Shown here piece after piece: positions 1 to 64,000 of a stretch of DNA of 64,000 bases. This DNA comes from Hyaloraphidium curvatum SAG 235-1. Its lineage: Eukaryota > Fungi > Monoblepharomycota. The stretch is taken from contig JAIVFI010000024.1 of assembly GCA_025558095.1 (NCBI GenBank), positions 62,001 through 126,000 of the forward strand, given 5' to 3'. The notes under the pieces were generated by a model. The model was not told the origin of the DNA. It did no database searches and was given only the letters and a program-made list of their open reading frames with translations. Made by a program: the position numbers and the translations under genes. Numbering within the stretch: position 1 is the stretch's first letter; every line of letters begins with the position of its first letter.

Positions 1-622
1 TCGGGCATCGACAGGGAATACGAACTCCCGGACGGCACGGTGATCACAGTCGGCAACGAGCGATTCCGGGCGCCGGAGGTAAGCTCAGCGGCGGGCACTA
101 GCCCGTACGGCCCAGGATTGCCTTTATGATCCGCGCCGAACGAATGTCCTGGCCATACCAGATACTGTTCAACCCCGCCCTCGCAGGCAAAGAAGGCATG
201 GGAATTTCGCAGCTAATCTACACCAGCATCCAGAAGTGCGACGAAAGCATCCGCAAGGACCTCTACGAGAACGTTGTCCTGGCTGGCGGCTCTACGAGTG
301 GGATCAACCTGCAGCGCACTCGCTTTGAGAGCTGACACGCTCATTGCCAGTGTTTCCCGGCTTGGTCGAGCGTTTGCAGAAGGAGATCAGGGCACTGGTG
401 ACCCCGAACACTAGGGTCACGATCATCGCCCCCCCCGATCGCGCTTACAACACTTGGATAGGTGATGGTCACGACCGTACTCACCCACAATTCGGCTCTC
501 TGATCTGTTCTGTTGTAGGTGGTTCCAGCCTCGCGACGCTCTATACGTTTCGCGATATGATGATAACGAAGCCGGAGTACGAAGCATCGGGGCCGAAGGT
601 CGTGCACACGAAGTGCTTCTAG
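1..622 (+). CDS. Actin/actin-related protein, 3' part (5' end outside window; 3 introns)
   Basis: Spliced translation gives [20 protein letters not shown]|ILFNP...[23 protein letters not shown]|MFPG...[14 protein letters not shown]|GS...[19 protein letters not shown] introns lie at 79-161, 298-350 and about 462-518. It is divergent from conventional actin. Confidence 0.9.
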
Positions 623-990
623 GAACCTTAAGATCATAATTGGCGACTTGGTGAAGCAGAGGTGAAGCGGAGTAGTCAATTTCGGTGGGAAAGTGTCAAG
701 ATGAAGCAAACTGGCGGTTTTTCCGTCTGCTGCCGCGCTGCTGCAGACCCCGGAACAAAGCGCCCGCGCCCGGCGCGGCGAACCGCGCAAAATGCAGCCC
801 GCCTCGGCCCGCCTGCTGCCACTTGGCGCCCTAGTGCGTCTGCGGCTGGGTGTGTTCGCCGTGTGGGCGCCGAACGCGCGGGGCGTCGAGCTCCGGAAGG
901 CGTGCGTCAACCAGGGACGAGCAGCGACTGCACGCAAACTCCGTCGCGCAGCTCAGCCGCAAGCACGCGTGGCGCCTCTCGGCCTGCGCG

Positions 991-2064
991 ATGACGGCGG
1001 ATGCCGGCGGGCCGTACTCGTGCGAGCGCGGGGCGGTGCTGCGGTTGGATGCGTCGCGGTCGAGGGGGGACATCGGGGCGTACGAGTGGGGCTTCGAGGC
1101 GGCGCCGCCCGAGCGGCCGCCGGGGCCGTACGATCCCGAGATGGACCCGCCGCGGGCGGACGCGAAGAAGACGGCGTCGAGCGCGGGGGGTGCGTCGGTC
1201 GTCGTCTGCATGGATGTGATGGTGCGGGTCACCGTGACCTCCAAGTCTGGGGACGCCAAGCGGTCGTCGGAGCCGGTGCGGATCGCGTGCATCCCCCGCA
1301 CCGTCAAGCCCGCGGACGTCTCCAAAACGGACGAGATCAAAAAGGCCAACCTCCCCCTGTTCCCTGGGCAGTTCGATTTGGGCCGCAACGTCTGCGCCCT
1401 GGACGACGGCCCCGTCGGGAAGGACGAGGCGCAGCACTACTACCACCGCCCGCCCGGCTTGCAATCGTGGCTCGATGTCGGGTACCGCGTGCAGCAGGTC
1501 GACGATTCCGTAGGGGGGCCGGGGCCCTTCCACGGGTTCTGGCTCGTCTGGCTGCCGCATACGCTCCCGATCTGCCGGCAGCGCGCCGTCAACAGGAAGC
1601 TGTACCCCAAGGACCCCGAGGGCGTGTACCAGCACAACGAGCAGAGGAAGCAGCCGCGGCCGCCGCCCAAGAAGGGCTCGGACGCGCCGCATCCGTACGT
1701 GTGCGGCATGGGCAGGTTCGCGGCGAGCGTCGCGGCGCACGAGGGCAAGCACACGGAGCTGATCCTGGAATCCGCACGCCGGGAATTCGCCCGCGTCGAG
1801 CAGCGCCGAGGACCGGTGGACCCCGCGGGGCGGATCGAGGGGCTCTGCTTCGCGGACCGCGCGAAGCTGGTGACGGGGGCCGACGTCGAGATCCTTTACT
1901 CGGACGAGGAGGTTGGCAAGGCCACCTCGGGGAAGGAGGCCGAGGAGCGGATCCACGAGATGCTGGTCGCCGACGGGTTCGACGACTACGCAATCGTCTA
2001 CCTGCCGGATGGGAAGGGGGGCTGGGCGACGAAGGAGGGGGTGCTGGGCAAGTTCGGAGACTGA
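991..2064 (+). CDS. Uncharacterised protein with a PKD-like N-terminal module and an HExxH motif
   Basis: Uninterrupted ORF with high GC3. It contains ADAGGPYSCERGAVLRLDASRSRGDIGAYEWGF (PKD-like signature) and AHEGKH. The start may lie further upstream. Confidence 0.65.
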   Translation: MTADAGGPYSCERGAVLRLDASRSRGDIGAYEWGFEAAPPERPPGPYDPEMDPPRADAKKTASSAGGASVVVCMDVMVRVTVTSKSGDAKRSSEPVRIACIPRTVKPADVSKTDEIKKANLPLFPGQFDLGRNVCALDDGPVGKDEAQHYYHRPPGLQSWLDVGYRVQQVDDSVGGPGPFHGFWLVWLPHTLPICRQRAVNRKLYPKDPEGVYQHNEQRKQPRPPPKKGSDAPHPYVCGMGRFAASVAAHEGKHTELILESARREFARVEQRRGPVDPAGRIEGLCFADRAKLVTGADVEILYSDEEVGKATSGKEAEERIHEMLVADGFDDYAIVYLPDGKGGWATKEGVLGKFGD

Positions 2065-2364
2065 GAATCCGCGGTGGGGGGATCAGTCTCCCGCTCCCAT
2101 CATTGAATGGAAGCCGCAGAGACATTTGCATGCCCTTATCTTGCAATCCGTTGTAAAGAAATCGATGGCGCGAGCGGCAGTGGGAAGCCGCCTGATAGCG
2201 GTTCCGCACGGCCACCCCAACTCAGCGCCGGATTCTCGCCCCGCTGCCCCGGCAGCCCCGCGGCGGGGCCTCCGATGACGCCGCCTTTCTTCGGCGGCTC
2301 CAGCCGTCCACCGGCCGCGGGGATCTGGATCACCCGCCAATCGGCGTAGCGGGGAAACGGCGGC

Positions 2365-5300
2365 ATGAGCCAGCCGCGCGGGTCGCTCTCTGCGGCGTCC
2401 GACGCGGCGTCGTCGGCCACGGCGGGCGAGCCCGGCTGGGAGCACCGCCGCACGCCGTCGGGCGCGTCGGGCGCGTCGGCGGCGACCGCGGCGCAGAAGC
2501 CGCGGAAGGTCAGCGGGCAGCGGTGGACGTTCGGGCAGGCCGTGCGGAACCTGGGCAGGCCGGCGCAGCCGCCGAAGGAGCTGGACGCAAATGGGGGGCT
2601 GAACGGCCAGGGAGGCGCTGGGCTGGCTGCCGGGGGCATTGCGCCGGGATATGCCAGGCAGTCAGGACAGGCAGCGGACCCGGCCAACGGCGCCCCGGCA
2701 AATGCCTCGATAAGCTCGGGCACCACGGCATATGGCGGCCTGCCGCGGGCAGACACCGCCGCCTCGGCCGCGTCGGGGCTCTCGGCCGCGTCGGGCCGCT
2801 CCCCGGCCCTCTCCGAGTCGGGCCGTTCCTGGAACTCGCGCTCCTCGGTGTCTTCCTCGCCCGCCCCGTCTTCCGCCGCCGACGAGATCCAGGTGCAGCG
2901 GGCACCGAGGACATCGTACCCGATGACCAGGGATTTCATGGAGTCGATGCTCTCGTCGATGCCCGCGGGCGCGGACCCGGACCTGCAGATGCAGATGCTG
3001 GAGCTGCAGCCGCAGCCCTCCCAGGCCTCCATGATGTCGCCCGACAGCCTGTTTTCCACCACGCCTTTCGCCTCCCCGCCGTCTTCCACACCGTCGCACT
3101 CTCGCAACATGACTCCGATGGGACAGACCATCGGCATACCCCCCCCTCCGGTCGGCATACCCCCTCCTTCGACCTCCCTATCCGCCCCCCTCCCCTCCGG
3201 CCACCAACCCTCCCCCATTTCCACCCACTCCTCCCCCCTCACAACCCGCACCTCGGACGCCTCCCCCACCAGCGACCTCCGCACCCGCCTGGCGCAGGTC
3301 GACCCCAGCACGGACCCGCTCTTCCTCCGCCTGGCCTCGCAGGCCCGCGCACCCCCCAAGGGCTCCTCAACCGGCCGCACCTCCACCGAATCCGACGGCC
3401 CCGCCGCGGGTGGAGAGCCGTACCCCCTCGACCCGTCGTACGACCCCAAGGCGCTCCGGGCGAGCGGCGAGACCCGCAAGCGCGCGCAGGCGTTCCGGAC
3501 CTACATGGAACGGCGGTACGCGCTGATGGGGGAGATGCTGGCGGCGGCGGGGGCGGAAGGGGAGGGCAACCCGTGGGATCTGGTGGACGTGGTGCGGTGG
3601 AGGGAGACCAAGAGCAGGGCGCCGCGCAACATGCACCGGCTCAAGTGGGTTCCGACGGTCGGGTCGTCGCTCCGGGCGTTGTGATGACCATCCACGACGG
3701 CAGACACTACGAGAAGCGGCTCAACACGACGCAGGAGATCTCGGACTGGTGGCACGCCAGGCTCGCGCAGCGGTACCTCGAGGCCCAGCGAGCCGCCGCC
3801 CCCCCACCTCCCGCGCCGGAGCCCGCGCCCGCCCCCGCTGCACCTCCTCCCGCGGTCTCTATCTCGGCCCCGTTGCCGATCATGGAAGACCAGGTGCTCG
3901 TGCCCATTTCGGTCTCCACCAGCGGCAGGACCCCCGGCAATCCGCCCTCGGTCACCAGCGACGGCTCCCCCAGCAAATCCGCTTCCCGCTCCTCGCCTCT
4001 CAAGGATTCTCCCCTGCGTGCCCCTTCTCCCACCCGCGGCGACGCTCCGGCCGCCAGCCCCTCGCCGATCCGCACCGCCGGCGCGCTGTCCCACGCCTCG
4101 CACTCGCCCGAGAGGTCGGCCCGCCGATCGCAGGAATCCGGGCGGTCCTCGCCCACGAGGCCGCCGCACTCGGCGGGACGGTCGAGCCCGACGAGGGAGG
4201 ACAGGGACGATTCGCTGCTGAAGCGGTTCCTCGCCTCGGCGGCCGCGCGGCCGGAACCCATCCAGGCGGCGATCGCCGGCAAGCCCGCGACGGAACCCAG
4301 GCACCGCCGCAACTTTTCCCGCGGCTCGGAACCCGCGGAGCCCCCCGAGCCGCGTCCCGGAAGGATCGACCAGCGGCTGCACTCGTGGGCGCCCGAGAAT
4401 CCGGCGTCGCCGCCCAAGCCGCCGGCGAGGCGGTCGTTCGAGGACGACGACCCCGACCGGCCGCGGCCGATGGACCTGATGGACGGGCTGAACAATTTCG
4501 GGAGGGCGGGGAAGAAGGTCATGGCATCGCTGGGGTTCTCGAGGGCGCTGCAGCGCCGCCCGCGCGAGCGGGAGGAGGACGAGCCCGAGGCCGAGGGCAG
4601 GCGGTCCCTGGATTCGGCGCGGCCCGACACGCTGCGTCCCCCGAAGGTCAGCAAATCCTCCCCCTCGGGCGGGCTGGCGCCCAGCCCCGCCAAGGGCGAC
4701 CGCAGGGCCGGCACCCCGCAGCCGCCGCCGGGCACGCGCTCCATGCCGCTGCAGAACCTCCTCCGCACGGGGACGCCGGTGCCGTCCTCGCGCCCCGTCA
4801 GGCGCGCGCTGCAGGTGAACGAATTCGATTTGCTGCCCGAGGAAGAGGAGCCGGTGCTGGGGCTGCGGGAGCTGGAGGAGGAGCAGGCGAGGTGGAGGGA
4901 TCCGCTGAGGAGGGGCGAGTCGGGGAAGGAGTTTCCCACCGTGAGGAAGGTCGGGAGGCAGAGAAGCTCGAGCTTGGACGGGCTCGAGTACGAGCAGGCG
5001 GAGCGGATGCTAGCCAATTCCAAGAAGGGGACGGGCGGGTTCCTGGTGGGTTGGTTGCGGTCGACCTTGTGGCACCTTCCTGATGTTCACGTCCTCCCAG
5101 GGCATTCTCAGCAAGGCCAACCCCCTCGTTCCCGCCGCCGCCGCCATCAACACCCTTTCCCGCCTCGGCCGCGCCTCGCCCGAACCCTTCCGCGGCCCGA
5201 CACCGTCGCCCGAGAACCCCCGCGCGACCGAGCTCTGGCCTGCAATGGAAGCCCCCGAACACCCCTTCGAGATCCCGTCCCCGGAGCCCGAGCCCGGCCT

Positions 5301-6475
5301 GCTCGTCGACATCCCGATCGAGCCCCCGCGGACGTACACGCCGGCGCTGCCTTGGAGCCCCAGAGACCTGGAGGAGCTGCGCACCGTCGTGGCCAAGCAG
5401 GGCTCGCTGCTGCTCGACGCGGGGATCCTGGACCTCGTCGCGGACGGCAAGCCGGCGGTGAGGGAAAAGGTCAGGGCAATGGCGCAGGACATCGAGGCGC
5501 TGTGGACGCAGGCGCAGCGGGTGCAAGAGAAGACGGAGGTGGGCTCCTATCGCACAGCGATTCTGGCTTCTGCTCACGGACTCTGTTGGCCTGCAGGCGC
5601 TCGCCGCGCTGTCGAAGGAGGCCGAAGAGCTTCTTGCCCGGGCGATCGCCGAGGTGGAGCTTCCTCCCGAGGATTTTTCGAGCCGGCGGCAGCGCGCATC
5701 GTCGGCCACCTCGCTGGACGGCGCCGCTCTCGCCGCCGCGCTGGGCCCGCGGATCGCCTCGTACGGATCCATCACTTCCTTCGGGGACCGCGCCGGCATC
5801 GCGCCCAACAGCCGTCCCGAGTCTCCGGCGCGCTCGTTGCCCGGTTTGGCCGGGCTGGGCGCCTTCCCGGCCTTGCGCCCCTCAGAGTCGGCTCCGCAGA
5901 GCCCTGTGGACCGCCAGATACCTGTGCTGCCTGCAGCTCCCCCCGAACCCGTAACGCCGGAGCTCCTCGCCGACGCCGTCGCGCGTTCCGCCCTTCGGTC
6001 GGACAGATTGCGGGACCTGGCCCTCGCGAGCGGCGGCGCGCTGCTCCCGCGCGCGCTGGCGGTGCAGAAACAGTACCACGACCTGGACCTCGCCCAACGC
6101 AACCTTTCGCAGCGGATTCAGACCTGGTCGGACGAGGTCACCTCGTCGTGGCTCCCCGCGCTCGGCGCGGCCGAGGAGGAGCTGGAGCGGCTCGAGCGCG
6201 GGCGGAGGGGCGGGCGGAGCTGGGAGGAGGCGGGGTTCCTTGTGCTCTCGTGGGTGCTGGCGATGCTGGGGAACGCGATCTGGGCGGGATACCACGCGCA
6301 GCAGTCGGGGAGGAGGGCGATGAGGGGGGCAGCGGCGGCCGGGTACAGGATGCTGCGGAGGGTGGGTGTGGCGGGGCTGGTGGAAGGGTTCGCGGAGGCG
6401 TGCGCGGCGGCGAACGCGAGGGCAGCGGACGAGCTGGGGAACGTGCTCGAACTGCCCGGGCGGTTCCAGGACTGA
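2365..6475 (+). CDS. Large Ser/Pro-rich protein with a C-terminal membrane segment, possibly Mtc4-like (multi-exon)
   Basis: Assembled from ORFs 2365-3684, the 2523 frame (about 3730-5030), 5083- and 5654-6475, joined by GT-AG introns. It has a conserved-looking block RAQAFRTYMERRY...WDLVDVVRWR, a coiled coil, then EEAGFLVLSWVLAMLGNAIW, reminiscent of fungal Mtc4. Confidence 0.55.
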
Positions 6476-6572
6476 GCGGTGCTGCGTCAAGGGAGGCGAC
6501 GCCAGGGATGTCGCAAGAGCGTGCTATTCAAGCAAAATGTAATCAGGGCGAACGTGGGCACGGATACCCGGA

Positions 6573-7669
6573 TCACAACCTCCCCTTGCCCGCCGTTTTC
6601 TCGTCCTCCTGCTTCCAGAACTCGGCCGCTAAACCATAAGCTCGCATCGCCCCCGCGTAGACGTTCGGATCCGCAAAGTCACCCCTCGCCGAGGCGAACC
6701 CGTGGATCTGGTCTGCAAAGAACTCGTACGCCGCGTGCGGGACGTTCTTGTTTGCCTGCAGCGTCGCAAACACGTCCTTGTACTCGGGGTCGTTGCTGGC
6801 GGGCATCAGCATCACGCCCGACTTGCACTGGCTCGCGAGCTGGTTGGTCAGCCAGGCGGGGTGGAAGAGCGCGCAGCCGCCGGCCTCGGGGATCTGGGCC
6901 GAGAACTTGAGCCCCGTCTGCGACCCCCAGGGGCACGGTGAGCTTCATCGTCGCGGGGCGCCCTCCACGAACGCACCAGGCCCCCATAGCAGAACCCCGC
7001 GTAGTGCACCTTCTTGGCCCCCAACCCCTTGAGCATGTCCACCACCTTGCGGCAGTCGTCCCCGACTTGGGACTCCCAGTTGCCAGGGCCCACGCGGCCG
7101 ACCCACGGGCCCTTGCCGCTCTCCTCGTGCGCCCACTTGGTCATCCCAGGCAGCCCGCCGAGCTCCTCCATCGAATCGGCGGTCCTGCATAATAGAAGGA
7201 GGGTCCATGAACTCGTCTCGCCAACAAGGAGGGAATACGCACCACGGCTGCCCGCGGAAGAAGTCGGGCGACACGCAGACCCAACCCGTGAGGTCCGCAA
7301 ACACATCGCAGGCCTGGAAGGCGTTCGGGTGTCCCCACTGGGGGCCGATGGCGGTAATCGGCGGAGAGCGGGGCAATCAGTGTGCGGACTACGCGGCGGG
7401 GGAGGCACGGCCGGGAGACACCGCTCCCAACAGCCGACACCCACCCCGATCACGTCGTAGCACGAAAGCACCGCCCTGCTCGCGTCCCTGACCCCGCCGG
7501 CGGGCTCGCTGACGTACACTTGAAGCGGGGGCGACGCGCCCGGCACGTCGACAATCTTCCCGCGGCGCCTGTACTCCGAGGGCTTGATGAGCCGGACCGA
7601 CGCCGCGGAGCAGCACGATGCGGAGATCTGCGGCGCGTCGTCGTCGTGCGATGCCGCGGGAGGGGACAT
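6573..7669 (-). CDS. Dienelactone hydrolase family protein (multi-exon)
   Basis: Motifs YDVIG, VSPDFFRGQPW, nucleophile G-F-C-Y-G-G, FHPA and C-terminal QIHGFASARGD. Confidence 0.88.
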
Positions 7670-7791
7670 GTTGCGGTGCGGATCTCGGAGGAAACGGTTC
7701 GGCCGGCGGAGCCACGGGCCGCCTGGCTACATCGATCGAATAAACTCTCCGCAAGCGTCAATTGCGCGTGTTCTGGCATTTCCGGCCGCAA

Positions 7792-9332
7792 TCAGATGCA
7801 AAATGCGATGCTCAAGATTGAATCTCCACGGAGCACCCGTCCTAAGCTCTCGTCCACGCGATGCCCCCGCTTCATGTCCCCCTCTACGTCGCCCGGCAGC
7901 CGTTCAATAAAACTGACACCCGGCTCCGATGAAATGACTACCTCTGCACCGCGATCGCTCAGAGTCGGGAGCATCGTCGAAGCGGTCGTCGACCTGGTCC
8001 GGTCCTTGGGTTTTGGGTGATCACCGCACCGCCCGTCGACGAATAGCGAGTTCCACGGTTTCGGGCACTGCCGGCCCGTCGGAAGGAGGCTGTCGCAAAA
8101 TCGAGGGTTGTACACGAGTCGAGGACGTCCGCGGGGTTCAAACTTCGGTTCGACTGCAGTTACCCGCGGTGCCTGTCCGTCGTTCAGCTTGCGCTTCAGG
8201 TTCCTGTTCCGCTCCTCCTCGACCTGATTGCTGGCTTCCACAGCCTCGCGCTCCCGTGTCATAATGTTCTCCAGATCCGGGTCTTCGCAATCGTACGTGG
8301 GCACCTGCGGCGCCACCTTCGCACGTGCCTCGCCGGCGGCGTCCACCTCGACCTCGTCAGCATGCGGGAACTTGGCCAGCCAGACCATCATGTCGTGATC
8401 TAGGATGATTTGGCCGAGGAGCTGCTTGCAGTGCGGGCAATTCCATTCGTTTTTGGGTTTAGTGAGGTCGACCTTGCTAAGCAGAACCTGCCGAATGGAA
8501 TTTATAGATGGCGATGGAGAAATCGGAGCGAACCCACGTTCAGTTCGATGCATTCCCGGTGGGTGCAATTGGATCCGCGGGCCGGCGTACGAAGCTTCGC
8601 CCGACTCAGGACGGAGCGCAGCGAGACCGTCCGCGACAGCACCTCGACCTCCTCCACCGCGAAATCCTCCGTTCCGTCAACTAGCACAGGCGTGACAGCA
8701 GGTTCGGATTGTCCGGCTTGAGCATGATCTCGATCGCCCGCCCGCGCTGAAGCATCCGTGCCGGACTCGCTCTGCCCTTCCGCGAGATCTTTCTGATCGT
8801 CGACCTGCTGATCTGCCCCGCACCTGACATCCGACCCAAGACAGAACTGCGCATACGCGTTGCCTTGGTGAGCCGCTTTCTGGTACCATAAGCGGGCCTG
8901 CTCGAGGTCCACGTCTTCGACGCCACGGCCGCTCTCGTAGCAATCTCCCAGGGAACACTGCGCCGACGCGTCACCCTGCTCGGCCACCTCGCGGTACCAT
9001 CGGACAGCCGCGACGTGGTCCACAGTGATGCCCCAGCCGAACTCGTAGCAATGTCCAAGGGTAAACTGCGCAGGCACGTAGCCTTGCTCGGCCGCTCGGC
9101 GATACAGGCTGAACGCCTTCCCCATTTCCAGCAAGACGCTCATCTCATGCAACATTCCGAGGCAATGCTTCGCCAACTCGTGGCCTTGATCGGCAGCCCT
9201 GCAGTACCATCGCACTGCCTCTCCGTGGTGCTCGACGACACCGCGGCCAAATTCGTAGCACTCTCCGAGGAGATGCTGCGACACTGGGTCGCCCAGGTTG
9301 GCATCATCACGGTAGCTTGCAGCGGTCGCCAT
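7792..9332 (-). CDS. Sel1-repeat protein fused to an SP-RING (MIZ-type) finger and a C-terminal C3H finger-like motif
   Basis: Four full Sel1 repeats plus a partial one (AQFTLGHCYEFGWGITVDHVAAVRWYREVAEQG). Then VSLRSVLSRAKLRTPARGSNCTHRECIELN, an intron at 8537-8488, and ...EWNCPHC...IILDHDM. The start and 3' end are approximate. Confidence 0.75.
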
Positions 9333-9643
9333 GGACACGAAGCTCTTGCGGCTGAGGACCAGGCGTGTGAAGGAGCGTCCAACCGGTGAGTCATCGCTCC
9401 GAAGCGCGCGACTCGCGGACATGCTATGTCCCCAAGCTCCCGTCTTTAGCAAACTCGGCCGTAATGCAACCGGTCAGCATAGCTGTCCGTTTGGTGATCT
9501 GATCCTCCTCGCTGTAGATGCCGACCGCGAATCTCTCGGAATGCCACTCGCTGCCCGAAGCTTCCCTTCCACTCATTCAACGGGTTCTCAACAGAGTACC
9601 GCAAGCACCCGTTCTGCCTTCGAATCATCTAGTTTCTGTAATC

Positions 9644-9674
9644 GCAATAGTCGTGCAATAGTCGTGCAATAGTC
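9644..9674. repeat. 11-bp tandem repeat (GCAATAGTCGT) x about 2.8
   Basis: Read directly from the intergenic sequence. Confidence 0.8.
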
Positions 9675-9736
9675 CTCCGTGTCGAGCACAGCCGCCATCC
9701 ACGCTCCCAGCAAACCCCCAGCCTCCTCCTCCTGCC

Positions 9737-12012
9737 CTAGATCGAGAACGACCTCGCCCTCCTCACCAGCACCGCATTCGTCTCCCCCGGCACCGAGCTG
9801 AACCCCGGCACGTCGAACACGTGCGCCCCCGGCGCGTGCCCGCCGGCGTAGTAGTCGTCCGGGGTCTTGCCCCCGCCGGGGAGCCGCGAGCCGCCGTAGC
9901 AGAGGTAGTTGGCCACGGCGTCGGTCAGCGCGGCCCGGCCTGGGCAAGAAACGGGGTCAGCGGGCGTGCGATCGGGCTGCACGGCGGGTAAACTCACCGG
10001 TGGCCTCGGACAGCGCGTTGACCAGCTCGTCCGGCGTCGAGTTCGGGTCCGCCGCGGCCGCCACCGCCTCGGCGCGTTCCTCGATCCTGTTCAGCAGGTC
10101 CAGCATCGCGGGCTGGAACGCCGCCGATCCCAGCACCTGGGTGCCAAAGAGCACCTTGCGCTTGGCCCTCGAATCAGGGCCGCGCGACACCTCCTCCTCG
10201 TCCACCCCGAGGATCATCGAGTCGTCCGAATGGTGGCCCCATTCCGCCACCGGCTTGGTGCACACCATGTCCGAGTCGGACGCGATGCCCCCGAGGAGGC
10301 CGACCGAGAGGTACCGGTGGATGTCGAGCCTCTGCTCGGGGATCAGCTTCGCCCAGACGTCCGACAGGCCCGGCAGCAGCAGGTCCACCATCCGCTTCGC
10401 GTCCTCCCGCGAATGGATGGTGACCTGGTGGAACGGGTTCTCAAGAGCCCAGGAGCGCACGGCGCCCCTGGCGAGGGGGGGCACCTCGTCGCGCTTCGGG
10501 AGGGCGAAGAAGACGGCGTTGGGAATGTTGGTCTGGTGCGAGGCGAGGAGGTAGAAGTGGGCGTACTTGTGGTACCCCTTGTCGTACTTGGCGTCCACGT
10601 CGTAGCCCAAGGAGCGGGCCCGGTCGAGGCACAGCCGCGCCGCGCGGGCTTCGTCGGGCGGGGGTTTCCATTCCTGTGCTTTTGGCGGTTTGTTGTCGCG
10701 CTTCCGGAACGTGAGGAGCTTCTGCCTCAGCAGCTTCCCCGCGTGCTCCACGAGCCTTCGGTCCTTGGCGGCCCAGGTGCCGCGGCCGCCGGGGGCCATG
10801 CTCAGGTGGAAGAAGGCCTTGGCCACGCGCTCGACCTTGGCGGCGCCGGGGAAGTGGAGGGAGAAGGAGGCAAAAGAGCGGTCGCAGTTGTCGTAGGCGT
10901 GGAAGTCGCGCCAGTCTGCGAGGTGGATCCGCTCGTTCCACTCGGGAGACGCGTGGATCGACTCGAGCGAGGTCTGGTCCGGGTTCTCAATGTCCTTGAA
11001 GGCCTCGTACGAACCCGCCCAGGTGTCCAGGAAACCCCGCCCGTCGGGCCCGTTGCGCAGCAGCAGGAAACCCGAGCGGATCACGGGGTTGGTGTTGTTC
11101 CTGCCCAACTCGACCCGCACGGTGCACTCGGCCACCGAGATGATGTCCCTGTTGACCATAAAGTCCTGCAGCGGCCGCGAGTGGTCGATGATGAGCACGT
11201 CAATGTCGGTGTAGAGCACCCAGTCGTAGCCCTTGTCGAGGTACGAGCGCACGAGGTCCATCTTTGCCCAGTAGGCCTGGCGACCCTTGCCCGGCGGCAT
11301 GGTGCTGAAGTGGAACGCGTAGCCCCACCGCTCGGCGTAGCTCCTCATGGAGTGCGCCGTCAGGGGCTCCAGCGAGCGCTGGGAGGGGCGAGAACGGGCG
11401 AAAAGGGCGGGAGGCGGTCAGGATCAGGCACGCGCCGATTCGGGGTCCACCCACGTAGTCCGACATGGCCACGTAGCCCGCCTCCTCGGCCTCGGCCATG
11501 AACGTGACGATAGCAATTTTGCCGTTCCGCGTGTACTGCGCCCCGACGTTTTCGAGCGGCGGCAGCTGCGGGGGCGCCATTGCCAGCACCGCGGCGTTCA
11601 GTTCCAACCCCCCCGCGGCGACATCGGCCGGCTCCTCACGCCAGAGCGGCGGCGCTGGCGGCCGGCCGGGCCTGCGCTGGCCATGTCCCCAGAATCCCCA
11701 GAGAACAAACAGCGCCGCGGCGCCGGCGAGCACGGCGAGCAGCTTCCGCCGCGGCGCCTCGAGGCAGAACCGCTGCAGCGCCTTGCGGGCCCGCTCCGAC
11801 GGCGCCGGCCCGCGCGGCCGGTCGAGCGGCAGCGCCAGCGTGCCTCCCGCCGCCAGAAGCGGCCAACTGTCGAAGGGGGGGGGGCAATGGCTCAGAGCGC
11901 CCAGCCAGGGAGGGAAGTGCCTTTGCCTGCTGCGCTCGTCGGCCAGTCGGCCCCGATGAAAAAAAGGACGCAGACTCCAAAACTGGACGAAATAGCAGGT
12001 CGGGAAGGACAT
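9737..12012 (-). CDS. Type II membrane bifunctional glycosyltransferase: GT34 (GMA12/MNN10-like) plus GT32 (Och1-like)
   Basis: TM segment LLAVLAGAAALFVLWGFW. GT34 motifs AYWAKMDLV...DWVLYTDIDVLI, RSGFLLLRN and DQTSL. GT32 motifs RSWALENP, RLDIHRYL..LLGGIASDSD and KPVAEW. Introns lie near 11360-11455 and 9945-9997. The start is uncertain. Confidence 0.8.
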
Positions 12013-12290
12013 CTGCGTTGTAATGAGTCCGGTGATGGCAAACAGAGCCGGTGGTACGGCTTTGCGCCTGCCCAGCACGCCTTGCTAGAACCTTAGGCCG
12101 AACAGCCACGGAGTGCACAAGAGGACCCCCATCGATGCAAAGCAAGGTCGATCCAAAAGACGGATTGATAACACTAAAAGCGTCAGCCTAGATTTTGCGA
12201 CCTTTTCCGAGGCCCGCAGGCCATCCTCTCTCCCTCCAACGCGCCACGTGAAACCTCCGATCCAACCTCCAATCTTGCAGCCCGAAGGCA

Positions 12291-13859
12291 TCACTCGAAC
12301 CCATCCGGCGGCTCGAACCCCCCGCAGCTCCTTTCCACCGCCGCCGCAAACGCCAGCGCCGTCGCATCCCCACCCCTCCTCGCGACCGCCTGCACCCCCA
12401 CCGGCATCCCCGTCGCCGGGTCCCTCCCCGCCGGCATCGCGACCGACGGCAGCCCGCACATACCCGCGATCGTTGGCCAGGCGATCTGGTCGAGGTACGC
12501 GCGGCGGTGGCCGTCTTCTCCTTGCAGGGTGAGCCCGAGGCGGTGGTCGAGGGAGGCGACGGTCTCGGAGGCCGGGTCGTGGTGGGGCGCGAGGACGGGG
12601 ATGATCGGGCACAGGAGCACGTCGTGTGACTCGAAGAAGTCGGCGAATGCGGAGGCGAAATCGGCCAGGCGGCGGGCGTCGAGGTCCTGCCAGGCTCCGT
12701 GGCGGAGGTGCTCCGCCCGGGCCCTGAGCACCGTCAGGGGCGGATGCGAGCCGGGATCCTTCTTGGCCAGCGTCGCGAGCTCCGCCAGCTTGGCCTGCGG
12801 GGTGGCGTCGGACGAGGATGCGCACCACAGCATGAAGGCGAGGTCGCGCGCCGCCGCAAACCCGAACCCCGGCCGGGCTTGCACGTCGACCTTGGCTCCC
12901 GCCTCCTTCAGCTTCCTGACGAACGCCTCGAGCACGCGGAGAACCGGCCCGTCGGTGGGCACCGCTTCGTCTTCAAGCCACGCGCCGATCCGGAATCCGC
13001 GCACCTCCTTCCTCCCGTCGCCGGGCAGCTCGTACCGCACGTGGGGCTCGTGCTCCGGATCCGGCCCCGCGAGCACCCTCAGCGCGATCGCCAGGTCCGC
13101 CGCGCTCCTGGCGATCGGCCCCGCGGCGACCAGGTCGCTGTCGCGCCCGACCATCTCGGTGCCGAACTTGGGCAGGTGCCCGCGCAGGGGGACCAGCCCG
13201 TGCGTGGGGACGTGCGCAAAGAGGCCGCAGCAGTGCGCAGGCTGGCGGAGGGAGCCGCCCGAGTCGCTGCCGACGTCGAGCCCCGAGAGGCCGGATGCGA
13301 GGGCGGCAGCCGCCCCGCCCGAAGATCCTCCAGGGGTGCGCGAGACGTCGTAGGGGTTGCTGGTGCGGCCGTAGAGAGAGTTGCTGGTTTCCTCACCGGT
13401 GATTTTGGGCGGAACATTGGTCTTGCCGAGGATCACCGCGCCGGCGTCTTGAACGGTGACGTGTCGCTCCGTCAGCCCTTTTTGCCCCTCCGACGCACTC
13501 CAACCACGATGCTCACCTTTCAGCCGCTTGACCACCAGCGCGTCCTCCTCCGGCACGTGCCCCCCCATCGCCTTCACCCCCGCCGCGGTCCGCAGCCCCG
13601 TCGTCGCCCAGCAGTCCTTCACCGTGACCGGCAGACCGCACAGCGGTCCTCCCTCCCCCCCGTCCAGCACCGCATCGCACTTTGCGGCGTCTTCCTCGGC
13701 GCGGGGGTTGAGCGCCACCACGGCGTTGATGCGGGGGTTGTGCGCGGCGATGCGGCCGAGGTACAGGCGGGTGAGCTCGGCCGAGGTGATTTGGCGGGCG
13801 CGGAGGAGGGAGAGGAGCTCCGTGGCCGGGCGGAAGGCGAGCGAGGAGGGCGCGGACAT
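12291..13859 (-). CDS. Amidase signature family enzyme
   Basis: Motifs GLPVTVKD, GAVILGKTNVP, TPGGSSGG and GSDSGGSLRQPA. One probable in-frame intron lies at about 13450-13516. Confidence 0.95.
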   Translation of the reverse strand: MSAPSSLAFRPATELLSLLRARQITSAELTRLYLGRIAAHNPRINAVVALNPRAEEDAAKCDAVLDGGEGGPLCGLPVTVKDCWATTGLRTAAGVKAMGGHVPEEDALVVKRLKGEHRGWSASEGQKGLTERHVTVQDAGAVILGKTNVPPKITGEETSNSLYGRTSNPYDVSRTPGGSSGGAAAALASGLSGLDVGSDSGGSLRQPAHCCGLFAHVPTHGLVPLRGHLPKFGTEMVGRDSDLVAAGPIARSAADLAIALRVLAGPDPEHEPHVRYELPGDGRKEVRGFRIGAWLEDEAVPTDGPVLRVLEAFVRKLKEAGAKVDVQARPGFGFAAARDLAFMLWCASSSDATPQAKLAELATLAKKDPGSHPPLTVLRARAEHLRHGAWQDLDARRLADFASAFADFFESHDVLLCPIIPVLAPHHDPASETVASLDHRLGLTLQGEDGHRRAYLDQIAWPTIAGMCGLPSVAMPAGRDPATGMPVGVQAVARRGGDATALAFAAAVERSCGGFEPPDGFE

Positions 13860-14307
13860 CGTTGCCGTGAGTGTTGTCAGCGGTGGGCCGGATGAGCGGG
13901 CGAAGGGAAGCCTCCACCGTCAAATCGACAACAAAGGACCACCAATCCCGATTCGCTCCCAGCATCATCCCCCAGCACTGCCCATGGCACGACCGACAAT
14001 TCCCATGACCGTGTGGTGATACCTGGGAGGACAGGGGCGATCGCTCAAGAGATGGACATGCGAGACAGCCAATCATGCCATCAGAGACACGAGTTGAGAC
14101 CATAATCATCATCCACGCTTTGCAAATGCACTGCCACACCAAGGCTTCAAACGGCACCGCTTCTCGTTCTTCTCGTCGGGACAGGGATGGGCGCGGCGCC
14201 TGGAAACTGCGTCAGCCACCTCAGGCTCTCATCCGAGCCGTTCTCCCCAACACGTTCAGGACGAAGGGCCTTTGGAAAGCCGCGTCTCTTTGCCGCTTTG
14301 TGCTCTT

Positions 14308-15831
14308 ATGGGAGATACCGAGGCGGTAGAACCCCGCTCTGCGCTGTTCACGGCCGAGGAATGGGAAGTCATCGTCCCCAACTTTTCCGCGGCAGAGGAG
14401 GACGAGGAACGTCCGTTGGGACTTCGAAGCACTTGGAAACGCCCTAACGATGATTCTGGTGTCGATAATGAAGCGGAGACACGGCCGCTTCCACCGCTGA
14501 CGCCGCTCGCGGACCTCGCGCCGTTTCCTCGACTACGAAGCGCGGTCGCGTTCGAGCGCACCGTTCTCGGGATCGCAATCAGGGGGTTTCTATATCTCCC
14601 GTGCTTCTTCCTCGGCTGGATCGGCTTCGGTCTTCCTCTCCTCGCTTCGACTTTTGTGTTCAACAACGGACGCTTCTCCGACAAGCACCTCGCCGTCGGC
14701 TTTGCTGCGATGGCGTTCAGCACGGTCTACGTGTTTGTTCTCTACGTCGTCTTTATGCTGTCGCTCCCCGGAGTGCCCGCTATATATGCCAACGTGCTGC
14801 AAGGAGCGGCAAACTGGCACAAACTCGTGGTCAAGGGGACCTCCCCTCTCCTTGCACATCGCGAAACGCAGGACCGTAAATGCCCGTGCCCCTTGCCTTC
14901 TTGCTCCGGCAGACTGACAACGGGTTTCGGATGGGCACATTGGGTGTACACGGCGGTGATGCTGGTCGCTGCCCAGTTTTCCACCACAACCTTCGCATTC
15001 TGGACTCCCCTTATCAGCTTCTCGTCGAGCGTATGGGGCTCGGCGTGGGCGGTTCCTGCGGCTCTGGTCCTCGTTTTCACCGCGGCAACCAACCTCGTCA
15101 CGTGCCTCACCAGCAACATCGGCAATGCCTCGCTCATTGAGCTTGCCAACCGCGTCCAGACACGCGCGGTGAACATCGCTCTGAGATCGACGATGGAGGG
15201 GCTCCACGCTCGGCTATACTTTCGGCTGGACAGCAACAAACTGTCTCTGTCTCGCCACGAGCACCCCCATCATACCACTGCTGAGCAATCCATTGACAAC
15301 GAACTCAAGGAACATTCCCGGCTTTACATGCGTCTCATTGGGCGCTGGCGACGCGCCTCTTCAGACCTCAATCGCCCTCGCGCACTTTTCGTTGCCTTGT
15401 TCCCTGGCTGGGTCATTCCCGGGGTGATCTATGCCGCTGGATCCGGCTGCATCAACGTTTTCGTGGTCTCGTGCATCGCTTTTGCCGCCGTTCTGATCTT
15501 GGTCGACCTCGCCGTGATTGCAGCGAGCAACGAAGGGCCTGGACGGGCAGCGGCAGAGTACCGCGCCGCAAGCATGCTGCTTCGGGAGCTTTCTGCGCGC
15601 GCACGCGCGGCCGGGGACGCCGAACTCGCGGCTGATGCGTGCGACTTCCGCCGCGTCTTTGACGCCTACGCGGACGTGGGTGACGTGCGTGCCAAGCTGC
15701 TTGGGTTTCCAGTGAGCTGGGCCGTGCTCCGGAGTCTTGTGGTTGGATTCGCTACGCTGTTCATCGGGATGTGGACCCTCCTCAAGAGCGCGGGAATCAC
15801 GCTCACAATTGAATCCTTCTGTCCTGGGTAA
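14308..15831 (+). CDS. Multi-pass (7-TM) membrane protein, paralog of 31961-33580; candidate 7TM ion channel/GR-like
   Basis: Intronless ORF with seven hydrophobic segments and no signal peptide. It shares CPC, WTP..VW...WA, RAV and the C-terminal LGFPV/FGVPV motifs with the paralog. Confidence 0.8.
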   Translation: MGDTEAVEPRSALFTAEEWEVIVPNFSAAEEDEERPLGLRSTWKRPNDDSGVDNEAETRPLPPLTPLADLAPFPRLRSAVAFERTVLGIAIRGFLYLPCFFLGWIGFGLPLLASTFVFNNGRFSDKHLAVGFAAMAFSTVYVFVLYVVFMLSLPGVPAIYANVLQGAANWHKLVVKGTSPLLAHRETQDRKCPCPLPSCSGRLTTGFGWAHWVYTAVMLVAAQFSTTTFAFWTPLISFSSSVWGSAWAVPAALVLVFTAATNLVTCLTSNIGNASLIELANRVQTRAVNIALRSTMEGLHARLYFRLDSNKLSLSRHEHPHHTTAEQSIDNELKEHSRLYMRLIGRWRRASSDLNRPRALFVALFPGWVIPGVIYAAGSGCINVFVVSCIAFAAVLILVDLAVIAASNEGPGRAAAEYRAASMLLRELSARARAAGDAELAADACDFRRVFDAYADVGDVRAKLLGFPVSWAVLRSLVVGFATLFIGMWTLLKSAGITLTIESFCPG

Positions 15832-15946
15832 GGAGCTCATGACAAGGACTCTGGATCAAGGGAATAGAAGCCGTCGGCAAATCACTGGTGACGAAGTTCT
15901 ATATCCTTCCAAGACCGCCATATGTACACCGAACGCGCGCCCTCTC

Positions 15947-18086
15947 CTACGCGTAGACAAACTCGGCACCGTTGAAGTCGATGAGCGGGAGCTCGTCCTG
16001 AAGTTGAGGGCAGAACGTCAGAAGGTCCTGGGCAACATCCGAAAAGACCGGAGCCACACCTTCTCGCGCCAGTAGTCCTGCGTGTGCGCCCATTCGCGCT
16101 TCTCGCCGCGCTGGGGAAGCTTGTCCATATCTCGCTTGAGGTACTCCGGGTCTGGAGGGGAAAACGGCCAGGGTCAGCCTCGACAATCCCGAAAAACTTG
16201 GTGGATCCCACTGAAGTTCTCCTCGTCGATCCAGGGCAGGATCTTCATGTCCTTGTCCTCGGGACGCAGGGCCGGCACCACCTTCTTGAACCCCTTTTCC
16301 CGCATGTGCTTCATCAGCCGGATGTAGAACTCCGAGATCATGTCGGAGCGGAGGGTCCACGAGGCGCGGAAGTAGCCTGCGGGGCGGAGCGGATCAGGGC
16401 AGGCCGAGTGCGGCCGCGAGAGGGGACGCACCAAACACCCAGGCCATGTTGGGCACTCCCGTGAACATGGTGCCGCGGTAGGTGATGGTGTTGTGCCAGT
16501 CGACCGGCTTGCCGTCGACGGTGAACTTGATGTCGCCCATGATGCAGAGGTTGAAGCCGGTGGCGGCCACGATGATGTCGGCCTGCAGCGTCTTGCCCGA
16601 CTTGAGCAGGATGCCGTCCTCGACGAACTTGTCGATGTGGTCCGTGACGACCTCGGCCTTGCCGGACGAGATGCCCTTGAACATGTCGCCGTCGGGAATG
16701 AAGGCGATGCGCTGCTGCCACGGCCGGTACGAGGGGGTGAAGTGCGACATGTCGTAGCCCTCGGGGAGGTGGGCCTTGACGCCGGCGAGCAGCTCGGCCT
16801 TGACCTGGTCGGGCTCCTCGATGCAGCGCTTGGTGAAGAGGGCCTGCTCGTAGATGATCTTGCGGCGCACGATCTCGTGGATCCAGGACTCGTCGACCTG
16901 CAGCTTGCGGAGCTCGTCGGCAATGTCGATGCCGTTGCGGCCGATGATGAAGTACTGGAAGGACGAGGAAAGATCGAAAGATCAGCGAAAGCACGCTGCC
17001 TCCCGAGCAGGACGACGCACAGTAGGCGAGCGCTGCAGCATGGTGATCTTCTTGACGTCGGCGGCCATGGCCGGGATCACGGTCGCCGCGGTGGCGCCCG
17101 AGCCGATGACGACGACGGTCTTGTCCTTGTAGTCCAGGTCCTTGGGCCAGATCATGGCGTGGATCAGCTGGCCCTTGTAGTTCTCCGTGCCCTCCCACTT
17201 GGGCATGTACGGCGTGGTGTGGCTGGAGCGCACGGCGGGAGATCAGCATCGGCGCTGGCGGAGCAAACGAAGCGCGAAAACGCACTTGTAGTAGCCCTGG
17301 CACATCCACAGGAAGTTGCAGGTGATCTTCACGGCCTCGCCGGTGGCGCGGTTGGTCCCCTGGATGGTCCAGGTGTTGGTCTCGGACGACCACGAGGCGG
17401 CGCTGACGTGCTGCCGGTAGCGGATGTGCTTGTCGATGCCGTTCTCCTGGATCACCTCGTCCATGTAGCTGAGAATCTCGCCGGCGGTGGCGATCGGAGC
17501 CCCGACCCAGGGCTTGTGCTTGTAGCCGAAGGTGTAGAGGTCCTGCGAGCACAAGGAGGCAAAAGGATCAGAGCGGGTTCCGGGGGCCGGAGGGCAACGG
17601 GCTGCGACGCACCGAGTCGGAGCGGATGCCGGGGTACTTGTGGGTGGTCCAGGTGCCGCCAAAGGTCTCCTGCATCTCGAGGATCACGAAGGTGCTGTCG
17701 GGCAGCTCCTGCGGGACGGAACGCAGAGTCAGACCCCTTAGAAACGGCGGAATGCAGGGGTAACGCGAGAAACGTACCTTCTGGAGGTGGTAGGCGGCTG
17801 TTTCGCGGGAAGAATGGCGAATGGAGGGCGGTGGCCGGCGGTGGCCATCGGGCGAGGTGTCGGATGAGTCGGTCGGTCGGGGGTTGCGGACGGCGGCGGA
17901 AAAGCCAGCACGGGGGGCCGGAGGAGGCAGAAAAGGTGGCGAGCAGGTGAAACGGCGTGACCCGAAGCGGAGGTGGAGGCAGAGACGTGGTCAGGCGGGC
18001 CCGGAAACGCCGGAGAGAGTTGGCGCACCTGCGATGCCGGAGATCCCCGCGCCGATGATTAGCGAGTCAAAGTGCTCGGCAGGCAT
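15947..18086 (-). CDS. FAD-containing Baeyer-Villiger monooxygenase, EthA-like (multi-exon)
   Basis: Motifs [53 protein letters not shown] (BVMO fingerprint), [23 protein letters not shown] and [10 protein letters not shown]. Confidence 0.93.
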
Positions 18087-19090
18087 CGTTGCGGTGTTGT
18101 GGAGGGCCAAGGAGCGGTGGGACGAGGCGGCGAGGGAAGGAGATGAAGTTGGGGAGCGAGTGAGCGAAGGGGCGCCGGCTCAAATAGTGCCCGATGACTC
18201 AAGAAGCGACAGGTTCACCCGGAGACACCGTGGGAGACGTCCGAAACGGCCAGGACGGGGCGCATGGGACTTCTAATAATCGCTTCTATTTGTTGGATGG
18301 ACTTTTCCGGCCCCCGTGGCAGCCGGATGTGCTCGCAAGCTGCATCCCCATCCCTCAGCACAGCCGGACACACTGTGGCAAACGCGCCAACGGCCCGGAG
18401 AGCATCATTTCGCGGCAGGCGATCCGATGGCATCATTTCTCGACATATTCGATGCTTCTCGTTGTTCACTGTAGCAGGTCCGCCGCACCGCTCGCCTACG
18501 TCACTGTGGCAACTTTGGCTCGGCGCTTTGCCTCCGACGATCTCGGCCCTCAAGGACCCTTTCCGTTGACTCACTGTGGCTCCGATGTTGTGCATGCTCT
18601 CCATCCTAGGACAGCTGGTGGAGTAGCGCTTGAACCGGGAAGCAAGGCTTGGGGCGGCTCGGCCGGAGCATCGGCGCCCGGCGACGGAGCGTACCGTGCT
18701 CCATTGTGGTTGACTCCAAATGGCCGCCCAACAACTTCTGGATCGGCCGCGCGGGAGACATGTCGCCGGATCCGATTAGGATTGCCACTCGCTCGTGAAT
18801 GGACCCTGCAGCCGGAGGGACGAACTTCACTCCATTGCGAGCCAAACTGCCCTTGGAATAACAACGAACTTGACTCTTTCCTTCCTTTCCCCAACTCTTC
18901 CCCAACCAAACGATTTCACTAGAGGCCTGTGGTGTTGCCCTTCTCGCGCTCCTTGGCGCGGATCCCAGGACGTCCAGGACATTCCAAGCCGCGTTCTGTT
19001 TACGCCAACAAAGCTGCGTGCACCTTTTTCGCGGCCCCGAAACCCGGGAGCATCGTTACGGCTGGTTTGATTTTGGCTCATTCGGCCGAG

Positions 19091-20233
19091 ATGCCCCCGC
19101 GGCGCCCGCCCAAGGCGCCGGAATCTGACGAGGACGACGACGATGGTCCGCTGTTTCATCGGGATCTCGTCTCGTACATGTTCCCCAACGGCCCCGCGGG
19201 GCTGTACATCTCGCGAGCGGAGAGCGACGCGATCACCGCCGCGCTGGACGCGTGGAAGCGCGCCCAAATCGCGCTGGAGCGGCGGCTCTCCTCGGCGCCG
19301 TCGGCGCACGAGGTCGTGGCGCAGCTCCTGCACGGCTTCTCGTGCGCGTCCAAGGGGTGCGAGCTCGCGCACGGCAAGGCGCTGTACCGCTGCCTGGGCG
19401 TGCACGTGACGCAGATGGACTGGCGGGATGTTGTCGACGGCCTGCCGCCGCCGCCCTCTGCGCGCCGCGCGGGGCAGGTGCTCGCGGCGCTGGCGGGCTC
19501 CGGGTGGGCGTATTTGCTCGTGAGAAACATCGAGGAATCAGGGCGGAGCACGAGGGCCCGGCAGATCGCGGAGCTGTCGGTCGAACCGCTAAAGCACCTC
19601 ATGGAGGCGAACCGCGACTTTGCGAGGAAGTTCACCCGGTCGCTGCCCGACAACCAGCTGGCCGCCATGGCCTCTTTGGTCGCCCGGGGCATCGACCCGC
19701 CCGACGAACACTTCCCGATCGGGCTGCAAATTTCGGAACGCGCCAGGGACCTCGGCGACCTGCTCGTCATGCTCTACGTGGCCGGCGACGAGGCCAGCAG
19801 GGCCCGGATGCGGGCCGTGTTGCGCGCCGACCGCACATTCATGGAGCGCGTCGTCCGCCCTCTGGCCTCCTCGCACCAGGCGGAAGAGCACAGGGGCATG
19901 CTGGCCCGCTGGATCGTCGCCGGCGACCCCGCGGCCGTGCAGCCCCTTCTCGACGCCTGGCACGAGCACCGCTACGGTCCCGCCGTGTGCTCGCGCCTCG
20001 GATGCGAGACGCTGACCTACAAGCCCGCGAGCTTGGCGCCGAGGACGGAGGAGGAGGCGCCACCCCGTATCCCGGGCTGTGGGAGGTGCAAGCTGGTGCA
20101 CTACTGCTCGACAGAGTGCCAGGCGGGGGATTGGAAGCAGCACAAGGTGTTTTGCGGGAAGGAGCCGCCGCCGGATAGGTCGGTGCTCAGCCTGCCAGAG
20201 GGGTGGAAGCCGGTGTGCACGCGGACGGCGTGA
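19091..20233 (+). CDS. MYND-type zinc finger protein
   Basis: C-terminal CSRLGC...CGRCKLVHYCSTECQAGDWKQHKVFC; intronless. Confidence 0.88.
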   Translation: MPPRRPPKAPESDEDDDDGPLFHRDLVSYMFPNGPAGLYISRAESDAITAALDAWKRAQIALERRLSSAPSAHEVVAQLLHGFSCASKGCELAHGKALYRCLGVHVTQMDWRDVVDGLPPPPSARRAGQVLAALAGSGWAYLLVRNIEESGRSTRARQIAELSVEPLKHLMEANRDFARKFTRSLPDNQLAAMASLVARGIDPPDEHFPIGLQISERARDLGDLLVMLYVAGDEASRARMRAVLRADRTFMERVVRPLASSHQAEEHRGMLARWIVAGDPAAVQPLLDAWHEHRYGPAVCSRLGCETLTYKPASLAPRTEEEAPPRIPGCGRCKLVHYCSTECQAGDWKQHKVFCGKEPPPDRSVLSLPEGWKPVCTRTA

Positions 20234-20611
20234 CACACATTAGGGAGTTACGGACGTGTACTTGGGGGGAGAGGCCCCAAAATGAGACAATAGCCATGAA
20301 CGGACACCGAATCAAACTCAGCACTTCCGTGTCGAGAGCTAGAGATTTAGAGCCCGCAATCGTGGTTTTCGCTCAAATCTGTTGGTACCCGATGTGCCCG
20401 GACGGAAGGGGCGATCGCCCCCCGGTCTCCTGGAAAGGACGGGCGGCCAAGTAAATGAAGAATCCGCCTGCCAGCTGGCTCCTGGCCGCTTTCCAATCTA
20501 ACCCTATGCGAGCGCGATGACGCCTTGGTGAAGGGGCTGCTTCCCATGCCAGCGGGAGCATTGGTAAGCGCCTTCAGATCCGCATCCTCGCCTTCCCGCC
20601 CCGTTGGCCCG

Positions 20612-23562
20612 ATGGCCGCGGCTCCGCTGCCGCCGGCGCTGCTCGCCGCGCTGCCGACCCTCGCGGCGCCGGGCGTGTGCCTCGCGGGGCGCGCGCGCTG
20701 CCCGCGTGCGGCCCCGCCGGCCCCGCGGCGGCACGGCGCGCCCGCGCCATCGCCGGCGCTCCTCGCCCCGCTGCGGGCGTTCTCGCTGAGAGCTACCCAT
20801 GGAGCCCGCATTTTGGGCGCCCGCGGGTTCGCCAACCTCGGGCTGTCGGCGCGGCGGCGGCTCGAGAAGCTGGAGCGCGAGGCGGGCGAGCCGGACAGGG
20901 CCGTGGACGAGCGGTGGCAGGGCAACTTCATGAAGGTGCGATTTTCGAGCGATGGACAGGCGATGGGCTGGTTCCGAGGCGGTCGGGAGCACTCCGATGG
21001 GGTGTGGGCACGCTCGCGGTGGAACCCGGATCGGGGCAGTCGGGAACGTGTCATGGCGTTCTGCGGCCCATCGGGACTCCAATTTCCGTTCCTGGCAATG
21101 CTTTAAAGTTGTCGGGACGGGGATCTGCTGGAAGGAGGTCGCGATCGCTGCGCCGGAACGGTTCCGAGCCGTACCGGCTTCGGGACCCCCGGCTGACCGT
21201 GCCGGCACCGCGCTTGGCCCGGAGCAAGCCGTCTTTTCCGTTCCAAAATTCTTGAATCATTAACTGACGCACCTCCCTACCGCAGAACCTCGTCTCCATG
21301 CGGGCCCCGCCGCAGTACATCGTGCACCGCTTCGAGACCCAGCCGCAGCTCGCCGCGCTCTCCCTCCCCCCCGCCGCCCACGCCGCCGCCGTCGCCCGCA
21401 TCCAGTCGAACCCCGACAGCATGCGCGCGTACCTCGCCGCGCTCGGCGTGGATGGCGACGCGCGCGAACGCGTGGTGCGGTTCGTCGCCGGCGCCGCGGC
21501 CGCCGCCGAGTCGTCCCCGGGCGCGGTGCGGATGGAGGTCGCCGAGGCGATCCGCGCCGCGGCGGCGCAGAACCCCGCGGACCCCAAGATGTTCGTGCAG
21601 GAGCCCGGGAAGAAGGGGCGCTCGTTCTGGATCCGCGGGCCGCTGTCGGCACTGGCGTCGGCGCTCAACCCCGCCGGCCAGGGCGGGTCCGGTGCCGCGG
21701 GGCAGCAGGCGTACTCGTCGGGCGGCGGGGGGGCGCCGCCGCCGTCGGGGGAGCCGCTGCAGATCACCATCAGCGAGAGCTGGACGTGGGCGGGGATGGT
21801 GCGGCGGATGATGGTCGCGAGCGTGGGGTTCTTGGCCCTCATGACGGGGCTGAGCGTTGTGTTTGAGAGCCAGGGCGGGCGTGGACCTGGTGGTGGGTTC
21901 ATCTGGGGAATGCGCGTGGTGTTGCCGGCGTGGGCTCACATCTCCGCCGCCTCCAGCGATGCAATCGCACGAGGTCGAGCCCTACAACCAGCCGCCGATC
22001 CGGTTCAACGACGTGCAGGGCGTCGATGAGGCCAAGGAGGAGCTGCAGGAGATTGTTGAGTTCCTCAAGGAGCCAAAGAAGTTCATGGACGTCGGCGGGA
22101 AGCTGCCCAAGGGTGGGTGGCGGTGCGCCTGACAGTCACGAGCGGTTTTCTGACGGCGTTCCGCCCGCAGGCGTCCTTCTCTACGGCCCGCCGGGCACCG
22201 GCAAGACCCACCTCGCGCGCGCCATCGCCGGCGAGGCCGGCGTGCCCTTCTTCTACATGTCCGGCTCCGAGTTCGACGAGCTCTACGTGGGCGTGGGCGC
22301 CCGCCGCGTGCGCGACCTCTTCAAGAGCGCCAAAAAGAAGGCGCCCTGCATCGTGTTCATCGACGAGCTCGACGCCGTGGGCTCCAAGCGCTCGGCGCGG
22401 GACCAGAGCTACATGCGGCAGACGCTCAACCAGCTCCTCGTGGAGCTCGACGGTTTCTCCTCCACCGAGGGCATCATCCTCATCGGCGCGACCAACACCC
22501 CCGAGGCCCTGGACAAGGCGCTCACGCGGCCCGGCCGGTTCGACCGGATGGTCAACGTCCCCCTGCCCGACGTGCGCGGGCGGACAAAGATCCTCGAGGT
22601 GCACATGAAGGGCGTCTCGGTCGACCCGGCCGTCAAGCCCGACGTGATCGCCAAGGGCACCCCCGGCTTCTCGGGCGCCGACCTGGCCAACCTCGTCAAC
22701 CAGGCCGCCATCCGCGCCAGCAAGGAGGGGGCGCGGTGGGTCCGCATGCCGGACCTGGAGTGGGCCAAGGACAAGATCATGATGGGCGCGGAGCGGCGGT
22801 CGGCGGTCATCTCGGAGCAGGACAAGAAGGTCACGGCGTACCACGAGGGCGGGCACGCGCTCGTGGCGCTGTACACGCCCGGCGCGCACCCGCTGCACAA
22901 GGTCACGGTGATGCCGCGGGGGTCGGCGCTGGGGATCACGTCGTTCCTGCCCAATGCGGAGCACGGGATGAGCAAGAAGGAGATGCTGGCGAGCATGGAC
23001 GTGAGCATGGGCGGGCGGGCGGCGGAGGAGCTCATTTTCGGGGGGGAGGAAGTGACGACGGGGGCCAGCAGCGACTTTTCCAAGGCGACGTCGATGGCAA
23101 GGACCATGGTGATGCAGATGGGCATGAACGACAAGGTGGGTTTCGAGAAGGCGGTGCCGGGCCATCGGCTGAGTGTTCTGACGTCGTCGTTTTTGTCGTT
23201 GCCCACAGCTCGGCCCCGTCTACTTCCGCGAGGACGACCTGCGCAACCTCTCCTCCGAGTACCGCCGCGAGCTCGACGCCGAGATCGCGGCCTACGTCAA
23301 CTCGTCGTACCGCCGCGCGATCGGCGTGCTCAAGGAGCACGAGCCCGAGCTGCACCTCCTCGCCAAGGCGCTCATCGAGCACGAGACGCTGACCTCGGAG
23401 GAGGTGCGGATGGTCATCCGCGGCGAGGCCCTGCCGCGGGACGAGCGCGGGCTCAAGATCGAGGTCGGGCCGGGGTCGGGGGGGACCGAGGCGCCGGCAA
23501 AGGAGGACAAGCCGGTGCCGCCGAAGAAGGGGCCCAAGGTGCCGGGGCTCCAGGGGGCCTGA
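20612..23562 (+). CDS. YME1: Mitochondrial i-AAA protease Yme1 (FtsH family), multi-exon
   Basis: Transit-peptide-like N-terminus and a single TM. Motifs [22 protein letters not shown], Walker A GPPGTGKT, Walker [20 protein letters not shown] and the zinc site HEGGH. Confidence 0.95.
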
Positions 23563-23737
23563 AGGCGGACTTAGTGGATGAACGTATTGCTGTATGCTTT
23601 GAACACGAGGAACATTGCGTCCAAGACCTGTTGCTCGTGCTTGGCATCCCGCAACTGAAGACGCGATAACGTGCTCGAGTCAGCTGGACCCATGTTCGAC
23701 GCGCCCCATCCCCAATTCTGCCAACCCCATCATCGCC

Positions 23738-25279
23738 ATGCGCACCCACGTCGCCGTCCTCCTGGCCCTACTCCTCTGCGCCGCCCCCGCGCGCGGGTCT
23801 GAGCGCGGATCGGCGCTCGCTCGCAAGCTCGAAGACGCGCAGCGCCAGTCGCAATTCTGGCTGGACAGTTTCATCCCGGCGGACGAGCTTTATACCAAGG
23901 CATTCGGTACCACGATCCCGCGCTGCGGCATCCCGCTCATCTCGATGGCCGCGCGCGGCTACGCCGACGGCGCCAGGATGCACGCCACGGCGCGCGGAAT
24001 GCTCGCCGCCTCGATGGCCGGCGCCCGCGGCGTGCTGGGCAGCGGCGTGCGCGCGCTGGATCTCCTGCTCCCCGCCGCCAAGGGCGCCAACGAACGCATT
24101 CGGGTGCTGCAGAATGCGTCGGTGGAGGCGGCCGCCGCGATCGGCAGGGCCGAGGCGGCGCTGGCCGGTGGGGCCACCGCGGGCTCCCGATCGCGGTCCA
24201 AGTCGGACCCCGGGCCCAGGAGGGGGGGCAGCACGGCAAAGCCCAAGGGCAGCGGGCTCGAGCGCCGCGCCAGGGGTGCGGCCCGCGTGCCGAGCAAGAA
24301 GACCGCCGCGATCGCCGCCAAGCTGGACGAGGCCAGGTCCAAGCTCGAGATGGCCTGGGCGACAGACAAGGCCGGCTTCACGCTGGAACCCGCTAACGCG
24401 CAGGCGCTGGCGGAGGGCCAGTGCCCGCCCGGCGCACCGCCCGAGGTGTCGTGCCTGCAGCCCCTTTGGGAGGCCGGCAACTGGCTGCTTTCTGCGCAGC
24501 AGTACGCGACGATTGCCAGGAAATTTTTCCTCAAGTCGCTTTCGGAGCTCGACGAGGTGGTGGGGACCTTGGTGCGCGAGATCGGAAAGATCAGGGCGCA
24601 ATCAATCGGCGACGACGACGAGCTGGCCGTGCTGGCCGAGACCCGGGACCGTCTCGAGGCTCGCATCGATGCTCTCGAAGCCAGGGTCGGGACCTGCGCC
24701 ACCCCGGCAGTCGACGACGCCTCCGAGCTGCAGCCCTCCCGCCTTAAGTACACCGAGAACGACATCGATGCCGCCGCCCGCAAGACCGAGTCGCTCCTTA
24801 GCAAGCTCTCCAAGACGGGGATCCCCTTCTTGGAGCTTGAGCTCATGGTGTTCGACAACCAATTCGGCTTGGCTGCCGCGGGGCTGGCCACGGCCCGCGC
24901 CCTCGGCATGTGGAACCCGCTGCTGCCCGTGCCCATCGCTATCTCGGCGCCAACGGCCGCGTCGTTCGGGACCGCAAAGAGCGCGCTCGAGAGGTTCACC
25001 GTTTCTCTGTACAAGAACGGAATGCCGGCGGTTCTCGACGTCCTGGGATCGGCGGTGAACGCCGTCGACGGGCTGCTCCCCGCGTCAAGGGAGCGCAAGG
25101 CGTCGATCGACGCGCTGGAGGCGTCGATGGCTGACCTGCGGGCCCGCGCGGAGGAGACGGAGGGCAAGGCGCTGAAGTGCGGGGGCGGGAAGGGGGGGGC
25201 CTCCGGGAGGGGCCGCAGCGCGGCGGTGGACAGAGGCAGGAAGGGGGCTGCAGCAGGCGGCGACGAGCGTCGCGAGTGA
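23738..25279 (+). CDS. Secreted helical/coiled-coil protein with an internal repeat, function unknown
   Basis: Signal peptide MRTHVAVLLALLLCAAPARG; intronless ORF; duplicated VLGS.V.A.D.LLPA segment. Confidence 0.75.
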   Translation: MRTHVAVLLALLLCAAPARGSERGSALARKLEDAQRQSQFWLDSFIPADELYTKAFGTTIPRCGIPLISMAARGYADGARMHATARGMLAASMAGARGVLGSGVRALDLLLPAAKGANERIRVLQNASVEAAAAIGRAEAALAGGATAGSRSRSKSDPGPRRGGSTAKPKGSGLERRARGAARVPSKKTAAIAAKLDEARSKLEMAWATDKAGFTLEPANAQALAEGQCPPGAPPEVSCLQPLWEAGNWLLSAQQYATIARKFFLKSLSELDEVVGTLVREIGKIRAQSIGDDDELAVLAETRDRLEARIDALEARVGTCATPAVDDASELQPSRLKYTENDIDAAARKTESLLSKLSKTGIPFLELELMVFDNQFGLAAAGLATARALGMWNPLLPVPIAISAPTAASFGTAKSALERFTVSLYKNGMPAVLDVLGSAVNAVDGLLPASRERKASIDALEASMADLRARAEETEGKALKCGGGKGGASGRGRSAAVDRGRKGAAAGGDERRE

Positions 25280-25491
25280 GGCCAAACGGATTGCAGGCGC
25301 GCGATGTACAGTGGCATGTCCATTCACCAATGACAGGGTCTCCAACCAACGTCCATAAGCAGCACTGGCGCCCTATATCGAGTCCTCCGCTTCGCGCGGC
25401 AGAGATCATCAGTTCCTGAAGCACGCGTCCATAATGCCTGCAGGCCCGCGCCTCATGGTCGTCCTCGTCGCTGTCGCCTCCCACACACGCC

Positions 25492-25962
25492 TCACATGGC
25501 CCCGGGTTCTCCGTCGCGACCGTCATCGGGCTTCCTCCACTTCCTCCGCTCGTCGTCCCCCCTGTCCTGCCCCTCCCCGTCGCCACCCCCGCCACCACCC
25601 CCTCCACCGGCACCACCTCCACCACCTCCCCCACCGAGCACCATCTTGAAGCTCCCCCAGCGGATCCGCGCGCCCCAGCCCCAGCCGAAACCCCACCCGC
25701 CGGGCGCGTCGCCGCCGCCGCCCCCGCCCCCGCCGGCGCCCTGGCCGGGCTTGGGCTTCGGCTTCGGCTTCGGCTTCGGTTTAGATGTGGGTACAGGGGT
25801 AGGTTTGGGATCCGTGGGCGGGGAGGGGGAGGGATCCGGACGCGTCGGGTGGCCGCGGAGGGGAACCTGCGCGGGGGCGCGGGGGGAGATGGGCGACGCG
25901 ACCGAGGCCGCAAGGAGCGCGAGGAGGCAGAACACGAGCAGGGGAAAAGCGAACGCGTGCAT
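25492..25962 (-). CDS. Small secreted Pro/Lys- and Gly-rich protein
   Basis: Signal peptide MHAFAFPLLVFCLLALLAASVA, a (KP)n run and poly-Gly. A possible intron makes the 3' end uncertain. Confidence 0.55.
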   Translation of the reverse strand: MHAFAFPLLVFCLLALLAASVASPISPRAPAQVPLRGHPTRPDPSPSPPTDPKPTPVPTSKPKPKPKPKPKPGQGAGGGGGGGGDAPGGWGFGWGWGARIRWGSFKMVLGGGGGGGGAGGGGGGGGGDGEGQDRGDDERRKWRKPDDGRDGEPGAM

Positions 25963-26127
25963 CGTGGGCCCTCCGTCTGGGAGAAGGTCTCTGAAATCGC
26001 CCCTGAGTATTGATCACGATCACGATCGGCGGCGCCCACACCGGCATCTCGACGCTCCTGGCTCTATGAATTCTCCACTGGCGTGAAGCCTCCATTGTGA
26101 AGGCGATGCCACGGAGAGACCGAAAGA

Positions 26128-28323
26128 TGCCGCGGAGGATCAAGTTGCCCATCGTCAGCGAAGACGAGGAGGACGGCGATTCCGTGTTCACGACGAAGGT
26201 TTCGGGGCCCCCGGAGACCTCGGCCGGTGGCCGCAACGGAGACGTGAAGCCGGCAGACCAAGCGCCGCAAAGGTCATCCAAGTCTGTGATTGTACTTTCC
26301 CGGGCTCCGCAGGCCGCACTTGGAGAGGCCGTGACTCTCGTCAAACCCGTAGGCACTGGCCGGTCTCGTGACCAGCGACGCGTTCCAATTGCTGCCAATA
26401 TCCAGGCTATACCTTTCGTCGGGGCAGAGAAGCGTGGCGAGCAGAAGGACCGAGGAAACGGCGCAGCCCTTCCTGCGCCTGTTGGCGCTCACGGGCTGCA
26501 ATCTGCTGCAGTCTGTCCGCCCGAACCAGACGACGAATTTGTGTTCACCAAGAAGATCTCCATGGCCCGCCCGAAGATTCTCAAGAGTACCTTGGCCCGG
26601 ACCAAGATATTGAACGCGCCGCCGGCCGTTCTCGCGCTCCACGCGGAGAAGCGCTGGAGGACCGGCGACGGGACAGACAAACCCGCCGACCAGAAGGAGC
26701 GCAGAAAGTCTGGTGCGTCCGGCTCGTGCCCTGCTTGTGTATTGGAGTTCACGGGCGTCAATCTGCAGTCTGGCATTCTGAGCAGGACGGCGACTATGTG
26801 TTCACCAAGAAGGTCACAGGCCAGCCCAAGAATGTGAAGGCGACGGACAAGGAACCCTGGCAATCATCAAAGTCTTCAGCCGTGGCTTCGAAGGCTCCGG
26901 AGATATCCGCTGCAGAGCCCGCAGAGCCCGTCAAACCGGTGGGCACCGACCGGGCGATTGCCGATGGACGCGTTCAAAGTGCTTCATTGTGCAGACGATA
27001 TCCCGGATTAAAGAGACCATTGACATCAGCGACTTCTCGGTCAGCTCCTTTGTGGCAACTCTCCCCGCGCAGACCAGGGACGCTGTCATGCCGATACCAG
27101 TACGCGACACTCCGGCGATCGATCGCAACAAGGAGATGCGGAACAAGAACCCGAACGGACCGCGGAGATCGAGCCTCGGCTCTCGGGGGAGGCGATGCTC
27201 GACGACTCTGCACGGGCTGTGCCGTAGGTGGACGCGATTCAGCTCCCGACTCCTGCTCATTCGAGGTCTCTGCAGACATTCCGCACCCCGACGTCTCGTC
27301 GAGCGACTTCTACCGCCACATCCAGGACGACCTGTCGGAGCCGCAGAAGATGAAGCAGCTGCTTGCTTGGTGCGCGGAGAGGGCCATGTCCGCCCCGCCG
27401 CGGCGAAACAGGAAGGACGCGCTGGCCGCCGATCTTTCCCAGATCCGTGGGTTACGCGACGGCCGGCTGCTGAAGCGCGTGACGGATCTCCGTTGAAGGT
27501 ACAGAGCTCCAAAACGACTTCATCGAGGCCATCCGCAGCGGCAAGGTCAACTGCTCGTGGGTTTTCCGAAGGAATGAGCCGCATGAGGGACAGCCGCCCG
27601 TGATTAAGCCGAACCCAAAGAACGTCCTGAACGAGAAATGTCTCGTCAAGGTCGAGCAGACGCTGTCAAGGTACTTCCAGCTGGTTGGCTTCCGTACGTC
27701 CCCTGATCACGTGGGACCTCCAATAGACTCCAGAAAGAGGCAGAGAATTGGATGGAGCTGCTCAAGGAGAAGACCTCGCATCACGCAGCGGTTGTCGACA
27801 CCGTTCCGTGCCTTTCCGTTACTCGTACGGTGGATCCGGTGACGGCACAGGCAATGCTGGTTGAGCAGCTCGACGAGGAACAGCGGCGCCTCCTGGAACG
27901 AGACAGTTGGAGAATCTGCAACGGCCTCAACGAGGCAGTTCGATCGTGCAACGACTTGCTGGAACGCCTTGTTCCATTTAATGGCGCAATCACCAAGCAG
28001 GATCTACTGCCCGAAGGGCTAGCGGTTGCAGGCGCCTCTGCTCAGATGAGCAAGCATGCACGGGACGGGAACGGAGAAAGCGAAGGGCAAGTCGACGACG
28101 GAATAGCAGGCGACCTCGCCCTTCCCTCGCGTACCGTCTCGCTACGATGCCTCTTGAGCGGGGAAAGGCTCAGCAAGCCGGCTCGCGGGTCGAATTGTGC
28201 ACATCGGGACTGCCTCGAGCTCGATGTGAGTTCACGCGGTCTTCCTCAACAATCCAACTTACGGATCATCTGCAAAGGGAATGGCCCCTTTTGAACAAGA
28301 TCTCGCGCGAGAGCCGCGTTGAA
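26128..28323 (+). CDS. DSN1: Kinetochore Mis12-complex subunit Dsn1/Mis13, with a C-terminal partial SP-RING (multi-exon)
   Basis: Motifs RRSSLGSRGRRCST, IPHPDVSSSDFYRHIQDDLSEPQKMKQLLAWCAERA and IKPNPKNVLNEK...LSR|LQKEAENW, plus N-terminal D-x-x-VFTKK motifs. The reading frame continues into VSLRCLLSG...PARGSNCAHRDCLE. Confidence 0.8.
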
Positions 28324-28397
28324 TGCCGCAGGGCGTAGGGGGTGAGGGCCGCGCGGCAAACAATCAACTTCAAGGGGGCGTCTCCCATCGGGCCGCG

Positions 28398-30821
28398 ATG
28401 CCGCCCAAACCGGCGCCGAAGAAGCCCAGCGGCGTCAAGCCGAAGGCGAAGAGCTCTTCCTCTTCGTCGGGCAGCGCGACCAAGAAGCGGAAGGACTCCA
28501 AGGACGCGGCGGTGCCCCCCTCGTCCCAGATCACCCGGTGGTTCGCCCCGCGGCCCGGCGGCGGCGGCGATGCGCCCGTCACGCCGCCCTCGTCGCAGGA
28601 GACGAGCGGGCTCGCGGGTGATGGGGCCGGAGGGACAAAGGGGAAGCGGGTGGTGTACGAGCTCGACTCCGAATCGGACGGGGAGACAACTCCGCCGCCG
28701 CCGCGGAAGTCGGCCCGCCGCCGCAGCCCGTCACCTGCTCCGAAACAGGAGCCGATAGACCAGTCGTCGGGGAGCGAGGACGCCGGCATGAGGAGGTCGC
28801 TGCGGAACCGGCCGAGGGCGCAGTACCGCGTGGCCGACGCGTTCAAAGAGCTGGACGAGGTGCTGCGCGAACAAGAGGACGAAGCTTCCGAAGAACCTGC
28901 GAGTTCGGGATTCACGTCGCCGGAAGCAGAGGAAGATGACGAGCCTCTGGAGGAAGAACGGCCTGCATCTCGGAGAAAGAGGTCGTCGAGCGCACCGATC
29001 CTCGCGTACGCCACGGACGACGAGTTCGAGTTTGCCGAAACCAAATCCGGACCGATGGACCGCTTCGTGAAGCAGAGCGCCCGGGCGGAGGCATCGAGCG
29101 GCGAAAGCGAGCAAGACAGGATCTCGGTGACGCCCGAGCCCGAAGTCATCGTGCCCGAGACGCCGCGCGAGGAGTCGCTGGAGCCCGCGCCGGACTCGCC
29201 CGCCCCGCCAGACCCGGCCGAGGAGCAGAAGCAGGAGCAGGACCCGATCAAGCTCGCCGACATGGCCGACTTCGATGACGTCTTTTACGATTTCGACCCT
29301 GACTCGGTCCTTTCCCAAGCCTCTCCCGAGCCTGCTTCGCCCGCCTCCCCCACGTCGGACGACCAACCCCCGCACGCCAACACCCTCGTCACCCCTCCCG
29401 CAACCCCCCGCACCACCACCTCGTGGACCTCCTCCGTCGTCAAGAAGCGCAAGAAGCTCGCCCCCCTCTTCGGCCCGCAGTTCGCGCCCAAATCGAACCG
29501 GCCCGTCTTCAGGATGCTCCACCACCGCCGCCGGGACTACGCCGCGACGCTGCCCCCCGACGCGCCCGGAGACGACCCCACGGTGTACAAGATCCGTTGC
29601 TACGACGCGGCCATCGTGGCGCTGTCGGAGCTGGACGCCGAGAACATCATCCTGCGGGACTCGCGGCACGCGGCGGAGCTCAAGCGCAAGGGCAAGCTCA
29701 AGGGCTGGGGCAAGTCCATGTGCGGGCACCTGGACGACGTGCGGCGGGAGGAGAGGGACGCGTGGGAGCGGGACGGGCGGATGGAGGAGGGCCGGGCGGC
29801 GGAGGAGGAGGTGGACGGGCGCGCGTACGCGGCGGACGAGGAGCGCGAGGCCGAGGCGGTGCTGGCGTCGCCTCCGGGGCCGGAGGAGGGGCCGCCGGCG
29901 CGGGGGGATCGGCACGCGGGGGCGGCGGCGGCGGAGCTGCCCGCGCGGCTGGTCGCGCGGATCCCGCCGCTGCCGCTCGGCGTCGCAAGGGAACTGGTGG
30001 ATCTGGGGTACCGCACGGCGGAGCTCGTGAGAACGGGGGTGATGCAGGCTCCGGCGGGACCGGACGGGTCCGTGGCGCTCAAGATGCATCCTTCTATGCC
30101 GCCCAGGAGGGGACTGTCGGAGGCGGTGCTCAGCAGGGAGGCGGCTGCGTGGGCGAGGCACTTCCTGGAGCTGGAAAAGGCGAGGCCCGCGGAGGAAGTG
30201 GTGTCTGTTGCCGAGGCGGTCGCGAAAGAAGTCGCCGGCGCCCTGGGCAAGGAAGTCGTACTCGATCTCGGAGGAAGCGCGGCCGCCGATGGAGCAACCG
30301 ACGACGCCATCAAGGTCGCCGTGGCCGCGGGCCTCAGGATCGGGGAGCCAACTGTGAAGGAGCTCGTCATGATTCTCTCGGTGCCCGAAGGCAGCGGGAC
30401 CAAGGACGCCCTGGACTCGGTGGTCGAAAGGTTCGAGGAGCGCGACGTGGCGCTGGCCGTGCTTTCGCGGTCGGACTACAGCGCCGACTGCATCGTGCGC
30501 GTGCCCAAGGAGCCCGAGATCGCCGAACCGGCCTACGCCGAAGGCGAGCGGCCGGGCGACCCGGTGATGCTGGTTAAGCTCTTCGCCGCGGGCAGCCCCC
30601 GCGCCTATGTGCACTCGTGCTTCTACAGATCGGTGCCGGCCGGCAAGACAATCCAGCTCATGACCAAGATGAAGCTCCGGGGCAGCTACGTATGGGACGG
30701 CGCGGCGGGACTACTCCGCCAGCCGAACGGGGAGCCCATGCAGGCGGAGACGGAAGCCGAGGTGCTGAAGATCCTGAACCTCGACGGCGAGGAGCTGTTC
30801 CGGCCCTCGTCGGGCTCGTGA
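28398..30821 (+). CDS. DNA polymerase X-fold protein with a long disordered N-terminus, apparently catalytically degenerate
   Basis: YKIRCYDAAIVAL...LKGWGKSM (8-kDa/HhH domain), ARELVDLGYRT, GLRIGEPTVKELVMIL (palm) and AETEAEVLKILNL (thumb). Intronless. Confidence 0.65.
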   Translation: MPPKPAPKKPSGVKPKAKSSSSSSGSATKKRKDSKDAAVPPSSQITRWFAPRPGGGGDAPVTPPSSQETSGLAGDGAGGTKGKRVVYELDSESDGETTPPPPRKSARRRSPSPAPKQEPIDQSSGSEDAGMRRSLRNRPRAQYRVADAFKELDEVLREQEDEASEEPASSGFTSPEAEEDDEPLEEERPASRRKRSSSAPILAYATDDEFEFAETKSGPMDRFVKQSARAEASSGESEQDRISVTPEPEVIVPETPREESLEPAPDSPAPPDPAEEQKQEQDPIKLADMADFDDVFYDFDPDSVLSQASPEPASPASPTSDDQPPHANTLVTPPATPRTTTSWTSSVVKKRKKLAPLFGPQFAPKSNRPVFRMLHHRRRDYAATLPPDAPGDDPTVYKIRCYDAAIVALSELDAENIILRDSRHAAELKRKGKLKGWGKSMCGHLDDVRREERDAWERDGRMEEGRAAEEEVDGRAYAADEEREAEAVLASPPGPEEGPPARGDRHAGAAAAELPARLVARIPPLPLGVARELVDLGYRTAELVRTGVMQAPAGPDGSVALKMHPSMPPRRGLSEAVLSREAAAWARHFLELEKARPAEEVVSVAEAVAKEVAGALGKEVVLDLGGSAAADGATDDAIKVAVAAGLRIGEPTVKELVMILSVPEGSGTKDALDSVVERFEERDVALAVLSRSDYSADCIVRVPKEPEIAEPAYAEGERPGDPVMLVKLFAAGSPRAYVHSCFYRSVPAGKTIQLMTKMKLRGSYVWDGAAGLLRQPNGEPMQAETEAEVLKILNLDGEELFRPSSGS

Positions 30822-31118
30822 TGCGCGTGCCGGCGGGTCTGCTGTCGCTGGCGGCGAGGATGGGTGGAAATGGGGGGTCTTCGATCAAGAACGTCTTTTC
30901 GTGGGACCAGTGGTGGATGTTGGCCAATTGCCGTTAGATTTCATGGTGCATGTGTTTCCTTTTGTCCAATTGACTGTTCTTCTTTGTCTGGGCTACAGAC
31001 GTCGACCGCCGAGACGTGATGCCTCATTTCGCAACAAAATCTCGGGTCAGCATCCTGTTGGTCACGTCAGAGACACAGCCGGGGAAGCACATAATGGCAG
31101 CGGCAGCAGAGTCCAACT

Positions 31119-31625
31119 TCAAGCGATCTCTTTGTTGATCGCGGCCGCCAGCGCCTTCAGCTCCTCCGTATCGGCCTTCTGCCCGTGCGCGTGGCCCTTC
31201 ATCGACTCGCCCGCGTACCGGGGAATGAGATGCACGTGGAAGTGGAACACTTGGCGGGAATCCTCCATAAGAAGCGCGTCACAAAGAAGGCAAGACGACA
31301 TACCGGTCTGGCCGGCCTCGCGGCCCGAGAACTGGGTCATCACGATCCCCTCGGCATCCAACGCCTTCTCCATCGCCTTTGCGATCTTCTGCGCCTCCGT
31401 GAAGACGGGCCCCAGCGCGTCGGCGGGCATGTCCAGCAGGTTGCGCGCCTCGGCCTTCTTCGGGATCACCAGCAGGTGCCCGCGGCTCTGCGGGAAGAGG
31501 TCCATGAACGACAGGATGTCGTCCGTCTCGTGGACCTTGACGCAGGGGATCTCGCCGCGGATGATCTTGGCGAAGATGTTGTTCTTGTCGTACGCGATGC
31601 CGGAGAGCGCGCCGGTGTCGCCCAT
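31119..31625 (-). CDS. HIT family nucleotide hydrolase (Hint-like)
   Basis: Motifs NNIFAKIIRGEIPC, FMDLFPQSRGHLLVIPK and AGQT|VFHFHVHLIPR. One in-frame intron. A possible N-terminal targeting extension runs to about 31733. Confidence 0.95.
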   Translation of the reverse strand: MGDTGALSGIAYDKNNIFAKIIRGEIPCVKVHETDDILSFMDLFPQSRGHLLVIPKKAEARNLLDMPADALGPVFTEAQKIAKAMEKALDAEGIVMTQFSGREAGQTGMSSCLLCDALLMEDSRQVFHFHVHLIPRYAGESMKGHAHGQKADTEELKALAAAINKEIA

Positions 31626-31960
31626 CGTCGAAAACGCGCGCGGGGGGAAAAGCGGGCGGAGGGCGGCGCGTGCGGCGGGGCGGGCTGCCGCTAGCAGCGC
31701 CAGGGCGAGGAGGATGGCGAAGCCGCGAAGCACTGTGGATGACGCACGGGGCTGCCGATCGACGCTGTTGACCGGAGCGATCGGCCCCCTTCAACACCGA
31801 CGAGCCTTCGGAGTCAAGCCGCGACCACGACTTCAGAGACAAAACGATCTACTCGCCTCACTCAGCAATCTGAGCGGGCCGCCGCCCCGGAGAACTGTTC
31901 AGCGGATCCAATCTGTCTCCCGCCTTTTACCCACGTTCCTTCGGGAGCCACCTTATCGCC

Positions 31961-33580
31961 ATGGCCGCCGACGCCTCCCCGCCGTACCCATTCTCCCCCG
32001 CCGAGCAGCTGGCTCTGTTCCCCGCGCTGGGCGCCGCGGCCTTCTCCCCTCCGGCCGACACACCGCCATGGCTGTGGAGCGCCGGCCCTCGCGACGCGGC
32101 GGCAAAGGGGAGGGAGGAACGGCCGTTGACCCTGGACGCGTTTCGTTCGTCACTCGACTCGGTCGCTAGACCGGTCGGGTCGATGCTGGCGCTCGAGCTC
32201 GTGCTGCAGCGGCGTTTCGGCTCGAATCCGATGCTTGCCCTGCTACTCGAGGTCTTTTGGCAGGCGCTCTGGGTCTTTCCCTGGGTTTTCGGCCGCGGGG
32301 TGTTCGGGATACGGAATCTCGCCGCGGGCGAGGCGTGCTACGTGCTGCGCAGGTTCGGTTGGGGCCTCCTGTACATTGTTGGGCTGTTTGCCACCCCTGC
32401 CGAGCGGGCCGACCGCTCCGTAACAGCATCGCGGCGGAAGGACAGGGCCGCAAACGGGATGTCAAGGAACGGGGGCCATTGGGTTTCAGCCTCGGATCCT
32501 CCAACCGAGGCCGCGTTGCTTATGGACGCGCACAATTACTCGGGATTGGCCCGCTACAACCAGCTCGTCGAGGCATTTCCATCGCAGGACAAAGAGGCTG
32601 GCAGCGCCTCTTCTGCCGCGGTATATCCGGGCGAGTTGCTTCTGGACGAGTCCCTGGACGAGCTGTGCCCGTGCGCGGAGTGTACGGCCTCGGCGGCTCA
32701 TTGGAGCAGGGCATTTATGATTGCCTACCTCGCCATCCATATGGGACTGACCAATTTCACATTTCTGGTTGCGCTGCTTTGGACACCAGCGTTTACTCTG
32801 GGGCCGTACGTCTGGAGCACGTCCTGGGCAACGGCCTTGCTCATCCTATTCATTGTCTTCTTTGTGCTGAACACCGAGATCACCACGTACTTCCCAGGTG
32901 GCATGCCGAATGCAGCCATCCTTACCCTGGAGATGCGCCTCCGCCACCGCGCCGTCGCCATCTGCCTCCGCCAGCTTCTGGAACGGCTCACAGCGGCCGC
33001 AGATTCCGGCGACGCGGCTTCGGACGACCTGCTGGCCTCAACCGTGGACTCGGAAGCTTACGTTGCGCTGCACGGCCAGCTCTTGGCGGACTGGCGCACG
33101 AGCCTCGAGGCGTACCGGCCCCTCCGCCTCCTCCTCATCGGTGCCCCTTTCACACACGCGATCGCGGCCGTAATCTCGGTCGCCGTCGGCAACTGCATCC
33201 CGGCCTACCTCGTCGGCGACCTCGCCATTTCCCTGTTCAGCTTCTTCGTCCTGGCAGCCTGCTACGCGACCAAGAACCTCCAGCCCACCCGCGCATCCTC
33301 GCAGTACCGCTCCGCCTCGCAATCCCTCTCCCTCCTTGCCGCGCGCATCCCCGCGTCCCGGTCGATGCTCCGCCAGGCCGAGCTCGCGCACAGGGACCTG
33401 CTGGCCTCGTTCGCGGACCTGGGGGCGTCGCAGGCCGCGTTCTTCGGCGTGCCGGTGACGTTCGGGACGGTGAGGGGGATGGCGGTCGCCGCGTTCTCGG
33501 TCGCGGTCGGGCTGTGGACCGTCTTGAGGGCGACAGGCGTGGGAGTCACCCTCGATCTGGCGTGCCGGATGCCGCAGTGA
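31961..33580 (+). CDS. Multi-pass (7-TM) membrane protein, paralog of 14308-15831; candidate 7TM ion channel/GR-like
   Basis: Intronless. Hydrophobic pattern and motifs CPCAEC, LWTPAFTLGPYVWSTSWA, RHRAV, GNCIP and FFGVPVTFGTVR are shared with the paralog. Confidence 0.8.
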   Translation: MAADASPPYPFSPAEQLALFPALGAAAFSPPADTPPWLWSAGPRDAAAKGREERPLTLDAFRSSLDSVARPVGSMLALELVLQRRFGSNPMLALLLEVFWQALWVFPWVFGRGVFGIRNLAAGEACYVLRRFGWGLLYIVGLFATPAERADRSVTASRRKDRAANGMSRNGGHWVSASDPPTEAALLMDAHNYSGLARYNQLVEAFPSQDKEAGSASSAAVYPGELLLDESLDELCPCAECTASAAHWSRAFMIAYLAIHMGLTNFTFLVALLWTPAFTLGPYVWSTSWATALLILFIVFFVLNTEITTYFPGGMPNAAILTLEMRLRHRAVAICLRQLLERLTAAADSGDAASDDLLASTVDSEAYVALHGQLLADWRTSLEAYRPLRLLLIGAPFTHAIAAVISVAVGNCIPAYLVGDLAISLFSFFVLAACYATKNLQPTRASSQYRSASQSLSLLAARIPASRSMLRQAELAHRDLLASFADLGASQAAFFGVPVTFGTVRGMAVAAFSVAVGLWTVLRATGVGVTLDLACRMPQ

Positions 33581-33728
33581 AGCAGGGAGTTGGGACATGC
33601 GAACCACATCCATGATCGTAATGCAGCATAACGACAACATCTGAGCATCCTCCGTGAGCGAGCACCCGGGCCCCAAAGCCAATCCTCCTTCCCCTCGACC
33701 TCACCGCCGTCCACGCACACGCCAGCAA

Positions 33729-36623
33729 TCACTTCCTGAAGAAGGGGCTCTTGGTATAGTCATTCTCCACCGGCAGCACCACCTTCGGCCTCTTCTGGGG
33801 CGGCTCCTTCCCCTCCTCGTCCGAGTCGATCAAATAGGCGCCCTGCGACGGCTTCGGGGCCGGCCGCTTGTCGTGCAGCACCAGCGTGTAGTGGGGATCG
33901 GGCTCGGTCGAGACCACCCTACTGCTCTTGGCGACGGCCGTGCTGGTCTGCACCGGCGACATGACCCCCGGCCACTCCCGCGCCTGCCGGAAGGCGTCCA
34001 CGCTGCCCGCCAGCCCCTTCTTGCCGTCCACCTTTTGCTTCTTGGCCTGGTGCTGCGCGTCCGGGTTGCCCGCGATGGCCGCGGCCGCCGGGTTCCGCGG
34101 ACCGCCAGGGGTGTTCCACTGGTTCCGGTCCGCCGGAGGGCCGCCGTACTGCACGGGAGGCGCCGCCGGCGCCTTCGACGCGTTGTTGTTGAGCGCCTTG
34201 ACCAGACCGGGCTTGGTGTTGGCCGGCGGCGGCTTCGGCTTGGGCTTGGACTTGGGCTCGGGCGGCGCCGCGTACTCGTCGTCGTCCGAGGAAAAGATGA
34301 TCCTGCGGCCGCCCCTCTTGCCGCCCTTGCCCGCCGGCCTTTTGGGCTCGTCGTCGTCGCTGCCGTCCGACACGACCTCGGTCGGCGCCCCCTTGCTGCC
34401 CTTGGGCGGGACCGGCACGCGCTGCGCGCCGCCGCCGATGCCCGGCGCCTTGAACGGCCCGGCCTTACCCGCGTTCTCGTTCTGCAGCGCTTCACGCGCG
34501 GCCGCGCGGAGCTTCTCGAGGCTCATCCCGCTCGCCGAAAGCGCCGAATGCACCTCCGAATTCTGCAAGACCTGCGCGGAAATCAGCCGTCCTCCCCGCG
34601 CAACGCACCCGGCGGCGATGCCCACCTTGAGGATGTACGGCACCCCCATGCCCCGCTTCTCCTCGGCATGCAGCTTCTCCTCGTCGTGGGCCACGTCCTC
34701 CAGCATCATGAGGTCGTACACCGAGCGCACGAACGTCTCGAGCTCCTGCACCGCTGTGCCGTAGTGGTACTCGTCCTCCAGCAGCTCGCGGATGCGCGCG
34801 GGCCCGGCCAGCGCCCTGGCCAGAATGTCGTCCGCGAGCTCGTCGCGGTCCTGGCGCGCGGCCTTGGCGATCGTCTTGCGGATGCGGTAGTTGTTGCCCC
34901 CCGAAAAGGCCACGTGCGAGCTGACCACCGCCTCGCGCAGGCAGCCTTCGATCAGCTTCTTGAGCTCCTCCCTGCTCCGCAAGGGCGAGTCCGCGGGGCC
35001 GGCCAGCACCGCCTCGACCTTGCGCAGCGCCTCGATGCCCATGATCCCCTCGAGCACGTAGTACCACTCGAGCTGCAGCACCACCGGCTCGACCAGCTCC
35101 TCCGGGTCCCTGCGCCGCGCGTTCCTCCGCGGGCCGGGCCGGCCCTGCTCGTAGAACCCCTCGTCCTTCTGCACCGTCTCGTAGAACCACCCCGTAAAGT
35201 CCATGAAGGTCCGCTTGAGCTGCTCGAGCTCGGGCACCGTGGGCACCCAGTCCCACTTGCCCCGGTGAAGCCCCGCGTCGTAGGTGGTGTGCCGGCCGAC
35301 GGCGATCGGGCGGCTGGACGGGGCCGCGGGCGCGTCGTCGTCGTCGTCGAGGACGATGACGTCGTCGGCGGGTGCCGCGGGCCCGGGGGGTGCGGCGCCG
35401 GGGGGCTTCCACTGCGTGATGACCATGAGGAGGCGGACGAAGCTGTCGCGCAAGGGGAGGCAGACGAGGCGGCGGTCCTTGCCGAACTTGTCCGGGTCGA
35501 GAAAGTCCGGCTCGGGGTGGATCTCGAGCAAGACTGGCGAAAAACGGGGGGATCAGAAGGGTGGCGACGCCGCGGCACCGCGCGACAACGCACGCTCGAT
35601 GAGCTCGCCGATCCTATCGACCCGGTCGAACCACCGCGACGCCTTCCGGACGAGGAGCTCGTGCAGCTGCGGGAAGTTCAGCTTGCGCCGGTCGCGCCAG
35701 TGCTTCTGGTCGTCGCGCTTTCTGCGGGGGTCCATGAGCGCCACCTCGTCCTCGGCCCAGAACGGGTCGTCCGGGTTCTTCTCCCTGAGCTCGTCGTCGG
35801 TGTTGCCGTCGCATTCCTCCTTGCCGGCGCGGTAGGCCTCGATCTTGCGGTGGATCCAGTCGGCTTTCTCGGCGTAGGTCCACTCCATGAGCAGCGAGCG
35901 CGTAAAGTCCCAGCACAGGAAATCGAACACGAGCCGGTCGATGAGCAGGGCGGGGACCATGGTGGCTGAGGGCACGTTGTGGATGACGAGGTCCACGCCC
36001 TCGCCGGGCTCGGGTTCGTCGTCCGTGTCGGAAACCTCCAGGTCGCCATCGTTGGCGTCCTTTCCGAACCCCTTCGACCGCGTGCCCATGAGCTGCAGCT
36101 TCTCGGGCGAGGCCGACCGCGGCGGGGCCAGCTGCGGCAGCGGCGCGTCGTCCTCCGAATCGGTTTCGGGTTTGCGCACGGGCTTGATGCCCTTGCCGAC
36201 CGCGGCCTTCGGCTTCGGCTGCCCGGCTGTCGGCTTTTGCTCGGCGCGCGAGTCCTTCGCAGTGGCAGGAGTCACCTGCTGCTTTCCCCCTCTCCCGATC
36301 CCGAACATGCCCCACACAGAATCCTGCGGCTTCTGCTTCCCCTTGTCCGGCGGCGGCGGGCGGTCCTCCGGCCGCTGGAACGCGGGCGGCGCCAATGCGC
36401 GGGTTGATCGCGCCACGGTCGTCTTGTGGCCGGCCAAGATCGAGCCGACGAACGAGGTGCCGTCGTAGCCCGCGATCTCGTCGGGGGAGCCGTCGGCGAC
36501 CGGCAGCCGCAGCCGCGCGGCCGGCGTCTGCGCGGGCCGCCGCTGCGCCGCCGGGATCTCCGTCACTTCGTCCTCGTCGCCGTCGCCGTCGTCGGGGAGC
36601 GCCCACGGGTCGGGGCCGGCCAT
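33729..36623 (-). CDS. Uncharacterised protein with disordered termini and a helical core (multi-exon)
   Basis: ORFs 35553-36623 and 33729-35531 are joined by a probable intron at about 35535-35590, with a second in-frame intron at about 34570-34625. High GC3; no family recognised. Confidence 0.7.
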
Positions 36624-37006
36624 TTTGGGAGCGCCCGCGAAACAAGTGCGACGCGTTCCTCCCGGCAGCCGCGCTCCGCCGCCGGCCGCGCCGGCCCTCC
36701 GGCTTAAACCCGCCCTCTAACGCGCGGGGCGTGGGGCGATGCGGGCCCAGAGCGGTGCGCAGGCCGCGGAGCGGTGGGGACAGAATGCGGGACTGCGGGA
36801 CCCGGAAGAGAACGCGCAGCCAACTCGCACCTCTCTCCCATGACCCAAACGCCCCCAACGCTTGAAAGGACGCCGTTTGGCCTCGTCCCCAAGCCAGAAC
36901 GTGGATTCGCTCCTCATCTTCAAGCAATCCGAATCGCTTATTCCTATTCACAGTTTTTCGTTCGAGACAGAGCACGTGAGCCAGCCCAATCGCCCCCCCC
37001 GACGCA

Positions 37007-39899
37007 TCACACGGTCTTGACCTTGAAAGGCAGGTAATCCCCCGTCTTGGACCCCAGCTTGCCGTCCAGCGCGATGACGAAGTTGGGCAGCGCCGGCGCG
37101 CCGTTGGTGTTTGTGATCACGGGCTGCAGCTCGTACGTCTTGCCCGCGGGCCCGAGGCTGGCCGTGTTGAACGAGACGGCGAAGCGGGTGACGGACTGCG
37201 TGCCGGGGAGCTGCGTCGCGGTGACGCCGGGGATCGAGGCGTTGTTGCTCATGAGGTTGATGCTCGAGATGGGGTAGCCCTTGCCGTAGCCGGTGATCTC
37301 GATCTCGTTGTGGATGACCATGGTGAAGTTGACGGCCGCGTTGTAGGGGATCTGCACGCCGGTGGAGGACTTGGAGAGCGCGACTGGGGGGGGAGGGGGA
37401 GCTCAGCGATCCTTCGAAAACGAGGGGCTGCGCTCGGTTACTCACGGCCCATATCGCCGTACTTGTACGTGTAGTAGGGCGCGATCGCGGTCACGTAGTA
37501 CGCGGGTCCGATCTGCGAAAAAGGCAGTCAGCATCGAAGAGCATCCACCCGCGGGCCGCCCACGCACCTTCTCGCCCAGCGTCTGCTGCACGGGGTGGAA
37601 CCCGCCCGCGCTTGTCAGCGCCCCGTACCACGGCGCCGGCACCGTGTACGCCGGCGTCGTGCCGACGGGGTAGTCCACCTCGACGTGGATGTTGCCCACG
37701 CGGAACCGGCTCGGGCTGGTCGAGGGGACGACGAACTTGACGGTGACGTTCTTGGAGGCCGCGACCCAGGTGCGGAGCTGGTTGATGTCGACGGGCATGA
37801 TGAAGGCGCGGCCGGCTTCGAAGGAGGAGATGGCCGAAGGTGCGAGGGAGCCTGGGAAGCGCGGTGAGCGGACGGTCGCGGCCGGCACCGCGCCGATGCC
37901 CACCTTCCACGGGCGGCGGGATCGCCCCGATGGACACCCCGTTGATGGTCACCACGTCCGCCGCGTTCACGATCCCCGGGCTCGTGTTCTCGGCATGCAT
38001 GGTGAACATGAGCCGCGCCGCCGTCGCGCCGGCCAGGGCGTCGGGGATGGCCAGGGCAAAGTTGGGCGAGCTGACGTACTTGGAGACGGGGAAGTGGTTC
38101 AGGTTGGCGCCCTTGGTTCCCCCTGCGAAAAGCGGGTCGGCGCGGGACCCGGGCGGGGACGATCGGGAGGGACCCACAGGAGGTGCCGCTGTACTGGTCG
38201 TAGTAGAGCCGCGGGCTGACGATGGGGTAGTTGCGCGTGACCTGGGACGGTGCCGGCCCGTCGAAGCCGAAGTTGTCCCAGTGGATGGTGGCGAAGGGCT
38301 CGTCCGCGGCCGTGGTGTCGTAGCTGTACTGCGTGAAGTGCAGCGTGCCCTTCTCGTACGGCAGGCTGATGGCCGTCTCGAGCACCTTGAGCCCGCTGAC
38401 GGTGATGGAGACCAGGTTCTTGCTGATCTTGACGACGAAGGGCCGGCGCACGTTGCGGATGAGCGGGACGCCGAGGACGTCGAGGTCGACGGTCTTGACG
38501 ACCTTCATTATGCCGTCGCTGCCGAAGAAGAGCACTGCGAGGGTCTGCTCGTTGCCCATGTTGGTGCGGATGCGGAGCATGTTGACGGGGGCGCCGGGGT
38601 TCTGCACGTCTGCGGATGCGGGGGCATGCATGCGTCAGCGGGAAGTTCGGAGCGGGCGCGGGTGAGGATGCGAACCGGCGATGTGGATCTGCCCCTCCGT
38701 GTCGATGAGGTCGCCGGCCATCAGGTCCAGGTACCAGTTCGTCTGGTGGAACGAGCCATCTGCGCAAACGGTCAACGGATGCGCGGACGGATGCAGCCGC
38801 ACCGGCCCTCACCGAAATCGAAGGCCACGGTTCCCGTGCGCCCGGTAAAGTCGAACGAGTTGCGCGGCCGCATCACGTTGAGCCCCTTCTCGCAGTAGAC
38901 GGGCGACGAGACGACCTGGTGCGCGTGGAACTGGCCGTTGATGAAGGCCGCCGAGTACTGCGGGTACGAGCAGATCGAGATGGCGTTGTTCCACTTGGTC
39001 TCGTCGAGGGCGCCGGCGGCGGTGTTGAAGTCTGCGGCGTGCCGGGCGGCGGTGTCAGCATGGAAGGGGGCAGCACAGGGGAGCGTCCCACCGTCGAAGA
39101 ACCCGGTCATGGCGGTCCGCAGCGCATCCACCCGCGCCGAATCGCTCTGGAACGTCACGCTCGCGCTGGCGGCCGTCAGCGTGCCGTCCGACTGCACAGC
39201 CTGCACGCTCGCGGTGTACCTATGCAGGACGCGGGTCGGGGTGAGCTCAGGCGTGCACGGCGGTGCATGGAACTCACTGGACCCCGGGGGTGAGCGGCTG
39301 CAGCTGGTGGAACTGGTACGGCGTGTAGGCGACGGCCATGGCGCCTCCCACAGGGCCCCAGGTGATGGCGTAGCCCTGCAACATCAGGTCAGACACAGCA
39401 CGCGAGACCTTAGTAAGGAGCCGAAGCCCACGTTGTGGTTGTAGTAGGAAAGACGGGTCTTCCAGTCCCAGGCCATGTTCTGCCGGCCCATGCCAAAGTC
39501 CCAGTAGACGCCGGGGTTGGTGTCGTACGAGATAGTGGCGTAGCGGTCGTCGGCGGTGACCTGGAGAACAGGGGTCAGCCCGAGATCGCAATGTGCAGCC
39601 CGGCGGGAGGTTACCTGCACGTTGACGGGGACCTGCGGGGCTGTGCCTTGCGGGTACGCGCCGTTGGCGTTGGGTGGGGGCGGCGGCGGCGGGGCGGGCG
39701 CGGGCAGCGGCGGCGCGGGCGTGGCGGTCGGCACGAACGAGGTGCAGGAGGTCACGGGGCTCGTGACGACGGAGATGATGGTCGTCGTGTAGGTGGTGAA
39801 CGCCGTCACGCATGAGGTTTCCGCCGCGGCGGGCGCCGCGGCCCAAAGGAGTCCGAGGCAGGCGAGGACGGTGAGGCGGAGTCCGCTGCGGCGCGCCAT
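37007..39899 (-). CDS. Secreted beta-rich multidomain protein (ConA/lectin-like core possible), many exons
   Basis: Signal peptide MARRSGLRLTVLACLGLLWAAAPAAA, a Pro linker, an Fn3-like segment, then MRPRNSFDFTGRTGTVAFD and ATIHWDNFGFDGP. About 8-9 GT-AG introns. Confidence 0.7.
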
Positions 39900-40366
39900 G
39901 GTTGCGGGAGAGATCCGTGCGGGGCGAGTCCCTGGGGCCCGGTTTTATGAGCAGCGAAACGGCGGCACAGCCAGCAGACTTCTTCCGACGGCGGGTAACG
40001 ATGCCGCCTGGGTCCCGCTCGGGGATCTTCCACCATAACAGGGATCATCCGCCTCGTCCCCGCGAGCGAAGGAGCAGGTGGGTAATCGCTCTCTGGCCAT
40101 CCACGGTCAAAAAGCGCCCGTGTTCGGCACATGTCGAATGCTCGATGCGCCTGTCCGTGCCTTGAGCGGTGGATCGCGAAAACACCAGGATCTTCCACCC
40201 CGCGTCCCGAGCCACCAGCCCGATCCCCAAAAAGTCTGACTGCAGGCCCTTTCGGAATTCGGCGCTGTGCAAGTTCGAATCGCGGAGCACAGCCAGGACA
40301 GAATCACATCATGGCGGTGCTGGATGAAACGATGTGCGATGATGTATGCCTCGGAGAGCCCGCCAT

Positions 40367-41383
40367 TCAATTCCCCACGCGCCGCCCGTACTCGCCCTCC
40401 ATCGTCGTAATCAGGCCCGCCAGCACGCGGTTGACCGGGCATCCGATCCCGAGCTCCGCCCCCAGCCTGACAAATTCGGCGTTGATCTCACCGATCTCGG
40501 TCCGCCTGGCCTTGAGCACGTCCACCAGCATCGAGTTGGTGTTGGCCGCCGTGGCCGCGCACACATCCCCGATCCTCCGCCGCCAGTAGTCCTCGGTGGT
40601 GTCGAAGTCCACGCCCTTGGCCGCGGCGACCTTGGCCGCCTCCACGGCGGCGCCGACCATCACGTCCAAGGAGGGGGAGCCGGGTGTGCCGCACACCCCG
40701 TTGGGAAGCCTGGTCAATGCGGCCACGGGGTTGAGCGCGGCATTGATGACGGCCTTGGTGAAGATGGCCTTGTCCGTCGCCTTTGGCGATTTTGCGGCGG
40801 TGAAGGGGAGCCCGGCCTTCCGGAACAGCTCCTCGAGCTCCCCGACCAGCGCCACCGCCTCCGGATCGTCATCCGTAGGCCCGACCACGTTCATCCCGGT
40901 GCCTGTGTCCCTTACGACCCCCTCGGCCTCGATCCGGGCGCCCTGCGCGGTCGTCCCGGCGAGCACGCGCCCGGCCCACCCGGCCTCGCGGATCCGCGCG
41001 GCGTTGCCGATGCCGTTCTGCAGCGTGACGAGGCAGGCGGCTTCCGGGAGGTGCTTTGCGATGGATTCGACCGCTGCCCGCGTCTGGAACGACTTGACGA
41101 GCACGAGGAGGAACAGCGTGCTTTTGCCTCCCGCGACCGCCGACGCGTCCGCCGTGGCCGGCACCGCCGCCAGCTCGCCCTCGCCGAGCTTCTGGTCTCC
41201 TTTAAGCAGCCGCACGCCGCTCAGGTTCAGTCTCTCCGCACGGTCCGCACGGTGGTCGACCAGAAGCGCCGGAACACCACCGAGCTGGAGACGCGCCGCG
41301 AGGAGCATGCCCACCGCGCCCGGGCCCAGGACGGCAACTTTCGGCGATGGCGAAGAAAGAAACGCGGCAACGGAGCTGGCCAT
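40367..41383 (-). CDS. panE: 2-dehydropantoate 2-reductase (ketopantoate reductase)
   Basis: Motifs VAVLGPGAVG, LVKSFQ, TLQNGIG, KAVINAALNP and NSMLVDVLKARRTEIGEIN; intronless. Confidence 0.93.
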   Translation of the reverse strand: MASSVAAFLSSPSPKVAVLGPGAVGMLLAARLQLGGVPALLVDHRADRAERLNLSGVRLLKGDQKLGEGELAAVPATADASAVAGGKSTLFLLVLVKSFQTRAAVESIAKHLPEAACLVTLQNGIGNAARIREAGWAGRVLAGTTAQGARIEAEGVVRDTGTGMNVVGPTDDDPEAVALVGELEELFRKAGLPFTAAKSPKATDKAIFTKAVINAALNPVAALTRLPNGVCGTPGSPSLDVMVGAAVEAAKVAAAKGVDFDTTEDYWRRRIGDVCAATAANTNSMLVDVLKARRTEIGEINAEFVRLGAELGIGCPVNRVLAGLITTMEGEYGRRVGN

Positions 41384-41530
41384 CGTGGAGGAGAGCTACT
41401 GAACTGGGTGGTGCGACTCGGCCAAGTCCGTAGTACTGGTCGTGGACACGTCCTACCGACGGCAGAGCAACGTTTCAAGATCGATGAATCGATAAACGAA
41501 GCCAAGACGGACTAAAGACATAAGATGCAG

Positions 41531-43196
41531 CTAGGCCCATTCGCCCTCCAGCGGCTCGACGGGATGCTTCTCCTTCTCCATCTCCAAGCTGGTGAAGCGT
41601 AGCTGAATCAGACACCGAACGCCTCCCCGGCCGCGCGTCGACACCCACTCCTGGAACACCTTCTCGTCCTTCAGCTCCTCCACCTCCCCCTCCTCCTCCT
41701 CCACCATGCCCTGCAGCGCCTCCTGCGCTTCGCCCTTTGGCTGCCCGGACGCCCCGATCAGCACCAGCTCCGCCCTGGGCACGTCAAGGAACGCGGGCGG
41801 GTTGGCATCGACGAACCTGCGGCCGGCGAAGAGAGCCTGCAGCTCGGGGGGAAAATCGGCGTTGCGGTTGCCGCCGAAGCCGACGCTGCTCGGATTGCAT
41901 GAGAAGGGTCGATCGGGCTGAGCGGGACGCGGGTTGCTCACCCTTGCGCCGGCCTCTCGGGGTTCTTGACGGCGAGCACGAACGAGCCCTGCTTGCCGAT
42001 CCCGAAATCGTCCTGCACCTCGCCCGGTTCCGAAGGCACCTGCAGAGAGTAAGCGAGGTGCGTCCCGCCGCCCTGGTCGACGATCGCGTACGCGCCCATC
42101 CCTTCCCTAGCAGTGTCAACGTCTCCGCTCCGATCGGCACGGAGAGCCGCGGAAACCGACCTACGGGGCGCACGGGCCGCTGCTCGCTCTTGGTCGCGCG
42201 GGCGGCGCCCGCCTGCCCCGCCTCGACCTTGGCGCTGAGCTCCGCCATCGACGGCGCGACGAGCTCGACGTAGGCCCAGAAGCGCTCCCTGCCGGCGCCG
42301 GTTCCGGGCAGCTGCGGGCCAGGGGCGTCAGCGAGCTGTCTCGGGCTCAGGATCGGCGGGGTCACCTTCTTCTTGCCGAGGTTGATCAGCCGGCACGCGC
42401 TGCCCTCCTTGGACGGCTTGAGGACCATGAACATGCGCTGGACGTCGTCGAGCGACTCGGCGTGCTCTGCCGACACCTTGGGGCGGTAGATGAAGTACAC
42501 GTGGCCAAGTTCCAGGACGCCTGGAAAGGCTGGTGTGAGTCGGCGGTATGAGCGGGAAGGCGCCACCCCACCTTTGCCGGGTTGGACCTGCGGCTCCTCC
42601 TGCGCGGCGTCCTCCTTTGCCTCGCCGGTCTCAGCCGGCGTCTCCGCGGGGGCTGTGGATTCCTCCTGGCCTCCCTCGAGCTCATCCTGCTCTTCGGCTG
42701 CCTCGCCGGGCTCGCCCTGCTCTCCCGGCGCTTCGCCAGGCTTCTCGGCTTCCTCGGCGGCAGGCTCGCCTTCCTTGCCCTCCTTCGCGGGCGGCTCCTC
42801 CTTCGCGGGCTCCTCCTCCTGAGCAGGCTCCTCCTCCGCGTCTGCCGCACAGGTCAGGAAACCTGCACATGCGTCCGATTCGGCGCCGGGCCCACCGCTC
42901 CCGTTTGCAGGCGACGCCTCCTCGTCCCCCTTCTGCGTCCCGTCCTCCTCCGTCGCCGCCCCCTCCTGCTCTTCCTCGCCCCCTTCGAAGCTGACTTCCA
43001 TCTCCTCTTCCACCTCCGCGGTCTCCTCGGCCTGCTTCTTGTCCTTGCGCGCCCGCTTCTTCGGGGGCGGCTCCGAGGCCTCGGACGACGCGGCGGGTGT
43101 CGCCGTCCGCCGCCGGGGGGAGCGGCGCAGGCCCGACGAGCCGTCGTCGGGGACTTCGAGGGAGGGCGTGCGCTCATCGCGCTTGCGGGGGGGCAT
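41531..43196 (-). CDS. Conserved hypothetical protein with an acidic N-terminus and a conserved C-terminal domain
   Basis: Motifs GVLELGHVYFIYRPKV, DDVQRMFMVLKP, GKKK|LP...RERFWAYV, THLAYSL..P.EPGEVQDDFGI..GSFVLAVKNP and FLDVPRAELVLIGA. Several introns. Confidence 0.8.
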
Positions 43197-43487
43197 CGTT
43201 GCGTCGGGTGTTGTTGCGGTTGGTTGGCCTGGGGACCGGTGACGTGGCGCGCTTCCTGTAGCGATCTGCGCGGGCCGGCGAACCAAACAGTTCGTGCAAT
43301 GCAGAAAACACGAGATGAATCCGAAGCCTATCAGGTCACTTCTCCCTCCATTCGGGCCCGCCGAGCTCTGTCTCCCACCGGGGACCTGAATCGATCCGTC
43401 CAGACCCATCCTGGGGCTTTCCACCGCCGTCGAGTCCCCCACCGCACAACACCTCGAATCTCCCAGCGCTCCCCCGCACACCCCGCA

Positions 43488-44798
43488 ATGTCCAGCCCCA
43501 CGCAGAACCCCACCGTGACCACGCCCCCTCTCCCCGCGCCCGGCGCCGCCGCGGCGCCCGCCGGGAGCGACGCGACGTCGGTCCCCACATCGCCTACCGC
43601 CGGCGCGCCCGGGAAGAAGATCCTCGTCGTCCTGTCGTCCTCGGACCACGTCACGCTGGAGGGAGGGAGGACGGAGCCCACGGGGTTCTTCATGAACGAG
43701 CTCTGCACGCCGCTGGCGAAGCTGCTCGAGAACGGCTACACGGTCGAGTTTGCCAATCCCAAAGGTCGGCCGGAAACGAACGTGTCGTTGCTCGCGCAAC
43801 GCTCACAGTGGTGTCGATTTTGTGTGGTCGACAGGAACCATGCCCGCCTCGGACCCGACCTCCATGTCCCTCCTCTGGTACCTCGGCTCGTCGGCCGCGC
43901 GGGACAAGCACAAGGACCTCATCGAGCGGATGAAGCACGAGGCCAACTTCTCCTCCCCCCGCCGCTTCGCCGACATCTCGGACGCGGAGCTGGAGGGGTT
44001 CGCGGGGTTGTTCATACCTGGGGGCCACGCGCCTCTTGAAGGTGGGCGGACCGCGCACCCGACGCTCAAGTGTGTCGCTTGATGCGGACGTCTACAGACC
44101 TTGCGCACGACGAGGATCTGGGAAGGATCATCATGCACTTCCACCGGACCGGCAAGACGATCGGTGGGCGTCGGCGCGGCTCTGGCGATCGACCCCGCTG
44201 CTGGACACCTCGTTTTGGCCCACGAACAGGCGCAATCTGCCACGGCCCCGTCGCTCTGATCTCGACCATGAAGGACCCGCGCCACGAGAAGTTCGCGTTC
44301 GAGACGTACAAGATGACGGGTGGGCGGACGTGCGACGGCCTCGTGCAGAACGATCCGCTGACGACGCCGCGCGGTTATCCCCCCAGCGTACTCGAACAAG
44401 GAAGAAGTTTTGAACGAGGTGGGATCTCCCGGACCGGACGCGGTACGGGACTGCATCTTGACATCGCCTCGTCGCAGATCAAGTGGATGCACAAGGTCAA
44501 GATCCACGTCGAATCCGAGCTCGCCAAGCACGGTACACCGAACTCGTTCCACCGCATCACCCCGCTAACCCTCTTTGTGTTCCCCACCTTAGGCGCCCTC
44601 TTCTCGTCCAGCATCCTCCCCCTCGGCGTGCACGTGGTCGAGGACCGGGAGCTCGTGACGGGGCAGAACCCGTCCTCGGCGTCGTCCTTTGCCGATGCAT
44701 TCCTGAAGAAGCTGGCGGCTCCGTGGTCACAGAGGAGGAGGTCGAGCGTGGGGAAGGTGGTCGCGGTCGCTGCGACTGCACCGCCGGCCGCGGCTTGA
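43488..44798 (+). CDS. DJ-1/PfpI (Hsp31-like) class I glutamine amidotransferase-fold protein, multi-exon
   Basis: Motifs KKILVVLSS, TGFFMNEL, FIPGGHAP, GAICHGP and ELVTGQNPSSA. Confidence 0.92.
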
Positions 44799-44909
44799 AG
44801 CGGTGCTGGGGGCTAGGAGGGTGGACGGATTGCGTCATGAGTGAGAGAGCGTAGTTCTTTCTTGTACATCTTTGCCGCCACATTTCAAGATCGTCGCATC
44901 CATCGCGGA

Positions 44910-45659
44910 TCATGCCCACTCATTAATGAGCTTCCTGAAGGCGTCCACCTCCTCCTTCTTGAGCAGCGGCGGCCCGTGCGACACCACGACGATGGTCCCC
45001 GCATCACCCGCCGCCTTGTCGCATTCCTCCAGCGCTTCCCTGAGCGCCGCCGTGATCTTGCGGTAGTCCGTCACGAGGATCCACCGGAAGACGCGGTTCA
45101 CCGCCAGCCCCGGCGCCGAGCCCGTCCAGTAGAACAGCTGCCTGATGACCCAGACCATGAGCGGCAGCGCCTTTTCCTCCTGGTTCCCGACGAACTCGTC
45201 CGCGTACAGCACGGAAGGCTTCTCGCGAGAGCCGGGGACCAGCACGACGCAGGAGCCGTTCTTGGAGCCGTGCACGTCCCGGAACACCGCCTTGCCGCCG
45301 CCGATCTCCTTCTGCAGGTCCGAGAAGGGGAGCACGCGCCTGCCGCCGAGGTCCTTGCCGACCTTGCGCTCGACCTCGGCCACGGCGGGCCCCGGCGCGT
45401 AGACCGGCGCGTCCGGGAACCTCGCCGCCCACATTGCCAAGCCTAGAGTGTGCCCAGAGTGCGGCGCCGCGATGGCTTTCAAGGTGCGGCCGCCGGACTC
45501 GAAGAAGGCGAGCTGCGCGTCTGCGGGAGCCGGCGGCGGCGAGAGCACCGCGAAGCCGCCGCCGCCCAGCGGCACCGCGAGCGCGTTGGTCGGGCCGAAG
45601 CCCTCGGCGTTGTACTCGAGCAGATAGACGCCAGTGCTGCCGAGCTCCGTCCAGGCCAT
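44910..45659 (-). CDS. Metallo-beta-lactamase-fold protein (DUF4336-like)
   Basis: Motifs LAVPLGGGGFAVLSP, IAAPHSGHTLGL..W..RFP, LYADEF and VVSHG; intronless. Confidence 0.65.
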   Translation of the reverse strand: MAWTELGSTGVYLLEYNAEGFGPTNALAVPLGGGGFAVLSPPPAPADAQLAFFESGGRTLKAIAAPHSGHTLGLAMWAARFPDAPVYAPGPAVAEVERKVGKDLGGRRVLPFSDLQKEIGGGKAVFRDVHGSKNGSCVVLVPGSREKPSVLYADEFVGNQEEKALPLMVWVIRQLFYWTGSAPGLAVNRVFRWILVTDYRKITAALREALEECDKAAGDAGTIVVVSHGPPLLKKEEVDAFRKLINEWA

Positions 45660-45922
45660 GCTTAACAATGCTTCGCGGTGTGGCGCGAGTCCGGGAGGTG
45701 GCGGTGACTCGATCCGATCCGAGCGAGCGGAAGAACCCCGCGGGATTCCCCGTCCTTATACACCCGAAGCCATCTGAACGACGACCGGAAAGTGCAGATG
45801 GGAAGCGAATCTGTCTTGTCGGTTGTTTAAGAGGGTGGATGTCAAAGCGGAACGCAGGAATCACGTTTCCGAAGCTCTAATCACGCCCAAAGACCTACAG
45901 CCTCCGCAACCCGCCCAAAACC

Positions 45923-47937
45923 TCAGAGGGACGCGCCCATGAGCTGCGCGGCCTTCAAAGCCTGTCGAATCCCGCTGTCAGCCATGATCTCCTCGGATCC
46001 GCCGGGGATGGCGACGCCGCGGACTTCGCGGTAGGTGCGCTCGACGCGGCCGCCCTGCCCGCCCTTGGTGTACGAGATGCCGCCCATGATCTGGCACGCC
46101 TCGCGGGCGCAGAACTCGATGGTGCGCGAGCACTGCAGCTTGAGCAGCGACGTGTGCCCGCCGAGGCGGGTGTTGGCAAGGTCCTTGGGCATGAGGTTGA
46201 ACTGGTGCGTGAGGAAGTCGGCCCAGGCGGCGGTGGCCTCGATCTGGCGGGCCATCTGGGCGAACTTGTCGCGGATGACGGGGTGCTCGATGAGGTTCTT
46301 GCCGAAGGTCTTGCGGCGGTGCTGGAATGGGAGTGAGGATCAGAAATCGATCTCCAGCCAAGCGCGCCAAACGCACGGCGTAGTGCAGGGCGTCCTGGTA
46401 GACGATGCGGCACTGGCGGATCGCCTGGTAGGCAATGGTCAGGCGCTCGTGGTTGAAGTTGAACATGATGGTCTTGAAGCCCTCGTTGAGCTTGCCGATC
46501 AGGTTGCCCACGGGCACCTTGAAGTCCTCGAGCACGACAAACGAGGTGCCGGCGAGCGCCGACGCCTGGGTGTAGACGTGGCGGGTCGTCAAGCCGGGGC
46601 CGCGCTCCCAGAGCATCATCGAGATGCCGGCACCGCCCTGGCCGCCGGTGCGGACGGCGGCGGTGAAGAAGGTGGCGAAGGTGCCTGGGGAACGAGTCAG
46701 ACCCGTAGAACAACCACATCTCGCCCGAGATTGCCAACCGTTGGTGATCCACTTCTTCTCGCCGTTGACTATGAAGAACTTGCCGTCGTCCGACACCTTG
46801 CCGTTGGTCAGGATGCCCTGCACGTCCGACCCGGCGTGCGGCTCGGTGATGGCCAGCGCCATCTGCTCCTCGCCCGTGAGCACGAGCGGCACCACGCGGT
46901 CCCTGACCTCGGGCGCGCCGTACTGCACCAGCGGCGGGATGCCGTAGGCGACGCCCGTGGCGATACCCGCGACGATGCCGGCGAAGCCGGGGCGGAGGAG
47001 CTCGTCCCACACGATCTGCTCGTGGAAGGCGTCGAACTCGTCCTCGGTGAGGCCGGCGGGGAGCGCGGGGACGCCGGGGATCTTGCCGACGGTGTTGCCC
47101 TTGCGCCACGAGATGGGGCCCGTGAGGACGCGGAGGATGCCGGCCTTGCCGCAGGCCTTGTGGAACTCCTTGGGCAGGCTGGGCGGGCCGTCAGCAGGGC
47201 TCGGCAGGAAGCGCGGCGGAGGGACACCCACTACTTGCCGTGGCGGTCAGCGTCGTGCTCCCACTGGTCAGCGTACGGCATGATGTGCTCGTCCACCCAC
47301 TGGCGCATGAAGGCGCGCAGGCGGCGGTGCGACTCGTTGTAGTCTGGTAGGGAGGGCGGGGAGTCAGACCGAAGGCCGGACGCGGGCCAGAGAGCGACCC
47401 ACAGGGGCTGTAGTTGTCCTGGTACCTAGAAAGCGACAGAGCCGGTTCAGCACATCTCCAGCAGGAAAGGCAAGAGGAAACACACCACGCGGGTTCGCAG
47501 AAGGGCGCGAGGTCGCCAAAGACCTCGTTGTCGCCCGTCAGCCACTCGTTCTTCTTGGCCACCGGCGCGGCCTCCTTCTTCACGGCCTCGAGCGCGCTGC
47601 CGATCTCGCCGACGAGCAGCTTGGGCAGGTACTGCGCCTCCACGGCCGGCGAGTGGAAGGTCGCGAATTGCTTCGAGGCATCTTTGCCGGCGACGTTCAG
47701 GAGGATCTTCTTGCCGCCGGGGTGCTCGGCCGCGAACTTGGTCACGTCGTAGACTGCGGAACGGCACGAAAGGCACGCGGAACGGCACACCGAGGCGCGG
47801 GAGAGGGCCGCCGGGCGGGTTCGTCAGTCCGGGCCTGGGACGCCGTCGGCGGGCCACGCACCCTTCTGGTTGATGATGATCCACGCCGACTGCTCGTTCG
47901 CGTGGCCCGCAACTTCCTGAGGCGTAAATACCGGCAT
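45923..47937 (-). CDS. Acyl-CoA dehydrogenase with an N-terminal cytochrome b5 domain, multi-exon
   Basis: b5 part: AWIII..|VYDVTKFAAEHPGG...GKDAS..F..FH. ACAD part: LAITEPHAGSDV, NGEKKWITNG, FNHERL, QIMGG and IPGGSEEIM. Confidence 0.95.
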
Positions 47938-48468
47938 TTCGGCGACAGCTCAGCGGTAACTGATCGGGAAACAGTTGGGGTCGAGTCGAAAAGGGATCGG
48001 CGCCGGCACCGAAATCGGGCCGGTTCGCGTGCCGGATGACCCGCAATCCACTTCTTGGCGGGCCAGACCAGCTCTGGGAGCCTCACTATGGGCACTGCTT
48101 GATGTGCCGCTCCTCGCTGTTGGCCCCGATGCTCGTCCTCGCAACGCCGTCGCCGGACCTTTGTCAGCTCCTGAACCGGAAAGGTCGCCACCGGACCCCA
48201 CCATATCCGCTAGGCGTTCAAAGTTCAAACGAATGAAGTCATGAGCAGATCAGCTGCTCCTGATGGCTCTCCTCGTCTCCCGGTGCCCGTTTCCAAAGAC
48301 CCGTTCTGGACTTCGTGACTTCTCTTAGGACAATCGGCGCCTGATAGAGGACCATCTCATATCACGACCAGTAACACTGTCTACACTTCCGCCGGCGGTG
48401 CCGAGTATGTACAGCGCGCCTCGACGCGCGCACCTGCCCACGGGCCTTGACGGGCCCTTGCGGCCCCA

Positions 48469-49132
48469 TCACCTGCAGGGCGATGCCGGCCCGGGCCCGC
48501 TGTAGTTCGGGTCCTGCTTGCGGGTCTCCTGGTCGAGGAACTTGGACCCCGCGACCGTCAGCCCGGGCGTCGAGGCCGACCAGAGCTTCTTGCAGTTGGC
48601 GCGGTCGCACCCGCCGGCGAAGGTGTCGAAGTTGCTCGAGGGCTGCATCGTGCAGGTGCAGTAAGCCTTGGAGCTGTTTGTGGAGTCGATGGCACAGGGT
48701 GCGCCGTAGCCTAAGAGGCGGGGGAGTTGATCAGACCGTGATCGATGGCGGGCGGAGGGCGAGCCTACAGTTGGTCCACGGTCCGGCGTTGGCGCCGCCG
48801 CACCACAAGGCCTTGGCCTCGTTGTTGAAAGCATTGGAGAAGGTCGAGAGGATGTAGGTGCGTCCGTCCGGCATGCGTTTGGGGTCCCTATCGGTGCACT
48901 GGCCGGGCCCAATGTTCCACGTAGACAGCACGCTGCACTCGCAGAGCGCCGTCGGCGCAGCGTAGTTGAGCATGAGCGGCGCCGAGGGAACTACTTTGCA
49001 GGGCGCCATGTTGCAGAGGGCGAACTTGTTGTTGCAGACCACGCCGGTGCGGAGCGCGGCCGGCGGCGGGTTCGAGTTGGTCGCGAGCGCCGCGGGCAGG
49101 AGTCCGACGAGGAGCGCGAGCGCGAGGTACAT
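48469..49132 (-). CDS. Small secreted cysteine-rich protein (one intron)
   Basis: Signal peptide MYLALALLVGLLPAALA, then CNNKFALCNMAPC...CEC...LSTFS...WTNC|YGAPC...CTC...GGC...C..LWS. Confidence 0.8.
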
Positions 49133-49879
49133 TGGAGCGGTGTGTGCGGAGGGCGGTTTAGGGAGGGAAGTTGGTGTTCGATGTTCGGAAAGTGTGACTC
49201 CGCTGTTTGTCATCCGCGGCAAGTCAGGCCCGAGGATGTGGCTGTACGGCGAGTCACTCGGGACTCTCGTTCACTCGCGCTGGCCTAAACAAATCGCAGA
49301 CCGAAATCTTCGCAGTGGTGGTTCCTGCTACACTTTGCCGGGCAGGGACGGCCCCGACATTCACCTCACCGTCATCCGGTTTGCTTCGTGACTCACCCCG
49401 AGCTTGGCTACCTTGGTGATTCGTTGCGCACCCATCTCTGCCAAAACGGCACATCCGGGCAGTGCTCCTTCGCGAGCGGCTACCGGCCGGATGCGAGTAA
49501 GTGGAAAGCCGCGCTGCGCAAGGTCTGCGAGGAGATCGAGCACTACCATGCCATTTCATCTCCCTCGCCGAGCACTGGGCCCGCGTTTTCATGGCCAAGG
49601 GCTTTCTATGCTTTAGAAGGAAGGTAGTGGTGAACGGGCGGTGCAGGAGGAGCTGCCGTTGGGGAGGATCGTCCGGTGGCGCCAACGGCGAGGCTCTGTG
49701 CTCGGCGTGTCCCACGGACCCGTCTAGGACTGAATCGTGCGGCTTTCATTACGTGGCTATGAAAACGGAGACGATCCCTGGGGTTTGTTCGTATCCCGCG
49801 GCCTGGAGGGTCCCTTCCTTCATTGAGGGACACCGACGAGTTCCACCGCCGCGCCCCCCCCCCCTCCCCTCCCCTCCCG

Positions 49880-50313
49880 ATGGACCTGAAGCGCATCGCG
49901 CTCTCCGAGGCCATCCCGCGCCGGATGGTGAGCACCCTGCTCGAGCCCCCGTCCGGGTCTCGGATCGCGGAGCAGCTCGGCATGGTCAAGGGGATCACGG
50001 TCCGGAGCCGGAACATGTTCGCTGCCATCGGCGGCTCGTTCAAGTCGTTGGTGGGTGCGCTCATGTGCCGCGGCCGGGGCGGGAAGCTCACCAGGCGCCG
50101 CAGGTCGGCGGGAACATCGAGACGTTCAGGACGCTGTGCGAGGACACCCGCGCGGACGCGTACAACAGGATGGTGGACGAAGCCTTCGCCCTGGGTGCCA
50201 ATGCTGTACTGGGGATGCGGTACGAGAGCAATTCTATCGGGGAGGGGATCACGGAGGTCCTGTGCTACGGGACCGCCGTCAGGGTAGTGCAGGATGGGGC
50301 AGGGAAGGCTTGA
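49880..50313 (+). CDS. YbjQ/UPF0145 family protein
   Basis: Motifs LGMVKGITVRSRN, GGNIETF, RADAYNRM..EA..LGANAVLGMRY and EVLCYGTAV. One intron at about 50051-50104. Confidence 0.9.
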
Positions 50314-50499
50314 AGTTGCATTGCTTAAACCCCTGATGGATGTAACAGCTCTAGTTGTATTCTCTCTTCGCTGCAACAGTATGCCTTGGCGTTGATGATC
50401 TGAAGACTGCATGGCCCGGGGAGGAGCAGTCGGGAGTGGGCGTAAACAAAGGCCAAACAACGAGCTCCGGGTGTCACTCCCGAAGCGTCTCCCGCCGCG

Positions 50500-51444
50500 A
50501 TGCCTCTTCACCCCGTCGCCGCGCAGATGGTGGCCTCGTCCAAGGCCTCGGGCCGCCCCAACGCGCACCTGAACCCGGTCCCCGTCGCCCGCGCCAACTT
50601 TGAATCCGACTTTGGCGGGCTCGCTAAGCCCCCCGTCGCCTCGGTCAAGGACGTCACCATCAAAACCCGGGCAGGCGAAATCCCGGGCCGGCTGTACAGG
50701 AACTCGGAGGCGTCCGCGCTCCCGCTGGTCGTCTGGCTGCACGGCGGCGGCTGGGTCCTGGGCAGCGTCGACACGGCCGACGTTGTGTGCAGGCGGCTGT
50801 GCCTTTCCTCGGGCTGCGCGGTGCTCAGCGTCGGATACCGCCTCTCCCCCGAGGCCAAGTTCCCCGCGGCCGTCGAGGACGCCGTGGACGCGATCAAGTG
50901 GGCGCACGCCAACGCCGCGGAGCTGGACGTCGATCCCGCACGGTTGGCGATGGCGGGCGATTCGGCGGGGGGCAACCTCGCTGCGGCGGCGTGCATCGCG
51001 CTGCGGGACGTCGGGGACGAGGACGGGCCCAAGGTCTCGCTGCAGCTCCTCGTCTATCCCGTTTCGACCTGCGACGTCGACAAGGGCTTCCACATGGAGT
51101 ACGACGGGATCATACTCTTTCGCGACGAGATGCTCTGGCATCAAGCGAACTACCTCCGCACCCCCGCCGACGCGACGGACCCGCTCGTGGCCGTCGCAAC
51201 CGCCGACCTCCGCGGCCTGCCGCCGGCGGTGGTCGTCCTCGCCGAATGCGACCCCGTGCGGCCGCAGGGCGTCATGCTCGCCGAGGCGCTGAGGGATGCG
51301 GGGGTGCCGGTGGACGTGTTCGAGGCGCCGACCCTGCCGCACGGGTTCTTCGGGCTCGAGGAGCTGTTCCCCGAGGCGGAGGGTGCGATGACGTTCGCGG
51401 GCAAAAGGCTGGCCGAGGTGCTGGGGCTGATTGATTGGGAGTGA
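50500..51444 (+). CDS. Alpha/beta hydrolase, HSL-family esterase/lipase
   Basis: Motifs HGGGW, YRLSPEAKFPAA, GDSAGG, ECDPVR and HGF; intronless. Confidence 0.95.
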   Translation: MPLHPVAAQMVASSKASGRPNAHLNPVPVARANFESDFGGLAKPPVASVKDVTIKTRAGEIPGRLYRNSEASALPLVVWLHGGGWVLGSVDTADVVCRRLCLSSGCAVLSVGYRLSPEAKFPAAVEDAVDAIKWAHANAAELDVDPARLAMAGDSAGGNLAAAACIALRDVGDEDGPKVSLQLLVYPVSTCDVDKGFHMEYDGIILFRDEMLWHQANYLRTPADATDPLVAVATADLRGLPPAVVVLAECDPVRPQGVMLAEALRDAGVPVDVFEAPTLPHGFFGLEELFPEAEGAMTFAGKRLAEVLGLIDWE

Positions 51445-51556
51445 CACGGAGTGTTCGACGCAGTGTCTATCAATGGAATGGATGAAGGTCGTCGAGTACA
51501 TGGTATCCTCTCTCTGGGTCATATCGGTATCGTTTCGTGTCGTTCCCCCACTAAGC

Positions 51557-52558
51557 TTAGGCCAGCAAGACGGCAGCAGCTATCGCCATCATCCCGACAG
51601 CGCCTGCAGCAACCGAGCGTCCGGCCGACGACGGTCGGCTCGTGGTGCTCGACGCCGGCGCGCCCGTCGTCGTCGCGGCCCCCGCCGACGTGGTCGAAGC
51701 CGACGCCGGGGCGCTGCTGGTGCTCGCCTGCGCGCTGGCGGTGGTGGCCTGCCCCGCCGTCGTGGATGCCTGCCCCGCCGAGCTGGTCGCCGGCGAGCTT
51801 CCCGAGACGTCGAACGCGACCACGGCCGGGAAGACGGGGAACGTGGTGTTCTCGGCGCAGCGGAACTTGTTCCCGCCCGTGAACTCGTCGAAGGCGCAGC
51901 AGGCGAAGAAGTCCACCCGGGTAAGGTTCACGGCCGCGGCGAGCGGGGAGGGGTCGAAGACCGCCGTGCCCTCCGAGGTGTTTGCCAGGGCGAAGATCCC
52001 AGAGAGCGCGCCGGCGGTGCTCATGCCGTCGTACGCCTGGTACATCGCGTAGTTCTGGCCCTTCCAGTTCCATCCGTTTGCGGCACCGACGCGGTTGCAG
52101 CGGGCCGCGGCGTCGGCGGGCGCCCAGCCGACGGTGATGTTGGCGACCTCGAGCATGACGGCGGCGGGGGTGACGGGGAACACGGTGCCTTCGGCGCAGC
52201 GGTACTTGTTGCCGCCGGCGGTGAACTGGTCAAAGGCGCAGCAGCCCGTAAAGTCCAGCCGCGAGAGCTGCACCGCGGCTTCGAGGGAAGCGGCGTCGAA
52301 GGTCGCGGAGCCATCGGTGTTGTTGGCCAGGGCAAAGGTGCCGCCCAGCGCTCCCGAGGGCGTGCCCTGGTTGTAGCCCTGGTACATCAGGTAGACCTGG
52401 TTGCCCCACGTGTAGTTGAGGGCGGCGGCAGCCTGGTTGCACTGCGCGGCGACGGCGGCGGGGTCCCAGGACGGCGAGTAGCTCGCGGCGAGCGCTGGCC
52501 CGGCGGCGAACGGGGTCACCAGGGCGGCGGCGAGGAGGAGGTGCACGAGGCGCGGCAT
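51557..52558 (-). CDS. Secreted, probably GPI-anchored protein with two tandem ~110-aa Cys-containing domains
   Basis: Signal peptide, a duplicated domain, a Ser/Thr/Ala stalk and a hydrophobic C-terminal tail. Confidence 0.85.
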   Translation of the reverse strand: MPRLVHLLLAAALVTPFAAGPALAASYSPSWDPAAVAAQCNQAAAALNYTWGNQVYLMYQGYNQGTPSGALGGTFALANNTDGSATFDAASLEAAVQLSRLDFTGCCAFDQFTAGGNKYRCAEGTVFPVTPAAVMLEVANITVGWAPADAAARCNRVGAANGWNWKGQNYAMYQAYDGMSTAGALSGIFALANTSEGTAVFDPSPLAAAVNLTRVDFFACCAFDEFTGGNKFRCAENTTFPVFPAVVAFDVSGSSPATSSAGQASTTAGQATTASAQASTSSAPASASTTSAGAATTTGAPASSTTSRPSSAGRSVAAGAVGMMAIAAAVLLA

Positions 52559-52837
52559 GGTCGGGCGGAGTTCGGCTTTAGGTATGACGGGTTGCTCGGG
52601 TGCCGGAGAGCCGGCTCGTGAACGGGGTTTAGGAGGCTGCGGGAGTCGGCGGGAATCCGGCGAATACGGGCCGGGAGGTCGATATGAGGGGCAGAAAACA
52701 CCGTTTCGCCTGGTCGCTGGGTGGCGTTTCCCGTCCGGCCGCCCGCTTCTTATCCGGCCCGGTTGATTTGGGGCGGAGTCGCGAGGGACGCCTCGCCACA
52801 AACAACGCCACTTTCTGTTTCCGGCTCCGATTTTCCG

Positions 52838-54403
52838 ATGGATCCGCCCGGGGAACACGCCGATGCGTCAGGGAATGGCAATCTTTCCCCGCCGATCGGC
52901 ACGACCCGCCCGCCGGGGCTGGCGCAGCAGCTCCGTATGGCCCTCGTCAGGTTCGCAGAGGCGCTCCCCCGCGGCCTGCTCGCCGCCGTGCTCGCCGCGA
53001 TCCTTCGCACCGTGCGGTTCGCCGCAAAACCGCTGGCAAAGTTCGGCATAGGTGTGGGACTGCAGGCGCCGCGGCCGGGGGACGCTTCGCTGTCGGCGGA
53101 CTGGGTCAAGGACGTGCTGCGGAGGCAGGGGGCGATTCCGGCCGACGCCGTCGTCGTCTCGGCGGAGATAATGGGGCTGGAAGGCAACCGCGGCCTATCG
53201 GGGGCCATGTCGCGGATCAAACTGTCGTACTCCGGCGGTTCCCCGCCCCCCGGCGCGCCGAGGACGCTGATCCTCAAGCGCACGCGGCGCACGGTCGCGG
53301 ACAGGCAGCGCAACGCCTTTTCAGGGGCGTACAGGGAGGCGCTCTTCTACGGCTCGGCGTTTGCCCGGCACCCGGCCGTCGCGCCCGTGCTCCCCACCGT
53401 GTACCACGCCGCCGGCTCGCCCTGGCTGTGCGAGTACACGCTGCTGCTCGCGGACTCGACCGACGACCCGGCACACCCGGTGGTGGGCGCCAACATGGTG
53501 TACGGGAACCAGATATGGGGCGTGCCCAAGGACCTTCCCGTCTCGCCGCTGCCGGACCGGCGGATGACGCTGGCCAAGCAGTTCTCGTACGCGGCACGGA
53601 TCCACGCGGCCTTCTGGAACGACGAACGGCTGGTGTCGCCCGAGTTTGCCTACTTGAGGAACAACCCGTGGTACCGCGGCGCAGGGCGCGCCCGGTGGGA
53701 GCTCGCGATCGAGATGGGAAGGCGGGGGTGGGAGGCGACCAAGCACAAGACCACGCTCGCGGACCCGTCTTCCAAACTGACTTTCGACCCGGAGTTTGTT
53801 GCGTTCGTGGACGCGTCGTACGGCCACACCTCGTGGGAGGCGCTCCAATCGTGGATCAACGCACGCGACGCCTCGGGGCGCCGCACGACGGCCTTCACGC
53901 TGTGCCACAACGATTTCCACGCCTCGAACCAGTTCCTCGTCTCGGACCCCTCGCAAGGGGCCGGGTTCCCGTTCCGCTTCCAGCTGTTCGACTGGTCCGA
54001 GGTCGGCCCCTGGTCGCCCGGCGCGGACCTCGCGCAGACGCTCGTCTCGGACCTACCCCCGGATTTCGTCCGCGAGCACGCGACGGCGCTGTTCGAGGGG
54101 TACCACGCCGAGCTGCTCTCGCTCCGCCCCGAGGCCGCGGAAGACTACCCCCTCCACATCGCCCGCCGCGACTTTGTTGCGGGGGGCACCGAGCGCTGGG
54201 TGTGGGTGTTTTCGATCCTCGGGGCATTCCCTGGGATCCCCGATGCGGCCGTGGGGTACTTTTACCGGCAGGTGTGGGGGTGGATCCGGGCGGCGCGGGA
54301 GATGGACTGGGAGGGGTTGGCAGGAGATGGGGAGGACGAAAAGGGGGTGGTGGACGGGGTGAGGAGGTGGGTTGCGCTCAAGCCCGTGGTGCTGTACCTG
54401 TAG
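52838..54403 (+). CDS. Choline/aminoglycoside/ecdysteroid kinase-like phosphotransferase
   Basis: Motifs TLILK, REALFY, TLCHNDFHASN (Brenner motif) and LFDWS; intronless. Confidence 0.8.
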   Translation: MDPPGEHADASGNGNLSPPIGTTRPPGLAQQLRMALVRFAEALPRGLLAAVLAAILRTVRFAAKPLAKFGIGVGLQAPRPGDASLSADWVKDVLRRQGAIPADAVVVSAEIMGLEGNRGLSGAMSRIKLSYSGGSPPPGAPRTLILKRTRRTVADRQRNAFSGAYREALFYGSAFARHPAVAPVLPTVYHAAGSPWLCEYTLLLADSTDDPAHPVVGANMVYGNQIWGVPKDLPVSPLPDRRMTLAKQFSYAARIHAAFWNDERLVSPEFAYLRNNPWYRGAGRARWELAIEMGRRGWEATKHKTTLADPSSKLTFDPEFVAFVDASYGHTSWEALQSWINARDASGRRTTAFTLCHNDFHASNQFLVSDPSQGAGFPFRFQLFDWSEVGPWSPGADLAQTLVSDLPPDFVREHATALFEGYHAELLSLRPEAAEDYPLHIARRDFVAGGTERWVWVFSILGAFPGIPDAAVGYFYRQVWGWIRAAREMDWEGLAGDGEDEKGVVDGVRRWVALKPVVLYL

Positions 54404-54754
54404 ATGGGAGGCGTTGCAGGATGCAGCCGCGTCGGTGCATCGTGCGATCGGACCGCCGTCCGAAGCTCGCATCAGCTGTTCCATTTACAGCTCTAGGCGA
54501 AGCATCGAGCGATGAGTCCAGTCCTCGTATCCTTGTGTTCGGCGGGAAAACGGGGTGGGGGCGGGGTGGGAGGACGTGACCGGTGCCCGGTCACCTTCGC
54601 CACTTCGGCGCCTGAACAAGGCACGCCGGCACCGCGCCCCGCGACCGGCCGGCCGGTGCCAGCGGCGATGTCTTTTCGCCGGCCCCCACACCGGCGGCCG
54701 AGCTAGGCGGGAGAGCGCGAGCGCCACCGGGCAAAGTCCGCACGGGCAGCCGCG

Positions 54755-57700
54755 ATGCTCCAGACAATCAGCGCCCGCGTCAAGCGCGCCCGGTCGGCGA
54801 CGGCAAAGTCCGCCGCGACCGCCGTTTCCTCGGTGGACGAGCCGCCGGGCGCGACGCCGGACGCGAACGGGCAGGCCGCGCCCGCCCCCGATGGCGCGCC
54901 CGATTTAAGGCTCCGCACCGACTCGCAGTTCGCCGGCAAGGCCGCCGTGTCGGACGGCCTGCCGGTGCTGCCCGCCGCCGCAGACGACGGCTACATCGGC
55001 GCGCGCAAGGGCAGCTTCGCCAACGGCAACCCAAAGGTCGTGGCGTCCTTCTACAACACCATGGCCGTGCCGCCGTCGGCGAGGGTGCCGACGCGGGGCA
55101 GCATCTCGGACGACGCCGTCGGGGCGGGTTCCCCGCCGGGGATGGCCAGGGGCGCGTCGTGGGTGCAGGCGGCGGCCACGGAGAAGCTCAAGGACGCGCC
55201 GTCGGGACGCGACAGGGTGAAATTCCCGGACTACCCGGGCTACCGGATAACAAAGAAGCTGGACGAGACGCCGAATTGCAGCGTGTACCGCGCCGTGCGC
55301 TACGGGGACGGGAGCAACCGGCCGGTCATCCTGAAGGTGGGTTGCTAACTTGAAATGGACCCCTGCAAGATCTGACCGCATTGCACCTCATGATCTGCTA
55401 CCGCTTGATCTGTCCATTGCACTTTTGGTACCCGTCATTCGCACACCCGCCCATTGGCAGGCTTTGGACAAACCGTACCCCGCGGTCGAGGACGTGCAGC
55501 GCTACCGCAACGAGTTCGAGCTCCTCACCAAGGCGGCCCACATCCCCGGCGTCGTGCACGGCGTGGCGCTCGAGCGCTTCGCCAACGACGTCATGGTCAT
55601 GGTCCTCGAGGACATCGGCGGCCAGTCGATCTGGCAGTACCTGCTGCAGCACGCCTCGGAGCAGCACCCCGCCGGCATCGGCCTCATCACCGAGGACGAC
55701 GAGCTCGACTCGGACCTCGGCGCGGCGCCCATCTCGGGCGTCCCCGCGCTCGGCCGCATCGCGCCCGAGACCGTGCTCCGCATCGCCCTGGACGTCGCCC
55801 GCACCCTCGCCGCACTGCACGACATCCCCATCGTGCACAAGGACGTCACGCCGCAGAACATGATCTGGAACCAGGCCACGGGCGAGGTCCGCCTGATCGA
55901 TTTTGCCGCCTCGTTCGCGGGCCAGTTCGAGCGCCCTTTCGAGCTGCAGGGCACGCTGGCCTGGATCCCGCCCGAGCAGACCGCGCGGATCAACCGCAAC
56001 ATCGACTCGCGCTCGGACCTGTACGGCCTCGGCGCGAGCATGTACACCATGCTCACTGGGCGCACGCCCTTCCGCACCTCGGACCCGCTCGAGCTGCTGC
56101 ACTGCACCCTGGCCGTGGAGCCGCCGGCCATCGTGGACGACAAGATCCCCGAGATGGTGGTCAAGATCATCGCCAAGCTGGTGAAAAAGTCGCCCGAGGA
56201 CCGGTACCAGTCCGCCGAGGGGCTCATCGCGGACCTCGAGACCTGCCTGGACTACCTCGTCAACCGCGGGGCCGGCGGCCGCGGCTCCGTCGGCGGCGGC
56301 CTCGCGGCGGGAAGCCGCCAGCTGCGCCGGATGACCTCGGCCAACAGCGAGCACAGCGGCGGCCCGCTGAGCCCCACGGCGCCGGGCGAGATACCCCTGT
56401 TCGAGCTGGGCGAGTACGACACGCGGCGGCTCGAAATCCCGGCTAAGCTGTACGGCCGCGAGCGCGAGATCTCCGAGATCCACCGCGCCTTCGAGTTCGT
56501 CGCGTCGGAGCACCAGCCCGAGGTGGTGCTCATCGGCGGGTACTCGGGCATCGGCAAGACGAGCATGGTCTGGGAGGCCGTGGCCACGGGCATTCTGCAG
56601 CGCAAGGGCAACTTCCTCAAGGGGAAATTCGACCAGATGCGGAGCCAGCCGTACCACGCCATCCTCCGCGCGTTCGGCGAGTTCCTGCGGGGCATCCTGA
56701 AGGAGGAGGCCGTGGTGATGGAGGGGTGGAAGGCGAGGTTCGAAAAGGTCAACTCGCGGCTGTCCACCATCATGGTGGACCTGATCCCGGAGCTGTCCTA
56801 TTTTCTGGACGAGAAGAAGCTCGTCGCGCTGCCGCGGAACCAGGCCTTCGAGCGCTTCAACATGGCCTTTTTCGAGTTCATCTCGGTCTTCCTGGATGAG
56901 TCGGCGCCGCTGGTCATGTTCCTGGACGACATGCAGTGGGCCGACCTGGCGTCGCTCAAGCTGGTGGAGAACATCCTCGACAACATCACCTCGAACCACG
57001 TGCTCTACAACAACTCCTCCTACCCCTTCCTCTTCATCGGCTCGTACCGCTCCAACGAGGTGACCCAGGGCCACCACCTCATGTCCTTCTTCAAGCGCCT
57101 GCAGGACGAGGGCATCACCGTCAACGACATTGTCCTGCAGCCGCTCAACGTGGACGACGTCATCAACCTCCTCGCCGACACGGTGGCCAAGCCAAAGACC
57201 AACCGCGGCGTGCAGGAGCTCGCCAAGGTGGTATTCGAAAAGGCCGGCGGCAACCCGTTCTACATCAAGCAGCTGCTCATGAAGATGTACGACGAGAAGA
57301 TGTTCTCGCAGGTGTGCGACCGCGTCACGCGCAAGTTCGCGTGGTCGTGGAACATGCCCCGCATACGGACGCTGGCCATCATGGACAACGTGGCCGACAT
57401 TTTGGTGGCCACCATGGCACAGCTGCCCACCGACAGCCGCACGGCGATCAAGACCGCCGCGTGCTTCGGGAGCATCTTCACGCTCGAGGACCTGTCGGAG
57501 GTGCTGGTGCGGTCGCCGCGGGACGTGGGCGTGGACCTCCACGAGCCCATCGACAAGGGGCTGGTGGCGGGGCGGACCTTCTTCTCGGGGCGCATCAGCA
57601 GGGAGATGGACGACCAGACCATCGCACGGCTGATACAGAGCGACAAGCCGTCCTACGTCTTCCTGCACGACCGCATCATGCAGGCCGCGTACGAGCTCAA

Positions 57701-60700
57701 CTCGCCCGAGGATCTGCAGGCCACGCACCTGGCCATCGGGCGGTGCCTGGCGCTCAAGCTGCAGAAGCGCGGGGACTCGGACCAGAAGCTCATCTTCGGC
57801 ATCCTGGAGCACTACCACAAGGGCCTGGTGGACGACCTGCTCAAGGGGACGAGTCCGGAGCTGCACGCCGAGCTGCGCAACCTGGTCGCGCTCAACGCGC
57901 AGGCGGGGAAGCTGGCCGTAGCTGCCGGCGCGTACAACGCGGGTTACAAGTACTACATAAAGGGCCTCGAGTTCCAGGACCGGCTGCGCGGCGGGCTGCC
58001 CATCAAGGGCAGCGGGGACCCGGACTACCGCCTCATGTTCAACATGCACTACTGCGCGGCCGAGGCGGCGTACCTGTCGATCCTGTACGACGAGACCAAC
58101 CGCCTGGTGGAGCTCATGGACGCCTACGTGGTGGACCCCGTCGACAAGGCGCAAGTGCAGACGCTGCAGATCAGGGTGTCGATGGCACGGGACCGGCCGC
58201 AGGAGACGATCCTGCGGAGCCTGCTGGTGCTCGACAACCTGGGCGTCAACATCCCCCGCAACCCCAACCGGCTGCAGCTGCGCTCGTTGTTCAGCGAGGT
58301 CCGCAGTTTCCTCCGCGGCAGGACGGACGACATGCTGGTCAACCTTAAGGTGGGTCTGCTTAGCCTTTGCTCCTTGCGTTCCTCTTATTCGTCGCCTCCA
58401 GGATACCTCCAACCAGCAGGATCGCTTCGTCGTCCGCATTCTCAACGACCTCATCCTCTACACCCTCCACTTCGAGCCGCGGCTCTACACCGCCGTCGCC
58501 CTCAATTATGCCCTGCGCACCTTCCGCACGGGCCACCTCGCGTACGGCTTCGTCGTCTACGCCACCCTGCTGGCGGGCCAGAACAGGGATTTCGACGGTG
58601 CGTCTCATGCCGGCCGACTCGCTTGATGGCTTGATCCGAACGGCTTTGGCTCCACAGAGGCGTACCGTTTCTGCAAGATCGCTCTGCGGCGATCCGAATT
58701 CCTTACTGATCAGACAACAAAGGCCCGGACCATCGTTGGCGCGCTGATGTTTGGCATCGACTACAAGGAGAGCCAGCGGGAGGAGGTGCCGCTGATTCTC
58801 AACGCTCTGGGTGGGTGCCTCGCTGCCCTTTCCATCGACAGGCACTAATCCGAGCACCCTTCCAAGACATGGCATGGGAGACTGGTGACTCGGAGGACAT
58901 GGCGCTGTGCGCGGTCAAGTTGGGGGTGACGGGCTTTTGGTCGGGGTGTCCGCTGCGCAGCCTGAGGGAGGAGTTTGCGCCCCGGATCGTGCAGACGATG
59001 CGGGCCATCCAGCGGCCCATGCAACAGCGATGGGTGGCGCCGTACTTGCAGGCGATCGACTGCCTTTCCGGCGCCGTCGACGACCCAGGGAAGCTCGTTG
59101 GGGAGTGGATTGACCTCGAGGAGGAGCTGCAGGAGCCGGTGAAGAACCGGTTCCAGGGCGATGCCAACGCCGCGATCATCGCTTCCGCCATGGACATGCT
59201 GCTGGCTTACATGTGGAAGGACTATCGGCGCGCTATGCGGGATCTGGCCCTGCTCAAGGCGGCGCAGGGCAAGGCCAAGGCTTACCGGTCTTCGGAGGAG
59301 GTCCCCTTCACTTGGCTCGAGATCCTGGTGCGGATCAAGAACCTGTGGTTTGCGCGCGAGGAGAAGCGGGCGCGGGGCAAGGAGGCCGCGCCGGTCGCGG
59401 AGGGCCTGGAGGCGGTCGGCCCCGCGCTCGCGATCCCGGAGGACGAGGAAGAGCTGGACATGGTGGAGACAGAGCCTTTCCGCTTCACCATCTTTTCCGA
59501 ACTGGCAGAGCTGCGGCGGATAAAGGGCCTCTTGAAGACTTTGGAGGAGTTTGCAACCATGGCACCCATGAACCAGCGGCACCGGTTCCTCATCGCGTCG
59601 GCCGAGCTCGCTGCCTACAAGGGCGATATCCGCGCCTTGGAATTCTACGAGGCGGCGGCGACCGAAGCAAAGAACCGGTCTTTCCAGTGGGAGTACGGCT
59701 TGATTCGCGAACTGCATGTCGAGTTCCTCCTGTCCCTCAAGAACGTCACCAGCGCAAAGCAGGTCATGCGGGAGGCGCTCCATTACTACGCCAAAGATGG
59801 AGCAGTGGCCAAGGCGAAACATCTTGAGTTCCTGTATCCCCAGCTCATCAGCACCAAGACGGACTTCGCGGCGCGGACGCTCATGATTGGTTCCGACTCG
59901 AAGGATGGCGCGATGGCGATCACCAACTCTGTCATGGGCGAGTCGGTGGACGTTCTGACGCTCTTTAAAACGACGCAGGCAATCTCGAGGCAGCTGTCGA
60001 TAGAAAAGCTGCTCGAGACGCTGGCTGGGATCGTGCTGGAGAGTTCGGGAGCGCAAAAGGTGTCGTTTGTCGTGCTTCGCAGAAACGCGCCGAGGATCAT
60101 CGGAGAGGGTTGGATCGAGCAGGCTTCTGCCGATGAGAAGGGTCGCGGCACTCGCCAGTCTTACAGTGGTTCGGAAGGTGGAGGCCCCCGCAGTAAGCGG
60201 AGGAGCGGACAACGGCTTTCATCGACGGCCACTATTGGGACCGGAATCGCAAACGCCGAGCGGACATCGCGTGCCCAATCTCAGCCGGATCTGCGGCTCA
60301 ACGTGGGCACTTCTGTTCCGGACCGCCGCCCTTCGGCCTTTTCGGAACCTGGCCTCTCGCCTATACTGGCGACGGACAACGTGATGGACGGTCCGAGCGA
60401 CCCGCTTGATGTCGTGCGATCGGGCTCGTTTGGCAGGGCCGACGTCGTGGAGGAGATTCCGCTGCAGATGTTCCCGCCTATGGACAAGCAAGCCGCGGCC
60501 CGCAGGGCATCGGCAAAGTCGGCGGACTACATCGCCAGCGCTATCGCGGCGGCCAACGGACTCCTGATGACAGCGGCCAACGGCGCTCCGGGCAGTCCGG
60601 CAACGCCGGCCAGCTCCGCCATGAAGCCCAGCAGTCGTCGGGGCTCCATTGTCGAGTTCGCCAACGCCGTGGCTCATCCTGCGTCGATCTTGGACAAACG

Positions 60701-62297
60701 CAAGTCCGTTGACAAGGGGTTCAACGCCAATGCCTCGCGACGCGCCTCGGTCACGATCGTCAAGCCGGAGGAAGCTGCGGCTCGCAAGCAGTCGTATCAG
60801 GGAAACTCGACGGAGCGGAGCAATTCTTTTTCGGGCGTCTCTGGTGGTGCCTCCAACCCCGTCAATGGCAGCGATGAGGACAATCGGCGACCATCCGACT
60901 CGTCGGTGGCGGCTCAGACGAACCCGAACATGCGCTTCCTCACGACCGACAAGCCGGTGGACTACGACACGTTGCCCTTGACCATCGTCAACTACGTGAT
61001 TCGGACGAAGGAGAGCGTTGTGCTTGACAACGCGATTGCGGACCCGCGCTTCATGCACGACAACTACATCGTCAAGTACAAGCCGCTCTCGATCCTCGCC
61101 TTCCCCATCGGTCTGCAGAAGAACAACATGCTCGGGATCGCGTACCTCGAGTCCCGCGCCCTCACGGGCGTCTTCACTGCCGACAGGCTCTACGTGCTCA
61201 ACATCGTCTTTGGGCAGGCCGGCATCTCGCTCGAGAACGCGCGGCTCTACTCGGCCATCAACAAGTTCGTGCCCAACGACATGATCTCGCAGTTGTCACA
61301 CGAGAGCGTGGTCAACGTTCAGCTGGGTGACTGTATCGACACCGAGATGAGCGTGATGTTTACAGAGTGAGTTCGGTGGCGAGTTTCCTGTTCGACGCTC
61401 GCTCACCTTTCCCTGTTCAGTGTCCGCGACTTCACCTCCATGTCGGAATCCATGACGGCACGCAAGACCCTCAACTTCCTCAACGCTTATCTGGGTCGCA
61501 TGCAGCCCGTAATCGAGCAGAACCGCGGCATCATCGACAAGTACTTTGGCGACGGCATCCTCGCCCTCTGGCCGACGGACCCGGACCATGCGGTCGAGGC
61601 CGCCATGGCGATGCAGCGCGAGCTGGCGCAGTTCAACCAGAAGATCGCGCAGGACAACACCTGGCTCGGCCGCGAGATCCGGATCGGCGTCGGGGTGCAC
61701 ACGGGCAGGCTGATGTTGGGGGCTATCGGGTCCAAGAACCGTATCGACATGTCGGTCATTGGCGACACCGTCAATTTGGGTGAGTTGTTTGGCTGTGGCG
61801 AGCGTTGTCGCAGGACTGATTCTCTGCTTGCAGCTTCGCGCCTCGAGGGCCTGACCAAGTACTACAAGGCGGACGTCATCGTCTCGGAAGGGACGCATCA
61901 CAGGTTGAAGCGCCCGCAGAACTTCAATTTCCGCCTGTTGGACCTGGTGCGCCCCAAGGGCAAGGCCGAGGCCATCCGGATCTACGAGCTCATCGATGCC
62001 GAGTACGACGAGGGCCTGCGCGCGCGAAAGATCGCCACCAAGGACCGCTTCAACGACGGTGTGATGCTGTATCAGAAGAAGCAGTTCGCACCCGCGCTGG
62101 AGCGCTTCGAGGCGACGCTCGCCGGTGCGGCCGACGACTCGGTGGCACGCATGTACAGGGACCGGTGCCGCAAGATGCTGGAGAAGATTGCGGGGGGATT
62201 CAGGGTCGATAACTGGGACGCCGTTGAGGTGTGTTGTTCGCTTCGGTCGCTCCGAACAGGCACTAACGCTCCGGTGCAGGTCATGTACGACAAGTGA
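54755..62297 (+). CDS. Multidomain Ser/Thr kinase - AAA (STAND) ATPase - TPR-like - GAF - class III adenylyl/guanylyl cyclase (about 7 introns)
   Basis: Kinase motifs VILK, HKDVTPQN, DFA, GTLAWIPPE and SDLYGLG. ATPase motifs LYGRERE, GYSGIGKT, FLDDMQWAD, GGNPFY and FLHDRIMQAAY. GAF motifs IVNYVIRTKESVVL and FTADRL...QAGISLENARLY. Cyclase motifs MFT-D-VRDFT (spliced), DKYFGDG and IGDTVNL|ASRLEG. Confidence 0.93.
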
Positions 62298-62647
62298 CCT
62301 CCTGCTCGCGCGAAGGACCGCGCTCAAGATACCCCGGCACGCTTTTGAACATAGCCATTTTGATCATCCCGAGCTGTTGCCTTCTTTACTATGTCTGATA
62401 TGTAATGTCGGCTTGAACATCAGCTGAATTTTTGCTTCAATCGCCCTTTCACGCAATCGACCTGGGCCGAGTGCTTTGCCAGAGACGCTCGGGCCCGCCC
62501 GAACTCCGCGGTGCAATTCCGCCAATCTGGGCAGCGATCCGCCGCCTAGATCCACGCAGCTCTCTTTGCGGGCTATTTTCAGCCTCTTTCCGCACCATCG
62601 TGCCCTCCCGAGGCCTGGCGTAGCGCCCCCCGAGCGCGGAGCCAACA

Positions 62648-64000
62648 ATGAAGCGCCAACCCGCGAGCAGGCAGAACCTGCTCGAAAAGGCTGGCCGCAC
62701 TTTCTCTATCGCCCAGCTCGAAAACAAACGCGGTCGGGTAGTTGCTCTGGCCGCATGGGGCGCCGTGGTCGTCGGAGCCGTGCTCCTCGTGGGTCTCCGT
62801 GTTCGCGCCCGCCCCGCCCGCAAGCTCCACGCCAATCTTCTCGACCCCGCAGCTCGCCCTCTTAGTCGGCTTCTCCAATAAGCACGCTGAGCTCCCGTCC
62901 CCCCAGGCCCGTGCAGACCTGCTCGCGGAGCTTACTCTTTTCCGCCGCTCCGGCCCGGGCGCAGAGGACCTTCCGCACGCCATGCACGAACCGGGGATGC
63001 TCGCTGGCACCGGTGCTGTGTTCCTCGGGAAGCGATTCGAGGACGCGCTGAAGCTGGGGAGGAGGGAGGTGGAGGTGTCGGTACCCGGTGCGGGGCCGAC
63101 GCAGGGCACTGAGGAGCTCGCCGGGCACTCGGTGGACGAAGGGTTCGAGGTGACCACGGGCCACGTGGAGGGATCTGAAGAAGAGGTGGACCCCGATGGT
63201 GCGCCGACGGTGGCGGACCTCGAGTCGGGGCCGGGCAGCATCATGCGCCCCCAGATCGAGTGGCCCGCGGGCTCCGAACCCGAATTCAACGGCACCGAGA
63301 CGGACGGGGAATTGGGCGCAGAGATTGCCGCCGTGGGAAGCACGAAGCAGACGCGTCCCCGCACGACGAGGAAGTCGACCCGCAGGACAACGACGACCCA
63401 AAGGACGCCGCCGCGATCCACGGCGGTGCCTGTCACCAACCTGCCCGTGAGCAGGGACTTCCGGTGCGGCCAGGGGGCCGGGACCCAGTGTCCCAGCGGT
63501 CTATGCTGCTCGCAGTATGATTGGTGCGGAGTGACCGATGGCCAGTGGGTTTCTGGGTGATCGGCTGTGCTCGGGTTGCGTTGAAGCTGACGTCATCCCG
63601 CGATTACAGCTGCGCACAGGGCTGCCAGCGCGGCTTCGGGCGCTGCAACGGCTTCGAAAACGTCCTTCCACCTGCCCCGCCTGCCCCGCCGTCCCTTCCC
63701 TCTCCGCCTGCACCCCCTGTGCCGTCGCGGCCCCCCGGCCGGGGAGCAGGTGTCGTCATGTACCTCGCCAACTGGGGCCCGCAGGACATCTCCGGATTCG
63801 ACCTGAACGGGATCGACGTCATAAACTACGCTTTCGTCAGCATGAGGCAGGACGGGTCGCTCACGTCCGGCGGGGACTATGCTCGCGGTCCGTCTCACCG
63901 CTTGTTGCTGGCCATCCTTCCCTCATACTCCCGCTCTCGCAGGCGGCATGCAGTACACCCTAAACAAGGTCCTCAAGGACCGCTACCCCGGCCTCCGCAC
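62648..64000 (+). CDS. GH18 chitinase with a CBM18 (hevein) module and an N-terminal membrane anchor; 3' end outside window
   Basis: N-terminal TM and a Thr-rich linker, then CG....QCPSGLCCSQYDWCG...C..GCQRGFGRC and RVVMYLANWG...IDVINYAF. Confidence 0.8.

What the first reader, a model, noticed from the sequence alone, without database searches (positions are those of the whole stretch)
54755..62297. Kinase-STAND ATPase-TPR-GAF-adenylyl cyclase: a non-canonical cAMP signalling hub in a fungus
Seen: one spliced gene of roughly 2,300 codons encodes all five modules. The cyclase keeps both metal Asp residues (FT-D-VR, formed across an intron; FGDG), the purine-specifying Lys (DKY), a Ser at the second specificity site (DMSVIG) and the N..SR transition-state pair. 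It ends in a helical tail like that of bacterial cyclases. Known: the kinase-AAA-GAF scaffold occurs in bacteria, notably cyanobacteria, and in fungal Chk1/Mak2-3-type hybrid histidine kinases, where the output is HisKA-REC. The canonical fungal cyclase Cyr1 is LRR-PP2C-AC, and Lys plus Thr/Ser marks class IIIb, often bicarbonate-responsive, adenylyl cyclases. Inference: a G-protein-independent, NLR-like switch coupling a ligand or stress signal to cAMP, gained by HGT or by swapping the output domain.
Basis: partly seen in the sequence, partly recalled or inferred. Interest (0 to 1): 0.82.

Follow-up and report, generated by a model that had tools for sequence, protein, structure and literature searches.

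The report
Bacterial-type kinase-STAND-GAF adenylyl cyclase in chytrid
This is a real, spliced and expressed 2,363-codon gene of the early-diverging fungus Hyaloraphidium curvatum whose five-module design is copied end to end from a family common in filamentous cyanobacteria, so it is most likely an old bacterial gene transfer and not a new fungal invention.

Summary
One + strand gene of 8 exons (54755-62297, 2,363 codons) encodes a kinase-like domain, an AAA_16 STAND ATPase, a TPR-like solenoid, a GAF and a class III cyclase with a helical tail. Spliced contigs of a public run confirm introns 2-7. They also join the kinase/ATPase exon to the cyclase exons.

All canonical cyclase residues are present: both metal Asp, Lys plus Ser (class IIIb, ATP type) and the Asn/Arg pair.

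The gene is already public as an unnamed "hypothetical protein" of Hyaloraphidium curvatum. Orthologues exist in two Gonapodya species. Four intron positions are shared, so the gene is old within Monoblepharidomycetes.

The architecture is not new. The same domain order, collinear to the last residue, is common in filamentous cyanobacteria and a few other bacteria. The genome has no second copy of the scaffold. Its cyclase groups with the bacterial kinase-STAND cyclases, not with the fungus's other cyclases.

Whole-gene transfer from bacteria is therefore the best reading, but the donor is unresolved. An output-domain swap inside fungi is unlikely.

The fungal copies add a roughly 280-residue disordered insert in the GAF, about ten-fold enriched in RRxS sites.

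Enzyme activity and the switch mechanism are inferred, not shown. Interest is moderate.

The parts
54755..62297 (+). Whole gene: 8 exons, 2,363 codons. Identical to public protein P0171 (Hyaloraphidium curvatum DFJ74DRAFT_679984) except for 15 residues.
54755..55246 (+). N-terminal low-complexity region of about 160 residues, with no family match.
   Evidence: no Pfam match in E1. Not aligned to bacterial homologues.
55247..56258 (+). Ser/Thr-kinase-like domain, interrupted by intron 1 (55337-55460). Motifs: VILK Lys 55325-55336, HKDVTPQN 55833-55859, DFA 55896-55913, PPE 55962-55979. There is no Gly-rich loop. A fungal-only acidic insert is present.
   Evidence: Pfam Pkinase. Alignment with fungal and bacterial homologues. 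Motif coordinates.
56445..57005 (+). AAA_16 STAND-type P-loop NTPase. Walker A GYSGIGKTS at 56538-56564. Walker B VMFLDD at 56913-56945.
   Evidence: Pfam AAA_16 104.9 bits..
57381..60086 (+). Winged-helix element plus a long TPR-like alpha-solenoid (sensor arm). It spans introns 2-4.
   Evidence: AlphaFold2 model of P0171:820-1665, pLDDT 90.1, pTM 0.82. Foldseek matches are all TPR superhelices, including STAND-TPR protein 6mfv. No sequence match in PDB.
59991..61259 (+). GAF domain split by an insert. N-part about 59991-60122, C-part 60972-61259.
   Evidence: Pfam GAF 26.6 bits on the C-half. Homology to bacterial GAFs.
60123..60971 (+). Fungal-only disordered insert of 282-283 residues inside the GAF. 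It carries six R[RK]x[ST] sites, against 0.63 expected from its composition.
   Evidence: The insert is absent from bacterial homologues (coordinates).
61302..61985 (+). Class III (IIIb-type) cyclase catalytic domain across introns 5 (61367-61420) and 6 (61780-61833). Metal Asp codon 61365-61366 + 61421. Lys 61539-61541. Metal Asp 61551-61553. Ser 61752-61754. Asn 61773-61775. Arg 61839-61841.
   Evidence: Pfam. PDB alignments to Cya2 and CyaC. Family alignment. Splicing confirmed.
61986..62297 (+). C-terminal helical tail shared with bacterial homologues, ending W-D-x-V-x-V-x-x-D-K. It includes intron 7 (62229-62279).
   Evidence: alignment. Weak TPR_9/RNPP_C hits. Intron confirmed.

Best explanation
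This is an expressed nuclear gene of the fungus Hyaloraphidium curvatum (class Monoblepharidomycetes).

What it encodes. A 2,363-residue soluble protein with this module order: low-complexity N-terminus, Ser/Thr-kinase-like domain, AAA_16 STAND NTPase, winged helix plus TPR-like solenoid, GAF, class IIIb nucleotidyl cyclase, short helical tail.

Origin. The whole architecture belongs to a bacterial family that is especially common in filamentous cyanobacteria. It most likely entered the ancestor of Hyaloraphidium and Gonapodya as one ready-made gene by horizontal transfer. Afterwards it gained spliceosomal introns, an acidic insert in the kinase-like domain, and a disordered insert of about 280 residues in the GAF that is rich in RRxS sites.

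How it works (inferred).
- The cyclase makes cAMP, judged from its Lys/Ser specificity pair and its complete catalytic set.
- Class III cyclases act only as dimers.
- A signal read by the TPR-like arm or the GAF would let the STAND ATPase exchange nucleotide and oligomerise.
- That would bring two cyclase domains together and switch synthesis on.
- The RRxS insert would let a basophilic kinase such as PKA feed back on the enzyme.

Shown: the gene, its splicing, the single transcript, the domains, the residues, the orthologues and the bacterial relatives. Inferred: transfer direction, enzyme activity, the switch and the feedback.
For: Gene and transcript. The model is consistent. Spliced contigs confirm introns 2-7 and join exon 2 to the cyclase exons. 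The exon translations are exact substrings of public protein P0171.

Resident in fungi.
- The window carries spliceosomal introns.
- The Gonapodya prolifera orthologue sits on a 758-kb scaffold between Arf, KIN17 and thiamine-synthesis genes.
- Four intron positions are shared, including the one inside the first metal-Asp codon.

Bacterial relatives.
- Of the 150 best matches to exon 2, only two are close (86% and 63% identity). Both fall in the fungal clade; one is from Gonapodya and the other is unnamed. The remaining 148 share 33-39% identity, and every one I looked up that carries a name is bacterial, mostly cyanobacterial.
- Fifteen of those 150 end in the same cyclase.
- Searching the GAF-cyclase-tail region gave 804 long proteins. 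Ranks 1-4 are the query itself, two further Monoblepharidomycete proteins and an unnamed relative. After them, nearly all of the best 120 carry Pkinase + AAA_16 + GAF + Guanylate_cyc, and the named ones are Microcoleus, Oscillatoria, Trichormus, Planktothrix, Lyngbya and others.
- The alignment is collinear to the last residue.

Against in-fungus assembly. The genome has no scaffold paralogue. The cyclase groups with bacterial kinase-STAND cyclases and apart from the genome's hemerythrin-type cyclases, with SH-aLRT support of 100.

Catalytic residues. They are conserved in the four fungal sequences aligned (P0172 reads through an intron at the first metal-Asp codon) and align with CyaC and Cya2.

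STAND and TPR. AAA_16 with Walker A and B. A confident solenoid model matches TPR proteins and a STAND-TPR structure.

RRxS enrichment. Six to eight sites in the three named fungal proteins (three in the unnamed relative P0172), against 0.2-0.8 expected; none of 500 shuffles reached the observed count in any of them.
Against: - Both scaffold trees put the fungal clade on a long stem (1.07-1.35 changes per site) at an unresolved base of the bacterial sample. Neither a donor nor nesting inside the cyclase-type bacteria is shown.
- Fungal group X histidine kinases could not be fetched, so they were not in the trees.
- Only the best 120-150 hits of very large result lists were seen, so more distant eukaryotic copies cannot be excluded.
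- No member of this family, bacterial or fungal, has a measured activity that I could find.
- The kinase-like domain lacks a Gly-rich loop and has HKD-x-T and DFA, so it may not phosphorylate anything.
- The GAF scores weakly (26.6 bits) and is interrupted, and its ligand is unknown.
- Run X1 is only guessed to be RNA, although its contigs lack the introns.
Confidence: 0.7

Rival explanations
1. Output-domain swap inside fungi. A fungal group X hybrid histidine kinase (kinase-like, AAA, GAF, HisKA, REC) lost its histidine-kinase output and acquired a cyclase domain already present in the fungal genome.
For: Group X kinases share the N-terminal kinase-like and GAF modules and are widespread in fungi (PMC6324907, read). 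The genome holds about nine other cyclase loci that could serve as donors. Among bacteria, the output has switched between histidine kinase and cyclase many times on the scaffold tree (at least 6-13 changes forced).
Against: No second AAA_16 scaffold exists in this genome. The GAF C-half, the cyclase and the tail match bacterial cyclase-type proteins best and are collinear to the last residue. The cyclase separates from the genome's own hemerythrin-type cyclases with support of 100. No fungal histidine kinase appears among the named proteins in the 150 best matches to exon 2.
Confidence: 0.07
2. Ancient vertical inheritance. The gene was present in an early fungal or eukaryotic ancestor and survived only in Monoblepharidomycetes.
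For: The fungal clade sits on a long branch outside the sampled bacteria rather than nested in them. Shared introns show that the gene is old in this class.
Against: This would need losses in every other eukaryotic lineage represented in the databases searched. The only eukaryotic hits seen are the Hyaloraphidium and Gonapodya proteins, plus two unnamed close relatives. Bacterial relatives number in the hundreds, across several phyla.
Confidence: 0.1
3. The cyclase domain does not make cAMP. It could be a guanylyl or pyrimidine cyclase, or a catalytically silent dimerisation module.
For: The best solved match, 2w01, is Synechocystis Cya2; that Cya2 is a guanylyl cyclase is my own knowledge, not a tool result. 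PADLOC Pycsar cyclase models score up to 63.9 bits on exon 6. No activity has been measured for any family member.
Against: Lys sits where Cya2 has Glu (IDKY against IDEF in the alignment). Ser aligns with the Thr of the adenylyl cyclase CyaC. All six catalytic positions are kept across the fungal orthologues, which argues for an active enzyme. The Pycsar hits are generic class III similarity, and no effector gene lies next to this one.
Confidence: 0.12
4. Bacterial contamination or a chimeric assembly or annotation that joins separate genes.
For: The closest relatives outside the class are bacterial, at 33-45% identity.
Against: There are seven GT..AG introns, six of them confirmed by spliced contigs, and one contig joins the modules. 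GC content matches the flanks. Orthologues lie in fungal chromosomal context with shared introns.
Confidence: 0.01

Closest known systems
Bacterial Pkinase-AAA_16-GAF-class III cyclase proteins, about 1,750-1,830 residues. Examples: Oscillatoria nigro-viridis PCC 7112 'adenylate/guanylate cyclase' (P0273), Trichormus variabilis (P0244), and many Microcoleus proteins named 'AAA family ATPase'.
   Same: The domain order is identical from the kinase-like domain to the helical tail and is collinear to the last residue. Identity is 33-39% over exon 2 and 40-45% over GAF-cyclase-tail. The kinase motifs are equally non-canonical (no Gly-rich loop, HKD). The cyclase has the same Lys plus hydroxyl-residue pair.
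   Different: The fungal proteins have introns, an N-terminal extension of about 160 residues, an acidic insert in the kinase-like domain and an RRxS-rich insert of about 280 residues in the GAF. They also have Ser instead of Thr at the second specificity site and DFA instead of DFG. Some bacterial members add PAS or globin domains. I found no characterised member.
Cyanobacterial 'trifunctional serine/threonine-protein kinase/ATP-binding protein/sensor histidine kinase' (e.g. Nostoc P0003), and fungal group X hybrid histidine kinases (Chk1, Mak2/3).
   Same: The kinase-like, AAA_16, solenoid and GAF scaffold is the same. The group X description comes from PMC6324907.
   Different: The output is HisKA-HATPase_c (with REC in hybrids), not a cyclase. 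No such domains occur in any exon here. Group X sequences were not compared directly.
Class IIIb adenylyl cyclases with solved structures: Spirulina CyaC (1wc0) and P. aeruginosa CyaB (3r5g). Also Synechocystis Cya2 (2w01).
   Same: The catalytic fold and residues are shared. Best PDB hits have E-values of 3e-17 to 5e-11. Lys and Ser align with the Lys and Thr of CyaC.
   Different: Those enzymes have other N-terminal sensors and no kinase-like or STAND modules. Cya2 has Glu at the Lys position.
Mycobacterium tuberculosis Rv0386/Rv1358/Rv2488c-type cyclases (cyclase, NB-ARC-like ATPase, TPR, LuxR HTH). Recalled from my own knowledge, not tested here.
   Same: A class III cyclase is fused to a STAND-type ATPase and a helical repeat sensor.
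   Different: In those proteins the cyclase is N-terminal, there is no kinase-like or GAF module, and there is a DNA-binding output.
TIGR03903, TOMM system kinase/cyclase fusion protein.
   Same: It also combines a kinase, a cyclase homology domain and an ATPase/helical region. Exon 2 matches its profile positions 481-876.
   Different: The score is 70.6 bits against a cut-off of 705.75. By my recollection of the TIGR03903 description (not tested here), the domain order differs there (kinase, then cyclase, then the rest). This gene is not a member.
Canonical fungal adenylyl cyclase Cyr1 (LRR, PP2C, cyclase).
   Same: It is a class III cyclase in a large multidomain fungal protein.
   Different: No exon here has LRR or PP2C. 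In this genome none of 27 PP2C matches lies beside any of the 12 cyclase matches.

Membership tests
Class III nucleotidyl cyclase (Pfam PF00211) | Profile match above the curated cut-off. | tested here: met
   41.4 bits on exon 6, against a cut-off of 21.9. The orthologue P0002 scores 58.7 bits over profile positions 8-179.
Class III nucleotidyl cyclase (Pfam PF00211) | Two metal-binding Asp and the transition-state Asn and Arg. | tested here: met
   FTD, GDG and NLASR are present and conserved in the fungal and bacterial homologues. They align with Cya2 and CyaC.
Class IIIb (adenylyl, Lys plus Thr/Ser) | A substrate-specifying Lys, and Thr or Ser in place of the class IIIa Asp. | tested here: met
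   The Lys in IDKY aligns with the CyaC Lys. The Ser in DMSVIG aligns with the Thr in CyaC DFTAIG. The bacterial homologues have Thr there.
Class IIIb (adenylyl, Lys plus Thr/Ser) | cAMP synthesis, dimer formation and bicarbonate response. | not testable with these tools
   This needs an enzyme assay.
Bacterial Pkinase-AAA_16-GAF-cyclase family | The same domain order along the full length. | tested here: met
   Pfam on P0002 and P0057. Precomputed Pfam for nearly all of the best 120 hits. Alignments.
Bacterial Pkinase-AAA_16-GAF-cyclase family | Phylogenetic placement inside the bacterial cyclase-type proteins. | tested here: inconclusive
   The fungal clade is monophyletic (support 100), but it attaches at an unresolved base. 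The bacterial cyclase-type proteins are scattered among the kinase-type ones.
STAND NTPases | A P-loop NTPase of the AAA_16 type with Walker A and Walker B. | tested here: met
   AAA_16 at 104.9 bits. GYSGIGKTS and VMFLDD.
STAND NTPases | A winged helix followed by a repeat sensor arm. | tested here: met
   The model has pLDDT 90.1. Foldseek hits are TPR superhelices and the STAND-TPR protein 6mfv, although TM-scores are low, at 0.13-0.32.
STAND NTPases | Nucleotide-dependent oligomerisation. | not testable with these tools
   This needs biochemistry.
Active eukaryotic-like Ser/Thr protein kinase | Gly-rich loop, VAIK Lys, HRD-x-K-x-x-N, DFG and APE. | tested here: inconclusive
   Lys (VILK), the catalytic Asp and Asn, and the Asp of DFA are present. 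The Gly-rich loop is absent, the loop Lys is replaced by Thr, DFG reads DFA and APE reads PPE. The bacterial relatives share most of these deviations.
Fungal group X hybrid histidine kinase | HisKA, HATPase_c and REC output. | tested here: not met
   No such Pfam match in any exon.
Cyr1-type fungal adenylyl cyclase | LRR and PP2C domains before the cyclase. | tested here: not met
   No LRR or PP2C match in any exon.
TIGR03903 TOMM kinase/cyclase fusion | A score above the curated cut-off. | tested here: not met
   70.6 bits against 705.75.
Pycsar defence cyclase (PycC) | Pyrimidine specificity and an adjacent effector gene. | tested here: inconclusive
   Generic PycC profile hits of up to 63.9 bits. 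The Lys/Ser pair is of purine type. The flanking open frames differ in kind: per an untested first-reader note, the downstream one is a chitinase. I did not scan the neighbours.

The most novel reading that the evidence does not exclude
Monoblepharidomycete fungi took a ready-made bacterial STAND-cyclase sensor and wired it into eukaryotic cAMP-PKA signalling. They did so by inserting a disordered, RRxS-dense loop into its GAF domain. This would create an NLR-like, G-protein-independent cAMP source under direct PKA feedback, a regulatory layout not described for any fungal cyclase.
Probability: 0.25. Interest if true: 0.65.

Novelty: new variant of a known kind. Interest (0 to 1): 0.45.

Why it matters
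Fungal cAMP signalling is usually described around a single Cyr1-type cyclase controlled by Ras and G proteins. This gene shows that one early-diverging fungal class has long kept a giant bacterial-type sensor cyclase. It sits beside about nine other cyclase loci, so cAMP input in zoosporic fungi is much more varied than in the model species.

It is also a clear case of a five-module, roughly 1,800-residue bacterial signalling protein moving into a eukaryote whole, surviving, gaining introns and acquiring eukaryote-style phosphorylation sites.

I found no characterised member of the family in either domain. One enzyme and oligomerisation study would therefore inform hundreds of cyanobacterial proteins as well.

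The design itself is not new, and gene transfer into chytrids is already well documented. That limits the surprise.

Tried and rejected
- Joined protein model. Exons were searched by reference. For full-length comparisons I used public protein P0171, which a search returned and which equals this gene.
- Unspliced cyclase frame. The PDB search used the frame 61422-62228, which reads through the in-frame intron 6. Only the exon 6 part aligned.
- ESM Atlas look-ups. They gave only generic bacterial GAF and kinase-AAA clusters.
- PDB sequence searches of the ATPase and solenoid regions found nothing.
- First clustering of C-termini by BLAST did not separate output types. I replaced it with phmmer using the cyclase exons.
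- The mixture-model tree on 51 x 1,364 columns did not finish in two runs. LG+G4 was used instead, and that model is more prone to long-branch artefacts.
- Donor lineage. It could not be resolved in any tree.
- Search for a Cyr1-type gene. No PP2C hit is adjacent to a cyclase hit. A 1,558-residue frame with a weak PP2C match on contig C14 has no LRR or cyclase match. This was not pursued further.
- Literature searches for this architecture in fungi or cyanobacteria found no description. One query was rejected for syntax, and one Pfam call was rejected for stop codons.
- Defence reading. PADLOC hits are generic kinase and cyclase similarity.

Full report
**Observation**

The region 54755-62297 holds one + strand gene. 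I read the splice sites from the sequence and checked phases by script. The exons are:
- E1 54755-55336
- E2 55461-58349
- E3 58402-58597
- E4 58658-58810
- E5 58867-61366
- E6 61421-61779
- E7 61834-62228
- E8 62280-62297

This gives 7,092 nt, or 2,363 codons plus the stop. There are seven GT..AG introns of 51-124 nt.

One public run holds the stretch (X1). Its contigs, laid on 57000-62400, skip introns 2-7 at exactly these borders. A 6,695-nt contig runs from exon 2 through exons 3-5 into exon 6 (to 61650). A 656-nt contig covers 61621-62381. So the kinase/ATPase exon and the first half of the cyclase lie on one spliced molecule. The run is only guessed to be RNA, but DNA would keep the introns.

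**Method note**

Exons were searched separately by reference. For full-length work I used a public protein that a search returned.

**Domains**

- Pfam finds Pkinase (69.8 bits) and AAA_16 (104.9 bits) in E2, GAF (26.6 bits, C-half only) at the end of E5, and Guanylate_cyc (41.4 bits, cut-off 21.9) in E6.
- Pfam finds no TPR. The region between the ATPase and the GAF also has no sequence match in the PDB.
- An AlphaFold2 model of that region, built on a 110-sequence alignment, is confident (pLDDT 90.1, pTM 0.82). It shows a winged-helix element followed by a long array of paired helices.
- Its Foldseek matches are all TPR superhelices (TTC7B, IFT-A subunits, Ctr9, Ski3, LGN). They include 6mfv, a STAND protein with a TPR sensor. 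TM-scores are low, as expected for flexible solenoids.
- So 'TPR' holds at the level of fold.

**Cyclase residues**

- The first metal Asp codon is split by intron 5 (GA|T).
- Lys lies in IDKY and the second metal Asp in FGDG.
- Ser lies in DMSVIG.
- Asn and Arg lie in NL|ASR, on either side of intron 6.

The best solved relatives are Synechocystis Cya2, Spirulina CyaC and P. aeruginosa CyaB. In those alignments the Lys pairs with the CyaC Lys and the Ser with the CyaC Thr. Cya2 has Glu at the Lys position. This is the class IIIb, ATP-type signature. Linking that signature to bicarbonate response rests on published work on class IIIb enzymes and was not tested here.

**Identity of the gene and organism**

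A search with the Gonapodya orthologue returned P0171, 'hypothetical protein DFJ74DRAFT_679984 [Hyaloraphidium curvatum]', 2,348 residues. All my exon translations are exact substrings of it. The one difference is that the public model omits 15 residues (VNRGAGGRGSVGGGL, about 56262-56306) inside E2. I see no GT..AG pair there. That spot was outside the reads I laid.

So the window comes from Hyaloraphidium curvatum, a Monoblepharidomycete. The gene is already public but unnamed.

**Relatives in fungi**

Full-length orthologues with the same Pfam content occur in:
- Gonapodya prolifera JEL478 (P0170, 2,287 residues)
- Gonapodya sp. JEL0774 (P0002, 2,250 residues)

There is also an unnamed 2,071-residue call (P0172) and an 86%-identical fragment (P0001).

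The G. prolifera gene lies on a 758-kb scaffold between Arf, KIN17, methyltransferase and thiamine-synthesis genes. It has about 18 introns. Four of them sit at the same alignment positions as Hyaloraphidium introns 2, 3, 4 and 5. The unnamed call reads straight through an intron at the FT|D site.

The gene was therefore in place, and already carried introns, before these genera split. It is not contamination.

**Relatives in bacteria**

- Exon 2 scored against 1.84 billion representatives. It gave two close matches (86% and 63% identity), which both fall in the fungal clade; one is from Gonapodya. The other 148 of the best 150 have 33-39% identity and lengths of mostly 1,750-2,400 residues.
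- Every one I looked up that carries a name is bacterial. Most are cyanobacterial 'trifunctional Ser/Thr kinase/ATP-binding protein/sensor histidine kinase' or 'AAA family ATPase'.
- Fifteen of the 150 end in a cyclase that matches exons 6 and 7.
- Searching the GAF-cyclase-tail region of the orthologue found 804 long proteins. After the four top-ranked fungal-type proteins, nearly all of the best 120 carry Pkinase, AAA_16, GAF and Guanylate_cyc.
- The named ones come from Microcoleus, Oscillatoria nigro-viridis PCC 7112, Trichormus variabilis, Planktothrix, Allocoleopsis, Tychonema and Lyngbya. add Okeania, an Anaerolineae genome and a second deltaproteobacterial genome. Identity is 40-45%.
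- The alignment runs without a break to the final residues: fungal DNWDAVEVMYDK against bacterial DGWDGVEVLDHK.

The architecture is thus a standard bacterial one and not a fungal novelty.

**Origin**

- The Hyaloraphidium genome has no second copy of the AAA_16 scaffold. Only generic kinase domains match.
- It does have about nine other cyclase loci.
- Three of these share the same kind of helical tail. Two of them also carry a hemerythrin domain.
- In a cyclase tree, the gene's cyclase groups with the bacterial kinase-STAND cyclases. It separates from those three paralogues with support of 100.
- Together with the end-to-end collinearity, this favours transfer of a complete gene over assembly inside the fungus.

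Limits on this conclusion:
- In both scaffold trees the fungal clade is monophyletic (support 100). However, it hangs on a long stem at an unresolved base of the bacterial sample.
- Bacterial cyclase-type proteins are scattered among the kinase-type ones.
- So no donor can be named.
- Fungal group X kinases, described in PMC6324907, could not be fetched for a direct test.
- I saw only the top of very long hit lists.

**Lineage-specific features**

- The kinase-like domain lacks a Gly-rich loop and has HKD-V-T-P-Q-N, DFA and PPE. The bacterial relatives also lack the loop and have HKD-I-N. Most of the 'non-canonical' look is therefore a family trait.
- The fungal proteins add an acidic insert in that domain.
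- They also add an insert in the GAF of 269-282 residues in the three named proteins (193 in the unnamed relative P0172). The insert is absent from bacteria.
- That insert holds six to eight R[RK]x[ST] sites in the three named proteins, and three in P0172. One or two occur in the remaining roughly 2,000 residues, and 0.2-0.8 are expected from composition. None of 500 shuffles reached the observed count.

**Mechanism (inferred)**

- Class III cyclases form their active sites across a dimer.
- STAND ATPases oligomerise on nucleotide exchange after their sensor arm binds a signal.
- The simplest reading is that the solenoid or the GAF senses a ligand, the ATPase oligomerises, and the cyclase domains pair and make cAMP.
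- The RRxS loop offers feedback by PKA or a similar kinase.
- None of this has been measured for any member of the family that I could find.
- NCBIfam and PADLOC give only generic or sub-threshold matches.

**Verdict**

The architecture is not new, because it is common in cyanobacteria and conserved in one fungal class. What is new is modest: a eukaryotic, intron-bearing branch of an uncharacterised bacterial sensor-cyclase family, with a phosphosite-rich insert.

Noticed in passing
window 56262-56306: The public gene model (P0171) omits 15 residues (VNRGAGGRGSVGGGL) in a Gly-rich linker between the kinase-like domain and the ATPase. There is no GT..AG pair at the borders, so this looks like an annotation artefact or an allelic in-frame deletion.
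   Followed up: partly
window 54668-54706: A short upstream open frame (ATG plus 11 codons, then TAG) lies about 50-90 nt before the start codon. Judging from the length of the 6,695-nt contig, it would be inside the 5' leader.
   Followed up: no
G000:C29:571239-571766 (L024), G000:C23:644744-645268 (L026), G000:C36:474678-475208 (L025): Three paralogous bacterial-type class III cyclases have the same kind of helical tail. Two of them are followed by a hemerythrin HHE domain in the same open frame. Earlier notes of the scan flag the same fusions.
   Followed up: partly
G000, whole genome: There are twelve Guanylate_cyc matches at about nine loci, including two tandem domains on C13 and three pieces on C27. 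None of 27 PP2C matches lies beside any of them, so no Cyr1-type LRR-PP2C-cyclase gene was evident.
   Followed up: partly
L032 4270-8943 (-), G000:C14: A 1,558-residue open frame has only a weak PP2C match near its C-terminus and no LRR or cyclase match.
   Followed up: partly
P0172 (assembly GCA_041447055.1, 7.5-kb contig): An unnamed 2,071-residue gene call, 58-62% identical to this gene, reads through an intron at the FT|D site and breaks off in the tail. It is probably a third Monoblepharidomycete lineage called with a prokaryotic gene finder.
   Followed up: partly
Bacterial homologues P0176, P0180, P0183, P0189 and others: Some cyanobacterial members of the family carry a globin (PF00042) or PAS domain between the GAF and the cyclase. 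This hints at gas or redox sensing in part of the family.
   Followed up: no
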